Of a DNA stretch of 40,933 nt, positions 1 to 40,933 are shown in pieces (the stretch's first letter is position 1; the number at the start of each line of letters is the position of its first letter). The stretch comes from Actinomycetota bacterium (lineage in GTDB: Bacteria; Actinomycetota; Actinomycetes; S36-B12; UBA5976). The stretch covers positions 1 through 40,933 of the forward strand of contig JBJOKB010000050.1 of assembly GCA_046046315.1 (NCBI GenBank), given 5' to 3'. The notes under the pieces were generated by a model. The model ran no database searches. It was not told the DNA's origin and was given only the letters and a program-made list of their open reading frames with translations. The position numbers were made by a program, and so were the translations under genes.

Positions 1-179
1 CCCATCAATCCAACAGCTTCTCCGGCTTTTACTTCAAAATTAATATTTCTTAACGCCCAGAAATCGCCTTTAGGGGAAGTATTTTTTTGTTGCAAAAGCA
101 TTTCTCTAATCGAGAAATTTCTCTTCCTGTTGCGTCGGAAATTAATTCCAACATCATTAACTTCTATGACGACACTCAT
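1..179 (-). CDS. ABC polysaccharide/teichoic acid exporter ATP-binding subunit (Wzt/TagH family), N-terminal part, runs off the window
   Basis: ATG at 179 reads MSVVIEVNDVGINFRR...DFWALRNINFEVKAGEAVGLMG, a typical Wzt N-terminus leading into Walker A; lies directly downstream of the permease. Confidence 0.85.
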   Translation of the reverse strand, partial: MSVVIEVNDVGINFRRNRKRNFSIREMLLQQKNTSPKGDFWALRNINFEVKAGEAVGLM

Positions 180-180
180 T

Positions 181-939
181 TTAAACTTCCTTCAAAACAG
201 AACGCTCAACTTTTTTAAAGAACAAGATTCCCAAAACAAATACGATTGATGAAATGATCACCGAAAAGACAATGGGCGTAACTATGTTTGCATCATTCCA
301 AAATCCTGCCCTGTACATCGAGATGATTCCAGTCATGGGATTTAAGTAGGCCAGAGTTTGAAATCTTTCTGGGATATCGGTTACTCCATAAATTATTGGG
401 GTTAAGTAAAACATCATTCTTAACAGGATTCTTAAAATATTGGTTGTATCTCTAGCTAAGACTGTTAATGGAGCCAAAATTAAACCAATTCCAGAAAGCA
501 GCATAAATTGAACAATTAAAGCAAGTGGGATTAAAAAAAGATTCATCGTGACTTCTGCTTTTGCAACTATTGAAATAACTATAAGAATCGGTAATGCCAA
601 AATAAATTCAGCACCTTTAGCACCAATGCTCTTGATAATCCATAGGTATCTAGGAATTGCTATAGATCTAATCATTTTGCTTTCGACAACTAACGACCTT
701 GCGGAATCGGTTACTGCTCCGTTAAACCAAGTCCAAGAAAGTATTCCTGTTAATAAAAATAAAATATAGGGTTGTTCTCCGATTGATTTAGCACCAACTA
801 TGTAGGAGAAAACAAACCAGTAAATTGCTGACATTGCCAATGGATCTAATAAGGTCCAGAAATATCCAAGCCAAGTTCCGGCATATCTAATTTGTAAATC
901 TCGATAAACCAAAATACGAAAGGCGCCAAACTTACCCAA
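181..939 (-). CDS. ABC-2 type polysaccharide exporter permease (Wzm/TagG family)
   Basis: RDLQIRYAGTWLGYFWTLLDPL, FYLTPIIY and LNPMTGII motifs; about 6 TM segments; GGAGGAG SD 10 nt before the TTG. Confidence 0.9.
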   Translation of the reverse strand: MGKFGAFRILVYRDLQIRYAGTWLGYFWTLLDPLAMSAIYWFVFSYIVGAKSIGEQPYILFLLTGILSWTWFNGAVTDSARSLVVESKMIRSIAIPRYLWIIKSIGAKGAEFILALPILIVISIVAKAEVTMNLFLIPLALIVQFMLLSGIGLILAPLTVLARDTTNILRILLRMMFYLTPIIYGVTDIPERFQTLAYLNPMTGIISMYRAGFWNDANIVTPIVFSVIISSIVFVLGILFFKKVERSVLKEV

Positions 940-990
940 AGGGTTCGTTCTCCTCCACGCTCATCAGATGCGATCGCGTTGAATACAAGG

Positions 991-1971
991 TTACAGGCGC
1001 TTGCTTCCTTTCAAGAAACCAACGCCCCAAGCTAAATGCATTGTTGGTAAAACCAAGAGTAAATATAAGCGACTTAGCACACTCAATTTGGAACGAATAC
1101 TTAAAAATCCCAACAAAATAACCGCAAGATAAACCGCGGGAGCAAGCCAACCAATTTGCATCCAATTAATGTTAAAAATTTTAGATATAAAAATAAATAT
1201 AAATCCCGCGACCAATCCACTAACGACTATAGGTGGTGCTAGATATCTCAGCGAAACTGTTTCGGGATAGGTTTTTGTGACTTGTCTTCTCCATTGCCCG
1301 TATTCAAAATATTGTTTTGCTAATTGAAAAATATTTTTTCTGGGTCTATAAGAAACAACAAGATCTGGATTAAACCAAATCTTTCCCCCGGTTTTTCTAA
1401 TTCGATAATTCATTTCCCAATCTTGTGCTCTAATAAAAGATTCGTCAAAATAACCAACTCGTTCAAGAGCAGATTTCTTAAATGTTCCTAAATAAACTGT
1501 ATCTACTTCGCCAGATTTTCCACCAACATGAAATGGTGCGTTACCAACTCCAAATTTTGAAGTCATCGCAGCTGCGACACTTTTTTCAAAAGCATTTGTT
1601 CCTTCGGCTTGCATCAAGCCACCAACGTTGTCTGCATTAGTTTCAATTAATGTTTTCACCGCGTTTTTGATGTAAGTATCTTTAACAATTGCATGCCCAT
1701 CAAGTCGAACTATGATGTCAAATTTTGAATGTTTAATTGCATTGTTCAATGCTGCGGCCGTTTTGCCAGAAGGATTTTGCACGAGGCGAATTCTTTTGTC
1801 TGCTGCTAATTCTTGGGCTATGGAATTCGTGTTATCTTTTGATGGTCCGAGTGCCAAAATAATTTCAAGTTCGCCAGAATAATTCTGATTCAATATTGCT
1901 TCCACTGATTGTTTTAAGAAACGTTCTTCATTTAGAACTGGAATGATCACAGAAACAGCTGGTTCTGACAT
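991..1971 (-). CDS. Family 2 glycosyltransferase (ExoA-like)
   Basis: VSVIIPVLNEE, RLDGH, GGKSGEVDTVYLG, AQDWEMNYRIR, QYFEYGQWR; C-terminal TM helices; ATG at 1971 preferred over GTG at 1983. Confidence 0.9.
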   Translation of the reverse strand: MSEPAVSVIIPVLNEERFLKQSVEAILNQNYSGELEIILALGPSKDNTNSIAQELAADKRIRLVQNPSGKTAAALNNAIKHSKFDIIVRLDGHAIVKDTYIKNAVKTLIETNADNVGGLMQAEGTNAFEKSVAAAMTSKFGVGNAPFHVGGKSGEVDTVYLGTFKKSALERVGYFDESFIRAQDWEMNYRIRKTGGKIWFNPDLVVSYRPRKNIFQLAKQYFEYGQWRRQVTKTYPETVSLRYLAPPIVVSGLVAGFIFIFISKIFNINWMQIGWLAPAVYLAVILLGFLSIRSKLSVLSRLYLLLVLPTMHLAWGVGFLKGSKRL

Positions 1972-2056
1972 TAATTCACCCACTTTTTCTGTTCTTAGAC
2001 AGCAACGCTAGCCGAATATGGAGAAAATTCCTTGAATAAATCATACGATTAATGGT

Positions 2057-3106
2057 GTGGAGAAGAAAAATGGTTTGCCAAACGAATGGTTTAGAGACTC
2101 AAAATCGACTAACCCAAAAAATGTAAGTTCGAAGACCCGTAAACCAAAGAGTCTCAACAAAAGACAAATTGCTTGGGTTTTTCTCGGGGCATTTACTTAT
2201 TGGTTTGTCTTTCTATTACTAATTGCACTTTTCCAATTAAATAAATTATCCATAGAAAGAATTGAGTCAGAAATTCCAAAGTCGCCTGGAAAAACATGGT
2301 TACTAATTGGAAGCGATTCAAGAGATGACATTGATAACCCGGTTCTAAAAGGTGCTCCCTTAGGAAAGTTTGAAGGGCAAAGAAGTGACACGATTTTAAT
2401 CATGAGTGTTCCAAAGATTGGAACTCCTTTACAACTTACAAGTATTCCTCGAGATCTAGTTGTAACAATTCCAGCACATGGAGAAACTGGTGAAAAGAAA
2501 AATAAAATAAATGCAGCATATGCATTTGGCGGACCTAGCCTGTCATTAAATACTGTAGAAAAATTAGTTGGTGTGCAAATGGATAACTATGCAGAAATAG
2601 GTTTTGCTGGACTTGTAAATGTTGTAAATAGTTTTGGTGGAATAAAGGTTTGCCCTTCCCAAGATTTTTCAGATAAAAAATCTGGTTTAGAAATCAAACA
2701 GGGTTGTCAAACAGTAGATGGACTCACAGCTTTGGCTTATTCAAGAATGAGATACGCCGATCCTAAAGGTGATATTGGGAGAACAGAAAGACAGCAAGAA
2801 GTAGTAAAACAAATTATGAAGAAATCTCTTTCACCCTTCACACTTTTAAATCCTTTACGCGCTCCTTTTACTGTTTCAGCTTTAGCTAATGCTGTCACTG
2901 TGAATAAAGGTGTTGGACCATTCGATCTTGTTCCCCTTGTAGTTGCATTAAGAAGTGGTGGAATTGATTCGGCAACTTTGCCTAATAAATCCGGTGGAAA
3001 TGTTGGAGATTTGGGATCTACTAGAAAACTAACAAGTGATGCAGAAGAAGTTTTTAAAGCCTTGCAAGAAGGATCAAAAATACCTACTTTTGAAAGTAAG
3101 GAATAA
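2057..3106 (+). CDS. LytR-CpsA-Psr (LCP) family glycopolymer transferase
   Basis: Single N-terminal TM helix, LLIGSDSR, RSDTI, SIPRD, KINAAYAFGG, YSRMRYADPKGDIGRTERQQ. Confidence 0.92.
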   Translation: MEKKNGLPNEWFRDSKSTNPKNVSSKTRKPKSLNKRQIAWVFLGAFTYWFVFLLLIALFQLNKLSIERIESEIPKSPGKTWLLIGSDSRDDIDNPVLKGAPLGKFEGQRSDTILIMSVPKIGTPLQLTSIPRDLVVTIPAHGETGEKKNKINAAYAFGGPSLSLNTVEKLVGVQMDNYAEIGFAGLVNVVNSFGGIKVCPSQDFSDKKSGLEIKQGCQTVDGLTALAYSRMRYADPKGDIGRTERQQEVVKQIMKKSLSPFTLLNPLRAPFTVSALANAVTVNKGVGPFDLVPLVVALRSGGIDSATLPNKSGGNVGDLGSTRKLTSDAEEVFKALQEGSKIPTFESKE

Positions 3107-4084
3107 TTATTCTGTAATTCTGCCAGTTAAGTAGTCGGCAGCATGATGTGCTCTTTCTAATAAATTCTCTAAATCATGGCCACTTACATTTACATGTCCC
3201 ACTTTGATTCCGTCCTTAACTTCTTTGCCATATAAATGAATTCTTAATTCAGGGTCGTGGGCCATGCAATGCAAAAAGGGTTTATACATATCCAAATATT
3301 TACCACCGAATACATTCACCATGACTGTTGTTGGGGCCAATAAAGTTGGACTACCCAATGGAAGATTAAGAATTGCTCGAAGATGATTTTCAAATTGAGA
3401 TGTTTTTGCTCCATCAATCGTCCAATGACCTGAGTTTGCGGGACCTAATTTTATATCACTAATAACGAACTCGTTGTTTCCTATATCCAGAAATTCTGTT
3501 GTAAATACTCCAGTGATGTCAAATATTTTAGAAATTTTAAGCGCTATGACTTGTAGTTCACTTGCTTTAGCTTCACTTAAGTTTGGGGCTGGTGCAATAA
3601 CTTCATCTAAAATATTTGCAACCTTTTTAATTTCTACCACTGAATAAACTACGGTCTGACCATGCTCAGACCTAACCGCTTGCACAGCGAGTAATCGATT
3701 ATGTTTTGAATTGTCACCATTCACAGGTAGATCTTGTTCAATTAAAGATTGTTTTACAAAATCTATTCTTTGAAGATTTTCAATAGTTGAAATTCTTGGG
3801 TTAAATTTAGTTCCATTATTTTCTAATTCTCTTAACATCCCAATAGATGAATCATTTGTATCAAATGTGATCACATCTACTTGAGAAGCAAAAGAAGAAA
3901 GATCAGAAAAATCTTTACTATTTCCAATTGTCACGCTATTTGAAATTAATGCAGCACTTTCTTCAGCATTATTGGAAAGAATTTTGATTTTTATATTCAA
4001 TCGAGAAGAAGCTTCTAATAACATTCGGGCTATTTGTCCCGAACCAATAATTCCAACTGTAGGAAAGAATTGATTACTTTTCAC
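3107..4084 (-). CDS. purK: PurK (N5-CAIR synthetase) homologue, internally deleted and probably catalytically degenerate
   Basis: VGIIGSGQIARM N-terminus, NSGHWTIDGAKTSQFENHLRA, HLYGKE...KVGHVN; lacks the ATP-grasp GYDGKG loop region. Confidence 0.8.
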   Translation of the reverse strand: MKSNQFFPTVGIIGSGQIARMLLEASSRLNIKIKILSNNAEESAALISNSVTIGNSKDFSDLSSFASQVDVITFDTNDSSIGMLRELENNGTKFNPRISTIENLQRIDFVKQSLIEQDLPVNGDNSKHNRLLAVQAVRSEHGQTVVYSVVEIKKVANILDEVIAPAPNLSEAKASELQVIALKISKIFDITGVFTTEFLDIGNNEFVISDIKLGPANSGHWTIDGAKTSQFENHLRAILNLPLGSPTLLAPTTVMVNVFGGKYLDMYKPFLHCMAHDPELRIHLYGKEVKDGIKVGHVNVSGHDLENLLERAHHAADYLTGRITE

Positions 4085-4093
4085 AATAGAATC

Positions 4094-4903
4094 TTAACTA
4101 ACAATATGAATATCGGCAGAACTTAGTTTTGTAACTTCATTTTCTGATTTAATCACAAGTTCTCCTTGAGATGAAATATCAATTGCAATTGCTTTTATCT
4201 TTTTGCCACCAGGAATAATTGCTTCTATTTCTTTGTTTAGGGTGAGACAATTTGATTTATAATCCCTCACAGTTGATGGAGTGGGAAAATTCTCCGCATT
4301 ATTCTCTTCATTCCATCTTGCACTTAGTTCTGTGAGTAATGCTGCTATCAAGGCTTCTTTTGACATAGGTGTTAGCAAAATTTCCTTTAATGATGACGCA
4401 TTAGCAATAGGCAATTCAGACTTATCTTGATCAAAATTTATTCCTATTCCGACAACAACATCTTCTTTAATTTTTTCAAGCAATATTCCAGCAAATTTAT
4501 ATTCTTTAGATTCTTCAACTAGCACTAGATCGTTTGGCCACTTTATTTTTATGTTTTTCCTGGTTTCAGGTTGTAAAATTTTTAATATTGTCAATCCAAT
4601 AAGTAAAGGTATCCAACCTATATTTTGCTGATTATTTGGTTTTAAAATTATTGAAAGAAAAACGGATGAGTTTTTTGGTGCTTCCCAATTTCTATCTTGC
4701 CTTCCTCTTCCTTGAGTTTGGTAATTAGCCAGAACAAAAGTACCTTCTTCAGAATTAGTTTCAACCAAATTTCGTGCCACATCATTCGTGGAAGTAACTT
4801 CATCATTGACTATGGCTTTTTTCCACAAACACCTGCGAATGAGCAGTTCGTGCTCCAATAATTGAGCATCCAGCGGTGCTCGATTCTTGAAATTTTCGGT
4901 CAC
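4094..4903 (-). CDS. birA: Biotin--protein ligase (no N-terminal HTH)
   Basis: STND, QTQGRGRQDRNW, IKWPND, KFAGIL, GIGIN; GTG at 4903 preferred because TACGGT lies 6 nt upstream and it avoids overlap with the divergent gene. Confidence 0.92.
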   Translation of the reverse strand: MTENFKNRAPLDAQLLEHELLIRRCLWKKAIVNDEVTSTNDVARNLVETNSEEGTFVLANYQTQGRGRQDRNWEAPKNSSVFLSIILKPNNQQNIGWIPLLIGLTILKILQPETRKNIKIKWPNDLVLVEESKEYKFAGILLEKIKEDVVVGIGINFDQDKSELPIANASSLKEILLTPMSKEALIAALLTELSARWNEENNAENFPTPSTVRDYKSNCLTLNKEIEAIIPGGKKIKAIAIDISSQGELVIKSENEVTKLSSADIHIVS

Positions 4904-4946
4904 ACTGTTACCGTACGACAAGAACCTTTTTTTGTGAGAGGACCAC

Positions 4947-6536
4947 GTGGGTAACAAGTCGAGTGACGGTGCAAATCCTCGCACAACCGCGTCAAAATTA
5001 GCTCATTTATCCAAAATCAAAAAAGAAATACACGAAGACCAAGCTAAAAATGCATCTGAAAAACAACATGCCAAAGGTAAACAAAGCGCCAGAGAAAGAT
5101 TAGCTTCATTACTTGATCCTGAATCGTTTCAAGAAATAGATGAATTAGTAAAGCACCAAAAAAATAACTTTGGAATGGATAAGAATCGTCCAGCCGGAGA
5201 TGGAGTAATAACTGGATTTGGAACGATCGACGGTCGTCCTGTTTATGTTTACTCTCAAGATTTCACCGCAATGGGTGGTTCATTAGGTGAAGCTATGGGT
5301 GGAAAAATTGTTAAGTTAATGGACTTAGCAATTAAATCTGGTGCACCAATAATTGGAATAAATGATTCAGGTGGCGCAAGAATTCAAGAAGGTGTTGCTT
5401 CTCTTGCAATGTATGGAGAAATATTTCTAAGAAATACCAGAGCCTCGGGAGTAATTCCTCAAATTTCTATCATTATGGGGCCTTGCGCCGGTGGTGCTGT
5501 TTACTCTCCAGCTTTAACTGATTTTGTTGTGATGGTTGATAAAACTTCTCACATGTTTATTACTGGTCCTGATGTTATTAAAACCGTTACTGGAGAAGAA
5601 GTTTCCTTTGAAGATTTAGGTGGTGCAAGAGCCCATGCAACTAAATCTGGAGTTGCCCATTACATGGCAAGTGATGAAGAAGATGCTTTGGATTATGTTC
5701 GAACACTTTTAAGTTTCCTACCTTCAAACAATGCTGAACCTGCACAACATTTCGAATCCAAAGTTGATTTACAAATAAATCAGCATGATTTGGAAATAGA
5801 TTCATTAGTTCCAGATTCCCCAAACCAGCCATATGACATGCATGTTTTGGTCAAACATGTTTTAGATGACGATGAATTTTTTGAAATACACGGTGGTTGG
5901 GCTCCAAATATCATGGTTGGTTTTGGCCGAATTGAAGGACAAAGTGTAGGCATAGTGGCAAATCAACCAATGCAATTTGCAGGAACTTTAGATATTGAAG
6001 CTTCAGAAAAAGCAGCAAGATTTGTTAGAACTTGTGATGCTTTTAATATTCCAATCATTACTTTTGTTGACGTACCAGGATTTCTACCAGGCGTAGATCA
6101 AGAGTACGGCGGAATAATCAGACGAGGCGCAAAATTAATTTATGCTTATGCTGAAGCTACCGTTCCTTTAATAACGGTTATCACCAGAAAAGCTTATGGT
6201 GGTGCTTACATTGTTATGGGTTCAAAGCATCTTGGTGCAGATTTAAATTTTGCTTGGCCGACTGCTCAAGTTGCCGTCATGGGCGCACAAGGTGCGGTAA
6301 ATATTTTGTTCAGAAAAGAAATAACCGGTGCTAAAGATCCAGTGGCAGAACGAGCAGACAAAATCAATGAATATGAAGAAGCATTCGATAATCCATACGT
6401 AGCAGCAGAGCGCGGTTGGATAGATGCTGTTATTTCACCAAGTGAAACCAGAATTCGAATAATTAGGGGTCTTCGCCAATTAATTACTAAACGCGAATCT
6501 ATGCCTCCTAAAAAACATGGAAATATCCCACTATGA
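4947..6536 (+). CDS. pccB: Acyl-CoA (propionyl-CoA) carboxylase carboxyltransferase beta subunit (AccD5/PccB type)
   Basis: [43 protein letters not shown]-terminal [10 protein letters not shown]. Confidence 0.93.
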
Positions 6537-6748
6537 CAAAACCCCTTGAATTCCAAATCATTAGAGGAAATCCGACTGCAGATGAAATTGCTGCAATTCA
6601 TGTAGCACTTCAAGTTGCTAAAAATTCTTCGGAAGAGTTAGGTAAACAAAAGAAACGAATTAGTAATTGGAATAGTCCCCAATTTAGATTTAGAAATACC
6701 CCACAACTAAATAGTGGCTGGCAATACTCTTACCTACCTGGAGCATGA
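6533..6748 (+). CDS. accE: Acyl-CoA carboxylase epsilon subunit
   Basis: [13 protein letters not shown] motif with downstream Trp residues; ATGA overlap with the beta subunit stop. Confidence 0.85.
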
Positions 6749-7362
6749 GTTTTCCAGTCATCCTGGCTTCAGCATCTCCGGCCAGATTGATGCTTCTGCG
6801 AAGCCAAAACATTCAACCGATCGTAATTGCATCTGAAATAAACGAAAAAGAAATCGAAAAAAAGTTTAAGAATTCTCCTACTTCAGATGTAGTTAAAGAG
6901 CTTTCAAATGCTAAAGCGAATTATGTTTTAAACAATAATGTTTCCCTTATCAACGGAATTTTAATTGCTGCAGATTCAATGCTTGAATTTGAATCTCAAA
7001 GTTTAGGAAAACCAATAACTGCAGAAAATGCGATAAATAGATGGAAGCAAATGCGAGGCAAATCAGGAATTTTACACACAGGTCACACTGTTATTCGTCT
7101 GGATAATAAAAATACAATTACAAGAGTAATCTCTACAAAAGTTGAATTTGCCAATCTCGATGATCAAGAAATAATTGATTATGTTGCTACAAAAGAACCA
7201 TTAAACGTTGCAGGTGCCTTCACTATTGATTCATTAGGTGCAGCATTTGTGAAAGAAGTCAAAGGCGATCACAGCAATGTCATAGGCTTATCTCTTCCCA
7301 CGCTTAGAGAAATTGTTCGTGAACTTGGGCTCTCGTGGACTTCATTGTGGGAAATGGCTTAA
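6745..7362 (+). CDS. maf: Maf family nucleoside triphosphate pyrophosphatase
   Basis: ILASASPAR, AADS...LGKP, EPLNVAGAFTID, GDHSNVIGLSLP. Confidence 0.93.
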   Translation: MSFPVILASASPARLMLLRSQNIQPIVIASEINEKEIEKKFKNSPTSDVVKELSNAKANYVLNNNVSLINGILIAADSMLEFESQSLGKPITAENAINRWKQMRGKSGILHTGHTVIRLDNKNTITRVISTKVEFANLDDQEIIDYVATKEPLNVAGAFTIDSLGAAFVKEVKGDHSNVIGLSLPTLREIVRELGLSWTSLWEMA

Positions 7363-7373
7363 AGTAATAAATC

Positions 7374-9158
7374 ATGGCTACATCTGGCTCACAAAATATT
7401 TCAATTACAAAAATTCTAATCGCCAATCGGGGTGAAATTGCTGTTCGTATTGCCAGAGCTTGTAAAGACTCTGGAATTTCAAGTGTCGCAATTTATGCAG
7501 AAGCAGATAGAGATGCATTACATGTATTGCATGCCGATGAAGCTTATTCTTTAAATGGAAATATTGCCTCAGAAACTTATTTATCGATTCCAAAAATTTT
7601 AGAAATCGCTAAACGTTCTGGTGCTGATGCAATACATCCTGGTTATGGATTTCTTTCAGAGAATGCTGACTTTGCTCAAAGTGTTATTGATGCTGGTTTG
7701 ATCTGGATTGGACCTCCCCCTGCAGCAATTAAATCTTTAGGAGACAAAGTTCAAGCAAGACACATCGCTGCAAAAGTTGGAGCACCATTAGTACCTGGAA
7801 CTAAAGATCCAGTTAAAGATGCAAGTGAAGTTGTTGAGTTTGCCAATAAACACGGTCTACCTATTGCAATTAAAGCAGCTTTTGGTGGTGGTGGACGTGG
7901 ACTTAAGGTTGCCCGAAATCAAGAAGAAATTGTGGAACTTTACGAATCTGCTGTTCGAGAGGCAACTGCAGCTTTTGGTCGTGGTGAATGTTTTGTCGAA
8001 AGATATTTAGATAGACCAAGACACGTAGAGACCCAATGTTTAGCTGATCAATACGGAAACGTTGTTGTTGTTTCAACCAGAGATTGTTCCTTGCAAAGAA
8101 GGCATCAAAAATTAGTTGAAGAAGCTCCAGCTCCATTTTTAACCGATGATCAAAGAAGACAACTTTATGATTCTTCAAAAGCTATTTTGAAAGAAGCTAA
8201 ATATGAAGGTGCTGGAACTTGTGAATTCTTAATTGGACAAGACGGAACCATTTCGTTTCTAGAAGTTAATACTCGTTTACAGGTCGAACATCCAGTAAGT
8301 GAAGAAGTTACTGGAATAGATTTAGTCAGAGAGCAAATAAGAATTGCCAGTGGGGAAAAACTTGGATACCACGATCCAATAATTAATGGCCACAGTATTG
8401 AATTTCGAATTAATGGAGAAGATCCAGGAAGAAATTTTCTTCCAGCACCTGGACAGCTAAAAGTTTGGAAAGAACCAAGCGGTACAGGTGTAAGAGTTGA
8501 TGCTGGATTCAAACAAGGTGATGTAATTGGTGGAAACTTTGATTCACTTCTTGCCAAATTAATTGTTACGGGTGCGACCCGAAAAGAAGCCATAGAAAGA
8601 GCAAAACGAGCATTAAGTGAATTTGAGGCAGAAGGAATAGCTACTGCACTTCCATTCCACAGGGCAGTTCTCAACGATGTTGCCTTTGCTCCAGTTGATG
8701 AATTTCAAAAATTCAGTGTTTACACAAGCTGGATTGAGAATGAATTTAAGAATGAAATTCCTCAATACAAAGATTCTTCAACCCCCAATTCAATTGATGA
8801 AAGAACTTCTTTAGTTTTAGAACTAAATGGAAAAAGAATTGAAATTACGATGCCAAATGGATTAACTTCCGGAGGAGTAAAGCAAAAGAAACCTCCAGTT
8901 GCAAGGCATCAAAGAACGACCTTGGGTTCACTTGACTCAGATGCCGTGCAAAGCCCAATGCAAGGAACCGTTGTAAAAATTGCTGTTAAGAATGGGCAAT
9001 CAGTCAGCGAAGGTGAACTGCTTTTCGTAATTGAGGCCATGAAAATGGAGCAACCTATTTCTGCCCACAAATCTGGGGTTGTTAGTGAACTGTCTGTTGA
9101 AGTTGGTGCATCTGTTGCAAACGGTGCAGTACTTCTCGAAATTAGGGATCCTGCCTAA
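7374..9158 (+). CDS. accA: Acetyl/propionyl-CoA carboxylase alpha subunit (biotin carboxylase + BCCP; AccA3/BccA type)
   Basis: [43 protein letters not shown], biotinylation motif EAMKM. Confidence 0.95.
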
Positions 9159-9166
9159 GTAAATCT

Positions 9167-9182
9167 TGTGTGACATTTCACA
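9167..9182. promoter_or_regulatory. CRP/GlxR-like (or Rex-like) palindromic operator upstream of the sdh operon
   Basis: TGTGT-GACATT-TCACA, one mismatch to TGTGA-N6-TCACA. Confidence 0.5.
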
Positions 9183-9228
9183 TCAGATTGAACAACTTTC
9201 ACCTATGCAGCAATACCCAGTACAGGAC

Positions 9229-9234
9229 TAAACT
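9229..9234 (+). promoter_or_regulatory. -10 element of a leaderless sdh transcript
   Basis: TAAACT 6 nt upstream of ATG 9241. Confidence 0.55.
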
Positions 9235-9240
9235 CAAGCC

Positions 9241-10047
9241 ATGGCAATTAGCTCAATGGATCGCGGTGTTGGCTCTGACGCTCGGGCCAAAATTGGGTTT
9301 CGACATTTAAGAGTTGATAAATGGTGGGTTCAGCCAGCCATTTCAGTTTTTGTTTTAGTTTCTTTCATTATTTATTCCACCATCAGAGCATTTGAAAATA
9401 AATATTATTTCGTCGAACCTTTGATTTCACCTTTTTATTCTCCATGCCTTGCCACAAGTTGCATTGAAGGTTCATCACATTTAGGTCAACCAATTGGTAG
9501 TTGGTGGATCTTTTCTCCTGCACTACTTATTTTGGTTTTTCCTTTAGGTTTTCGTTTGACCTGCTACTACTACAGAAAAACTTATTATCGTTCTTTTTGG
9601 TTATCACCTCCAGCATGTGCAGTTGCAGAACCACATCTGTCTTATTCAGGAGAAACTAAATCTCCATTAATTTTGCAAAATTCACACAGATACTTCTTTA
9701 TCGCAGGTTTAGTCTTCAATGTATTACTTACTTATGACGCATTAATTGCATTTAAGAATGCTGAAGGCCAATGGGGACATATGAGCGTTGGTACTTTGGT
9801 TTTGTTAGCTAACGCAACATTTTTATGGCTGTATTCTCTGTCTTGTCATTCTTGTCGTCACATTCTTGGTGGAAGATTAAAGCATTTCAGTAAGCATCCA
9901 GTTCGTTATAAAACCTGGACTATAATTTCTAAATTAAATGCACATCATCCTAAATTTGCATGGATTTCTTTAATAGGTGTAGCGCTATGTGATTTATATG
10001 TAAGACAAGTTGCAAGTGGTTCAATAACGAATTTCTATTTCTTCTAA
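9241..10047 (+). CDS. Succinate dehydrogenase membrane anchor, mycobacterial Sdh1 (Rv0249c-like) type
   Basis: SPFYSPC, FRLTCYYYRKTYYRSFWLSPPACAVAEPH, SCHSCRH motifs; precedes flavoprotein and Fe-S subunits. Confidence 0.85.
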   Translation: MAISSMDRGVGSDARAKIGFRHLRVDKWWVQPAISVFVLVSFIIYSTIRAFENKYYFVEPLISPFYSPCLATSCIEGSSHLGQPIGSWWIFSPALLILVFPLGFRLTCYYYRKTYYRSFWLSPPACAVAEPHLSYSGETKSPLILQNSHRYFFIAGLVFNVLLTYDALIAFKNAEGQWGHMSVGTLVLLANATFLWLYSLSCHSCRHILGGRLKHFSKHPVRYKTWTIISKLNAHHPKFAWISLIGVALCDLYVRQVASGSITNFYFF

Positions 10048-10053
10048 AGGGGA

Positions 10054-11946
10054 ATGATGACAGAAATTGAACGTCATGACTTTGATGTTGTGATTGTTGG
10101 AGCAGGTGGCGCTGGTTTGCGTGCTGCTATTGAATCCAGAGCCAGTGGATTAAAAACTGCAATTATTTGTAAGTCCCTTTTTGGTAAAGCACACACCGTA
10201 ATGGCTGAAGGTGGAATTGCTGCGTCAATGGGAAACGTGAACTCTAATGACAATTGGCAAGTTCATTTCCGTGACACTATGCGTGGTGGAAAATTTCAAA
10301 ATCATTGGAGAATGGCAGAACTTCACGCTAAAGAATCTCCTGACCGTGTTTGGGAACTAGAAACTTATGGCGCACTTTTTGATAGAACTCCAGATGGAAA
10401 AATCAGTCAACGAAACTTTGGTGGTCATGAATACCCTCGCCTAGCTCACGTAGGTGATCGCACTGGTTTGGAATTAATCAGAACCTTGCAACAAAAAATA
10501 GTTTCATTGCAACAAGAAGACTTTAAAGAATCTGGTGATTACGAATCCCGAATCAAAGTTTTTGCTGAATTAACAGTTACAGAAATTCTAAAAACTGACG
10601 ACAAAGTTTCTGGAGTATTAGGCTACTGGCGCGAAAATGGAAAATTTGTCATGTTTCAAGCTCCAGCAGTTGTTTTAGCAACTGGTGGAATTGGAAAATC
10701 ATTTAAAGTTACTTCCAACTCTTGGGAAGGAACCGGAGATGGACACGCCCTTGCTTTAAAGGCTGGCGGAAATTTAATGCACATGGAATTTGTGCAATTT
10801 CATCCCACAGGAATGGTTTGGCCACCAAGTGTTAAAGGCATTTTAGTAACTGAATCTGTTCGTGGAGACGGCGGAGTTTTGAAAAACTCTGAAGGAAAAA
10901 GATTCATGTTCAACTACATTCCAGCTGTATTTAAAGAAAAATATGCAGAAACAGAAGCTGAAGCTGATGGTTGGTATGAAAACCCTGATTCAAATAGACG
11001 ACCACCAGAATTATTACCAAGAGATGAAGTTGCTCGCGCAATTAATGCTGAAGTAAAAGCAGGACGCGGTTCACCTCATGGTGGAGTTTTCTTAGATGTA
11101 TCAACTCGTTTGAAGCCAGAAGTTATTAAAAAACGACTTCCATCTATGTGGCACCAATTTAAAGAACTAGCTGACGTTGACATCACTAAACAACCAATGG
11201 AAGTTGGTCCAACTTGTCATTATGTAATGGGTGGCATACAAGTAGATCCTGATACTGGTGCTGCAACCGGAGTTTCTGGATTATTTGCAGCAGGCGAAGT
11301 TGCTGGTGGAATGCATGGATCAAATCGTTTAGGTGGAAATTCTCTTTCAGACTTGTTGGTATTTGGCCGAAGAGCTGGTGTTGGGGCAAGTGCATATGTT
11401 AAATCACTTTCCAGTAGACCTAAAGTCAGCGAAATAGTTATTGATGATGCATTAAATAAAGCTCTTGCTCCATTTAATGGAAACAGCAACGAAAACCCTT
11501 ATGCGGTTCACCAAGAATTACAACAAGTAATGAATGATCTTGTGGGAATTATCCGCGACGGTGACGAAATGAAAGAAGCAATTAACAAACTTGAAGGATT
11601 AAAAAAGCGTGCCAAGAATGTTACAGTTCAAGGAGAAAGACAATTTAATCCTGGTTGGCATTTATCACTAGATCTGGAAAACATGTTGTTAGTTAGTGAA
11701 TCAATTGCCAAAAGTGCTCTGGTTCGCGAAGAGTCACGTGGTGGTCACACCAGAAACGACTTCCCAAACATGGATAAAAACTGGAGACCAAAACACGTGA
11801 TTACATCCTGGAATGGAAGCAGTATTGATACCAAAATTGAATCCATTCCGCCAATGCCAAAAGAATTAGCCGGACTATTTGATAAAGAAGAGCTAGGTAA
11901 GTACTTGTTACCAGAAGAATTAGCGCAACTGGGAATGGGAGCATAA
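10054..11946 (+). CDS. sdhA: Succinate dehydrogenase/fumarate reductase flavoprotein subunit (Sdh1 type)
   Basis: GAGGAGLRAA, AHTVMAEGG (FAD-His), QFHPTG, HYVMGG, HGSNRLGGNSLSD, REESRGGH. Confidence 0.95.
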   Translation: MMTEIERHDFDVVIVGAGGAGLRAAIESRASGLKTAIICKSLFGKAHTVMAEGGIAASMGNVNSNDNWQVHFRDTMRGGKFQNHWRMAELHAKESPDRVWELETYGALFDRTPDGKISQRNFGGHEYPRLAHVGDRTGLELIRTLQQKIVSLQQEDFKESGDYESRIKVFAELTVTEILKTDDKVSGVLGYWRENGKFVMFQAPAVVLATGGIGKSFKVTSNSWEGTGDGHALALKAGGNLMHMEFVQFHPTGMVWPPSVKGILVTESVRGDGGVLKNSEGKRFMFNYIPAVFKEKYAETEAEADGWYENPDSNRRPPELLPRDEVARAINAEVKAGRGSPHGGVFLDVSTRLKPEVIKKRLPSMWHQFKELADVDITKQPMEVGPTCHYVMGGIQVDPDTGAATGVSGLFAAGEVAGGMHGSNRLGGNSLSDLLVFGRRAGVGASAYVKSLSSRPKVSEIVIDDALNKALAPFNGNSNENPYAVHQELQQVMNDLVGIIRDGDEMKEAINKLEGLKKRAKNVTVQGERQFNPGWHLSLDLENMLLVSESIAKSALVREESRGGHTRNDFPNMDKNWRPKHVITSWNGSSIDTKIESIPPMPKELAGLFDKEELGKYLLPEELAQLGMGA

Positions 11947-11949
11947 CTA

Positions 11950-12699
11950 ATGGGTTATCTAGCAAAATTAAGAGTTTGGCGTGGTAATAAAGAAAAAGGC
12001 GAATTAGTTAACTACAACGTCGAAGTTAGCGAAGGCGAAGTACTACTTGATGTAATCCATCGCCTCCAAGCAACTGAAAGCCCAGATTTAGCAGTTAGAT
12101 GGAATTGCAAAGCCGGTAAATGTGGATCTTGTAGCGCAGAGATAAATGGCAAACCAAGCTTGATGTGCATGACTCGTATGAATACTTTCAACGAGGAAGA
12201 TCAAGTTACTGTAACTCCACTTAGAACTTTTCCTGTAATTAAGGATCTTGTAACAGATGTTTCTTTCAATTACAAAAAAGCACGTGAAGTACCTGCATTC
12301 AAAGGCCCAGAAAACCTCAAACCAGGTGAATACCGAATGCAACAAGTTGATGTTGAAAGAAGCCAAGAATTTAGAAAATGTATTGAATGCTTCCTCTGTC
12401 AAGATGTTTGCCACGTAATTCGTGACCATGAAGAAAACAAAGAAAGTTTTGCTGGTCCAAGATTCTTTATTCGTCTTGCTGAATTAGATATGCATCCATT
12501 GGATCAATTAGATAGAAAAAGAGAAGCACAAGAATCTCATGGACTTGGCATGTGCAACATCACTAAGTGCTGCACCGAGGTTTGCCCAGAACACATCAAA
12601 ATTACAGACAATGCAATCATTCCTATGAAAGAACGTGTTGTAGATACTAAATATGATCCATTGGTTTGGCTGGGTAAAACTATTACCCGTCGCAAATAA
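11950..12699 (+). CDS. sdhB: Succinate dehydrogenase iron-sulfur subunit
   Basis: CKAGKCGSC, CIECFLCQDVC, CNITKCCTEVCP. Confidence 0.95.
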   Translation: MGYLAKLRVWRGNKEKGELVNYNVEVSEGEVLLDVIHRLQATESPDLAVRWNCKAGKCGSCSAEINGKPSLMCMTRMNTFNEEDQVTVTPLRTFPVIKDLVTDVSFNYKKAREVPAFKGPENLKPGEYRMQQVDVERSQEFRKCIECFLCQDVCHVIRDHEENKESFAGPRFFIRLAELDMHPLDQLDRKREAQESHGLGMCNITKCCTEVCPEHIKITDNAIIPMKERVVDTKYDPLVWLGKTITRRK

Positions 12700-12706
12700 T
12701 TAAGTT

Positions 12707-13696
12707 TTAGAAACCAACTTTTTCATAAACATTTTTTAGAGTTTGACTGGCTACTTTTTCAGCTTTTTGTGCGCCTTCACCCATCAAAGAATTAAGTTGT
12801 GTTTCATCAGCTAACAATCCCATAGTTTTTTCTCTGAATGGTTTAATAATCTTTTCCACAACCACTTCCCCGGCGTAAGTCTTTAAAGCTCCATAACCTT
12901 TGTTAGCAAATTGACCTTCAATTGTAGACATTTCTTCATTTGTTACCGCTTTAATAATTGTTAAAAGATTTGAAACCCCTGGTTTGTTTGTTGGATCATA
13001 TTTAACTTCTTTTCCACTATCAGTCACAGCTGTTTTAAATTTCTTCATAACCACATCGGGTTCATCAAGAATAAAAATGCAACCTTGCGGCGATGATTTA
13101 CTCATTTTTGAAGTTGGATCTTGCAAATCAAGAATTTTTGCTGACTCTTTAACGATAAAAGCTTCAGGAACAACGAAGGTTTGGCCAAATTGATTATTAA
13201 ACCTGGTTGCTAAATCTCTTGTTAATTCCAAATGTTGCCTTTGATCTTCTCCCACAGGAACTTTTTCAGCCTGGTAAAGCAAAATATCTGCTGCCTGCAA
13301 TATTGGGTAAGTAAATAATCCAACAGAAGATCTTTCTTGACCACCTTTTTGAGTTTTATCTTTAAATTGAGTCATTCTTCCGGCTTCGCCAAACCCGGTA
13401 AAGCAACTTAAAACCCATGCAAGTTGAGAATGTTGTGGAACTTGGCTTTGAATAAAAACTGTGCTCTTTTTCGGATCGATGCCAACGGCTAAAAGTTGGG
13501 CAAAGGAGGTAAGAGATCTCTTTTTTAAAACTTTTGGTTCAAATTCAGCAGTGATGGCATGTAAATCAACGACAGCGTAAAAGCAGTTATAAGTTTCTTG
13601 CATCTGAACCCATTGACGAAGAGCACCAAAATAATTACCAATGTGAAATGAATCAGCTGTGGGCTGAATCCCTGAAAGCACACTTGGCTTGTTCAT
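12707..13696 (-). CDS. trpS: Tryptophan--tRNA ligase
   Basis: SGIQPT...HIGNYFG, YPILQAADIL, VGEDQRQH, KMSKS. Confidence 0.97.
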   Translation of the reverse strand: MNKPSVLSGIQPTADSFHIGNYFGALRQWVQMQETYNCFYAVVDLHAITAEFEPKVLKKRSLTSFAQLLAVGIDPKKSTVFIQSQVPQHSQLAWVLSCFTGFGEAGRMTQFKDKTQKGGQERSSVGLFTYPILQAADILLYQAEKVPVGEDQRQHLELTRDLATRFNNQFGQTFVVPEAFIVKESAKILDLQDPTSKMSKSSPQGCIFILDEPDVVMKKFKTAVTDSGKEVKYDPTNKPGVSNLLTIIKAVTNEEMSTIEGQFANKGYGALKTYAGEVVVEKIIKPFREKTMGLLADETQLNSLMGEGAQKAEKVASQTLKNVYEKVGF

Positions 13697-13701
13697 GAGT
13701 C

Positions 13702-15006
13702 TTATTGTCCACCATGATTGCTAGTTCCAGGCTCAATTCGACTTACCCTTACTCGTGAAATTCGTCGCACATCCATGCTCAAGATTTCAAATATGCATTG
13801 TTCAGCAATCACAGTTTTGCCTACCGAAGGTAGAGTTCCAAGTTTTGATATTACAAAGCCTGCAACTGTTTCATATGGACCTTCCGGTAAATGAATATGA
13901 GTTGAGTCCGCAAAATCATCGAGATTCATCAGTCCATCAACTTCAACCTCACCATGAAAATCAAGTTCGCTTACTTCACTTTCAGGTTCATCGTCTTCAT
14001 GTCTAATATCTCCAATTAATTCTTCAACTAAATCATCCAAAGTCACAATTCCAGCTGTGCCACCGTATTCATCGGCAACAATAAGTAAATGTTGATTTCC
14101 ATTACGCATTTGTGCCAGAGCGCTTAACACAGATGTTGTTCCAGGTATTGACTCAACTGCAATAGCAATATCCCTAAGTTGCTTGCTTGATTTACGAGCC
14201 TCTAAAGAAAGTAATTGTCTTACATGCACAAAACCCACTATTTCATCAGCCGTTTTATTTATGACCGGATATTTGGTGTGTGGAAGTTTCTCAACAACGA
14301 GAGCGGCTTCAGGAATCGTGGAGTCTGCATCAAGAAACTCAACTTCAGTTCTAGGAGTCATTACTTCTTTTATTTCACGATCATCTGCTTCAAAAACATC
14401 ATCAATTAATGCACGTTCGTTATCACTTAGTTCTTCATGGCCTGCCACTAAATCTCTTAAATCTTCGCCCGTTAACTCTTGACGGCTTGCACTTGGATCT
14501 CCACCTAATAATTTAACAATTAAATTTGTAGATCTACTCAATAACCAAATAAAGGGTCGAGAAACTCGAGCTAATATATCAATTGGATATGCAGCAATTA
14601 ATGCCCAACTTTCTGAATTTTGTAACGCTAACCTTTTTGGAACCAGTTCTCCTAACACAAGTGAAAAGTATGCAATAAATAAAGTGATTAATATAAATGC
14701 AATTACCGAGACAACAGATTCAGGAAAAATCAAATCTAAAATTGGCGATAGAACCGGAGTCAAACTCGAGGCTCCAAATCCTGCACCGATAAATCCTGCT
14801 ACGGTCACACCGACTTGAACAGAAGCTAAAAATCGGTTTGGGTGATCATGTAATTCTTTCAATAATTTTCCACGTCTACCTTTGGTATCTGCAATTCTTT
14901 TTACTTGAGATTCACGCAAAGATACAAGTGCGATTTCAGCGGCAGCAAAAAATCCGCCTACTAAGATAAATAGCAAAACAATAAGGGCACTAACCCAAGT
15001 ACTCAT
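13702..15006 (-). CDS. Hemolysin family (CNNM/CBS/CorC-HlyC) membrane protein
   Basis: FFAAAEIALVSLR, GELVPKRLA, EVMTPRTEV, DEYGGTAGIVTLDDLVEELIGDI, YETVAGF. Confidence 0.92.
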   Translation of the reverse strand: MSTWVSALIVLLFILVGGFFAAAEIALVSLRESQVKRIADTKGRRGKLLKELHDHPNRFLASVQVGVTVAGFIGAGFGASSLTPVLSPILDLIFPESVVSVIAFILITLFIAYFSLVLGELVPKRLALQNSESWALIAAYPIDILARVSRPFIWLLSRSTNLIVKLLGGDPSASRQELTGEDLRDLVAGHEELSDNERALIDDVFEADDREIKEVMTPRTEVEFLDADSTIPEAALVVEKLPHTKYPVINKTADEIVGFVHVRQLLSLEARKSSKQLRDIAIAVESIPGTTSVLSALAQMRNGNQHLLIVADEYGGTAGIVTLDDLVEELIGDIRHEDDEPESEVSELDFHGEVEVDGLMNLDDFADSTHIHLPEGPYETVAGFVISKLGTLPSVGKTVIAEQCIFEILSMDVRRISRVRVSRIEPGTSNHGGQ

Positions 15007-15040
15007 ATGTTAAAGATGCTACTCAATCTATGGATTTTGA

Positions 15041-16252
15041 TTAAAGGCTTGAGTCTAATTGGCGCTTAATTCCTGCCAAATAATCCTCAGTTGTTGCCCA
15101 AGGGTGATCTTTGCTGATCAATCGGGCTAAGTCTTTTGTCATTAATCCAGATTCAACAGTTTTTATGCAAGCATCTTCCAAAGATTTTGCAAAACCAATT
15201 AACTCATTATTGTTGTCTAATTTTCCTCTATGAACAAGGCCACCTGTCCAAGCAAAAATAGAAGCAATTGGGTTTGTAGATGTTGGTTCACCTTTTTGGT
15301 GTTGACGATAATGGCGAGTTACAGTTCCATGAGCTGCTTCAGATTCAACAGTTTTTCCATCTGGCGTCATTAAAACACTTGTCATAAGTCCTAGAGATCC
15401 AAAACCTTGGGCAACGGTGTCACTTTGCACATCGCCATCATAATTTTTACAGGCCCAGACATAACCACCTTCCCATTTCAAGGCCGTCGCCACCATGTCA
15501 TCAATTAAACGATGTTCATATGTTAAACCTTTTGATTCAAATTGGGTTTTGAATTCTTTTTCATAAATATCTTGGAAGATATCTTTAAATCTTCCGTCAT
15601 AAGCTTTCAAAATTGTGTTCTTGGTTGATAAGTAAACCGGATAATTTCTAATTAATCCGTAATTCAATGATGCTCTCGCAAAGTCTTTGATGCTTTCATC
15701 AAAGTTATACATGCCCATTGCTACACCTGAGCCTGAAAAGTCCGCTACTTGAAATTCCATTGGGCTTGAACCATCTGCTGGTTGGAAAGTCATTGTTACT
15801 TTTCCAGGTCCTGGAACTACAAAATCAGTTGCTTTGTATTGATCACCGTGTGCATGACGACCGATAACGATTGGTTTGGTCCAAGAAGGAACAAGTCGAG
15901 GAATGTTGCTAATAATTATTGGTTCACGAAAAATTACTCCACCTAAAATATTACGAATAGTTCCATTAGGTGATTTCCACATCTTCTTTAAACCAAATTC
16001 CTTGACTCGTGCTTCATCAGGAGTAATGGTTGCGCACTTAACTCCAACACCATGTTTTTTAATCGCATGGGCAGAATCAATTGTTACTTGGTCATCTGTC
16101 TTGTCGCGATTTTCAATACTTAAATCGTAATATTCAAGATTTACATCTAAATAAGGCAAAATTAATTCATCCTTGATGAATTGCCAAATGATGCGAGTCA
16201 TTTCATCGCCATCAAGTTCTACTACAGGATTTGCTACCTTAATTTTTGCCAT
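15041..16252 (-). CDS. icd: NADP-dependent isocitrate dehydrogenase (type II dimeric)
   Basis: [52 protein letters not shown]. Confidence 0.97.
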
Positions 16253-16266
16253 TTTTATCCTCTTTT

Positions 16267-17223
16267 TTACAGATCTTTAACGTCAGCTTGTTTTGCTCTT
16301 ACAGCTTCTGCAGCTGTTTTAAGAGCAGTGGTTTCTTCAGGAGTTAATTTGGTTTCAACTACTTTATTTATTCCTTTTGAGCCAATTTCTGCTTCCACAC
16401 CCAAATAAACTCCACTAATTCCATATTCTCCATCAACCCACGCACACACTGGCATTATTTGACCAGAATTTGTTGCAACTGCTTTTGCCATTTGTGCTGC
16501 AGCTGCAGATGGCGCATAGTAAGCCGAACCAGTTTTAAGTAATGCCACAACTTCAGCACCACCATTTCTTGTTCTATCAACTAATACATCAATGTCTTCT
16601 TTAGTCATAACTTCACTTAAAGCTTTTCCTTTTACTGTTGATTGACTTGGAACGGGAACCATAGTTTCTCCATGTGAACCAAGAGTTAAAGTCTTAACAT
16701 CACTTACATGATTTCCTGTTTTTTCTGCAACAAAGTTAGTAAATCTTGCTGTATCTAACATTCCCGCTTGACCCATAACCCTGTTTTTTGGAAAACCAGT
16801 TGCTAATTGGGCAAGAGCAGTCATTTCATCAAGTGGATTAGAAACAACAATTACAACTGAATCAGGGGCGTGCTTTGCAATATTTTCTGAAACTTGTCGA
16901 ACTATTTTTGCATTGGTTTCAATTAAATCCATACGGCTCATGCCCGGTTTTCTAGGTAAACCTGCAGTAATTACAACAATGTTGCATCCTTTAATAGCTT
17001 CATATCCTGAACCATCAAGGCCGGTGGTTTGGCCAACAATCTTTGTTTCAAAGTTTTGAATCGGTCTTGATTGATTCATATCTAATGCAAGGCCTTCAGC
17101 TTTACCTTCTACAACGTCTGTTAAAACAACTGTCTCAAAAATGTCATATTCTGCTAATCGCATAGCAGTAGTTGAACCGTAAAAACCTGCTCCGATAACT
17201 GCAACTTTGCCTGATCTGCTCAC
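16267..17223 (-). CDS. mdh: Malate dehydrogenase (LDH-like family)
   Basis: [47 protein letters not shown]; GTG at 17223 after GAAAGGA SD preferred. Confidence 0.95.
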
Positions 17224-17309
17224 TTGGATTTCAGATCCTTTCAAATTAATTTGAAGGTAAAATTTCTATTTCTATAACTCAAATTCTAGTCAAATACTCA
17301 AAATATGAG

Positions 17310-17660
17310 TTAAGAGGGCACAACTATCGAAAGAATTAAAAGGAAAACTGAAAAACTGCCCAAAATCAAAACGTCTACCCATTTAGTTCTGACGTAAAGC
17401 CAACCCAAAGTGAATCTTGGAAGTGACGCACGTAACACCGCTGCCACAAAAACTCCTAGCGAAAAAACCAAAGCTCCTACTCGAAAGTTAAGTTGAGTCG
17501 CTAAAACGATTCCAATGAATGCAATTAATAGTGGTACTAAAGTTGGCCATTGTCTACGGATTAATTTTTGCCAACGTCCCGTTTGCTTTGGATTTTCATT
17601 AATTGAAACCGCACGCAAACCTCTAGAATCTGAATTTGGTTGAGGAGTTGATGCACTCAT
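17310..17660 (-). CDS. DUF3017-like actinobacterial membrane protein
   Basis: RQWP, FRVG, AAVLRASLP...GWLYVRTKWVDV; usual position between folD and mdh/icd. Confidence 0.75.
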   Translation of the reverse strand: MSASTPQPNSDSRGLRAVSINENPKQTGRWQKLIRRQWPTLVPLLIAFIGIVLATQLNFRVGALVFSLGVFVAAVLRASLPRFTLGWLYVRTKWVDVLILGSFSVFLLILSIVVPS

Positions 17661-17670
17661 AATTTCAAGT

Positions 17671-18603
17671 TTACCTTAAATCACTTGCTAGATATACGGC
17701 CAAGAGCATGAGACCTGCACCACTTATGAGAGCCCAACCCACGTTTATGTTTGCATTAGGCAATATGACATCTAATGCGATTGATGTGATCAATTGTCCA
17801 GACACACTTGCCAAGCCAAAGAGTAAAACTCCTAAAGTTCTAATTGTTGCTGCGGCCAAAAAGACAACTATTGCACCCAAAATTCCAGCTGAATATAACC
17901 ACCATTGATTTGGCCAAGTATTCCAATCTTTTCCAAAAAAATTCATAACAACAAGTGTTAAAGAAACAGTGATCATTGACATTGGAAAATTCAAAAATGC
18001 AGAAACTTGAGAGTTTGCAGCTTTTGTTACTCGACCATTAAGTGAAAATTGAACAGTGACAGCTAAACCTGCACCAATTACAGCAAGAATCGGTAGCCAT
18101 AATATTTCTCCTTGAAAATCGGTTACAGAAAGAAATACAGCCGCAATTCCAATCGCGACTGCAAATAACCTTCGTAGTGTAATTTTTTTTCTTGTACCTG
18201 AACTCAAACCAAACTTGTCAACAACGATTCCACTCACATTTTGAGAAGCTACTAAGACAACTGTGAATAGTCCAGTTCCAATTATGCTGACCGTACTTGA
18301 AGCCGTTGAAATATAAATTGCTCCGGCTACTCCACCTAAAAGTTGCCATTTAGCAAATTTTCCAGAAATAACCTCTTGAAATAGTTTTCTACTTTTACTC
18401 CTTACATCGGGATTTAGAAGGAAAAGAGCCGTAAAAATAGTTCCGCCGATATTTGAAATTAAGGCAGCCATGATGCCGTCATTTAATTCATGAGCTAGTT
18501 GACCACTAATTCCTGCTTGAAGAGTCGCTGCGATTCCTGCGATGAATGCAAGAATTATTGAAATAGGAACGCTTGCTTTTTCAATGAGAAAAATGTCTAA
18601 CAC
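17671..18603 (-). CDS. DMT superfamily transporter (tandem YdcZ/DUF606-like halves)
   Basis: Two repeated 5-TM halves (LQAGISGQL / VQFSLNGRV; WQLLGGVAGA / WLYSAGILGA); start uncertain because it overlaps the purH end. Confidence 0.8.
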   Translation of the reverse strand: MLDIFLIEKASVPISIILAFIAGIAATLQAGISGQLAHELNDGIMAALISNIGGTIFTALFLLNPDVRSKSRKLFQEVISGKFAKWQLLGGVAGAIYISTASSTVSIIGTGLFTVVLVASQNVSGIVVDKFGLSSGTRKKITLRRLFAVAIGIAAVFLSVTDFQGEILWLPILAVIGAGLAVTVQFSLNGRVTKAANSQVSAFLNFPMSMITVSLTLVVMNFFGKDWNTWPNQWWLYSAGILGAIVVFLAAATIRTLGVLLFGLASVSGQLITSIALDVILPNANINVGWALISGAGLMLLAVYLASDLR

Positions 18604-20131
18604 CTGTCAAATACATTGTGATTCCAGATTTTTTAGCAACAGCAATAACTTCATCGTCATTCTTTGATCCACCTGGATGCACTACTGCCTGAACTCCTGC
18701 TTTTATTAAAACTTCAAGTGCATCAGGGAATGGAAAATATGCATCGGATGCGGCAACGCTAGCCTTTGATCTTTCTAGACCTGCTCTATTTACCGCTAAT
18801 TGTGCAGCATCAACCCTGTTAACTTGTCCCATTCCAATTCCAATAACGCCACCATCTTTTGCTAAAACGATTGCATTTGATTTAGGTGCTCGAACACATC
18901 TCCAGGCAAATTCTAAATCTGATATCACTTCATCACTTGGTTCTTTTCCTGCTACTAGTTTCCATTGACCTGGATCGTCTCCATCTGCTTCAACGTCGTC
19001 AACTGTTTGCATTAAAACTCCACCGGTGATGGTGCGCCATTCCACTCTATGTCCCATGTGTGGTCCGGCCAATTGCAAAATTCTTAAGTTTGGTTTTGTT
19101 TTAAGAATTTGTAATGCATCTTCATCAAATGAAGGTGCAACTATAACTTCGGTAAAAATTTCATTAATAAGCATGGCGGTTTGTTTGTCTACTTTTCTAT
19201 TTGTGGCTATAACACCGCCATACGCTGAAACTTTGTCAGCTGCCAATGCTTTTGCAAACGCAGAAGCAAGATTTTTATCTATTGCAATTCCACAAGGGTT
19301 TGCATGTTTGATAATTGCAACACATGGCTCAACGTGATCAAAAACAGCTGCTCGAGCATGGTCGGCATCAACATAATTGTTGTAAGACATTTCTTTACCA
19401 GACAATTGTTTGGCGTGCGCAATTCCTTTTTCAGAACTAATACCGCGATATAACGCAGCAGATTGATGAGGGTTTTCGCCATAACGAAGAACCTCTGCTC
19501 TTGTAAAAGATGCTCCTACCCAGGAAGGTGAATCTTGTTCCGGAGTAATTTTTCTCGACATCCATCGAGCAATTAATGTGTCATACGTAGCAGTGTGAGA
19601 AAAAGCAACGGCAGACCAGTTGAGTCTTAATTCTCTTGAAATTCCTTGTTTTAGATTTTTAATCAGTTCAGGATAATCATTTGGTGAAACAATTACTGAA
19701 ACGTTCTCAAAATTCTTGGCAGCAGCCCTAATTAAAGCCACTCCGCCTATGTCGATTTGTTCTATACACTGATCAAACTCTGCTCCCGAAGCGACTGTGT
19801 CAGTAAATGGATAAAGATTTACCACTACTAAGTCAAAAGGTTTTACTTTTAAATCGTCAATTGTTTTTTTATGATCTACATTTCTTACATCTGCCAATAT
19901 TCCTGCATGAATTAAGGGATGAAGAGTTTTTACTCTGCCGTCTAATATTTCAGTAAAATTTGTAACTTCCGAGACCTGCACAACTGGAATATTTAAGTCT
20001 GAAATTAATTTTGCTGTGGCCCCCGTAGAAACTATTTCCACGCCAGCGTTATTTAATTCCTTGGCTAATTGTGCCAAACCTTCTTTGTTAGAGACACTAA
20101 TTAAGGCTCTTCTTATTATGGTTTTACTCAT
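18581..20131 (-). CDS. purH: Bifunctional AICAR transformylase/IMP cyclohydrolase
   Basis: RALISVSNK, GRVKTLHP, EQIDIGG, LRYGENPHQ, KHANPCG, ASDAYFPF, RHFSH. Confidence 0.97.
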   Translation of the reverse strand: MSKTIIRRALISVSNKEGLAQLAKELNNAGVEIVSTGATAKLISDLNIPVVQVSEVTNFTEILDGRVKTLHPLIHAGILADVRNVDHKKTIDDLKVKPFDLVVVNLYPFTDTVASGAEFDQCIEQIDIGGVALIRAAAKNFENVSVIVSPNDYPELIKNLKQGISRELRLNWSAVAFSHTATYDTLIARWMSRKITPEQDSPSWVGASFTRAEVLRYGENPHQSAALYRGISSEKGIAHAKQLSGKEMSYNNYVDADHARAAVFDHVEPCVAIIKHANPCGIAIDKNLASAFAKALAADKVSAYGGVIATNRKVDKQTAMLINEIFTEVIVAPSFDEDALQILKTKPNLRILQLAGPHMGHRVEWRTITGGVLMQTVDDVEADGDDPGQWKLVAGKEPSDEVISDLEFAWRCVRAPKSNAIVLAKDGGVIGIGMGQVNRVDAAQLAVNRAGLERSKASVAASDAYFPFPDALEVLIKAGVQAVVHPGGSKNDDEVIAVAKKSGITMYLTGVRHFSH

Positions 20132-20216
20132 ATTAATGAAAGTGCCTTTCTACTCAAATGCTCAATCAAATCCTAGCCAGGATGTCATCGTGCATTAATT
20201 AGTATGTCTTTTTCTA

Positions 20217-21401
20217 TTACTCTTCTTCTGGTAAAACTTCTTGAGGTCGATTTGATGCACTGCGATTCTTTCTCCAAGCAAAAACCACTCCTATGACTAT
20301 CACTTGACCTATTAAGAACCAGGTCATATTTCTTTGAAAAACCTCTTTTGGCGAAACACCAAAATTAAGCAATAAATTATTTCCTAAAGATCCAGAACTC
20401 AAAAACCCCAAAATACTTAATAATGCCGATAACCCTAGAGACACAAAAAAAGAACTAACTAACCAAATAGAAGTTTTAGAGTTTCGCGTACTAAGTGCAA
20501 TTAATGCACCTAAAACTATTGGAATTACAACCAAGAATTTCGTCCAAGTTGGTAAAGCAGTAGGAATTAATCCAAACCAAGGCCAAGCAGGCAACTGAGA
20601 AATTGTCACGTTATTGAGAGAAATACTTGAGCCTTGTCCAAAGGTCACCGTGGAACTTGTTATCCATGCCCATGACCACAAAACAAAATTTGGCAGCCAA
20701 CCAATACCAGAAATAATTACTGCAACAGTGGCCACAATTCCACCTAGTAATGATGATTGCACCAGGAGCATATTTTCGTAATTAAAACCAATTGCAACCA
20801 AAACAATTAGAGAACCAACCAGAAGCGTTATAAAAGTAAATCTAAATATCAATTTAAATATCTTTTTCACCATTTCATCTAAATCATCAAAAATTAAAGA
20901 CCAAGTTCCGCCCACTGTTCCTACAGCAAAAATCGACATTGATACCACCATTAAAGTGGGTTTGAGCATCACCTCAAACCAATTAATATTTTGAGGATCA
21001 ACAAAGAACCTTAAAATAGCAACTACTCCACAATAAGAAATTGAAGCGACTGAAACTACAAGTAAAGAAATAAGTGTTGGTCTTTTCATCTCTTCATGAA
21101 GAGCAGAACGAATGGCCCACCTAGAAGATCGATAAAGAGAAAGCAGAGTTAATAGTAAAAATCCAAGAAAAGGTAAAGACAAAATTGTTGAATTTATAAC
21201 GAGCGGGACTCCTTGCATAGCAAGGTATCCCCAAATAACAACCTTGAATGCTTCAGAAATTGAAGTAGAACTATCCCCTGCCAATATCCAAGTTGTGAAA
21301 ATAAGTATTACCGAAAGTCCAAAAGTGATTAAGAATGTCCAAAGAGTTACTAAGAGTCCAGCAGTAACAACGCTATGGCGTTGAACTGGGGTATCAATCA
21401 C
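20217..21401 (-). CDS. PerM-like (DUF6350) multi-pass membrane protein
   Basis: About 10 TM segments, WLPNFVLW and LSSGSLG motifs; conserved position downstream of sucD. Confidence 0.65.
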   Translation of the reverse strand: MIDTPVQRHSVVTAGLLVTLWTFLITFGLSVILIFTTWILAGDSSTSISEAFKVVIWGYLAMQGVPLVINSTILSLPFLGFLLLTLLSLYRSSRWAIRSALHEEMKRPTLISLLVVSVASISYCGVVAILRFFVDPQNINWFEVMLKPTLMVVSMSIFAVGTVGGTWSLIFDDLDEMVKKIFKLIFRFTFITLLVGSLIVLVAIGFNYENMLLVQSSLLGGIVATVAVIISGIGWLPNFVLWSWAWITSSTVTFGQGSSISLNNVTISQLPAWPWFGLIPTALPTWTKFLVVIPIVLGALIALSTRNSKTSIWLVSSFFVSLGLSALLSILGFLSSGSLGNNLLLNFGVSPKEVFQRNMTWFLIGQVIVIGVVFAWRKNRSASNRPQEVLPEEE

Positions 21402-21405
21402 AAAT

Positions 21406-22283
<878 letters not shown>

Positions 22284-22284
<1 letters not shown>

Positions 22285-23462
22285 TATTTAACACCTGCTG
22301 CAAGTTGTGCAGCTCTTGCTGCTGCGTCATCCATCGTGTCAACAATTTCAACATTGTCAGGTTTTGCTTCTCGTAAAATTCTTAAACCTTCTTGTGCATT
22401 ATTTCCATCCAAACGAACCACAATTGGTCTTTGCACGTAATTAGAACCTGATTTCAAAATTTCGATTGCTTGAACAATTCCATTTGCCACTGCGTCGCAT
22501 GCGGTAATTCCACCAAAAACATTTACAAAAACTGATTTAACTGAAGGATCAGACAAAATAATTCCAAGACCATCAGCCATAACCTGTGCGGAGGCGCCTC
22601 CACCAATGTCCAAAAAGTTTGCTGGTTTTACTCCCCCAAATTTTTCTCCAGCATAAGCAACAACATCAAGTGTGCTCATAACCAATCCGGCACCATTACC
22701 AATTATTCCTACACTGCCTTCAAGTTTTACATAATTTAAATCTTTTGCTTTAGCAGCTGTTTCTAGCGGATCAACATTTGCTGTATCTACCAAATTTTCA
22801 TTTTCTGCATGTCTGAAATTTGCATTTTCATCAAGAGTTACTTTGCCATCGAGAGCAACTATTCGATCATCATTGGTTCTAACCAGTGGATTGACTTCTA
22901 CTAATGTGGCATCAGTTGCTACAAAAAGTTTCCACATTTTCTCAATCAATGTAGCCACATCTTTTTGAACTTCTTGAGGTATTCCTGCTGCAATAGATAT
23001 TTCCAAAGCCTTATTGCTATCAACTCCACTTAGAGGATCAATTTTGATCATCGCTAATTTTTCAGGCGTTTTTGCTGCTACTTCTTCAATATCCATTCCC
23101 CCAGCAACACTGGCCATGGAAAGAAAAGTTCTGTTTGTTCTATCAAGTAAGAAGGAAACATAATATTCTTCTTTAATATCTTCTGCTGGTGTGATCAAAA
23201 TCTTTTTAACAATATGGCCTTTAATGTCTAAACCTAAAATATTTTTTGCTTTTTCTAAAGCTTCCTCGGGATTATTTGCAAGCTTTACTCCACCGGCTTT
23301 GCCTCGTCCACCAGTTTTTACTTGAGCTTTTACTACTACTGCGCAATTAAATTCAGCTGCTGCTTTTTGAGCATCTTCAGGAGTGCTAACAACTTTTCCA
23401 ACTTGAGTGGTGACACCATGAGAAGCAAAAAGTTCTTTCGCTTGGTATTCGTACAGATCCAC
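22284..23462 (-). CDS. sucC: Succinyl-CoA synthetase beta subunit
   Basis: [44 protein letters not shown]. Confidence 0.97.
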
Positions 23463-23618
23463 TTGTGTTTCTTACTCCTTATATGGCATTCAGACTTTAA
23501 ACAATTGCTCTTAAGCCTATTTGCGAGCAGATTTGAGATGTGAACGGGAGTCAAATGACATTAGTCACTAACCCACCCGACTGTTACTGGTGTGACATCA
23601 GGCAAGGTTGAGGACAAG

Positions 23619-24350
23619 ATGATGAAACTAAAAGCACCAAATAATAGATGGATCTCAGGTTCAATCCTGGTGGTCGCAATTGGTTTAACACTTGCGTTGG
23701 CGTTGCCCTCTAATTTTGCTGGTTCATCAGAACCTGTCGTCGTAGCAGATGCATCAACTGAAATTTCTGTAGCAAATGAAGATGTGGGGGCAGCAGATCT
23801 TCCAATTGTGCAAAATCCTGTAGTCGCAAAATTAGGTGCACCTGGAACAGAAGAAAAAATTCAAAAGTTTAAAGCCCAAGCTGCAGACATTGCTGCTAGA
23901 GAAGCTGCACGCATTGCTGCTGAAAAAGAAAAGAAAGCAGCAGCAAGAAGAGCGCTAAGAGCGAAATACACAGTGAATCCTGCACGAGCAAGAATTTCAG
24001 TTGGTTATGGCAGAAAAGGAAGAATGTGGGATTTAGGTTGGCACACCGGAATTGATTTCAATGGCAATTTCGGAGATTCAGTTTATGCAGCACGAGTAGG
24101 CACAGTAATTTTTACTGGTTGGAGACCTGCATATGGAAGAACAATTGAAATAAGACACCTTGATGGAGTGGTGACTCGTTATGCACATTTATCTCGCATA
24201 AGAGTTGAAGCTGGACAAGAAGTTGACGTAGGACAGCGCATAGGAAACATTGGCGCATCCGGAAATGCTTTTGGTGCACATTTACATTTTGAAACTTTAA
24301 TTAATGGAAATTACAAGAATCCTGGAATTTGGCTTTGGGGATCTGACTAA
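23619..24350 (+). CDS. M23 family metalloendopeptidase (membrane-anchored or secreted)
   Basis: N-terminal hydrophobic helix, coiled-coil linker, HTGID, YAHL, HLHFE; ATG at 23619/23622 after GAGGA preferred over GTG at 23592. Confidence 0.92.
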   Translation: MMKLKAPNNRWISGSILVVAIGLTLALALPSNFAGSSEPVVVADASTEISVANEDVGAADLPIVQNPVVAKLGAPGTEEKIQKFKAQAADIAAREAARIAAEKEKKAAARRALRAKYTVNPARARISVGYGRKGRMWDLGWHTGIDFNGNFGDSVYAARVGTVIFTGWRPAYGRTIEIRHLDGVVTRYAHLSRIRVEAGQEVDVGQRIGNIGASGNAFGAHLHFETLINGNYKNPGIWLWGSD

Positions 24351-24351
24351 C

Positions 24352-26571
24352 TTAAAGCTTTTCCACCGGTGCATATCTAAGTAATAAACGTTTTATTCCA
24401 TGTGAACCAAAATCAATTGTAGCCTCGGCACTTTCCCCACTTCCCCCGGTTTCAGTAACGGTTCCTAAACCAAATCTTTCATGCAAAACTTTGTCTGAAA
24501 CATTAAGAATTAAATACTGCTTAGGTTCTTTGGGCTTACTTGCTCGTGACATGGCAGGTGCTGCTCCAAAACCACCAGAAGAAACAGGTTGATTAATTGG
24601 CTCTAATCTTTGCCAACTTATAAGTGACGCAGGTATTTCATCTAAGAATCTAGAACTTGGATTGTAAGAGGGAGCACCCCACACAGATCTAGTTACTGAG
24701 CGGGTTACATAAAGTCTTTCTCTTGCTCGTGTGATTCCAACATAAGCAAGTCTTCTTTCTTCTGATAATTCTTTTTCATTTGTTTGCGACCTAGCATGAG
24801 GAAAAATTCCTTCCTCCATTCCCGTTAGAAAAGTGATTGGAAATTCCAATCCTTTTGCGGTGTGCAAAGTCATTAGAGTGATCAATCCTTCTTCGTTTCC
24901 TGGCACATCATCTGAATCTGCAACCAGCGAAACATGTTCTAGGAATTGCGCTAAGCCGTTTTCTCCAGCGGAATGGCTTGCTTCAAATTCTCGGGCAACT
25001 GATTCAAGTTCTGTTAGGTTTTCAACTCTTCCTTGATCTTGTGCATCATCTGAATTAAAAAGAATTTCTAAGTACCCTGTTTTTTCCAAAACGGCGTGAA
25101 CAATTTCCGAAGGTTTAACATCTGCTAAAAACATCTCTCTAAAACTTTGCATCATCTCGGAAAACTCAACCAAAGATGAACTTGCTTTGGTACTTAATTC
25201 ACTTATTTTTGCGGCTTGTGCAATTGCTTGCCCATAACTTAATTTATTCTTTCTAGCAAAATTATCGATTACATCTTCGGCCTTATCACCAATTCCTCTT
25301 TTAGGAACATTGATAATTCTTCTTAAAGATAATTCGTCATCAAGATTAATAATTGCTCTTAGATAAGCCAGGATGTCCTTAACTTCTTTTCTCTCGTAAA
25401 ACTTTAATCCGCCGACTACCCGGTAGGGAACTCCAATTCTTATAAAAACTTCTTCTAAAGCTCGAGATTGATTATTTGTTCTATAAAAAACAGCAATCTG
25501 TCCGTACTTATAGTCATGTTCTTCTCTAAGTCTTTCTATTTCTAAAGCAACAAATGACGCTTCATCATGTTCATTGTCTGCGACATAACCAACTATTGGC
25601 TCCCCACTACCAGCATCTGTCCAAAGTTTCTTTTCTCTTCTTTCAGCATTTTGAGAAATAACAGCATTTGCAGCAGTTAAAATATTTTGAGTTGAACGAT
25701 AATTTTGTTCTAAAAGAATTGTTTTTGCTTCTGGATAATCTCTTTCAAATTCTTCAATATTTCTAATTGTTGCCCCACGAAATGCATAAATAGACTGATC
25801 CGCATCTCCTACGACGCAAAGTTCTCCTGGAACTAAACCATCTTTTGTAGTTCCAACCAATTCTTTGATCAACATGTATTGAGCATGGTTTGTGTCTTGA
25901 TACTCATCAACCAAAATGTGTTTAAATCTTGATCGGTACTTTTGTTTAACATCAGGAAATAGTTGCAGCAGGGCAACAGTGGCGCCAATTAAATCATCAA
26001 AATCAAATGCATTTGCTCTGGCAAGTCTTCGATCGTAATCTCCATAAACTTGAGCAACTAATTTTTCTTGTTCCGTTTCAGCTTTACTCATAAAGGTTTC
26101 GTGGTCAATTAGTTCACTTTTTAAAGTAGATATTTGATTAGCGATAGATCTTGGACTTAGTGCTTTTGAATTAATATCTAAACTTGCGGCAACCATGGTG
26201 ATTAAACGAAGAGAATCAGCGGAATCATAAATTGAAAAATTTGAAGTTCTACCTAGACGTGAAGCTTCACCTCTTAAAATTCGAACACAAGCAGAGTGAA
26301 ATGTTGAAACCCACATCATTCGAGCAGGGCCACCAACTAAATCAGCCACCCTTTCTTTCATTTCCCCTGCTGCTTTATTGGTGAAAGTAATAGCCAAAAT
26401 TTCATGAGGGGCAACACCGCGATCACTCATTAAATAGGCGATTCGTCTTGTTAAAACTCGTGTTTTGCCAGAACCAGCGCCAGCAACAATTAAGAGAGGG
26501 GAACCCTGATGAGTTACCGCTGCTCTTTGCTGAGGATTCAAATCATCTAAAGCCGATTGATTAACAGACAT
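24352..26571 (-). CDS. pcrA: ATP-dependent DNA helicase PcrA/UvrD1
   Basis: AGAGSGKT, AITFTNKAA, VDEYQDTN, VGDADQSIYAFRGA, TLHTAKGLEF, EERRLAYVGITRA. Confidence 0.97.
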   Translation of the reverse strand: MSVNQSALDDLNPQQRAAVTHQGSPLLIVAGAGSGKTRVLTRRIAYLMSDRGVAPHEILAITFTNKAAGEMKERVADLVGGPARMMWVSTFHSACVRILRGEASRLGRTSNFSIYDSADSLRLITMVAASLDINSKALSPRSIANQISTLKSELIDHETFMSKAETEQEKLVAQVYGDYDRRLARANAFDFDDLIGATVALLQLFPDVKQKYRSRFKHILVDEYQDTNHAQYMLIKELVGTTKDGLVPGELCVVGDADQSIYAFRGATIRNIEEFERDYPEAKTILLEQNYRSTQNILTAANAVISQNAERREKKLWTDAGSGEPIVGYVADNEHDEASFVALEIERLREEHDYKYGQIAVFYRTNNQSRALEEVFIRIGVPYRVVGGLKFYERKEVKDILAYLRAIINLDDELSLRRIINVPKRGIGDKAEDVIDNFARKNKLSYGQAIAQAAKISELSTKASSSLVEFSEMMQSFREMFLADVKPSEIVHAVLEKTGYLEILFNSDDAQDQGRVENLTELESVAREFEASHSAGENGLAQFLEHVSLVADSDDVPGNEEGLITLMTLHTAKGLEFPITFLTGMEEGIFPHARSQTNEKELSEERRLAYVGITRARERLYVTRSVTRSVWGAPSYNPSSRFLDEIPASLISWQRLEPINQPVSSGGFGAAPAMSRASKPKEPKQYLILNVSDKVLHERFGLGTVTETGGSGESAEATIDFGSHGIKRLLLRYAPVEKL

Positions 26572-26594
26572 TGCTTAAGTCTAAGTTGTTACCT

Positions 26595-27332
26595 ATGAGT
26601 TCACCTGTTCTAACACCTCTAGAGCTACCTAAATCTGGTGCCAAAGTTTTAGTTATCACAGCACATCCTGACGATGTTGATTTTGGTGCCGGCGGAACTA
26701 TTGCAACTTTGACAAAACTTGGCGTGGAAGTTACTTACTGCATAACTACAGATGGTCATCAAGGTGGTGAAGATGAATCAATTAGTAGAGACGAGATGCG
26801 AAAAATCAGAAGAGTGGAACAAACGGCTGCAGGAAAAATACTTGGAGTAAATAACATTCATTATTTAGGAAAAGATGATGGTTCAATTGTGCCAAGTCTT
26901 TCTTTACGGGAAGAATTTGTCAGAATTATTCGAATGGCAAAACCCGACATATTGATAACTCAATCTCCAGAAAGAAATTGGGCTCGAATGCCTGCCTCCC
27001 ATCCAGATCACATGGCAGTTGGAGAAGTTGCCGTGCAAGCCGTTTACCCAGATGCTAGAAATAAATTTGCTTTTCCACATTTACTAAAAGAAGGTCTGCA
27101 ACCGTGGAATGTGCCAAAAATATGGGTAATGTCCCATCATTCACCTACCAGATACTTAGATATAACAGAAAACATCGAATTAAAATTTCAAGCTTTGGAA
27201 TCTCATAAATCACAAACAGCGCATGTCACAGACTTAAGAGAACGAGTAACAGGATGGATGACATTGGCCTCAAAAGCAGCGAACCTGCCCGAAGGCAGGT
27301 TCGCTGAAATGTTTTTTGAAGTTAACGCTTAA
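26595..27332 (+). CDS. PIG-L/LmbE family zinc deacetylase
   Basis: AHPDDVDFG, RRVEQ, HPDH, HKSQ; ATG at 26595 preferred (TAAGTT 7 nt upstream). Confidence 0.9.
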   Translation: MSSPVLTPLELPKSGAKVLVITAHPDDVDFGAGGTIATLTKLGVEVTYCITTDGHQGGEDESISRDEMRKIRRVEQTAAGKILGVNNIHYLGKDDGSIVPSLSLREEFVRIIRMAKPDILITQSPERNWARMPASHPDHMAVGEVAVQAVYPDARNKFAFPHLLKEGLQPWNVPKIWVMSHHSPTRYLDITENIELKFQALESHKSQTAHVTDLRERVTGWMTLASKAANLPEGRFAEMFFEVNA

Positions 27333-27676
27333 ACATAAACTGCCACTGCCATATTTGCCAGTGTCAGTAATCCAATCAATCCCCAAATAGCTGTTGAAAC
27401 TGAAGGTTTTTTTCGATTTATAAAAACTAAAACTGTTATTACCAAAACCACCAGTAATTTAATAGAAATTTTGGTCATATTCAGTTCTTCATCGACTGCT
27501 CCAGATTCTGCAAGACCTACCAAGGCAACACCTGTTACTAATTGAGTCAATGCTCCGTGGAACATTGCAGGGTTTACTGTTTTAATTTTGGATTTCATCT
27601 GTACAAAAAATCCACCAAATAATGCAGCAAGACCAATAAAGTGCGCTAACACAAATGATTTATAAGTAATGTCCAT
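27329..27676 (-). CDS. Small 4-TM actinobacterial membrane protein of unknown function
   Basis: HFIGLAALFGG, MFHGALTQLVTG, KISIKL; hydrophobic pattern. Confidence 0.75.
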   Translation of the reverse strand: MDITYKSFVLAHFIGLAALFGGFFVQMKSKIKTVNPAMFHGALTQLVTGVALVGLAESGAVDEELNMTKISIKLLVVLVITVLVFINRKKPSVSTAIWGLIGLLTLANMAVAVYV

Positions 27677-27709
27677 ATTTAAAGAATACGCTTCTGATAC
27701 ATTTAAAAT

Positions 27710-28438
27710 ATGAAAACACGCAGCGTTTTAATAACCGTAATGGCAAGTTCTATCGTTGTTTCCTTGGGAATTTTCTTTGGACTTTGGTATGTCTCTGGTG
27801 GGCTCAGTGATAGGGGTAGAAAAGGTATTACTGTAACCGGATCAGCACAAGTAGAAGCTAAAGCAGACACAGCGGTTTGGAATATTTACATAAATACACA
27901 ACTTGCATCAATTTCTGAAGCAGTGGCAAAAGTTGATACAGACACAAAAGCCTTAACTGAATACTTAATTTCCCAGGGAATTTCCGCAAGTGAAATCACC
28001 TCTTTTGGTGTATCAACTTCTACTGCTTTTGAGGTAGCCAATGGAACTCAATCTTCAAACATAATTGGTTATGTTGCAAATAATTCATTAAGAGTTAGAA
28101 CAAAAGAAGTTTTAAAAGTAAAAACGGCTAGTGAAAATATTGGACAAGTTCTTCAAACAGGAATTTCTGCTAGTTCAGGTAGCCCTGAATATTACTTATC
28201 TAACCTGGCAGAACTAAGACCTAAAGTTATCGAAGAAGCAGTTGCTGATGCCAAAACTAGAGCAACTGCAATGGTTGTAGCGATCGGTGGAAAAGTAGGA
28301 GATCCAATTTCGGGATCGAGCGGTTCGGTGCAAGTAAACCCTCCAGATTCTGTTGAATCAGAGTATGGAAGTTATGACACATCAACAATTGAGAAAAGCG
28401 TTCGAGCAGTTGTTAGTGTTACTTTCCAAGTAAATTAA
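27710..28438 (+). CDS. SIMPL (DUF541) domain protein
   Basis: N-terminal TM helix, ITVTGSAQVEAKADTA, AVADAKTRA, VSVTF C-terminus. Confidence 0.85.
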   Translation: MKTRSVLITVMASSIVVSLGIFFGLWYVSGGLSDRGRKGITVTGSAQVEAKADTAVWNIYINTQLASISEAVAKVDTDTKALTEYLISQGISASEITSFGVSTSTAFEVANGTQSSNIIGYVANNSLRVRTKEVLKVKTASENIGQVLQTGISASSGSPEYYLSNLAELRPKVIEEAVADAKTRATAMVVAIGGKVGDPISGSSGSVQVNPPDSVESEYGSYDTSTIEKSVRAVVSVTFQVN

Positions 28439-29553
28439 GACTTGACAGAATTTATAACGACTTCAATTCTTTGTAACTCTTTCAAATCGCTGTAGCCAGT
28501 TGTGGCCATTGCCTGCTTAAGCGCTCCTACTAAATTAAGTGTTCCTTCTGCATTAATTGAGGGACCAAACAAAATCTGTTCCAATGTTCCAGCAATACCA
28601 AGTTCTACAACTTGACCTCTTGGTAAATCTTTATGAACTGCTTCAGAACCCCAATGCTTACCAGCACCTGGAGCACTACTTGATCTTGCTAATGCCGAAC
28701 CAACCATTACAGCATCTGCACCCATTGCAATAGCTTTACTAATATCGCCACTTTTACCAACTGAACCATCTGCAATTACGTGAACGTATCTTCCTTCTGA
28801 TTCATCTAAATATTCTCTACGGGCTGCTGCTACATCAGCTACAGCTGTTGCCATCGGAACTCTCACGCCTAAAACATCTGCTGTGGTGTGAGCTGCTCCG
28901 CCACCAAAGCCAACTAAAACTCCTGCTGCACCTGTTCTCATCAAATGCAAACCTGCTTGGTGTGATGCGCATCCTCCAACAATTACCGGAACATCTAATT
29001 CATAAATAAACTTTTTCAAATTCAATGGCTCATCACCAGTTGAAACATGTTCAGCACTTACTGTTGTGCCTCGAATTACAAAAATATCAATACCTGCTTC
29101 TACAACAGATTTAGAATGTTTAACAACTGCGCGTGGAGAAAGCGATGCAGCAGCAACAACACCGGCTGATTTAATTTGTTGAATTCGTTCTTTGATTAGT
29201 TCTGGTTTTATCGGGGCTGAATAAATTTGTTGTAATAATTCAACAGCAGAACTTGATTTTGAATTAGCTATTTTTTTAAATTCACTTTGTGGATCTTCGT
29301 AACGAGTCCATAAACCTTCTAAATCTAAAACTGCTAAACCACCTAGTTGGCCATATTTGATTGCGATTTCAGGAGAAACAACTGAATCCATAGGGGCAGC
29401 CACAATTGGGAAAGCAAAGTCGTAGGCATCTATTTTCCAACTTGTAGAAACATCTTCTGGATTTCTAGTTCTTCTAGTTGGAACTAGAGCAATATCGTCG
29501 AATGAATATGCGATTCGACCTCGCTTAGTACCACCGATTTCTACTTCAGCCAC
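28435..29553 (-). CDS. guaB3: GuaB3 family IMP dehydrogenase-related protein
   Basis: YSFDDIALVPTRRTRNPEDVS, APMDSVV, LEGLWTRY, HLMRTGAAGVLVGFGGG, AMATTGYSDLKE. Confidence 0.92.
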   Translation of the reverse strand: MAEVEIGGTKRGRIAYSFDDIALVPTRRTRNPEDVSTSWKIDAYDFAFPIVAAPMDSVVSPEIAIKYGQLGGLAVLDLEGLWTRYEDPQSEFKKIANSKSSSAVELLQQIYSAPIKPELIKERIQQIKSAGVVAAASLSPRAVVKHSKSVVEAGIDIFVIRGTTVSAEHVSTGDEPLNLKKFIYELDVPVIVGGCASHQAGLHLMRTGAAGVLVGFGGGAAHTTADVLGVRVPMATAVADVAAARREYLDESEGRYVHVIADGSVGKSGDISKAIAMGADAVMVGSALARSSSAPGAGKHWGSEAVHKDLPRGQVVELGIAGTLEQILFGPSINAEGTLNLVGALKQAMATTGYSDLKELQRIEVVINSVKS

Positions 29554-29621
29554 AATGAAGAAGCCTATCTTGCAGCCTCCAACTCTGCGCTTTAGTAACC
29601 CGCAAAACCACTAAGTATTGC

Positions 29622-30209
29622 TCAAATGATGTTCCAGCGAATCCCTTGAGCCACCCCATGGGTTCGATTTTTTACTCTTAGTTTGGCAAAGATTCTTCTC
29701 TCATGAGTTTTAACCGTAGGAAGAGAAATTTTTAGCTCCTGAGATATTTGTTGATCACTTTTACCCCTAGATAAGAAGTGCAAAATTTCGATTTCTCGAA
29801 CTGTTAACTTGGGAGTTTTTCCTTTTGGTGTTTTCATTTTTGAAATCATCTTGTCCTTTGCCTTACCTACCAAAAGGGCAGCTATCAAAATTTGAAACTC
29901 TAATTCGGTTGATTCTGTCTTGATTATGGCGTCAGAAAACTTCAAAACGGCAGGACTAATTTCATTTATTTGATTCGGTTTAATGATTAATGCAAAACTT
30001 CTTTTTGGAACAATATGTTTTTTTCTTATTTTTGACGCTGCTAGTGGATTCAAAAATATCAAATTTGGATTAATTTGTTCAATTGACTTGGTGATGAATC
30101 TATCTTGTGTGCAGAAGTGTAATTCTGTTACTAGCTTAGATTTTTGAATTTTAGATTGTAAATTTTTAATCAAAGTAGGACTGGATTCACAGACTAATAC
30201 TTTCATCAC
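29622..30209 (-). CDS. NarL/LuxR-family atypical response regulator, BldM-like, with eroded receiver domain
   Basis: C-terminal LTVREIEIL...TVKTHERRIFAKL...GVAQGIRW resembles the Streptomyces BldM HTH; VLVCESSP N-terminus; position between whiD and guaB3. Confidence 0.75.
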   Translation of the reverse strand: MMKVLVCESSPTLIKNLQSKIQKSKLVTELHFCTQDRFITKSIEQINPNLIFLNPLAASKIRKKHIVPKRSFALIIKPNQINEISPAVLKFSDAIIKTESTELEFQILIAALLVGKAKDKMISKMKTPKGKTPKLTVREIEILHFLSRGKSDQQISQELKISLPTVKTHERRIFAKLRVKNRTHGVAQGIRWNII

Positions 30210-30245
30210 ATAAATGTGACGAGGGAAAAGATTAAAAGGTTTCTG

Positions 30246-31238
30246 CTACTGCCCTACTGCGTTACAAATTGCAGTGATTGTGGAAGATAAATCCCCAGCT
30301 CTTTTAAATCCTTGAGGCAATTTATCGGGCCACCCAGGTCCTGCCATTAATAACAATGGGGTGGGACGTGCATTTATTAAGTTTTCAAATTCTGCAGGTA
30401 TTGCTTTAACTGGAACTTGTCCCCAAATCAAAACAGCAGCCGGAGCTAATCTTTTAATTGCACTTAACAGAGAGGAATGGGGAACCCGTGCTCCTAAAGC
30501 TCTACTTCCCACTCTTCGTTCAGCTAATGCCGCAGCAGCAACGTACTGCGGAATAGTGTGTAAATCATCTGGCGCAGAAGCTAAAAGTACAGGTCTAATG
30601 TTTACTGGTGCAATTAGTTGATCTGCTCTTTGTTTCATCTGTCCAATAATGGATTCACTTAAAATATGTTCTGATTCAATTCCCTCACCAGTCAATTCCC
30701 ATTTCTTTCCCATGGCAAATAGAACTGGGGTTAACAATTTTTCCCAAGTCCAAATAACACCGCGAGCATGAATACTGTTTTGAATCAACTGTGAACAAGC
30801 AGGAGCATCAAGTGAATAAGCTGCTTTTGCTAATCCCCTGGCAATTGCCGGAGCACCTTGCATCGATAAAACAGCTCCGCCACCTGGGTGGCCAAATTCT
30901 GATTCAATTCCCAATTCATTCAAAACAGTATCGATTTTGTTGCCCAATGTATTTGTGTCCATTAAAGAAATTTCTTGAACGTTGTTCATTTCTGAATTAA
31001 GTGCTACTCGTGCCGCTTCTCCAGCTGGCATTCCCGATAAAACTAAACGTCTCATAAGTTCCAGGCGTGCAATATCTGTGATGCAGTAGCGACGATGCCC
31101 CCCGGAAGATCGATCACTTGGACAAAGTCCATAGCGACGTTCCCAGGTTCGAAGGGTTGCTGGGGCAACACCAACTCGTCTGGCGACCACGGCAACGGTC
31201 AAACCCAGTGAGATTTGGTCTGCTTCGTATTCGGACAT
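30246..31238 (-). CDS. MerR-family regulator with cobalamin-binding domain (CarH/LitR-like)
   Basis: HTH VARRVGVAPATLRTWERRYG...GGHRRY; W-x9-EH (WELTGEGIESEH); DLH in RPVLLASAPDDLHTIP; ATG at 31238 preferred. Confidence 0.85.
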   Translation of the reverse strand: MSEYEADQISLGLTVAVVARRVGVAPATLRTWERRYGLCPSDRSSGGHRRYCITDIARLELMRRLVLSGMPAGEAARVALNSEMNNVQEISLMDTNTLGNKIDTVLNELGIESEFGHPGGGAVLSMQGAPAIARGLAKAAYSLDAPACSQLIQNSIHARGVIWTWEKLLTPVLFAMGKKWELTGEGIESEHILSESIIGQMKQRADQLIAPVNIRPVLLASAPDDLHTIPQYVAAAALAERRVGSRALGARVPHSSLLSAIKRLAPAAVLIWGQVPVKAIPAEFENLINARPTPLLLMAGPGWPDKLPQGFKRAGDLSSTITAICNAVGQ

Positions 31239-31285
31239 AGGCCAATTCTCTCTCGGTTGAACAACTTTGGCCAATCGTAAGGCCG

Positions 31286-31301
31286 TGAGAGAGACTTCAC
31301 A
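31286..31301. promoter_or_regulatory. CRP/GlxR-like site in the merR-whiD divergent region
   Basis: TGAGA-GAGACT-TCACA, one mismatch to TGTGA-N6-TCACA. Confidence 0.4.
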
Positions 31302-31321
31302 AAATTAGTCAGGGGGCATGA

Positions 31322-31351
31322 TTGACTAAGTTATGAACAATATTCTATATT
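31322..31351 (+). promoter_or_regulatory. Housekeeping sigma promoter of whiD
   Basis: TTGACT-18 nt-TATATT, followed by AAAGGA SD before ATG 31382. Confidence 0.6.
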
Positions 31352-31381
31352 GGAAGATATCACCGAAACAAAAGGAAAATC

Positions 31382-31681
31382 ATGGCTGATGTGACCCGCT
31401 TACCTGGCCCAAACGCAGATTTATGGGACTGGCAGCTTAAAGGGGCATGCCGTGGTGAAGATCCTGAGATCTTCTTTCACCCTGAGGGTGAACGCGGACC
31501 TGCTCGCGAAAACAGAATTGCTTTAGCAAAATCTATTTGTTCAACTTGCCCTGTTTTGCGTCAATGTGCTGAACACGCTTTGGCTGTTCGTGAACCATAC
31601 GGAGTATGGGGTGCGATGAGTGAAGATGATCGTGAAGCAATTTATGCACCAGTCAAGGAAGTTCTTCCAGTAGCTGGTTAA
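31382..31681 (+). CDS. whiD: WhiB-family Fe-S transcription factor, WhiD/WhiB3 type
   Basis: RLPGPNADLWDWQ, four Cys (CRG, CSTC, C), FFHPEGERG, EPYGVWG. Confidence 0.92.
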   Translation: MADVTRLPGPNADLWDWQLKGACRGEDPEIFFHPEGERGPARENRIALAKSICSTCPVLRQCAEHALAVREPYGVWGAMSEDDREAIYAPVKEVLPVAG

Positions 31682-31708
31682 TACTTTTTATCTGTAAACC
31701 TTCCAAAA

Positions 31709-31739
31709 AAATGCCCCCGCAAAATTCACGGGGGCATTT
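31709..31739. terminator. Intrinsic terminator between convergent whiD and cupin genes, probably bidirectional
   Basis: AAATGCCCCCG-9 nt loop-CGGGGGCATTT with an A-run before and T-rich sequence after. Confidence 0.85.
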
Positions 31740-31752
31740 GAATTTTTAAATT

Positions 31753-32223
31753 CTAATTTTTAGTTCTTATAAATTGCGCAACTTCAGCATTCTTTCTTAA
31801 ATTAATCAGATCATCAGCCGAAGGAAGAGTTGGTCTGTCACGTTCAACTTTTACCAGGCACAAAAAACCGAGGTAATCATTATCTGTTGATCTAAATTGA
31901 TGCCAAGCCCAAGATGGAACATATAAAAGATTATTTATATCTAATTTAATGATTTTATCTTCGACTAAACAAAAACCTTTGCCTCTAATTGGAATCACGA
32001 TGTGTATATGTTCGTGTTTTTCTAACGTTGTATGCCCTCCTGGTAACACTTCAAAATATCTGACTTCAAAGCCCTCAGGAGTGTTCTCTGCAAATAGCTT
32101 TTTTCGAGTTACATCTTTAAAAGAGGGGTTACCATCTTCATCCTTATAAACTAATTCTTCAATTCCCGACCATTTAAAAGGTTCAGTTTGAAAGACATTA
32201 ATTTGATTTTCGTTTTTTTCCAT
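31753..32223 (-). CDS. Cupin, homologue of 1-methylthio-xylulose-5-phosphate methylsulfurylase
   Basis: W-x-G...YK...FKDVTR, RYFEVLPGGHTTLEKHEHIH, WHQFR, LGFLC (Cys122), ERDRP match the R. rubrum-type enzyme as recalled; clustered with an RLP. Confidence 0.8.
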   Translation of the reverse strand: MEKNENQINVFQTEPFKWSGIEELVYKDEDGNPSFKDVTRKKLFAENTPEGFEVRYFEVLPGGHTTLEKHEHIHIVIPIRGKGFCLVEDKIIKLDINNLLYVPSWAWHQFRSTDNDYLGFLCLVKVERDRPTLPSADDLINLRKNAEVAQFIRTKN

Positions 32224-32234
32224 AAAATAATTAT

Positions 32235-32708
32235 TTACAAATTTCTCTTTGAATTAATGACTCCGGTATCAAATCCAGCAAGGTGAAGTCCGCCATTAAA
32301 TCTTGCGTGTTCTATTTTTAAACACTTATCTTGAACAACGTTTAATCCTGCCTCAGTGCCTCGTTCTGCTTCTGGTTGGTTGCTGATTCCTAATTGCATC
32401 CAAAAAGTCTTGGCTTTTATTTCAATTGCCTCATCTAAAACTTCTGGAATTGCGGAGGGTTTTCTAAAAACGTCAACAATATCAACTGCTACAGGAATAT
32501 CTTTTAAAGATTTATAGGTTTTTAAACCTAAAATACTTTCAACACTTGGATTTACTAGATATAAATCAAAATTACTGGACGCTAACAAATATGTGATAAC
32601 AAAAAAAGATGCCCTAGATGAATTGTCTGATGCTCCAACTACAGCAACTGTTTTTGAATTTCTTAAAATCTCAGAGATTTCTGATGCATCTGGTTCATGC
32701 CATTTCAT
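32235..32708 (-). CDS. CoA-binding protein (YccU-like)
   Basis: VAVVGAS, VNP, VDIVDVFRK, WMQLGI, QDKCLKIEH; ATGA overlap with the metY stop. Confidence 0.9.
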   Translation of the reverse strand: MKWHEPDASEISEILRNSKTVAVVGASDNSSRASFFVITYLLASSNFDLYLVNPSVESILGLKTYKSLKDIPVAVDIVDVFRKPSAIPEVLDEAIEIKAKTFWMQLGISNQPEAERGTEAGLNVVQDKCLKIEHARFNGGLHLAGFDTGVINSKRNL

Positions 32709-34003
32709 TTAGCTTTTTCTCCAGTTGCGGCCTCAAGTGCTTGATCTATGTCCCAAATAATATCTTCAATATCTTCAATACCTACGCTAATTCTGATCAA
32801 ATCTGACTTTACTCCAGCAGACTTCAGTTGCTCATCAGTTAATTGGCGATGCGTAGTTGAAGCAGGGTGAATTACCAGAGTTCTCACATCTCCCACATTG
32901 GCTAAGTGAGAAGCTAGTTTAAGAGAATTTATGAATTTTTCTCCAACTTCTCTTTCTCCTTTTACCCCAAAACTAAATACAGATCCTGTTCCTAATGGTA
33001 GATATTTTTTTGCACGTTCAAAGTGAGGATGTTTTTTTGATCCAGCAAAATTAACCCAAGAAATGCGAGGATCATTTTCTAGAAAGTTTGCTACGGCAAT
33101 TGCGTTTTCAACGTGATCTTTCATTCGCTGTGACAAAGTTTCTATTCCTTGAATCAATAAGAAAGCTGCTATTGGAGTTAGAGAAGATCCGATATCTCGT
33201 AATTGTTCACTTCTAATTTTGGTTAAGAAACCGTATTCTCCAAAATTTCCCCACCAAGAAACTCCACCGTAGTAAGCAACTGGTTCAAGCATGGATGGAA
33301 ATTTTCCATTTCCCCAATTAAATTTTCCGGACTCAACAATAATTCCGCCTAAAGTTGAACCGTGTCCACCCATAAATTTTGTCAAACTGTGGACCACTAT
33401 GTCGGCGCCATGTTCAATTGGTCTAATTAAATAAGGAGTAGTAATAGTTGAGTCTATTATTAAAGGAATCCCATGATCGTGGGCAACTTTTGCTAAACCG
33501 GCAATATCGGCAACTTCATTAGATGGATTTGACACAACTTCTGCAAAAATAAATTTAGTTTTTTCTGTAAGAGCTTTTTTGTAATCCTCTGGATCTGAAC
33601 TTGAAACAAAAGTTGTCGAGACCCCAAACTTCTTCATGGTTACATCTAGTTGGGTAATTGTGCCACCATAAAGATTTGCAGAAGCTACAACATGATCACC
33701 ATTACCAACTAGTGATGCAAATACTAAAAATTGAGCTGATAAACCAGAAGCGGTTGCTACTGCACCAATGCCGCCTTCAAGTGCAGCGACTTTTTCTTCT
33801 AATGCTGCAACTGTTGGATTTGAAATCCTGCTATATATGTTTCCATATTTTCTCAGGGCAAAAAGATCGCCTGCATCTTCTGTATTTTCAAAAACAAATG
33901 CTGTTGATTGATATATGGGTACTGTTCTTGATCCTGTTTCTTTGTCCGGGGCAGTTCCCGAATGCAAGGATTTAGTTTTGAATCCAAATTCATGATCTGA
34001 CAT
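32705..34003 (-). CDS. metY: O-acetylhomoserine aminocarboxypropyltransferase (sulfhydrylase)
   Basis: PIYQST, IYSRISNPT, LYGGT, HSLTKFMGGHG (PLP Lys), HLANVGDVRTLVIHPASTTH. Confidence 0.93.
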   Translation of the reverse strand: MSDHEFGFKTKSLHSGTAPDKETGSRTVPIYQSTAFVFENTEDAGDLFALRKYGNIYSRISNPTVAALEEKVAALEGGIGAVATASGLSAQFLVFASLVGNGDHVVASANLYGGTITQLDVTMKKFGVSTTFVSSSDPEDYKKALTEKTKFIFAEVVSNPSNEVADIAGLAKVAHDHGIPLIIDSTITTPYLIRPIEHGADIVVHSLTKFMGGHGSTLGGIIVESGKFNWGNGKFPSMLEPVAYYGGVSWWGNFGEYGFLTKIRSEQLRDIGSSLTPIAAFLLIQGIETLSQRMKDHVENAIAVANFLENDPRISWVNFAGSKKHPHFERAKKYLPLGTGSVFSFGVKGEREVGEKFINSLKLASHLANVGDVRTLVIHPASTTHRQLTDEQLKSAGVKSDLIRISVGIEDIEDIIWDIDQALEAATGEKAK

Positions 34004-34009
34004 AAATCA

Positions 34010-34096
34010 ACGCTACCACATTTAAAATCTGCGAACTTTTTGCAATAAATCTGACGAAGCGACTCATTTATGGCCTGCTTCAAACAATGGTAGCAT
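34010..34096. promoter_or_regulatory. Divergent extended -10 promoters for metY and the RLP gene
   Basis: Minus strand TGG-TAGCGT (34015-34010) 6 nt before the metY ATG; plus strand TGG-TAGCAT (34091-34096) 10 nt before the RLP ATG. Confidence 0.55.
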
Positions 34097-34106
34097 TTTC
34101 ATATCT

Positions 34107-35207
34107 ATGTCAAAATTTCAAATTACGTATTTAGTCGATTCGAATTCCGCTGATGATTTATTTCATTCAATAAAAGTTGAGCAAACTACAGAATTTCCTT
34201 TTGAGCTTTCCCCTGAATGGATTCAGAATGAAATTGTTGGACAACTAATTTCTAAAAATGAAAAGCAAAATAAAACTGAAATAATAATTCAATATGATTT
34301 AGCTATAACTGGAAAAGAATTACCACAATTACTAAATATAATTTGGGGAAATATTTCAATGTACCCAAATGTAAAAATTATTAATCTAAGTTTTAGTAAT
34401 GAATTATTGCAATTTCTTAAAGGTCCTAGATTTGGTATTTCAGGTTTACGAAAAAAACTTAATGTTTCATCAAGACCAATACTTGCTACCGCTTTAAAAC
34501 CAATGGGTCTTAGTTCCACCGAGTTTGCTCAAATGGCCAAAACACTTGTTGAAGCTGGATTTGATTTAATAAAAGATGATCAAAGTCTTGCAAACCAGAC
34601 CTGGGCGCAATGGCTTGAAAGAGTAAAAATTATTTCACAAACCGTAAATGAAGCGAATTCTAAATTTGGAAAAAATACAATTTATGCTCCAAGTTTAAAT
34701 AGACCTGCAGATGAGATTGCTGATTGCGCATTTGAAGCGAAAAGTTTTGGAGCTGGTGCATTTTTAGTGATGCCAGGAGTTTTTGGTTTTGACACAATGC
34801 GCATGCTTGCTGACAATGATGAACTGGCACTTCCCATTATGAGTCATCCATCAATGCTTGGGTCATTTTTTATGGATCAAAATCAAGGTCTGACTCATGA
34901 GTTAGTCCTAGGAACACTTAATCGAATAAGTGGTGCAGATATTTGTATATTCCCTAATTTTGGTGGACGGTTTAGTTTTACTCCAGAAGAGTGTTTAAGT
35001 ATTTCTAATTCTTGTCGAAATGATATGTCTCATATAAATAAAATTTGGCCAAGTCCAGGTGGTGGTATGACGATTGAAAGAATTCCAGAGATTATTAATT
35101 TCTACGGTAATGACACGATCTTATTAATTGGTGGAGCACTTCATCGTAATAACTTATTTAACAATGCAAAAGAATTATTTGAGTTAGTTAATAAATTAGA
35201 ATCCTAA
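34107..35207 (+). CDS. RuBisCO-like protein (form IV, R. rubrum/deep-YkrW type), putative methylthioribulose-1-P 1,3-isomerase
   Basis: VEQTTEFP, QLLNIIWGNIS, GPRFGISGLR, TALKPMGLS, DLIKDDQ, MSHPS, FPNFGGRFSF, PSPGGGM, LLIGGAL. Confidence 0.88.
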   Translation: MSKFQITYLVDSNSADDLFHSIKVEQTTEFPFELSPEWIQNEIVGQLISKNEKQNKTEIIIQYDLAITGKELPQLLNIIWGNISMYPNVKIINLSFSNELLQFLKGPRFGISGLRKKLNVSSRPILATALKPMGLSSTEFAQMAKTLVEAGFDLIKDDQSLANQTWAQWLERVKIISQTVNEANSKFGKNTIYAPSLNRPADEIADCAFEAKSFGAGAFLVMPGVFGFDTMRMLADNDELALPIMSHPSMLGSFFMDQNQGLTHELVLGTLNRISGADICIFPNFGGRFSFTPEECLSISNSCRNDMSHINKIWPSPGGGMTIERIPEIINFYGNDTILLIGGALHRNNLFNNAKELFELVNKLES

Positions 35208-35218
35208 AAAGTTTAGAA

Positions 35219-37210
35219 TTATCTAGGAAAAGCTGCTGCTACTCCGCCATCTACTGCTATTACAGATCCAGTTGTTCTAGATGATTCATCTGATAACAAA
35301 TAACTAGTAGTTAAAGCAACATCTTTAGATGTCACATGAACTTTCAACATGTTTCTCGAAGCATAAAAATCTTCTAATTCTTCTGGTTTGACTCCATGGG
35401 CCGCGGCTCTTTGCTCACGAATTCCGCCTTCCCAAAGCTTTGAATTATCAAATATGGCATCTGGGTTGATGGCGTTTGCTCTTATTTGTGCAGATCCGCC
35501 TTCGATTGCAGCAATTCTCATTAGTTGCAACATTCCAGCTTTGCTTACAGAGTAGCCACCAAATCCTGCACCGGGTGAAAAAGCATTTTTACTAGCAATA
35601 TAAACAAGGGATCCGCCAATTCCTTGTTTTCTTAAATTAATCATTGCGTGCTTTGTGATTAAGAATGAACTGGAAAGATTAACTGCCAATCCCTGATTCC
35701 ATTTATCAAGAGTTAATTCTTCTAATGAATCGGAAACACCAATTCCTGCACTCATAACAACACCATCAAATCCACCAAAATTCTTAATTGCAGAGTTTAT
35801 TGTTTCGACAACCACTGATTCTTTTGTTTGATCTCCCACAACAAATTCTGGCTTAAGTCCTTTATTTGCTGAAATCAATTTTTCAGTTTCTTTAAGTCCT
35901 TCTTCACCAAGATCGGCTAAAACTAAACTTGCCCCTTGAGATGCAAGTTCAAGAGCTATTCCCCTACCAATTCCAGAACCTGCTCCTGTGACAACAAAAA
36001 CATGACCTGCAAATTTTTGTGGTTTAGGTTTTGAACTTAATTTGTAAAGTTCCATTGGCCAATAATCAAATCCAAAAACCTCAGAATCTCCAATAGTGTC
36101 TGCTGCCCCAAATGCATCTATAACTCTTCCTGCAACGGAATGTGTATGAAATGCAATATCGGCAAGCATCTTGCCTTCATTTTTACTAGAGCCAGTTGTA
36201 ATAGAACCAATGCCTGGGAGTAAAACAACACGTGGATCTGGATCGTGCATTGAATATCCTGCAGGAAGTAATGATTTGTTTTCTTCAAAATATTTTTTAT
36301 ATCTTTCAACATATTTATCAATCACTGAAATAGAATTTGCCGGATCTGCTTTTTCAGGTAGAACAGCAGACCAAGGCCTAATTCTTAACATGTGATCAGC
36401 ACTGGATGAACCTGCCTCAGCAATTGCAGGTAAATCTTTTCGTTTAGAGATTTCTTGAAGACGATTATCAACTGTCAAAACTCTTCTTGTTTTTTTGCTT
36501 AATTTTCCTCTTAAAGCTAAAAGCAAATCATTAAGCTCCTGATCACTTGGACCTACATGGTCAAATTTTGCTGCTGGTTTAACAGCCAAAGAATCTAAAT
36601 ATTTATTGGCTTTATTAACTGCATTCATTGTTTTGTCTTTACATACATCACTATTTTCATCCCAGACAATTAATCCGTGATGCGCCAAAACAATTCCTTC
36701 CATATCTGCAAATTGGGAAGAGAATTTACTTAATTCAAAACCTGGTCTAATCCAATCCACGTAAGCAAATCCATCACCTAAAGCTTCTTGGACTGCTTTC
36801 TTGCCACCTTTGTGATTTGTTAAAGCACATATTGAATCTGCATGAACATGATCTATGTGCTTAGAAGGTAAAAATGCATGCAGCAAGGTTTCTATAGATG
36901 GTCTTCTACTATTTGGATCAACTAACGCTTTTCCAACTAAATCAGTCATTTCTTCATCTGAAAGTTTTTCAAATTGTTTTAAACTTAATAGTTCTTCTAA
37001 ATACAATGCCGGATAATCAACAGCAACAGCATTTGTCATATCCGCGCCTGATCCCTTAACCCATAAAACCGTGCGCTTTCTTCCTAGATGATCTGTAATT
37101 TCACCTTTAGCAGAAGTATTACCTCCTCCAAAAACAACTAAAGATTGGTCTGCTCCAATAAATTGAGAACGCGAAACTAATTCTTCTAGTGCTTTTGGGA
37201 TGGTGGTCAA
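35219..37210 (-). CDS. Bifunctional class II aldolase / short-chain dehydrogenase (RhaEW/YuxG-like fusion)
   Basis: GGGNTSAK, VKGSG, PSIETLLHAFLP, DHVHAD, HHGL (aldolase); VTGAGSGIG, YSVSK, NAINPD (SDR); TTG at 37210 after AAGGA, 1 nt past the mtnA stop, preferred over 37261. Confidence 0.88.
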   Translation of the reverse strand: MTTIPKALEELVSRSQFIGADQSLVVFGGGNTSAKGEITDHLGRKRTVLWVKGSGADMTNAVAVDYPALYLEELLSLKQFEKLSDEEMTDLVGKALVDPNSRRPSIETLLHAFLPSKHIDHVHADSICALTNHKGGKKAVQEALGDGFAYVDWIRPGFELSKFSSQFADMEGIVLAHHGLIVWDENSDVCKDKTMNAVNKANKYLDSLAVKPAAKFDHVGPSDQELNDLLLALRGKLSKKTRRVLTVDNRLQEISKRKDLPAIAEAGSSSADHMLRIRPWSAVLPEKADPANSISVIDKYVERYKKYFEENKSLLPAGYSMHDPDPRVVLLPGIGSITTGSSKNEGKMLADIAFHTHSVAGRVIDAFGAADTIGDSEVFGFDYWPMELYKLSSKPKPQKFAGHVFVVTGAGSGIGRGIALELASQGASLVLADLGEEGLKETEKLISANKGLKPEFVVGDQTKESVVVETINSAIKNFGGFDGVVMSAGIGVSDSLEELTLDKWNQGLAVNLSSSFLITKHAMINLRKQGIGGSLVYIASKNAFSPGAGFGGYSVSKAGMLQLMRIAAIEGGSAQIRANAINPDAIFDNSKLWEGGIREQRAAAHGVKPEELEDFYASRNMLKVHVTSKDVALTTSYLLSDESSRTTGSVIAVDGGVAAAFPR

Positions 37211-37211
37211 T

Positions 37212-38234
37212 TTAGTTTCCTTGTTTTCTATTAGCTGGAGTTTCACCTTTTGAAACTTCAATTACGCCTAACTCTGTAACTATTGCTGAAATATATTTTG
37301 CCGGAGTCACATCAAAGGCTGGGTTGTAACCCCTGGACTCTAGAGGTGCAACTCTTACTCCATTAAAATTTAAGATTTCAGAATCATCACGCAATTCAAT
37401 TTCAATTTCATTTCCTGTTTTTGTCGATAAATCCACAGTGGATTCAGGTGCTACAACCATAAACGGAATATTTGCAGCATGACAAGCTAATGCAACTCCC
37501 AAAGAACCGATTTTGTTTGCAGTATCTCCATTTGCAGCAATTCGATCTGCACCAATTAACGCAACATCTACTTCACCTCTAAGAATGGTGCTGGCTGCTG
37601 CACCATCTGCTAAAACTAAATGTGGAATTTTATTTTGTACTAATTCCCAAGCAGTTAATCTTGCGCCTTGCAAAAGCGGTCTTGTTTCATCTGCAAAAAC
37701 ATTTTCAACTAAACCCCGTTCGTGTAATTCTCTTATAACACCAAATGCTGTTCCCCAAGCAGTTGTCGCAAGCATTCCAGTATTGCAATGGGTAAGAATT
37801 CTTAAAGGTCTTCTCGTTATTTTATTTAAAATCCAATCAGCGCCAAGTTGGCCAGTTTTCTTATTTCCTTTTTCATCTTCTGCGGCAATTTGTTTTGCTA
37901 AAGCTAAAACTGCATCGCGACCATTTTCTAATTGTGTGAGTGCTTTATCTACACCCCAGGCAAGATTTACTGCTGTTGGTCTTGCATCTCTGATTTTGAG
38001 AATTTGTTTTTCTAATTCATCTTTTGACCAGTTTTCTTTTTTCCCCTGATCGATTGCAGTAACAACTCCATATGCACCGGTTGCTCCTAAAGCAGGGGCT
38101 CCCCTAACTGCTAAACAAACAATCGCATCAACTAACTGATCAACTTTTGTGATTTCCAAAAATGAAACTTCATGAGGAATCTTCGTTTGATCTAGCAGAC
38201 GAAGGTGGTCTTCCACCCAAACAACAGCGCGCAA
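37212..38234 (-). CDS. mtnA: Methylthioribose-1-phosphate isomerase
   Basis: LLDQTKIP, VRGAPALG, ARPTAVNL, LTHCNTG, ETRPLLQGARLTAWEL, GADRIAANGDTANKIG, NPAFDVTP. Confidence 0.95.
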   Translation of the reverse strand: MRAVVWVEDHLRLLDQTKIPHEVSFLEITKVDQLVDAIVCLAVRGAPALGATGAYGVVTAIDQGKKENWSKDELEKQILKIRDARPTAVNLAWGVDKALTQLENGRDAVLALAKQIAAEDEKGNKKTGQLGADWILNKITRRPLRILTHCNTGMLATTAWGTAFGVIRELHERGLVENVFADETRPLLQGARLTAWELVQNKIPHLVLADGAAASTILRGEVDVALIGADRIAANGDTANKIGSLGVALACHAANIPFMVVAPESTVDLSTKTGNEIEIELRDDSEILNFNGVRVAPLESRGYNPAFDVTPAKYISAIVTELGVIEVSKGETPANRKQGN

Positions 38235-38321
38235 TTTTCATCCTTTGTGTCGTATATAACAGAATAGTGTGCTTCAATAAAATCAATTTCAAGTGTTGAA
38301 TGTGGGTAAAGGAGTTTTTGC

Positions 38322-38843
38322 ATGAAGCAAATAATACGAGTTTTATTAGGTATCTCAGTCTTATGTATTTTTTCCTTAGCTCCAGCTCAGGCTCACACAG
38401 AACTAGTCTCTGTTGAACCAGCAACTGATCAGGTCATGCTAACGCTGCCATCAGAAATTAAATTAACTTTTGGAGAATCAGTTATAGCTGAAGGAACTTT
38501 TGCTTCAGTTACCACATCTTCAGGATCTGTTGAAACAACTGTAAGAGTTGAAGCTGCAGAAGTTTATGTTTCAATTCCAACAGATGTTGTAGGTCCAGAT
38601 ATAACAATTTCTTGGAAAACAGTTGCTGCTGATGGTCATCCTTTGGACGGAGAAGTTGTTTACAAACTTGCAGAAGCTCGAGATGTGGCAACACCAGAAG
38701 TGACAACCATGGAAGAAGAACCTGTAGTAATAAGTGCACCAGTTGAAGAAAATTCTTCTAACATTAGTTGGCTACAATGGCTTTCCCTTGGTGCATCAAT
38801 TGGAATTGCTATTACTTTCTTTTTGAAAATGCGCAAAAAATAA
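38322..38843 (+). CDS. CopC-family copper-binding protein with C-terminal membrane anchor
   Basis: Signal peptide ending AQA, then His as mature residue 1 (HTELVS); LTFGE; ADGHP; C-terminal TM helix plus RKK. Confidence 0.85.
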   Translation: MKQIIRVLLGISVLCIFSLAPAQAHTELVSVEPATDQVMLTLPSEIKLTFGESVIAEGTFASVTTSSGSVETTVRVEAAEVYVSIPTDVVGPDITISWKTVAADGHPLDGEVVYKLAEARDVATPEVTTMEEEPVVISAPVEENSSNISWLQWLSLGASIGIAITFFLKMRKK

Positions 38844-38877
38844 GAGACGTTCAAATTTATTGAACGTCTCTTATTTT
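38837..38877. terminator. Bidirectional intrinsic terminator between copC and groEL1
   Basis: Perfect 18-bp inverted repeat AAAATAAGAGACGTTCAA-ATTTA-TTGAACGTCTCTTATTTT. Confidence 0.9.
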
Positions 38878-38888
38878 ATTTTTAATAT

Positions 38889-40523
<1,635 letters not shown>

Positions 40524-40555
40524 TTATTTCCTATTCAGCTATTTAACTTTTATTT

Positions 40556-40582
40556 GCTCCGGAAAAATTCTTTTTCCGGAGC
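40556..40582. other. Intercistronic hairpin between groES and groEL1
   Basis: GCTCCGGAAAAA-TTC-TTTTTCCGGAGC, 12-bp perfect stem; T-tract follows only on the + strand. Confidence 0.75.
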
Positions 40583-40598
40583 TTTTTATTAAGGTTTC

Positions 40599-40898
40599 TT
40601 ATTTTGTGACGACTGCGAGCACATCGCGTGCTGATAACAGCAAATAATCTTTGCCGTCATAGCTAACTTCAGTTCCGCCGTATTTTGAGAAAACTACGGT
40701 GTCACCTGTTTTGATATCCATAGGGATACGCTTTTCGCCATCTTCGTCAAAACGACCTGGACCAACTGCAATGACTTTTCCTTCTTGTGGTTTTTCTTTT
40801 GCAGTGTCAGGTATTACTAAGCCTGACGCAGTTTTTGTTTCAGCGTCTAGTACTTCAACGAGGATTCGATCCTCGAGTGGTTTAATTTGGACCGCCAC
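40599..40898 (-). CDS. groES: Co-chaperonin GroES
   Basis: [42 protein letters not shown]. Confidence 0.98.
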
Positions 40899-40933
40899 GG
40901 TCTACTCCCCTTCATGGGATTTTTACTCGGAAT

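What the first reader, a model, noticed from the sequence alone, without database searches (positions are those of the whole stretch)
31753..38234. Co-located MTA-isoprenoid shunt (MtnA + RuBisCO-like protein + cupin + MetY) in a streamlined low-GC actinobacterium
Seen: six contiguous genes between whiD and copC/groEL1: cupin, CoA-binding protein, metY, RLP, aldolase-SDR and mtnA. Established: in Rhodospirillum rubrum, MtnA makes MTRu-1-P, a form IV RLP isomerises it to MTXu-5-P, a cupin converts that to DXP plus a methylthio group, and O-acetylhomoserine sulfhydrylase refixes methanethiol into methionine. Inference: this block encodes every step after MTA phosphorolysis in one locus, recycling both sulfur and carbon into MEP-pathway isoprenoids without O2-dependent MtnD. 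The route is characterised in phototrophic proteobacteria; I do not know of a description in streamlined Actinomycetota, or of this single-cluster layout. No mtnP/mtnK or metX is in the window.
Basis: partly seen in the sequence, partly recalled or inferred. Interest (0 to 1): 0.88.

Follow-up and report, generated by a model that had tools for sequence, protein, structure and literature searches.

The report
Methylthioadenosine salvage gene cluster, freshwater actinobacterium
Six neighbouring genes in a tiny freshwater actinobacterium look like a complete kit for recycling the sulfur and carbon of a by-product of S-adenosylmethionine, bringing together in one place a pathway so far known only from purple bacteria, where its genes are scattered.

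Summary
The main reading holds up by homology.

- **MtnA:** passes its equivalog cut-off.
- **RuBisCO-like protein (RLP):** its best solved relative is Rhodopseudomonas palustris RLP1, the DeepYkr isomerase type, not the MtnW enolases.
- **Cupin:** about 44% identical to Rru_A2000, the R. rubrum MTXu-5-P sulfurylase. It keeps every family-conserved residue.
- **RLP-cupin fusions:** 28 of the 150 nearest RLP clusters are natural fusions.
- **MetY:** a second copy. The housekeeping copy sits beside metX.
- **Elsewhere in the genome:** a thio-nucleoside phosphorylase plus deaminase, dxs, dxr and MshD are present. MtnB, MtnD and CysH/CysD were not found in this 87%-complete genome.

- The aldolase-SDR is a RhaEW-like fusion and most likely a separate DHAP-shunt branch.
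- The CoA-binding gene is the cupin's constant neighbour, in 11 of 11 genomes.
- RLP, mtnA and aldolase-SDR are widespread in freshwater Actinomycetota. There the RLP's usual neighbour is a split transketolase, not the cupin.
- The window's RLP has Gln where 82 of 82 relatives have His.

No held paper describes this cluster. All functions are inferred. Interest 0.62.

The parts
37212..38234 (-). mtnA: S-methyl-5-thioribose-1-phosphate isomerase. It would also be expected to take 5-deoxyribose-1-P. First gene of the mtnA-aldolase/SDR unit.
   Evidence: TIGR00512 scores 404.4 bits (cut-off 279) over residues 2-326. Pfam IF-2B scores 232 bits. It lies next to the aldolase-SDR in 43 of 80 RLP loci.
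35219..37261 (-). Fusion of a class II aldolase domain (about residues 20-220) and a short-chain dehydrogenase domain (about 415-680). Predicted to be an MTRu-1-P / 5-deoxyribulose-1-P aldolase plus an aldehyde dehydrogenase or reductase, forming the DHAP-shunt branch. The listed TTG start overlaps mtnA by 50 nt, so the true start is probably some 15 codons downstream.
   Evidence: Aldolase_II scores 46.6 bits and adh_short_C2 148.9 bits. TIGR02632 RhaD_aldol-ADH scores 537 bits, below its cut-off of 567.75. Motifs HVH138-140, TGAGSGIG425 and YSVSK570 are present. It is the only Aldolase_II domain found in the genome. No RhaA was found.
34107..35207 (+). RuBisCO-like protein of the DeepYkr-like group. 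Predicted MTRu-1-P 1,3-isomerase producing MTXu-5-P. It carries Q159 in the K156-D-D-x motif, where relatives have His.
   Evidence: The best PDB match is 3qfw at 199 bits. MtnW enolases score 142-152 bits and the Chlorobium RLP 120 bits. Foldseek's top hit is 3qfw, 'Rubisco-like protein from Rhodopseudomonas palustris'. It scores below the MtnW cut-offs. It is the only RuBisCO_large gene found in the genome.
34004..34106 (.). 103-bp divergent intergenic region between metY (-) and the RLP (+). Presumably holds both promoters.
   Evidence: Coordinates, sequence. No Rfam family was found anywhere in the window. The promoter scan gave fewer sites than the shuffles.
32705..34003 (-). metY paralogue: O-acetylhomoserine sulfhydrylase. 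Predicted to condense methanethiol with O-acetylhomoserine to give methionine. First gene of the metY-CoA-binding-cupin unit.
   Evidence: TIGR01326 scores 595.8 bits (cut-off 495.1). A second copy, 49.5% identical, lies at C87:18429-19706 next to metX at C87:17286-18329. metY is linked to the cupin in 8 of the 11 genomes whose cupin locus I saw.
32235..32708 (-). Small stand-alone CoA-binding protein (PF13380). Role unknown. It is the constant neighbour of the cupin. It has an invariant Cys129.
   Evidence: CoA_binding_2 scores 126 bits. The nearest structures are all uncharacterised CoA-binding proteins: 2duw, 2d59, 1iuk. It lies within one gene of the cupin in 11 of 11 genomes.
31753..32223 (-). 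Cupin of the Rru_A2000 type. Predicted MTXu-5-P methylsulfurylase yielding DXP and a methylthio-thiol adduct or methanethiol.
   Evidence: 3kgz scores 135.5 bits, 3jzv ('Rru_A2000') 131.7 bits at E 2.8e-37, and 3ibm 113 bits. By hand count from that alignment, 64 of 145 aligned positions are identical to 3jzv. It keeps 25 of 25 positions that are at least 90% conserved in 38 homologues, including E68, H70, H72, H74, H108 and C122. It does not match ARD/MtnD.

Best explanation
The block is a salvage locus for the 5-deoxy-pentose phosphates that come from by-products of S-adenosylmethionine. It has one shared entry enzyme and two exits.

**Entry (outside the window, contig C74).** A TRZ/ATZ-type deaminase and an S-methyl-5'-thioinosine/adenosine phosphorylase turn methylthioadenosine, and probably 5'-deoxyadenosine, into MTR-1-P or 5-deoxyribose-1-P. 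MtnA isomerises these to the ribulose-1-phosphates.

**Exit 1, the MTA-isoprenoid shunt.** The RLP moves the carbonyl to give 1-methylthio-xylulose-5-P. The cupin removes the methylthio group with a thiol, leaving DXP for the MEP pathway. Mycothiol is the obvious candidate thiol. The always-adjacent CoA-binding protein may take part. The dedicated MetY copy joins methanethiol to O-acetylhomoserine to remake methionine.

**Exit 2, a DHAP shunt in one polypeptide.** The aldolase domain cleaves the ribulose-1-phosphate to DHAP plus 2-(methylthio)acetaldehyde or acetaldehyde. The fused SDR domain oxidises or reduces the aldehyde.

**Shown here:** gene content, family membership, linkage and fusions. 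**Inferred:** every substrate and product.
For: **Family assignments.**
- MtnA and MetY are above curated cut-offs.
- The RLP is nearest to R. palustris RLP1 (3qfw): 199 bits against at most 152 for the MtnW enolases. It is also the top Foldseek hit.
- Passages read in PMC5893883 say RLP1 (RPA2169) and the cupin (RPA2170) act in vivo as the isomerase and the methylsulfurylase.
- The cupin matches Rru_A2000 (3jzv) at E 2.8e-37. Passages read in PMC4958253 name Rru_A2000 the MTXu-5P sulfurylase and Rru_A1998 the DeepYkr isomerase.
- The cupin keeps 25 of 25 family-conserved positions.

**Fusions.** 28 of the 150 nearest 50%-identity RLP clusters are RLP-cupin fusions. Of 10 long ones scanned with Pfam, 7 were RLP+Cupin_2. 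Fusions lie on both sides of the actinobacterial clade in the tree. Three sampled rows, including one fusion, all have 3qfw as their best PDB hit.

**Linkage.**
- The cupin lies beside the CoA-binding gene in 11 of 11 genomes and beside metY in 8 of 11.
- mtnA and aldolase-SDR lie within 9 kb of the RLP in 43 and 51 of 80 loci.
- Congeners add a bona fide MtnK (391 bits, cut-off 275) and a sugar ABC transporter in the same locus. That ties the locus to methylthioribose.

**Genome context.**
- The phosphorylase passes the NF006599 cut-off (252 bits against 223), and a deaminase is next to it.
- dxs scores 650 bits, dxr 431 bits, metX 425 bits and MshD 247 bits against a cut-off of 163.
- No ARD was found. 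There is no second Aldolase_II domain. No RhaA was found.

**Aldolase-SDR.** RhaEW, its nearest characterised relative, is an aldolase plus an NAD+ aldehyde dehydrogenase (passages in PMC3870299). Both domains here keep their catalytic motifs.
Against: - No biochemical or expression data exist for any of these genes.
- The RLP is only about 31% identical to 3qfw in the Foldseek alignment. I could not place named reference RLPs in a tree, so DeepYkr membership rests on best-hit scores and on the fusions.
- The window's RLP departs from 6 of 98 columns that are at least 95% conserved in 82 actinobacterial relatives, where the median is 1. One departure is Q159 for an invariant His in the KDD-x motif. 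Its branch is about three times the median length. It may have altered or reduced activity.
- The RLP belongs to the sub-lineage whose partner is a split transketolase, not to the cupin-linked 'B' clade. So pairing of this RLP with this cupin is not guaranteed.
- No spermidine synthase was found, so the internal source of MTA is unclear.
- The aldolase-SDR is below the RhaEW cut-off, and its substrate is inferred from context only.
- The genome is 87% complete, so every 'not found' is provisional.
Confidence: 0.66

Rival explanations
1. The locus is a variant of the classical methionine salvage pathway. The aldolase-fold domain would act as an MtnB-type dehydratase, the RLP as an MtnW-type enolase, and the cupin as an MtnD-like dioxygenase, giving 2-keto-4-methylthiobutyrate.
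For: MtnB belongs to the class II aldolase family (passage in PMC6302742). The RLP's best NCBIfam models by name are the MtnW enolase models: NF007095 at 225 bits and TIGR03332 at 178 bits. Foldseek scores for MtnW structures are close to that for 3qfw. MtnD is also a cupin.
Against: Both MtnW models score far below their cut-offs of 409 and 513.6. Sequence scores favour 3qfw at 199 bits over at most 152. The cupin has no ARD match and aligns end to end with Rru_A2000. No ARD was found in the genome. The aldolase domain's full-length relatives are RhaEW-type fusions. No phosphatase (MtnX/MtnC) or transaminase gene lies in the locus. The linked MetY has no role in that pathway.
Confidence: 0.06
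2. The RLP's real substrate is 5-deoxyribulose-1-P from radical-SAM 5'-deoxyadenosine, which the same 1,3-isomerisation would turn directly into DXP. The cupin-CoA-binding-MetY module would then be an independent sulfur-handling unit that happens to lie beside it here.
For: In complete Nanopelagicaceae genomes, mtnA-aldolase/SDR-RLP is one unit and the cupin module lies about 0.7 Mb away. Only 4 of 80 RLP loci have the cupin nearby. No spermidine synthase was found, while radical-SAM by-products are universal (the second point is general knowledge). The chemistry is formally the same as for MTRu-1-P (inference).
Against: The 28 RLP-cupin fusions among 150 clusters argue that the RLP product normally needs the cupin. 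Congeners link the RLP to a true MtnK. No paper in the held library contains both '5-deoxyribulose' and 'deoxyxylulose', so there is no experimental precedent. The two readings are not exclusive, since the enzyme could take both substrates.
Confidence: 0.15
3. The locus is a remnant in transition. After the transketolase pair was replaced, the RLP drifted (Q159, long branch) and is no longer active. Only the DHAP branch and the MetY/cupin genes would work, on other substrates.
For: The RLP departs from 6 of 98 conserved columns, tied for the highest among 83 rows. Its end branch is 0.52 against a median of 0.19. The window genome lacks the MtnK, ABC transporter, SnoaL and transketolase genes that congeners carry.
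Against: The frame is intact and full length. The AlphaFold model is confident, with mean pLDDT 86. 92 of 98 conserved columns are kept. Gln can still ligate a metal (inference). Another row, L040, shows as many deviations.
Confidence: 0.1

Closest known systems
MTA-isoprenoid shunt of Rhodospirillum rubrum and Rhodopseudomonas palustris: MtnP, MtnA, DeepYkr RLP Rru_A1998/RPA2169, cupin Rru_A2000/RPA2170, O-acetylhomoserine sulfhydrylase
   Same: The same four enzyme families are present. The RLP's best solved relative is R. palustris RLP1. The cupin aligns end to end with Rru_A2000. The route is oxygen-independent and feeds a MEP pathway that is present here. RLP and cupin are neighbours, as in both purple bacteria (passages in PMC5893883 and PMC4958253).
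   Different: In R. rubrum the genes sit at three or more loci: A0360/0361, A0774/0784 and A1998/2000. Here MtnA, RLP, cupin and MetY are contiguous. The host is a 1.2-Mb actinobacterium, a phylum that uses mycothiol rather than glutathione according to the review PMC6302742, so the thiol must differ. Here MshD is present, and I did not search for glutathione genes. A CoA-binding protein is a constant extra neighbour. The MetY is a dedicated second copy. Entry is probably through a deaminase plus a thioinosine-type phosphorylase. The RLP is only about 31% identical and has Q159.
DHAP shunt: MtnP/MtnK, MtnA, Ald2 aldolase and an alcohol dehydrogenase in R. rubrum, R. palustris and E. coli; DrdK/DrdI/DrdA in Bacillus thuringiensis
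   Same: An isomerase gene sits directly next to a class II aldolase-fold gene. Congeners add the kinase, giving the kinase-isomerase-aldolase trio described in PMC6079011.
   Different: Here the aldolase is fused to an SDR. It belongs to the RhaE branch rather than being a stand-alone Ald2/DrdA. The direction of the redox step is unknown. It shares its locus with an RLP.
RhaEW (YuxG): bifunctional L-rhamnulose-1-P aldolase / L-lactaldehyde dehydrogenase
   Same: The two-domain architecture and length are the same, and it is the best-scoring NCBIfam equivalog family (537 bits). Catalytic motifs of both domains are present.
   Different: The score is below the family cut-off of 567.75. [quoted passage not shown] This one sits beside mtnA, and no RhaA was found in the genome.
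MtnW/YkrW RLP enolase of Bacillus and Geobacillus, in the classical methionine salvage pathway
   Same: RuBisCO large-chain fold and a role in MTA salvage. Foldseek scores are similar.
   Different: Sequence scores are lower (142-152 bits against 199). The protein here is 366 aa against 407-425 aa. It fails both MtnW model cut-offs. No MtnB, MtnX or MtnD partners were found.

Membership tests
DeepYkr-type RLP (MTRu-1-P 1,3-isomerase) | RuBisCO large-subunit fold | tested here: met
   PF00016 scores 86.8 bits. The AlphaFold model has pLDDT 86.2. Foldseek TM is 0.86-0.90 to 3qfw.
DeepYkr-type RLP (MTRu-1-P 1,3-isomerase) | Closer to a characterised DeepYkr member than to the YkrW, Photo or sugar-acid RLPs | tested here: met
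   By phmmer, 3qfw (R. palustris RLP1) scores 199 bits, MtnW group 142-152, Chlorobium 120, RLP2 (2qyg) 116 and 3nwr 71. The margin is modest. No named references could be placed in the trees.
DeepYkr-type RLP (MTRu-1-P 1,3-isomerase) | His after the K-D-D motif (KDDH in 3qfw and in 82 of 82 actinobacterial relatives) | tested here: not met
   The window has Q159, codon CAA. The 3qfw alignment shows H at that column. That this column corresponds to a metal ligand of RuBisCO is recalled, not tested.
DeepYkr-type RLP (MTRu-1-P 1,3-isomerase) | Genetic coupling to an Rru_A2000-type cupin | tested here: met
   The cupin lies 1.9 kb away in the window. 28 of 150 nearest clusters are RLP-cupin fusions.
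DeepYkr-type RLP (MTRu-1-P 1,3-isomerase) | Converts MTRu-1-P to MTXu-5-P and MTRu-5-P | not testable with these tools
   Needs an enzyme assay.
MTXu-5-P methylsulfurylase (Rru_A2000-type cupin) | Full-length similarity to Rru_A2000 | tested here: met
   3jzv scores 131.7 bits at E 2.8e-37, query residues 8-152 against chain residues 12-153. By hand count, 64 of 145 positions are identical.
MTXu-5-P methylsulfurylase (Rru_A2000-type cupin) | Conserved His/Glu cluster of the cupin motifs and the conserved Cys | tested here: met
   E68, H70, H72, H74, H108 and C122 are kept, and 25 of 25 conserved positions overall. The same letters appear in 3jzv. Their catalytic roles are not tested here.
MTXu-5-P methylsulfurylase (Rru_A2000-type cupin) | Thiol-dependent release of DXP and a methylthio adduct | not testable with these tools
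   Needs an assay. The thiol is unknown. MshD is present.
MtnA (TIGR00512) | Score above the equivalog cut-off | tested here: met
   404.4 bits against 279.
O-acetylhomoserine sulfhydrylase (TIGR01326) | Score above the subfamily cut-off | tested here: met
   595.8 bits against 495.1. Use of methanethiol is not testable here.
RhaEW (TIGR02632) | Score above the equivalog cut-off | tested here: not met
   537 bits against 567.75.
RhaEW (TIGR02632) | Encoded in a rhamnose locus with rhaA/rhaB | tested here: not met
   Its neighbours are mtnA and the RLP. No RhaA (PF06134) was found in the 87%-complete genome.
MtnW enolase (TIGR03332, NF007095) | Score above the equivalog cut-off | tested here: not met
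   178 bits against 513.6, and 225 bits against 409.
MtnD acireductone dioxygenase (PF03079) | ARD domain | tested here: not met
   The cupin matches only Cupin_2. No ARD match in the genome.
MtnB dehydratase | Best match of the aldolase domain to an MtnB model | tested here: inconclusive
   No MtnB model appears among the 25 best of 219 NCBIfam matches shown for the fusion. The rest of the list was not shown.

The most novel reading that the evidence does not exclude
Freshwater Actinomycetota that cannot reduce sulfate run a glutathione-independent version of the RLP pathway with interchangeable back ends.

In one form, seen in the window, the cupin works as a three-part unit with a small CoA-binding protein (invariant Cys129), acting as thiol carrier or co-substrate supplier, and a dedicated MetY. 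The methylthio group would then pass to methionine without free methanethiol escaping.

In the other form, seen in most congeners and a second family, a split transketolase takes the RLP product instead.

The same RLP may also make DXP directly from 5-deoxyribulose-1-P. One locus would then detoxify both SAM by-products and return sulfur, triose phosphate and an isoprenoid precursor.
Probability: 0.25. Interest if true: 0.82.

Novelty: new variant of a known kind. Interest (0 to 1): 0.62.

Why it matters
The MTA-isoprenoid shunt has been shown experimentally only in two purple alphaproteobacteria. The papers I read predict it only for Meiothermus, Nitrococcus and Halorhodospira (PMC4958253).

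Here the gene set appears in the acI/acTH1-type Actinomycetota, which are among the most abundant freshwater bacteria. A 2025 paper reports that cultured Nanopelagicales lack assimilatory sulfate reduction and depend on reduced sulfur (PMC12817590). I found no CysH/CysD-family gene in this genome or in 15 of 18 congeners. An oxygen-independent route that recovers the methylthio sulfur as methionine would therefore bear directly on their sulfur economy and on methanethiol fluxes in lakes.

The window gives a compact six-gene construct to test. The comparison also raises two concrete questions: what the CoA-binding partner does, and whether the transketolase replaces the cupin.

Public annotations call these proteins 'ribulose-bisphosphate carboxylase large chain'. 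That invites false inferences of CO2 fixation.

Tried and rejected
**Regulatory RNA.** I looked for a riboswitch or other RNA element. Rfam at gathering thresholds gave 0 matches in the whole window. Promoter and terminator scans gave fewer sites than shuffles.

**Rhamnose catabolism for the aldolase-SDR.** Rejected. No RhaA was found and the score is below the RhaEW cut-off.

**RLP-cupin fusions in the sister family f9.** The long 'open frames' of 516-554 aa suggested fusions. One search showed they are separate transketolase and RLP genes in different frames, so I dropped the idea.

**Direct binding of cupin and CoA-binding protein.** Complex prediction returned 'no answer' with score 0.00. 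This counts neither for nor against binding.

**Placing named reference RLPs in a tree.** Not possible. Instead I asked which PDB chain three tree rows hit best.

**Papers not held.** Erb 2012, Warlick 2012 and North 2020 are not in the library. What I say about them comes from passages in PMC4958253, PMC5893883 and PMC6302742.

**Supplements I could not see.** Supplements are closed. Fig. S6 of PMC4958253 and Supplementary Table S2 of PMC10663253 may list actinobacterial genomes with RLP + cupin.

**Rows dropped before the trees.**
- 20 of 150 representatives whose match to the query spanned 300 residues or fewer.
- Locus RLP matches covering under 90% of the query.
- Identical duplicates.

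This left 213 rows. The tree used 44 of those 213, chosen by me to cover each subclade.

**Limits.** It counts genes with at least 50% query coverage and at least 40% identity within 9 kb. Only 33 of the 80 loci have 3 kb or more on both sides of the RLP, so absences are under-determined.

Full report
**1. What is there**

The window is contig C48 of a 1.17-Mb, 121-contig genome, 87% complete, with G+C near 38%.

They form three transcription units:
- mtnA then aldolase-SDR, on the minus strand.
- The RLP alone, on the plus strand. It converges on the aldolase-SDR with an 11-nt gap.
- metY, the CoA-binding gene and the cupin, on the minus strand. They have a 4-nt overlap and an 11-nt gap. This unit diverges from the RLP across 103 bp.

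No Rfam family is found in the window.

**2. Family assignments**

- MtnA and MetY pass curated cut-offs: 404 bits against 279, and 596 against 495.
- The RLP (366 aa) fails both MtnW enolase models: 178 bits against 513.6, and 225 against 409.
- Against all PDB chains, the RLP's best match is 3qfw at 199 bits and E 1e-57. The MtnW enolases score 142-152 bits, the Chlorobium RLP 120 and R. palustris RLP2 116.
- An AlphaFold model (pLDDT 86.2) again finds 3qfw first. Foldseek titles it 'Rubisco-like protein from Rhodopseudomonas palustris'. As 2qyg is RLP2, 3qfw is RLP1.
- Passages in PMC5893883 describe RLP1 as the DeepYkr RLP RPA2169. It acts in vivo as the MTRu-1-P isomerase, next to the cupin RPA2170.
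- The structural margin over the MtnW enolases is small, and identity to 3qfw is only about 31%. This assignment rests on sequence scores and on context.
- The cupin aligns end to end with three small cupins. One is 3jzv, 'Rru_A2000', at E 2.8e-37. I count 64 of 145 identical positions.
- PMC4958253 names Rru_A2000 the cupin-type MTXu-5P sulfurylase and Rru_A1998 the DeepYkr isomerase.
- The window's cupin keeps all 25 positions that are at least 90% conserved in 38 homologues, including the His/Glu cluster and a Cys.

**3. Independent support from fusions**

A full HMMER search of 1.84 billion cluster representatives gave 1659 hits.

- Among the best 150, 28 carry a C-terminal domain that matches the window's cupin at 28-44% identity.
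- Pfam confirmed RLP+Cupin_2 in 7 of the 10 long proteins I scanned.
- In a FastTree of 213 rows, fusions fall on both sides of the actinobacterial clade.
- Three sampled rows have 3qfw as their best PDB hit. P0233 scores 330 bits, the fusion P0177 scores 250 against 160 for MtnW, and P0230 scores 207.
- The whole set is therefore DeepYkr-like and recurrently welded to this cupin. That is the strongest argument that the two enzymes act in sequence.

**4. Rest of the genome**

Present:
- On contig C74, a 246-aa phosphorylase passes the S-methyl-5'-thioinosine phosphorylase cut-off (252 bits against 223). It scores just under the MTAP cut-off.
- A TRZ/ATZ deaminase of the MTA / 5'-deoxyadenosine deaminase kind lies directly after it.
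- dxs and dxr are above cut-off.
- metX is present with a second metY beside it.
- MshD is above cut-off, and an MshC-like gene is present.

Not found, in an 87%-complete genome:
- ARD/MtnD.
- Any second Aldolase_II domain.
- Spermidine synthase.
- RhaA.
- MtnK.
- Any PAPS-reductase family member.

The source of MTA is open. It may be external.

**5.

*The aldolase-SDR.*
- It is a full-length relative of RhaEW, scoring 537 bits, just under the cut-off.
- PMC3870299 shows RhaEW to be an aldolase plus an NAD+-dependent aldehyde dehydrogenase, 'always' found in rha loci.
- Here it follows mtnA, and both domains keep their motifs.
- The simplest reading is a one-protein DHAP shunt. It would cleave MTRu-1-P or 5-deoxyribulose-1-P to DHAP and then process the aldehyde.
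- This parallels Ald2 plus a dehydrogenase in the purple bacteria and DrdA in Bacillus (PMC5893883, PMC6079011).

*The CoA-binding protein.*
- It is not incidental. In all 11 genomes where I could see the cupin's surroundings, it is adjacent or one gene away. metY is there in 8 of them.
- Its nearest structures are uncharacterised.
- PMC6302742 already noted that the thiol of the sulfurylase step must differ in Actinobacteria.
- Whether the partner carries or supplies that thiol is speculation. The complex prediction gave no answer.

**6. Distribution and layout**

- The RLP occurs in 14 of 18 congeners and 16 of 93 genomes of the family.
- It occurs in 29 of 249 genomes of the order that are at least 85% complete, in two of ten families.
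- A pattern scan of 185,579 species genomes found 563 stretches encoding relatives. The 80 best are nearly all titled as Actinomycetota: Nanopelagicales, Planktophila, acTH1, Microbacteriaceae, Georgenia, Pontimonas and Aquiluna. Two carry no phylum name.
- Within 9 kb of the RLP in those 80 loci, the counts are: aldolase-SDR 51, transketolase C-subunit 47, mtnA 43, MtnK 19, cupin 4. None holds all six genes.
- Three complete Nanopelagicaceae genomes carry mtnA-aldolase/SDR-RLP at one place and cupin-metY-CoA-binding about 0.7 Mb away.
- There are therefore two conserved modules. The window is the one case seen where they abut.

**7. The transketolase alternative**

- In congeners the locus reads whiB, split transketolase, RLP, SnoaL, MtnK (391 bits against a cut-off of 275), sugar ABC transporter, aldolase-SDR, mtnA, copC.
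- In 8 of 8 loci of a second family, the transketolase pair again precedes the RLP.
- Transketolase and cupin never flank the same RLP: 0 of 80.
- The cupin is found in only 5 of 93 family genomes.
- The window genome lacks orthologues of the transketolase pair, MtnK, SnoaL and the binding protein.
- Both trees place the window's RLP as sister to the transketolase-linked congeners (support 95). It lies outside the cupin-linked 'B' clade (support 99) and sits on a long branch.
- The window therefore looks like a lineage in which the back end was exchanged.
- In line with that, its RLP differs at 6 of 98 near-invariant columns, including Q159 for His. This is the main reason for caution about its activity.

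**8. Novelty**

I ran these searches of the held library:
- 'RuBisCO-like protein / isoprenoid shunt / Actinobacteria'.
- acI and methionine-salvage terms.
- 'Nanopelagicales + RuBisCO'.
- Planktophila/Nanopelagicus with MTA terms.
- RLP with transketolase.

They returned no paper describing this cluster, the cupin's CoA-binding partner or the transketolase link. Subscription papers and supplements were out of reach.

The enzymes are new members of known families. The arrangement is new in three ways: the extra partner, the dedicated MetY and the fused DHAP branch. I file it as a new variant of a known pathway.

**9. Verdict**

The pathway call is right in outline. It is incomplete for two genes and overstates how exclusive the gene set is.
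- Confidence in the two-exit salvage model is 0.66.
- Interest is 0.62.

Noticed in passing
L046:8048-9983 (congener); L138-L145; absent from the window genome: A split transketolase pair (306 + 337 aa) sits directly upstream of the RLP in congeners and in 8 of 8 loci of a second family. It lies within 9 kb of the RLP in 47 of 80 loci and never together with the cupin. It may be an alternative enzyme for the RLP product. No held paper links it to RLPs or MTA salvage.
   Followed up: partly
L046:11089-16346: Congeners carry SnoaL-like, MtnK (TIGR01767, 391 bits) and a three-gene sugar ABC transporter between the RLP and the aldolase-SDR. This suggests uptake of external methylthioribose or 5-deoxyribose. 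The window genome has none of these.
   Followed up: partly
window 34581-34583: Codon CAA gives Gln159 in the RLP's K-D-D-x motif. All 82 actinobacterial relatives, and 3qfw, have His there. It is one of six departures from near-invariant columns.
   Followed up: partly
G000 contig C74:150-2200 (L001): A thioinosine/thioadenosine phosphorylase gene is followed directly by a TRZ/ATZ deaminase gene. The pair suggests entry by deamination and then phosphorolysis.
   Followed up: partly
G000 contig C87:17286-19706: metX and a second metY (49.5% identical to the window's) are adjacent. So the window's metY is an extra, module-specific copy.
   Followed up: yes
G000 and its genus: No PAPS-reductase family (CysH/CysD) match in the window genome or in 15 of 18 congeners, while all 14 control genomes match. 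This fits dependence on reduced sulfur.
   Followed up: partly
P0005, P0008, P0014 and others: Public sources name these RLPs 'ribulose-bisphosphate carboxylase large chain'. That could be misread as carbon fixation.
   Followed up: no
L043, L082, L093 (record titles): Freshwater MAG records titled 'Bifidobacterium breve' carry acI/acTH1-like RLP loci. These are probably taxonomic mislabels in the records.
   Followed up: no
window 37212-37261: The longest aldolase-SDR ORF (TTG start) overlaps the end of mtnA by 50 nt. Profile matches begin at residues 15-26, so the real start is probably further downstream.
   Followed up: no
window 30246-31274: A 342-aa MerR-family regulator with a weak CarH-like match (75.6 bits, cut-off 400), together with a LuxR-type regulator, is conserved upstream of whiB in congeners.
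   Followed up: no
P0198: One RLP relative is fused to an inositol-monophosphatase-family domain instead of a cupin. This is a different partner, of unknown meaning.
   Followed up: no

Follow-up and report, generated by a model that had tools for sequence, protein, structure and literature searches.

A possible one-protein variant of the DHAP shunt: an RhaEW-family aldolase–SDR fusion coupled to mtnA in an actinobacterial genome

Introduction

In the DHAP shunt as known from R. rubrum and R. palustris, the aldehyde is reduced to 2-(methylthio)ethanol, and in R. palustris this route runs side by side with the MTA-isoprenoid shunt (PMC5893883). A 2026 review (PMC13474568) still describes the enzyme that handles the aldehyde as unknown. 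A class II aldolase joined to a short-chain dehydrogenase/reductase (SDR) domain is described for rhamnose: the report on the characterised RhaEW states that NAD+ is used, that an acid is formed, that NADH is inactive and that no DHAP appears without NAD+ (PMC3870299). In the searchable literature we found no published description of an aldolase–SDR fusion coupled to mtnA; to judge from the records listed, papers on "RhaEW" concern rhamnose or mention RhaEW in passing.

Here we analyze such a pair of genes in a stretch of 40,933 nt (the window) from an actinobacterial genome that is 87% complete. From gene context and sequence comparison we propose that the pair probably performs a one-protein DHAP-shunt step, in which the fusion would split 5-methylthio- or 5-deoxy-ribulose-1-P, releasing DHAP, and use NAD+ to oxidize the aldehyde that is left.

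Results

mtnA and the fusion gene share a coupling junction

The gene pair, its junction and the two catalytic domains of the fusion are arranged as follows.

37212..38234, minus strand: mtnA, MtnA-family 5-methylthioribose-1-phosphate isomerase, 340 aa (TIGR00512, 404.4 bits, cut-off 279; PF01008)
37208..37222, minus strand: coupling junction, with an AAGGA ribosome-binding site within mtnA, TAA at 37214-37212, one base (37211) and TTG at 37210 (direct reading of the sequence)
35219..37210, minus strand: fusion protein, 663 aa, with a RhaE-type class II aldolase domain, a helical middle region and a RhaW-type SDR domain (profile matches)
36596..37210, minus strand: aldolase domain, aa 1-205, with His121, His123 and His178 (PF00596; PDB 3m4r, E 4e-36; Foldseek TMt 0.90 to 3m4r)
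35222..36016, minus strand: SDR domain, aa 399-663, with TGxxxGIG at 408-415, Asp433, Ser540, Tyr553 and Lys557 (PF13561 and PF00106)

The mtnA gene runs from a TTG start at 38234 to the TAA stop at the junction, and its product is by family a 5-methylthioribose-1-phosphate isomerase that probably also accepts 5-deoxyribose-1-phosphate. The first-pass annotation had placed the start of the fusion at a TTG 1 nt past the mtnA stop, with its Shine–Dalgarno sequence inside mtnA, and direct reading bears this out: the AAGGA lies 7-8 nt 5' of the TTG, in the final mtnA codons. The stop codon of the fusion is at 35221-35219. The list of open reading frames gives a longer frame of 680 aa that begins at a TTG at 37261; we favor the start at 37210, since all homologues align from residue 1-3 of the protein that begins there. 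In 11 of 12 loci of the same genus, mtnA stop and fusion start overlap by up to 4 nt or are at most 1 nt apart, with a start codon at the homologous position that is ATG in eight, TTG in two and GTG in one; the twelfth locus, L018, is not part of these counts. On this arrangement, mtnA and the fusion are translationally coupled, here and in those 11 loci. A scan of positions 31500-38900 for promoters and terminators returned fewer sites than shuffled sequence did, and gave no signal of use.

The fusion has the full RhaEW architecture

Profile searches place Aldolase_II (PF00596, 46.7 bits, cut-off 22.2) at residues 21-195 of the fusion and adh_short_C2 (148.9 bits) at residues 409-657; profiles, an AlphaFold2 model (pLDDT 89.9) and Foldseek together reveal the Aldolase_II, linker and SDR architecture of RhaEW over the full length of the protein. 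His121, His123 and His178 are invariant in both an alignment of 41 sequences and one of 91, and are presumably equivalent to the zinc ligands of FucA. In a phmmer search of the PDB, 3m4r was the sole match to the aldolase domain and no FucA-type chain was returned, so that the histidine triad is not alignable to FucA or RhaD by sequence. The complete model likewise matched 3m4r and then SDR chains only in Foldseek, with no full-length solved match and none for residues 206-398.

The SDR domain is of the classical type by its motifs, T408-G415, A488-G489, S540, Y553 and K557 being invariant in both clades of the family described below, and it superimposes with a TMt of about 0.9 on many SDRs, NAD-dependent ones included. 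Asp433, at the end of its second β-strand, is also invariant. An aspartate at this position of an SDR marks a preference for NAD.

Homology at the level of the family is compatible with an ordinary RhaEW that serves rhamnose catabolism and has mtnA as a neighbor by chance. The match to TIGR02632 has an E-value of 6e-161, and JGI names close homologues "rhamnulose-1-phosphate aldolase/alcohol dehydrogenase". However, the TIGR02632 score (537.2 bits) falls under the cut-off of 567.75; the scores for NF006190 (573 bits, cut-off 1014) and NF006189 (501.6 bits, cut-off 634) fall short as well. The rhamnose mislabeling predicted at first pass holds for the JGI names but not for those of NCBI, where the same proteins are merely an "SDR family oxidoreductase". 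Refining the first-pass reading, we suggest that the fusion is a whole RhaEW-type protein in the role of Ald2, rather than Ald2 fused to a dehydrogenase.

The fusion lies outside the rhamnose branch

A tree of 91 rows splits into a clade of 16 and a remainder of 75, and a tree of 40 rows again sets the window fusion opposite all rhaI-linked fusions, both with an SH-aLRT of 100; the two trees are short "quick" searches, in which L048 and L145 form long branches. The mtnA-linked fusions are thus separate from the rhaI-linked RhaEW proteins, a point that the first-pass annotation had proposed to test. In the 16-row clade, mtnA is directly upstream in 15, often together with mtnK, mtnP/PNP or the gene of a RuBisCO-like protein (RLP), whereas on the side of the 75 it is adjacent in none and rhaI lies within 3 kb in 56. 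The split is not just taxonomy, since G021, G057 and five f27/f18 genomes, which share family and phylum, have rha-type fusions that group on the rha side. Alignment reveals 30 positions that set the clade of the window fusion apart from the rhaI-linked one. Actinomycetota fusions at 37-38% identity were considered as intermediates and rejected, five of the six examined being rhaI-linked. In one further genome, G211, a fusion of the NF006196 type (892 bits, cut-off 831) shares a cluster, divided by a GntR gene, with mtnA, mtnK and an ABC importer, and this protein falls on the non-rha side. Judged by these trees, the window fusion is a member of the RhaEW family outside its rhamnose branch.

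By coordinates, the fusion is linked to mtnA in 17 of 18 fusion-bearing relatives, the 18th being on a broken contig, and in six of seven further species-level loci at 39-65% identity, one of which is from an Omnitrophota MAG; the linkage, whose absence among homologues would have refuted the first-pass reading, is thus conserved. Within the clade, L047 (Euzebyaceae, 47% identity) lacks mtnA in the 5.6 kb of upstream sequence available. An apparent break in L009 (genome G008) was set aside: the frame upstream is TPR-like and unrelated and runs into the fusion at residue 15, and the contig is probably chimeric. In 61 related genomes the mtnA-type fusion occurs in 19 and mtnA in 21 (the same 19 plus G029 and G034), counts that come from close kin and that a single origin of the linkage would explain. 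G029 and G034 each have one stand-alone, FucA-like class II aldolase of 210 aa; the three fusion genomes that were checked (G000, G007 and G024) have no other Aldolase_II protein, and G005 has neither mtnA, fusion, RLP nor any Aldolase_II.

The first-pass annotation had also pointed to the lack of a rhamnose isomerase or kinase in the window and called for a search of the genome. We found no rhaA, rhaI or rhaB in the window or elsewhere in the 87%-complete genome, in which the sole xylose-isomerase-like barrel (the sole RhaI-like match) is XylA and the sole FGGY kinase is XylB. With the fusion outside the rhaI-linked clade, and with a linkage to mtnA that is kept in its own clade and seen in none of the 75 loci on the other side, we strongly disfavor a role in rhamnose catabolism.

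Genes of a predicted sulfur-recovery route adjoin the gene pair

Downstream of the fusion lie four further genes.

34107..35207, plus strand: RLP, 366 aa, convergent with the fusion (best solved match 3qfw_A, 378 aa, E 1.2e-57)
32705..34003, minus strand: O-acetylhomoserine sulfhydrylase, methanethiol + O-acetylhomoserine -> methionine (TIGR01326, 595.8 bits, cut-off 495.1)
32235..32708, minus strand: small CoA_binding_2 protein in the sulfhydrylase–cupin operon (PF13380, 126 bits)
31753..32223, minus strand: cupin of the 1-methylthio-xylulose-5-phosphate methylsulfurylase type (PDB 3kgz, E 1.8e-38; 3jzv "Rru_A2000", E 2.8e-37; near full-length alignments)

The RLP gene ends 11 nt from the stop of the fusion, the sulfhydrylase gene is placed between the RLP and cupin genes, and the CoA_binding_2 gene overlaps that of the sulfhydrylase by 4 nt. 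By homology, the RLP, the Rru_A2000-type cupin and the O-acetylhomoserine sulfhydrylase correspond to the known genes of the MTA-isoprenoid shunt. Since they stand beside the fusion, the MtnA product would be a branch point; this had been suggested at first pass, and the 3qfw-like RLP, the Rru_A2000-like cupin and the sulfhydrylase between them argue for it.

The same neighborhood can be read as a variant of classical methionine salvage, in which the RLP would act as an MtnW-type enolase and the aldolase-like domain would supply it as an MtnB-like dehydratase, or else as an epimerase or decarboxylase. The Pfam family of this domain includes MtnB, MtnW models are the top NCBIfam matches of the RLP, and several genomes have an RLP gene next to the fusion. 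However, the RLP scores under the MtnW cut-offs (225 bits versus 409), and MtnW-type enolases score lower against it than the short RLP 3qfw, its best match. The cupin is of the Rru_A2000 type and not an ARD, neither ARD (PF03079) nor MtnC (TIGR01691) was found in the genome, and the fusion is homologous over its full length to a characterized aldolase, RhaEW. We consider this variant very improbable.

The genome encodes a predicted supply of substrate

The fusion is the sole Aldolase_II match in the genome, and a single copy of mtnA was found. The DHAP shunt is fed by an MTA phosphorylase, or by a nucleosidase and MtnK; on another contig (C74), a predicted phosphorylase that scores 252 bits against NF006599 (MTI/MTA phosphorylase, cut-off 223) and 249 bits against TIGR01694, under its cut-off of 274.85, would fill the first of these places. 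Its gene adjoins that of an MTA/5'-dAdo-deaminase-like hydrolase. The genome also has six radical-SAM matches, enzymes of a kind that would yield 5'-deoxyadenosine. Together these genes would supply the substrates, which favors the reading proposed here; against it count the low TIGR01694 score and, as regards the main source of MTA, that a search of the 87%-complete genome yielded no mtnK, Pfs or spermidine synthase.

In relatives, feeding genes lie closer. G024 has an operon mtnA–fusion–mtnK facing an RLP gene, with mtnK at 357 bits against TIGR01767 (cut-off 275); in G007, a GntR gene is followed by mtnA, fusion, sugar ABC importer and mtnK, again facing RLP; and in G001, as in these two, mtnK is above the cut-off and in the same operon as the fusion. 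A homologue of mtnP is found within 3 kb in four Actinomycetota-type MAG loci. In the Omnitrophota MAG the order is purine nucleoside phosphorylase, mtnA and fusion, then uppP and apt.

This last phosphorylase is of the general type (NF006054, 333 bits) rather than an MTAP, and it lends some weight to another nucleoside-derived pentose as substrate, with the MtnA homologue as a general ribose-1-phosphate isomerase: ribose-1-P would become ribulose-1-P, to be cleaved to DHAP and glycolaldehyde, the latter ending as glycolate. The missing spermidine synthase points the same way, as does the stand-alone aldolase of G029, whose best score, though under the cut-off, is on the haloarchaeal ribulose-1-phosphate aldolase model. 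In contrast, mtnA is above the TIGR00512 equivalog cut-off, mtnK shares the operon in the three relatives named above, and the adjoining RLP, cupin and sulfhydrylase require a methylthio substrate. We regard such a pentose as an improbable substrate.

A proposed cleavage and oxidation of the MtnA product

The first-pass reading, that the fusion was recruited to process the MtnA product, is supported by gene context, linkage, trees and the lack of any rha gene found in the 87%-complete genome. In the one-protein DHAP-shunt step that we propose, 5'-methylthioadenosine and 5'-deoxyadenosine would be deaminated and phosphorolysed to 5-methylthio- and 5-deoxy-ribose-1-phosphate by genes elsewhere in the genome, and MtnA, as assigned by profile, would convert these to the ribulose-1-phosphate form. 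The metal-dependent class II aldolase domain would then release DHAP and 2-(methylthio)acetaldehyde or acetaldehyde, and the NAD-type SDR domain, by homology to RhaEW, would turn the aldehyde into 2-(methylthio)acetate or acetate. The fused oxidation may pull the reversible cleavage forward and spare the cell free aldehyde. The fusion would thereby fill the role of the stand-alone Ald2/DrdA without being its orthologue, forming a branch of its own within the RhaEW family. The RLP, cupin and sulfhydrylase would draw on the same MtnA product and recover its sulfur as methionine, while the sulfur-free 5-deoxy sugar presumably goes via the aldolase.

Rhamnulose-1-P has the 3R,4S configuration. Since 5-deoxyribulose-1-P has the 3R,4R configuration that goes with FucA-type enzymes (PMC6079011), a RhaE-type domain would have needed an altered preference at C4, a point against the proposed reading.

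The direction of the SDR step can be read in two ways. Were the aldehyde reduced to 2-(methylthio)ethanol or ethanol, the fusion would combine Ald2 with the alcohol dehydrogenase of the shunt in R. rubrum and R. palustris; SDRs usually work as reversible carbonyl reductases, and the closest SDR structures solved so far belong to alcohol/ketone enzymes, whereas Asp433 suggests NAD over NADPH by the rule given above. According to two sources, 2-(methylthio)ethanol is the end point of the known shunt, with a reductase called unknown, which counts against oxidation (PMC13474568, PMC5893883); according to a third, the C. aurantiacus RhaEW is inactive with NADH and its product is lactate (PMC3870299). 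We infer that the SDR step is oxidative, and consider reduction rather unlikely. More tentatively, an NAD+-gated fusion that cleaves and oxidizes may leave 2-(methylthio)acetate, along with acetate, as the end product when freshwater actinobacteria, which are very abundant, dispose of MTA and 5'-deoxyadenosine.

Discussion

If the one-protein step proposed here is correct, the DHAP shunt gains a non-orthologous, fused form of its aldolase step, and a systematic mis-annotation (the JGI rhamnulose name, the NCBI "SDR family oxidoreductase") is corrected. Close homologues are assigned by NCBI to Candidatus Nanopelagicaceae and fall into more than 120 protein clusters at ≥65% identity, some with more than 500 member sequences from metagenomes; being so numerous, the fusion may account for an appreciable part of the turnover of SAM by-products in lakes. 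In the window the genes for both fates of one intermediate adjoin: the RLP and cupin would recover its sulfur and the fusion its carbon, so that the partition between the two routes is testable. Should the NAD+-gated reading also be true, 2-(methylthio)acetate would count as a new terminal metabolite and lakes would have a new organosulfur flux, and the entire half of the PRK08324 fusion family that lies outside the rhamnose branch, NF006196 included, would serve SAM by-product sugars rather than rhamnose.

Comparison with known systems

The DHAP shunt or 5-deoxyribose disposal route (MtnP or MtnK, MtnA/DrdI and Ald2/DrdA; R. rubrum, R. palustris, E. coli ATCC 25922 and B. thuringiensis) likewise has mtnA and a class II aldolase in one operon, with mtnK or a nucleoside phosphorylase in the same cluster, as in relatives, and with DHAP and a C2 aldehyde as the expected products. 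In R. palustris, as here, it occurs alongside the MTA-isoprenoid shunt. Its aldolase is, however, an Ald2/DrdA/FucA-like protein of about 210 aa, in place of a RhaE-type domain and an SDR within 663 aa, and a separate reductase takes the aldehyde, a step that is built in here and is probably oxidative.

RhaEW (YuxG, Caur_2283), the bifunctional L-rhamnulose-1-phosphate aldolase/L-lactaldehyde dehydrogenase described by Rodionova et al. 2013 (PMC3870299), has the same three-part architecture at 33-38% identity over the full length. The metal-binding histidines and the SDR catalytic residues are common to both, and the two probably work on the same principle, with cleavage coupled to NAD+ and oxidation as the next step. 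In contrast to RhaEW, the fusion occupies a separate branch, never beside rhaI/rhaB and almost always beside mtnA, misses the TIGR02632 cut-off, carries its clade-specific positions and has a presumed substrate of opposite configuration at C4.

In the MTA-isoprenoid shunt of R. rubrum (MtnP, MtnA, a DeepYkr-type RLP, the cupin Rru_A2000 and O-acetylhomoserine sulfhydrylase) there is no aldolase–SDR fusion. Here, homologues of its RLP, cupin and sulfhydrylase lie within 3.5 kb of mtnA, and a single mtnA has the genes of both routes physically interleaved around it. A second subfamily of fusions is NF006196 (PRK08324.2-4, annotated as "bifunctional aldolase/short-chain dehydrogenase" with no function assigned), which in G211 keeps company with mtnA, mtnK and the importer on the non-rha side of the tree and is paired with an LsrF-like thiolase; the G211 protein is only 33% identical to the window fusion, which itself reaches 440 bits against the NF006196 cut-off of 831.

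The mtnA–fusion junction

The aldolase–SDR fusion follows mtnA on the minus strand, as laid out here:

38234-37212, minus strand: mtnA, 340 aa (TIGR00512, 404 bits; cut-off 279), TAA stop at 37214-37212
37210-35219, minus strand: class II aldolase–SDR fusion, 663 aa, TTG start at 37210, one base after the mtnA stop

The first-pass annotation had proposed that the two genes are coupled, with the fusion's ribosome-binding site inside mtnA, and the window sequence confirms this arrangement: TAA, one base, TTG, with AAGGA within the final mtnA codons. The automatic ORF list lengthens the fusion frame upstream to a TTG at 37261; we prefer 37210, since in alignments the homologues begin at residue 1-3 of the 663-aa version. 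The spacing recurs in the genus, ranging from a 4-nt overlap to a 1-nt gap in the 11 of 12 loci that could be resolved (L018 being the twelfth), with the homologous start codon being ATG in eight, TTG in two and GTG in one.

The fusion is probably distinct from rhamnose enzymes

The fusion combines an Aldolase_II domain (aa 21-195) with an SDR domain (aa 409-657). AlphaFold2, given 41 sequences, produced a confident model (pLDDT 89.9, pTM 0.87). In Foldseek the N-terminal third of this model resembles 3m4r, a class II aldolase domain that stands alone (TMt 0.90), and the C-terminal third resembles SDRs of the classical NAD(P) kind (TMt about 0.9); the same search found no full-length solved relative. 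The protein is homologous over its full length to the RhaEW family, yet it falls under every curated cut-off (TIGR02632, 537.2 against 567.75; NF006190, 573 against 1014).

We considered and rejected a role as a rhamnose enzyme, given these scores and the gene content of the window's own genome (87% complete). Here the search for rhaA and rhaB envisaged by the first-pass annotation found no RhaA; the Gram-positive RhaI model matched one protein, a xylose isomerase, and XylB, adjoining a xylose-type binding protein, was the sole FGGY kinase. The fusion is also the sole Aldolase_II match in this genome.

mtnA linkage is conserved among relatives

In a first set of 61 related genomes, 19 carry an mtnA-type fusion (55-91% identity), namely 18 of the 19 members of the genus, the window's genome included, and G024, a member of another genus. 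Those 19, together with G029 and G034, make up the 21 genomes with mtnA; since the genomes are close kin, these co-occurrence counts are not independent. The two genes are adjacent by coordinates in 17 of 18 relatives. The sole exception is G008, whose fusion contig runs upstream into an unrelated TPR-like frame. This TPR-repeat-like open frame (C76, 3448-4410) reads directly into fusion residue 15, and the contig is probably a chimeric join in the MAG; the G008 mtnA lies on a different contig and contains one internal TAA. In G005, searches found none of mtnA, fusion, RLP (RuBisCO-like protein) or Aldolase_II.

G029 and G034 carry mtnA without the fusion; in both genomes a single FucA-like class II aldolase of 210 aa stands alone, unlinked to mtnA, a pattern weakly consistent with non-orthologous replacement of the fusion. 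In G029, from a sister genus, the gene order is recA-recX-mtnA-miaB-folD-miaA (C2, 5054-10766). Its mtnA thus lies beside a radical-SAM methylthiotransferase, which would yield 5'-deoxyadenosine.

Operon partners vary. G024 has mtnA, the fusion and mtnK (TIGR01767, 357 bits; cut-off 275), faced by an RLP gene. In G007, a GntR gene precedes mtnA, the fusion, a sugar ABC importer, mtnK and an NTF2-like gene, and the operon is faced by RLP and a split transketolase; G001 has the same layout by similarity. In such same-genus relatives (G007 C1, 16818-19860), the RLP partner is this split transketolase/DXS-like enzyme, not a cupin. Within the window's family, G021 carries a 34%-identical fusion between rhaI and two rhamnulokinase-like genes. 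The fusion of G211 belongs to another subfamily (NF006196, 892 bits; cut-off 831); at its locus (L145; C73, 296-10899) this fusion is accompanied by an LsrF-like thiolase, and facing the two are a GntR gene and an operon of ABC importer, mtnA and mtnK.

A one-genome-per-species scan found at least 596 stretches encoding fusion relatives, and we kept the best 80. Seven of these 80 loci show 39-65% identity, and in six of the seven mtnA lies directly upstream; the record labels of five name Actinomycetales/Actinomycetota, or Rubrivirga for one of them, and the sixth is an Omnitrophota MAG with the order purine nucleoside phosphorylase, mtnA, fusion, uppP and adenine phosphoribosyltransferase. 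The seventh (L047, Euzebyaceae, 47%) lacks mtnA in the 5.6 kb available upstream. At 36% identity or less, none of the remaining 73 of the best 80 has an adjacent mtnA. Together with G021 and G057 these form a second group of 75 loci, and in 56 of them a RhaI-type isomerase is encoded no more than 3 kb away; almost no downstream flank is present in six of 18 second-group loci without a rhaI match. Sampling another 300 genomes across the phylum yielded no other fusion above 38% identity; of the six best examined at 36-38%, five are rhaI-linked. mtnA itself is common there (162 of 301, with the unpublished G142 and G148 counted in).

In the record labelled as a Rubrivirga sp. MAG, mtnA, fusion and RLP form a block of actinobacterial type (58-65% identity) with a divergent LldD-like gene upstream. 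This locus nests among Actinomycetota rows in the tree, the result of either horizontal transfer or contig misbinning.

mtnA-linked and rha-type fusions form separate clades

The separation of mtnA-linked from rha-type fusions, which the first-pass annotation proposed to test, appears at 100% support in two trees. In the first (91 rows; IQ-TREE, LG+C20 PMSF, short search), 15 mtnA-adjacent rows and L047 form a 16-row clade; the branches that part it from the remaining 75 have an SH-aLRT of 100. The second (40 rows; LG+G4, short search) also takes in the G211 fusion and six fusions from Actinomycetota, of which five are rhaI-linked. A branch with 100% support has every one of the 19 rhaI-adjacent rows on its rha side, and the G211 fusion on the other, non-rha side. 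Because the trees are unrooted, come from short searches and contain long branches (L048 and L145), what can safely be said is that the family splits into a rha side and an mtn side.

Both clades share invariant His121, His123 and His178 in the aldolase domain and, in the SDR domain, TGxxxGIG (408-415), Asp433, Ser540, Tyr553 and Lys557. Thirty positions are fixed differently between them (e.g., R103/A, T131/A, M274/F, H357/I and L388/E).

Neighboring genes and substrate supply

The genes beyond the fusion are as follows:

34107-35207, convergent with the fusion: RLP; best structure match the short RLP 3qfw (E 1e-57)
operon divergent from RLP: O-acetylhomoserine sulfhydrylase (TIGR01326, 596 bits; cut-off 495)
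32235-32708, minus strand: CoA_binding_2 protein, 157 aa, between sulfhydrylase and cupin, with a 4-nt overlap with the sulfhydrylase
30246-31274, minus strand: MerR-family regulator, 342 aa; weak CarH-like match (75.6 bits, far under cut-off)

Just 11 nt separate the RLP and fusion stop codons, a gap (35207-35219) in which no terminator-like hairpin was found. The RLP, presumably of the DeepYkr type, scores under the MtnW cut-offs. The divergent operon, which would turn methanethiol into methionine, encodes the sulfhydrylase, the small CoA-binding protein and a cupin similar to 3kgz and to 3jzv, the R. rubrum Rru_A2000 protein (E 1e-37 to 1e-38). Rru_A2000 is the 1-methylthio-xylulose-5-phosphate methylsulfurylase. 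From the RLP, cupin and sulfhydrylase matches, the window probably carries an MTA-isoprenoid shunt beside the fusion. The classical salvage pathway is unlikely, since neither ARD nor MtnC was found in the window's genome. The MerR-family gene lies just downstream of the cupin, and its product might control the cluster.

Elsewhere in this genome, contig C74 (150-2949) encodes a methylthioinosine/MTA phosphorylase (NF006599, 252 bits; cut-off 223), then an MTA/5'-deoxyadenosine-deaminase-like hydrolase of the TRZ/ATZ amidohydrolase type, then an SDR; this gene order suggests a deaminate-then-phosphorolyse feed-in route. The genome has six radical-SAM matches. Given that no mtnK, Pfs (TIGR01704) or spermidine synthase (PF01564) was found in the 87%-complete assembly, MTA made by the cell itself may be less important than 5'-deoxyadenosine or substrates taken up from outside.

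Proposed mechanism

Building on these family assignments, the conserved, coupled context and the separation of the clades, we propose that the aldolase domain would split the MtnA product into DHAP and (methylthio)acetaldehyde, and that the SDR domain would oxidize the resulting aldehyde with NAD+. The latter step is modeled on RhaEW, which forms lactate with NAD+, is inactive with NADH and yields no DHAP without NAD+ (PMC3870299). The 2-methylthioacetaldehyde-reducing enzyme is called unknown in a 2026 review (PMC13474568).

The main chemical objection to the proposed cleavage is stereochemical. Rhamnulose-1-P has the 3R,4S configuration, versus 3R,4R for 5-deoxyribulose-1-P, like FucA substrates. 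The configuration of 5-deoxyribulose-1-P is given in PMC6079011.

We found no description of an mtnA-linked aldolase–SDR fusion in the literature searched, and a search of PMC6302742, PMC6079011, PMC10986504 and PMC12632272 for mention of fusions brought up no relevant passage. In sum, context and phylogeny support the initial interpretation that the fusion acts on the MtnA product, with the chemistry proposed by analogy; the mtnA–fusion pair would be a fresh variant of the known DHAP-shunt pathway.
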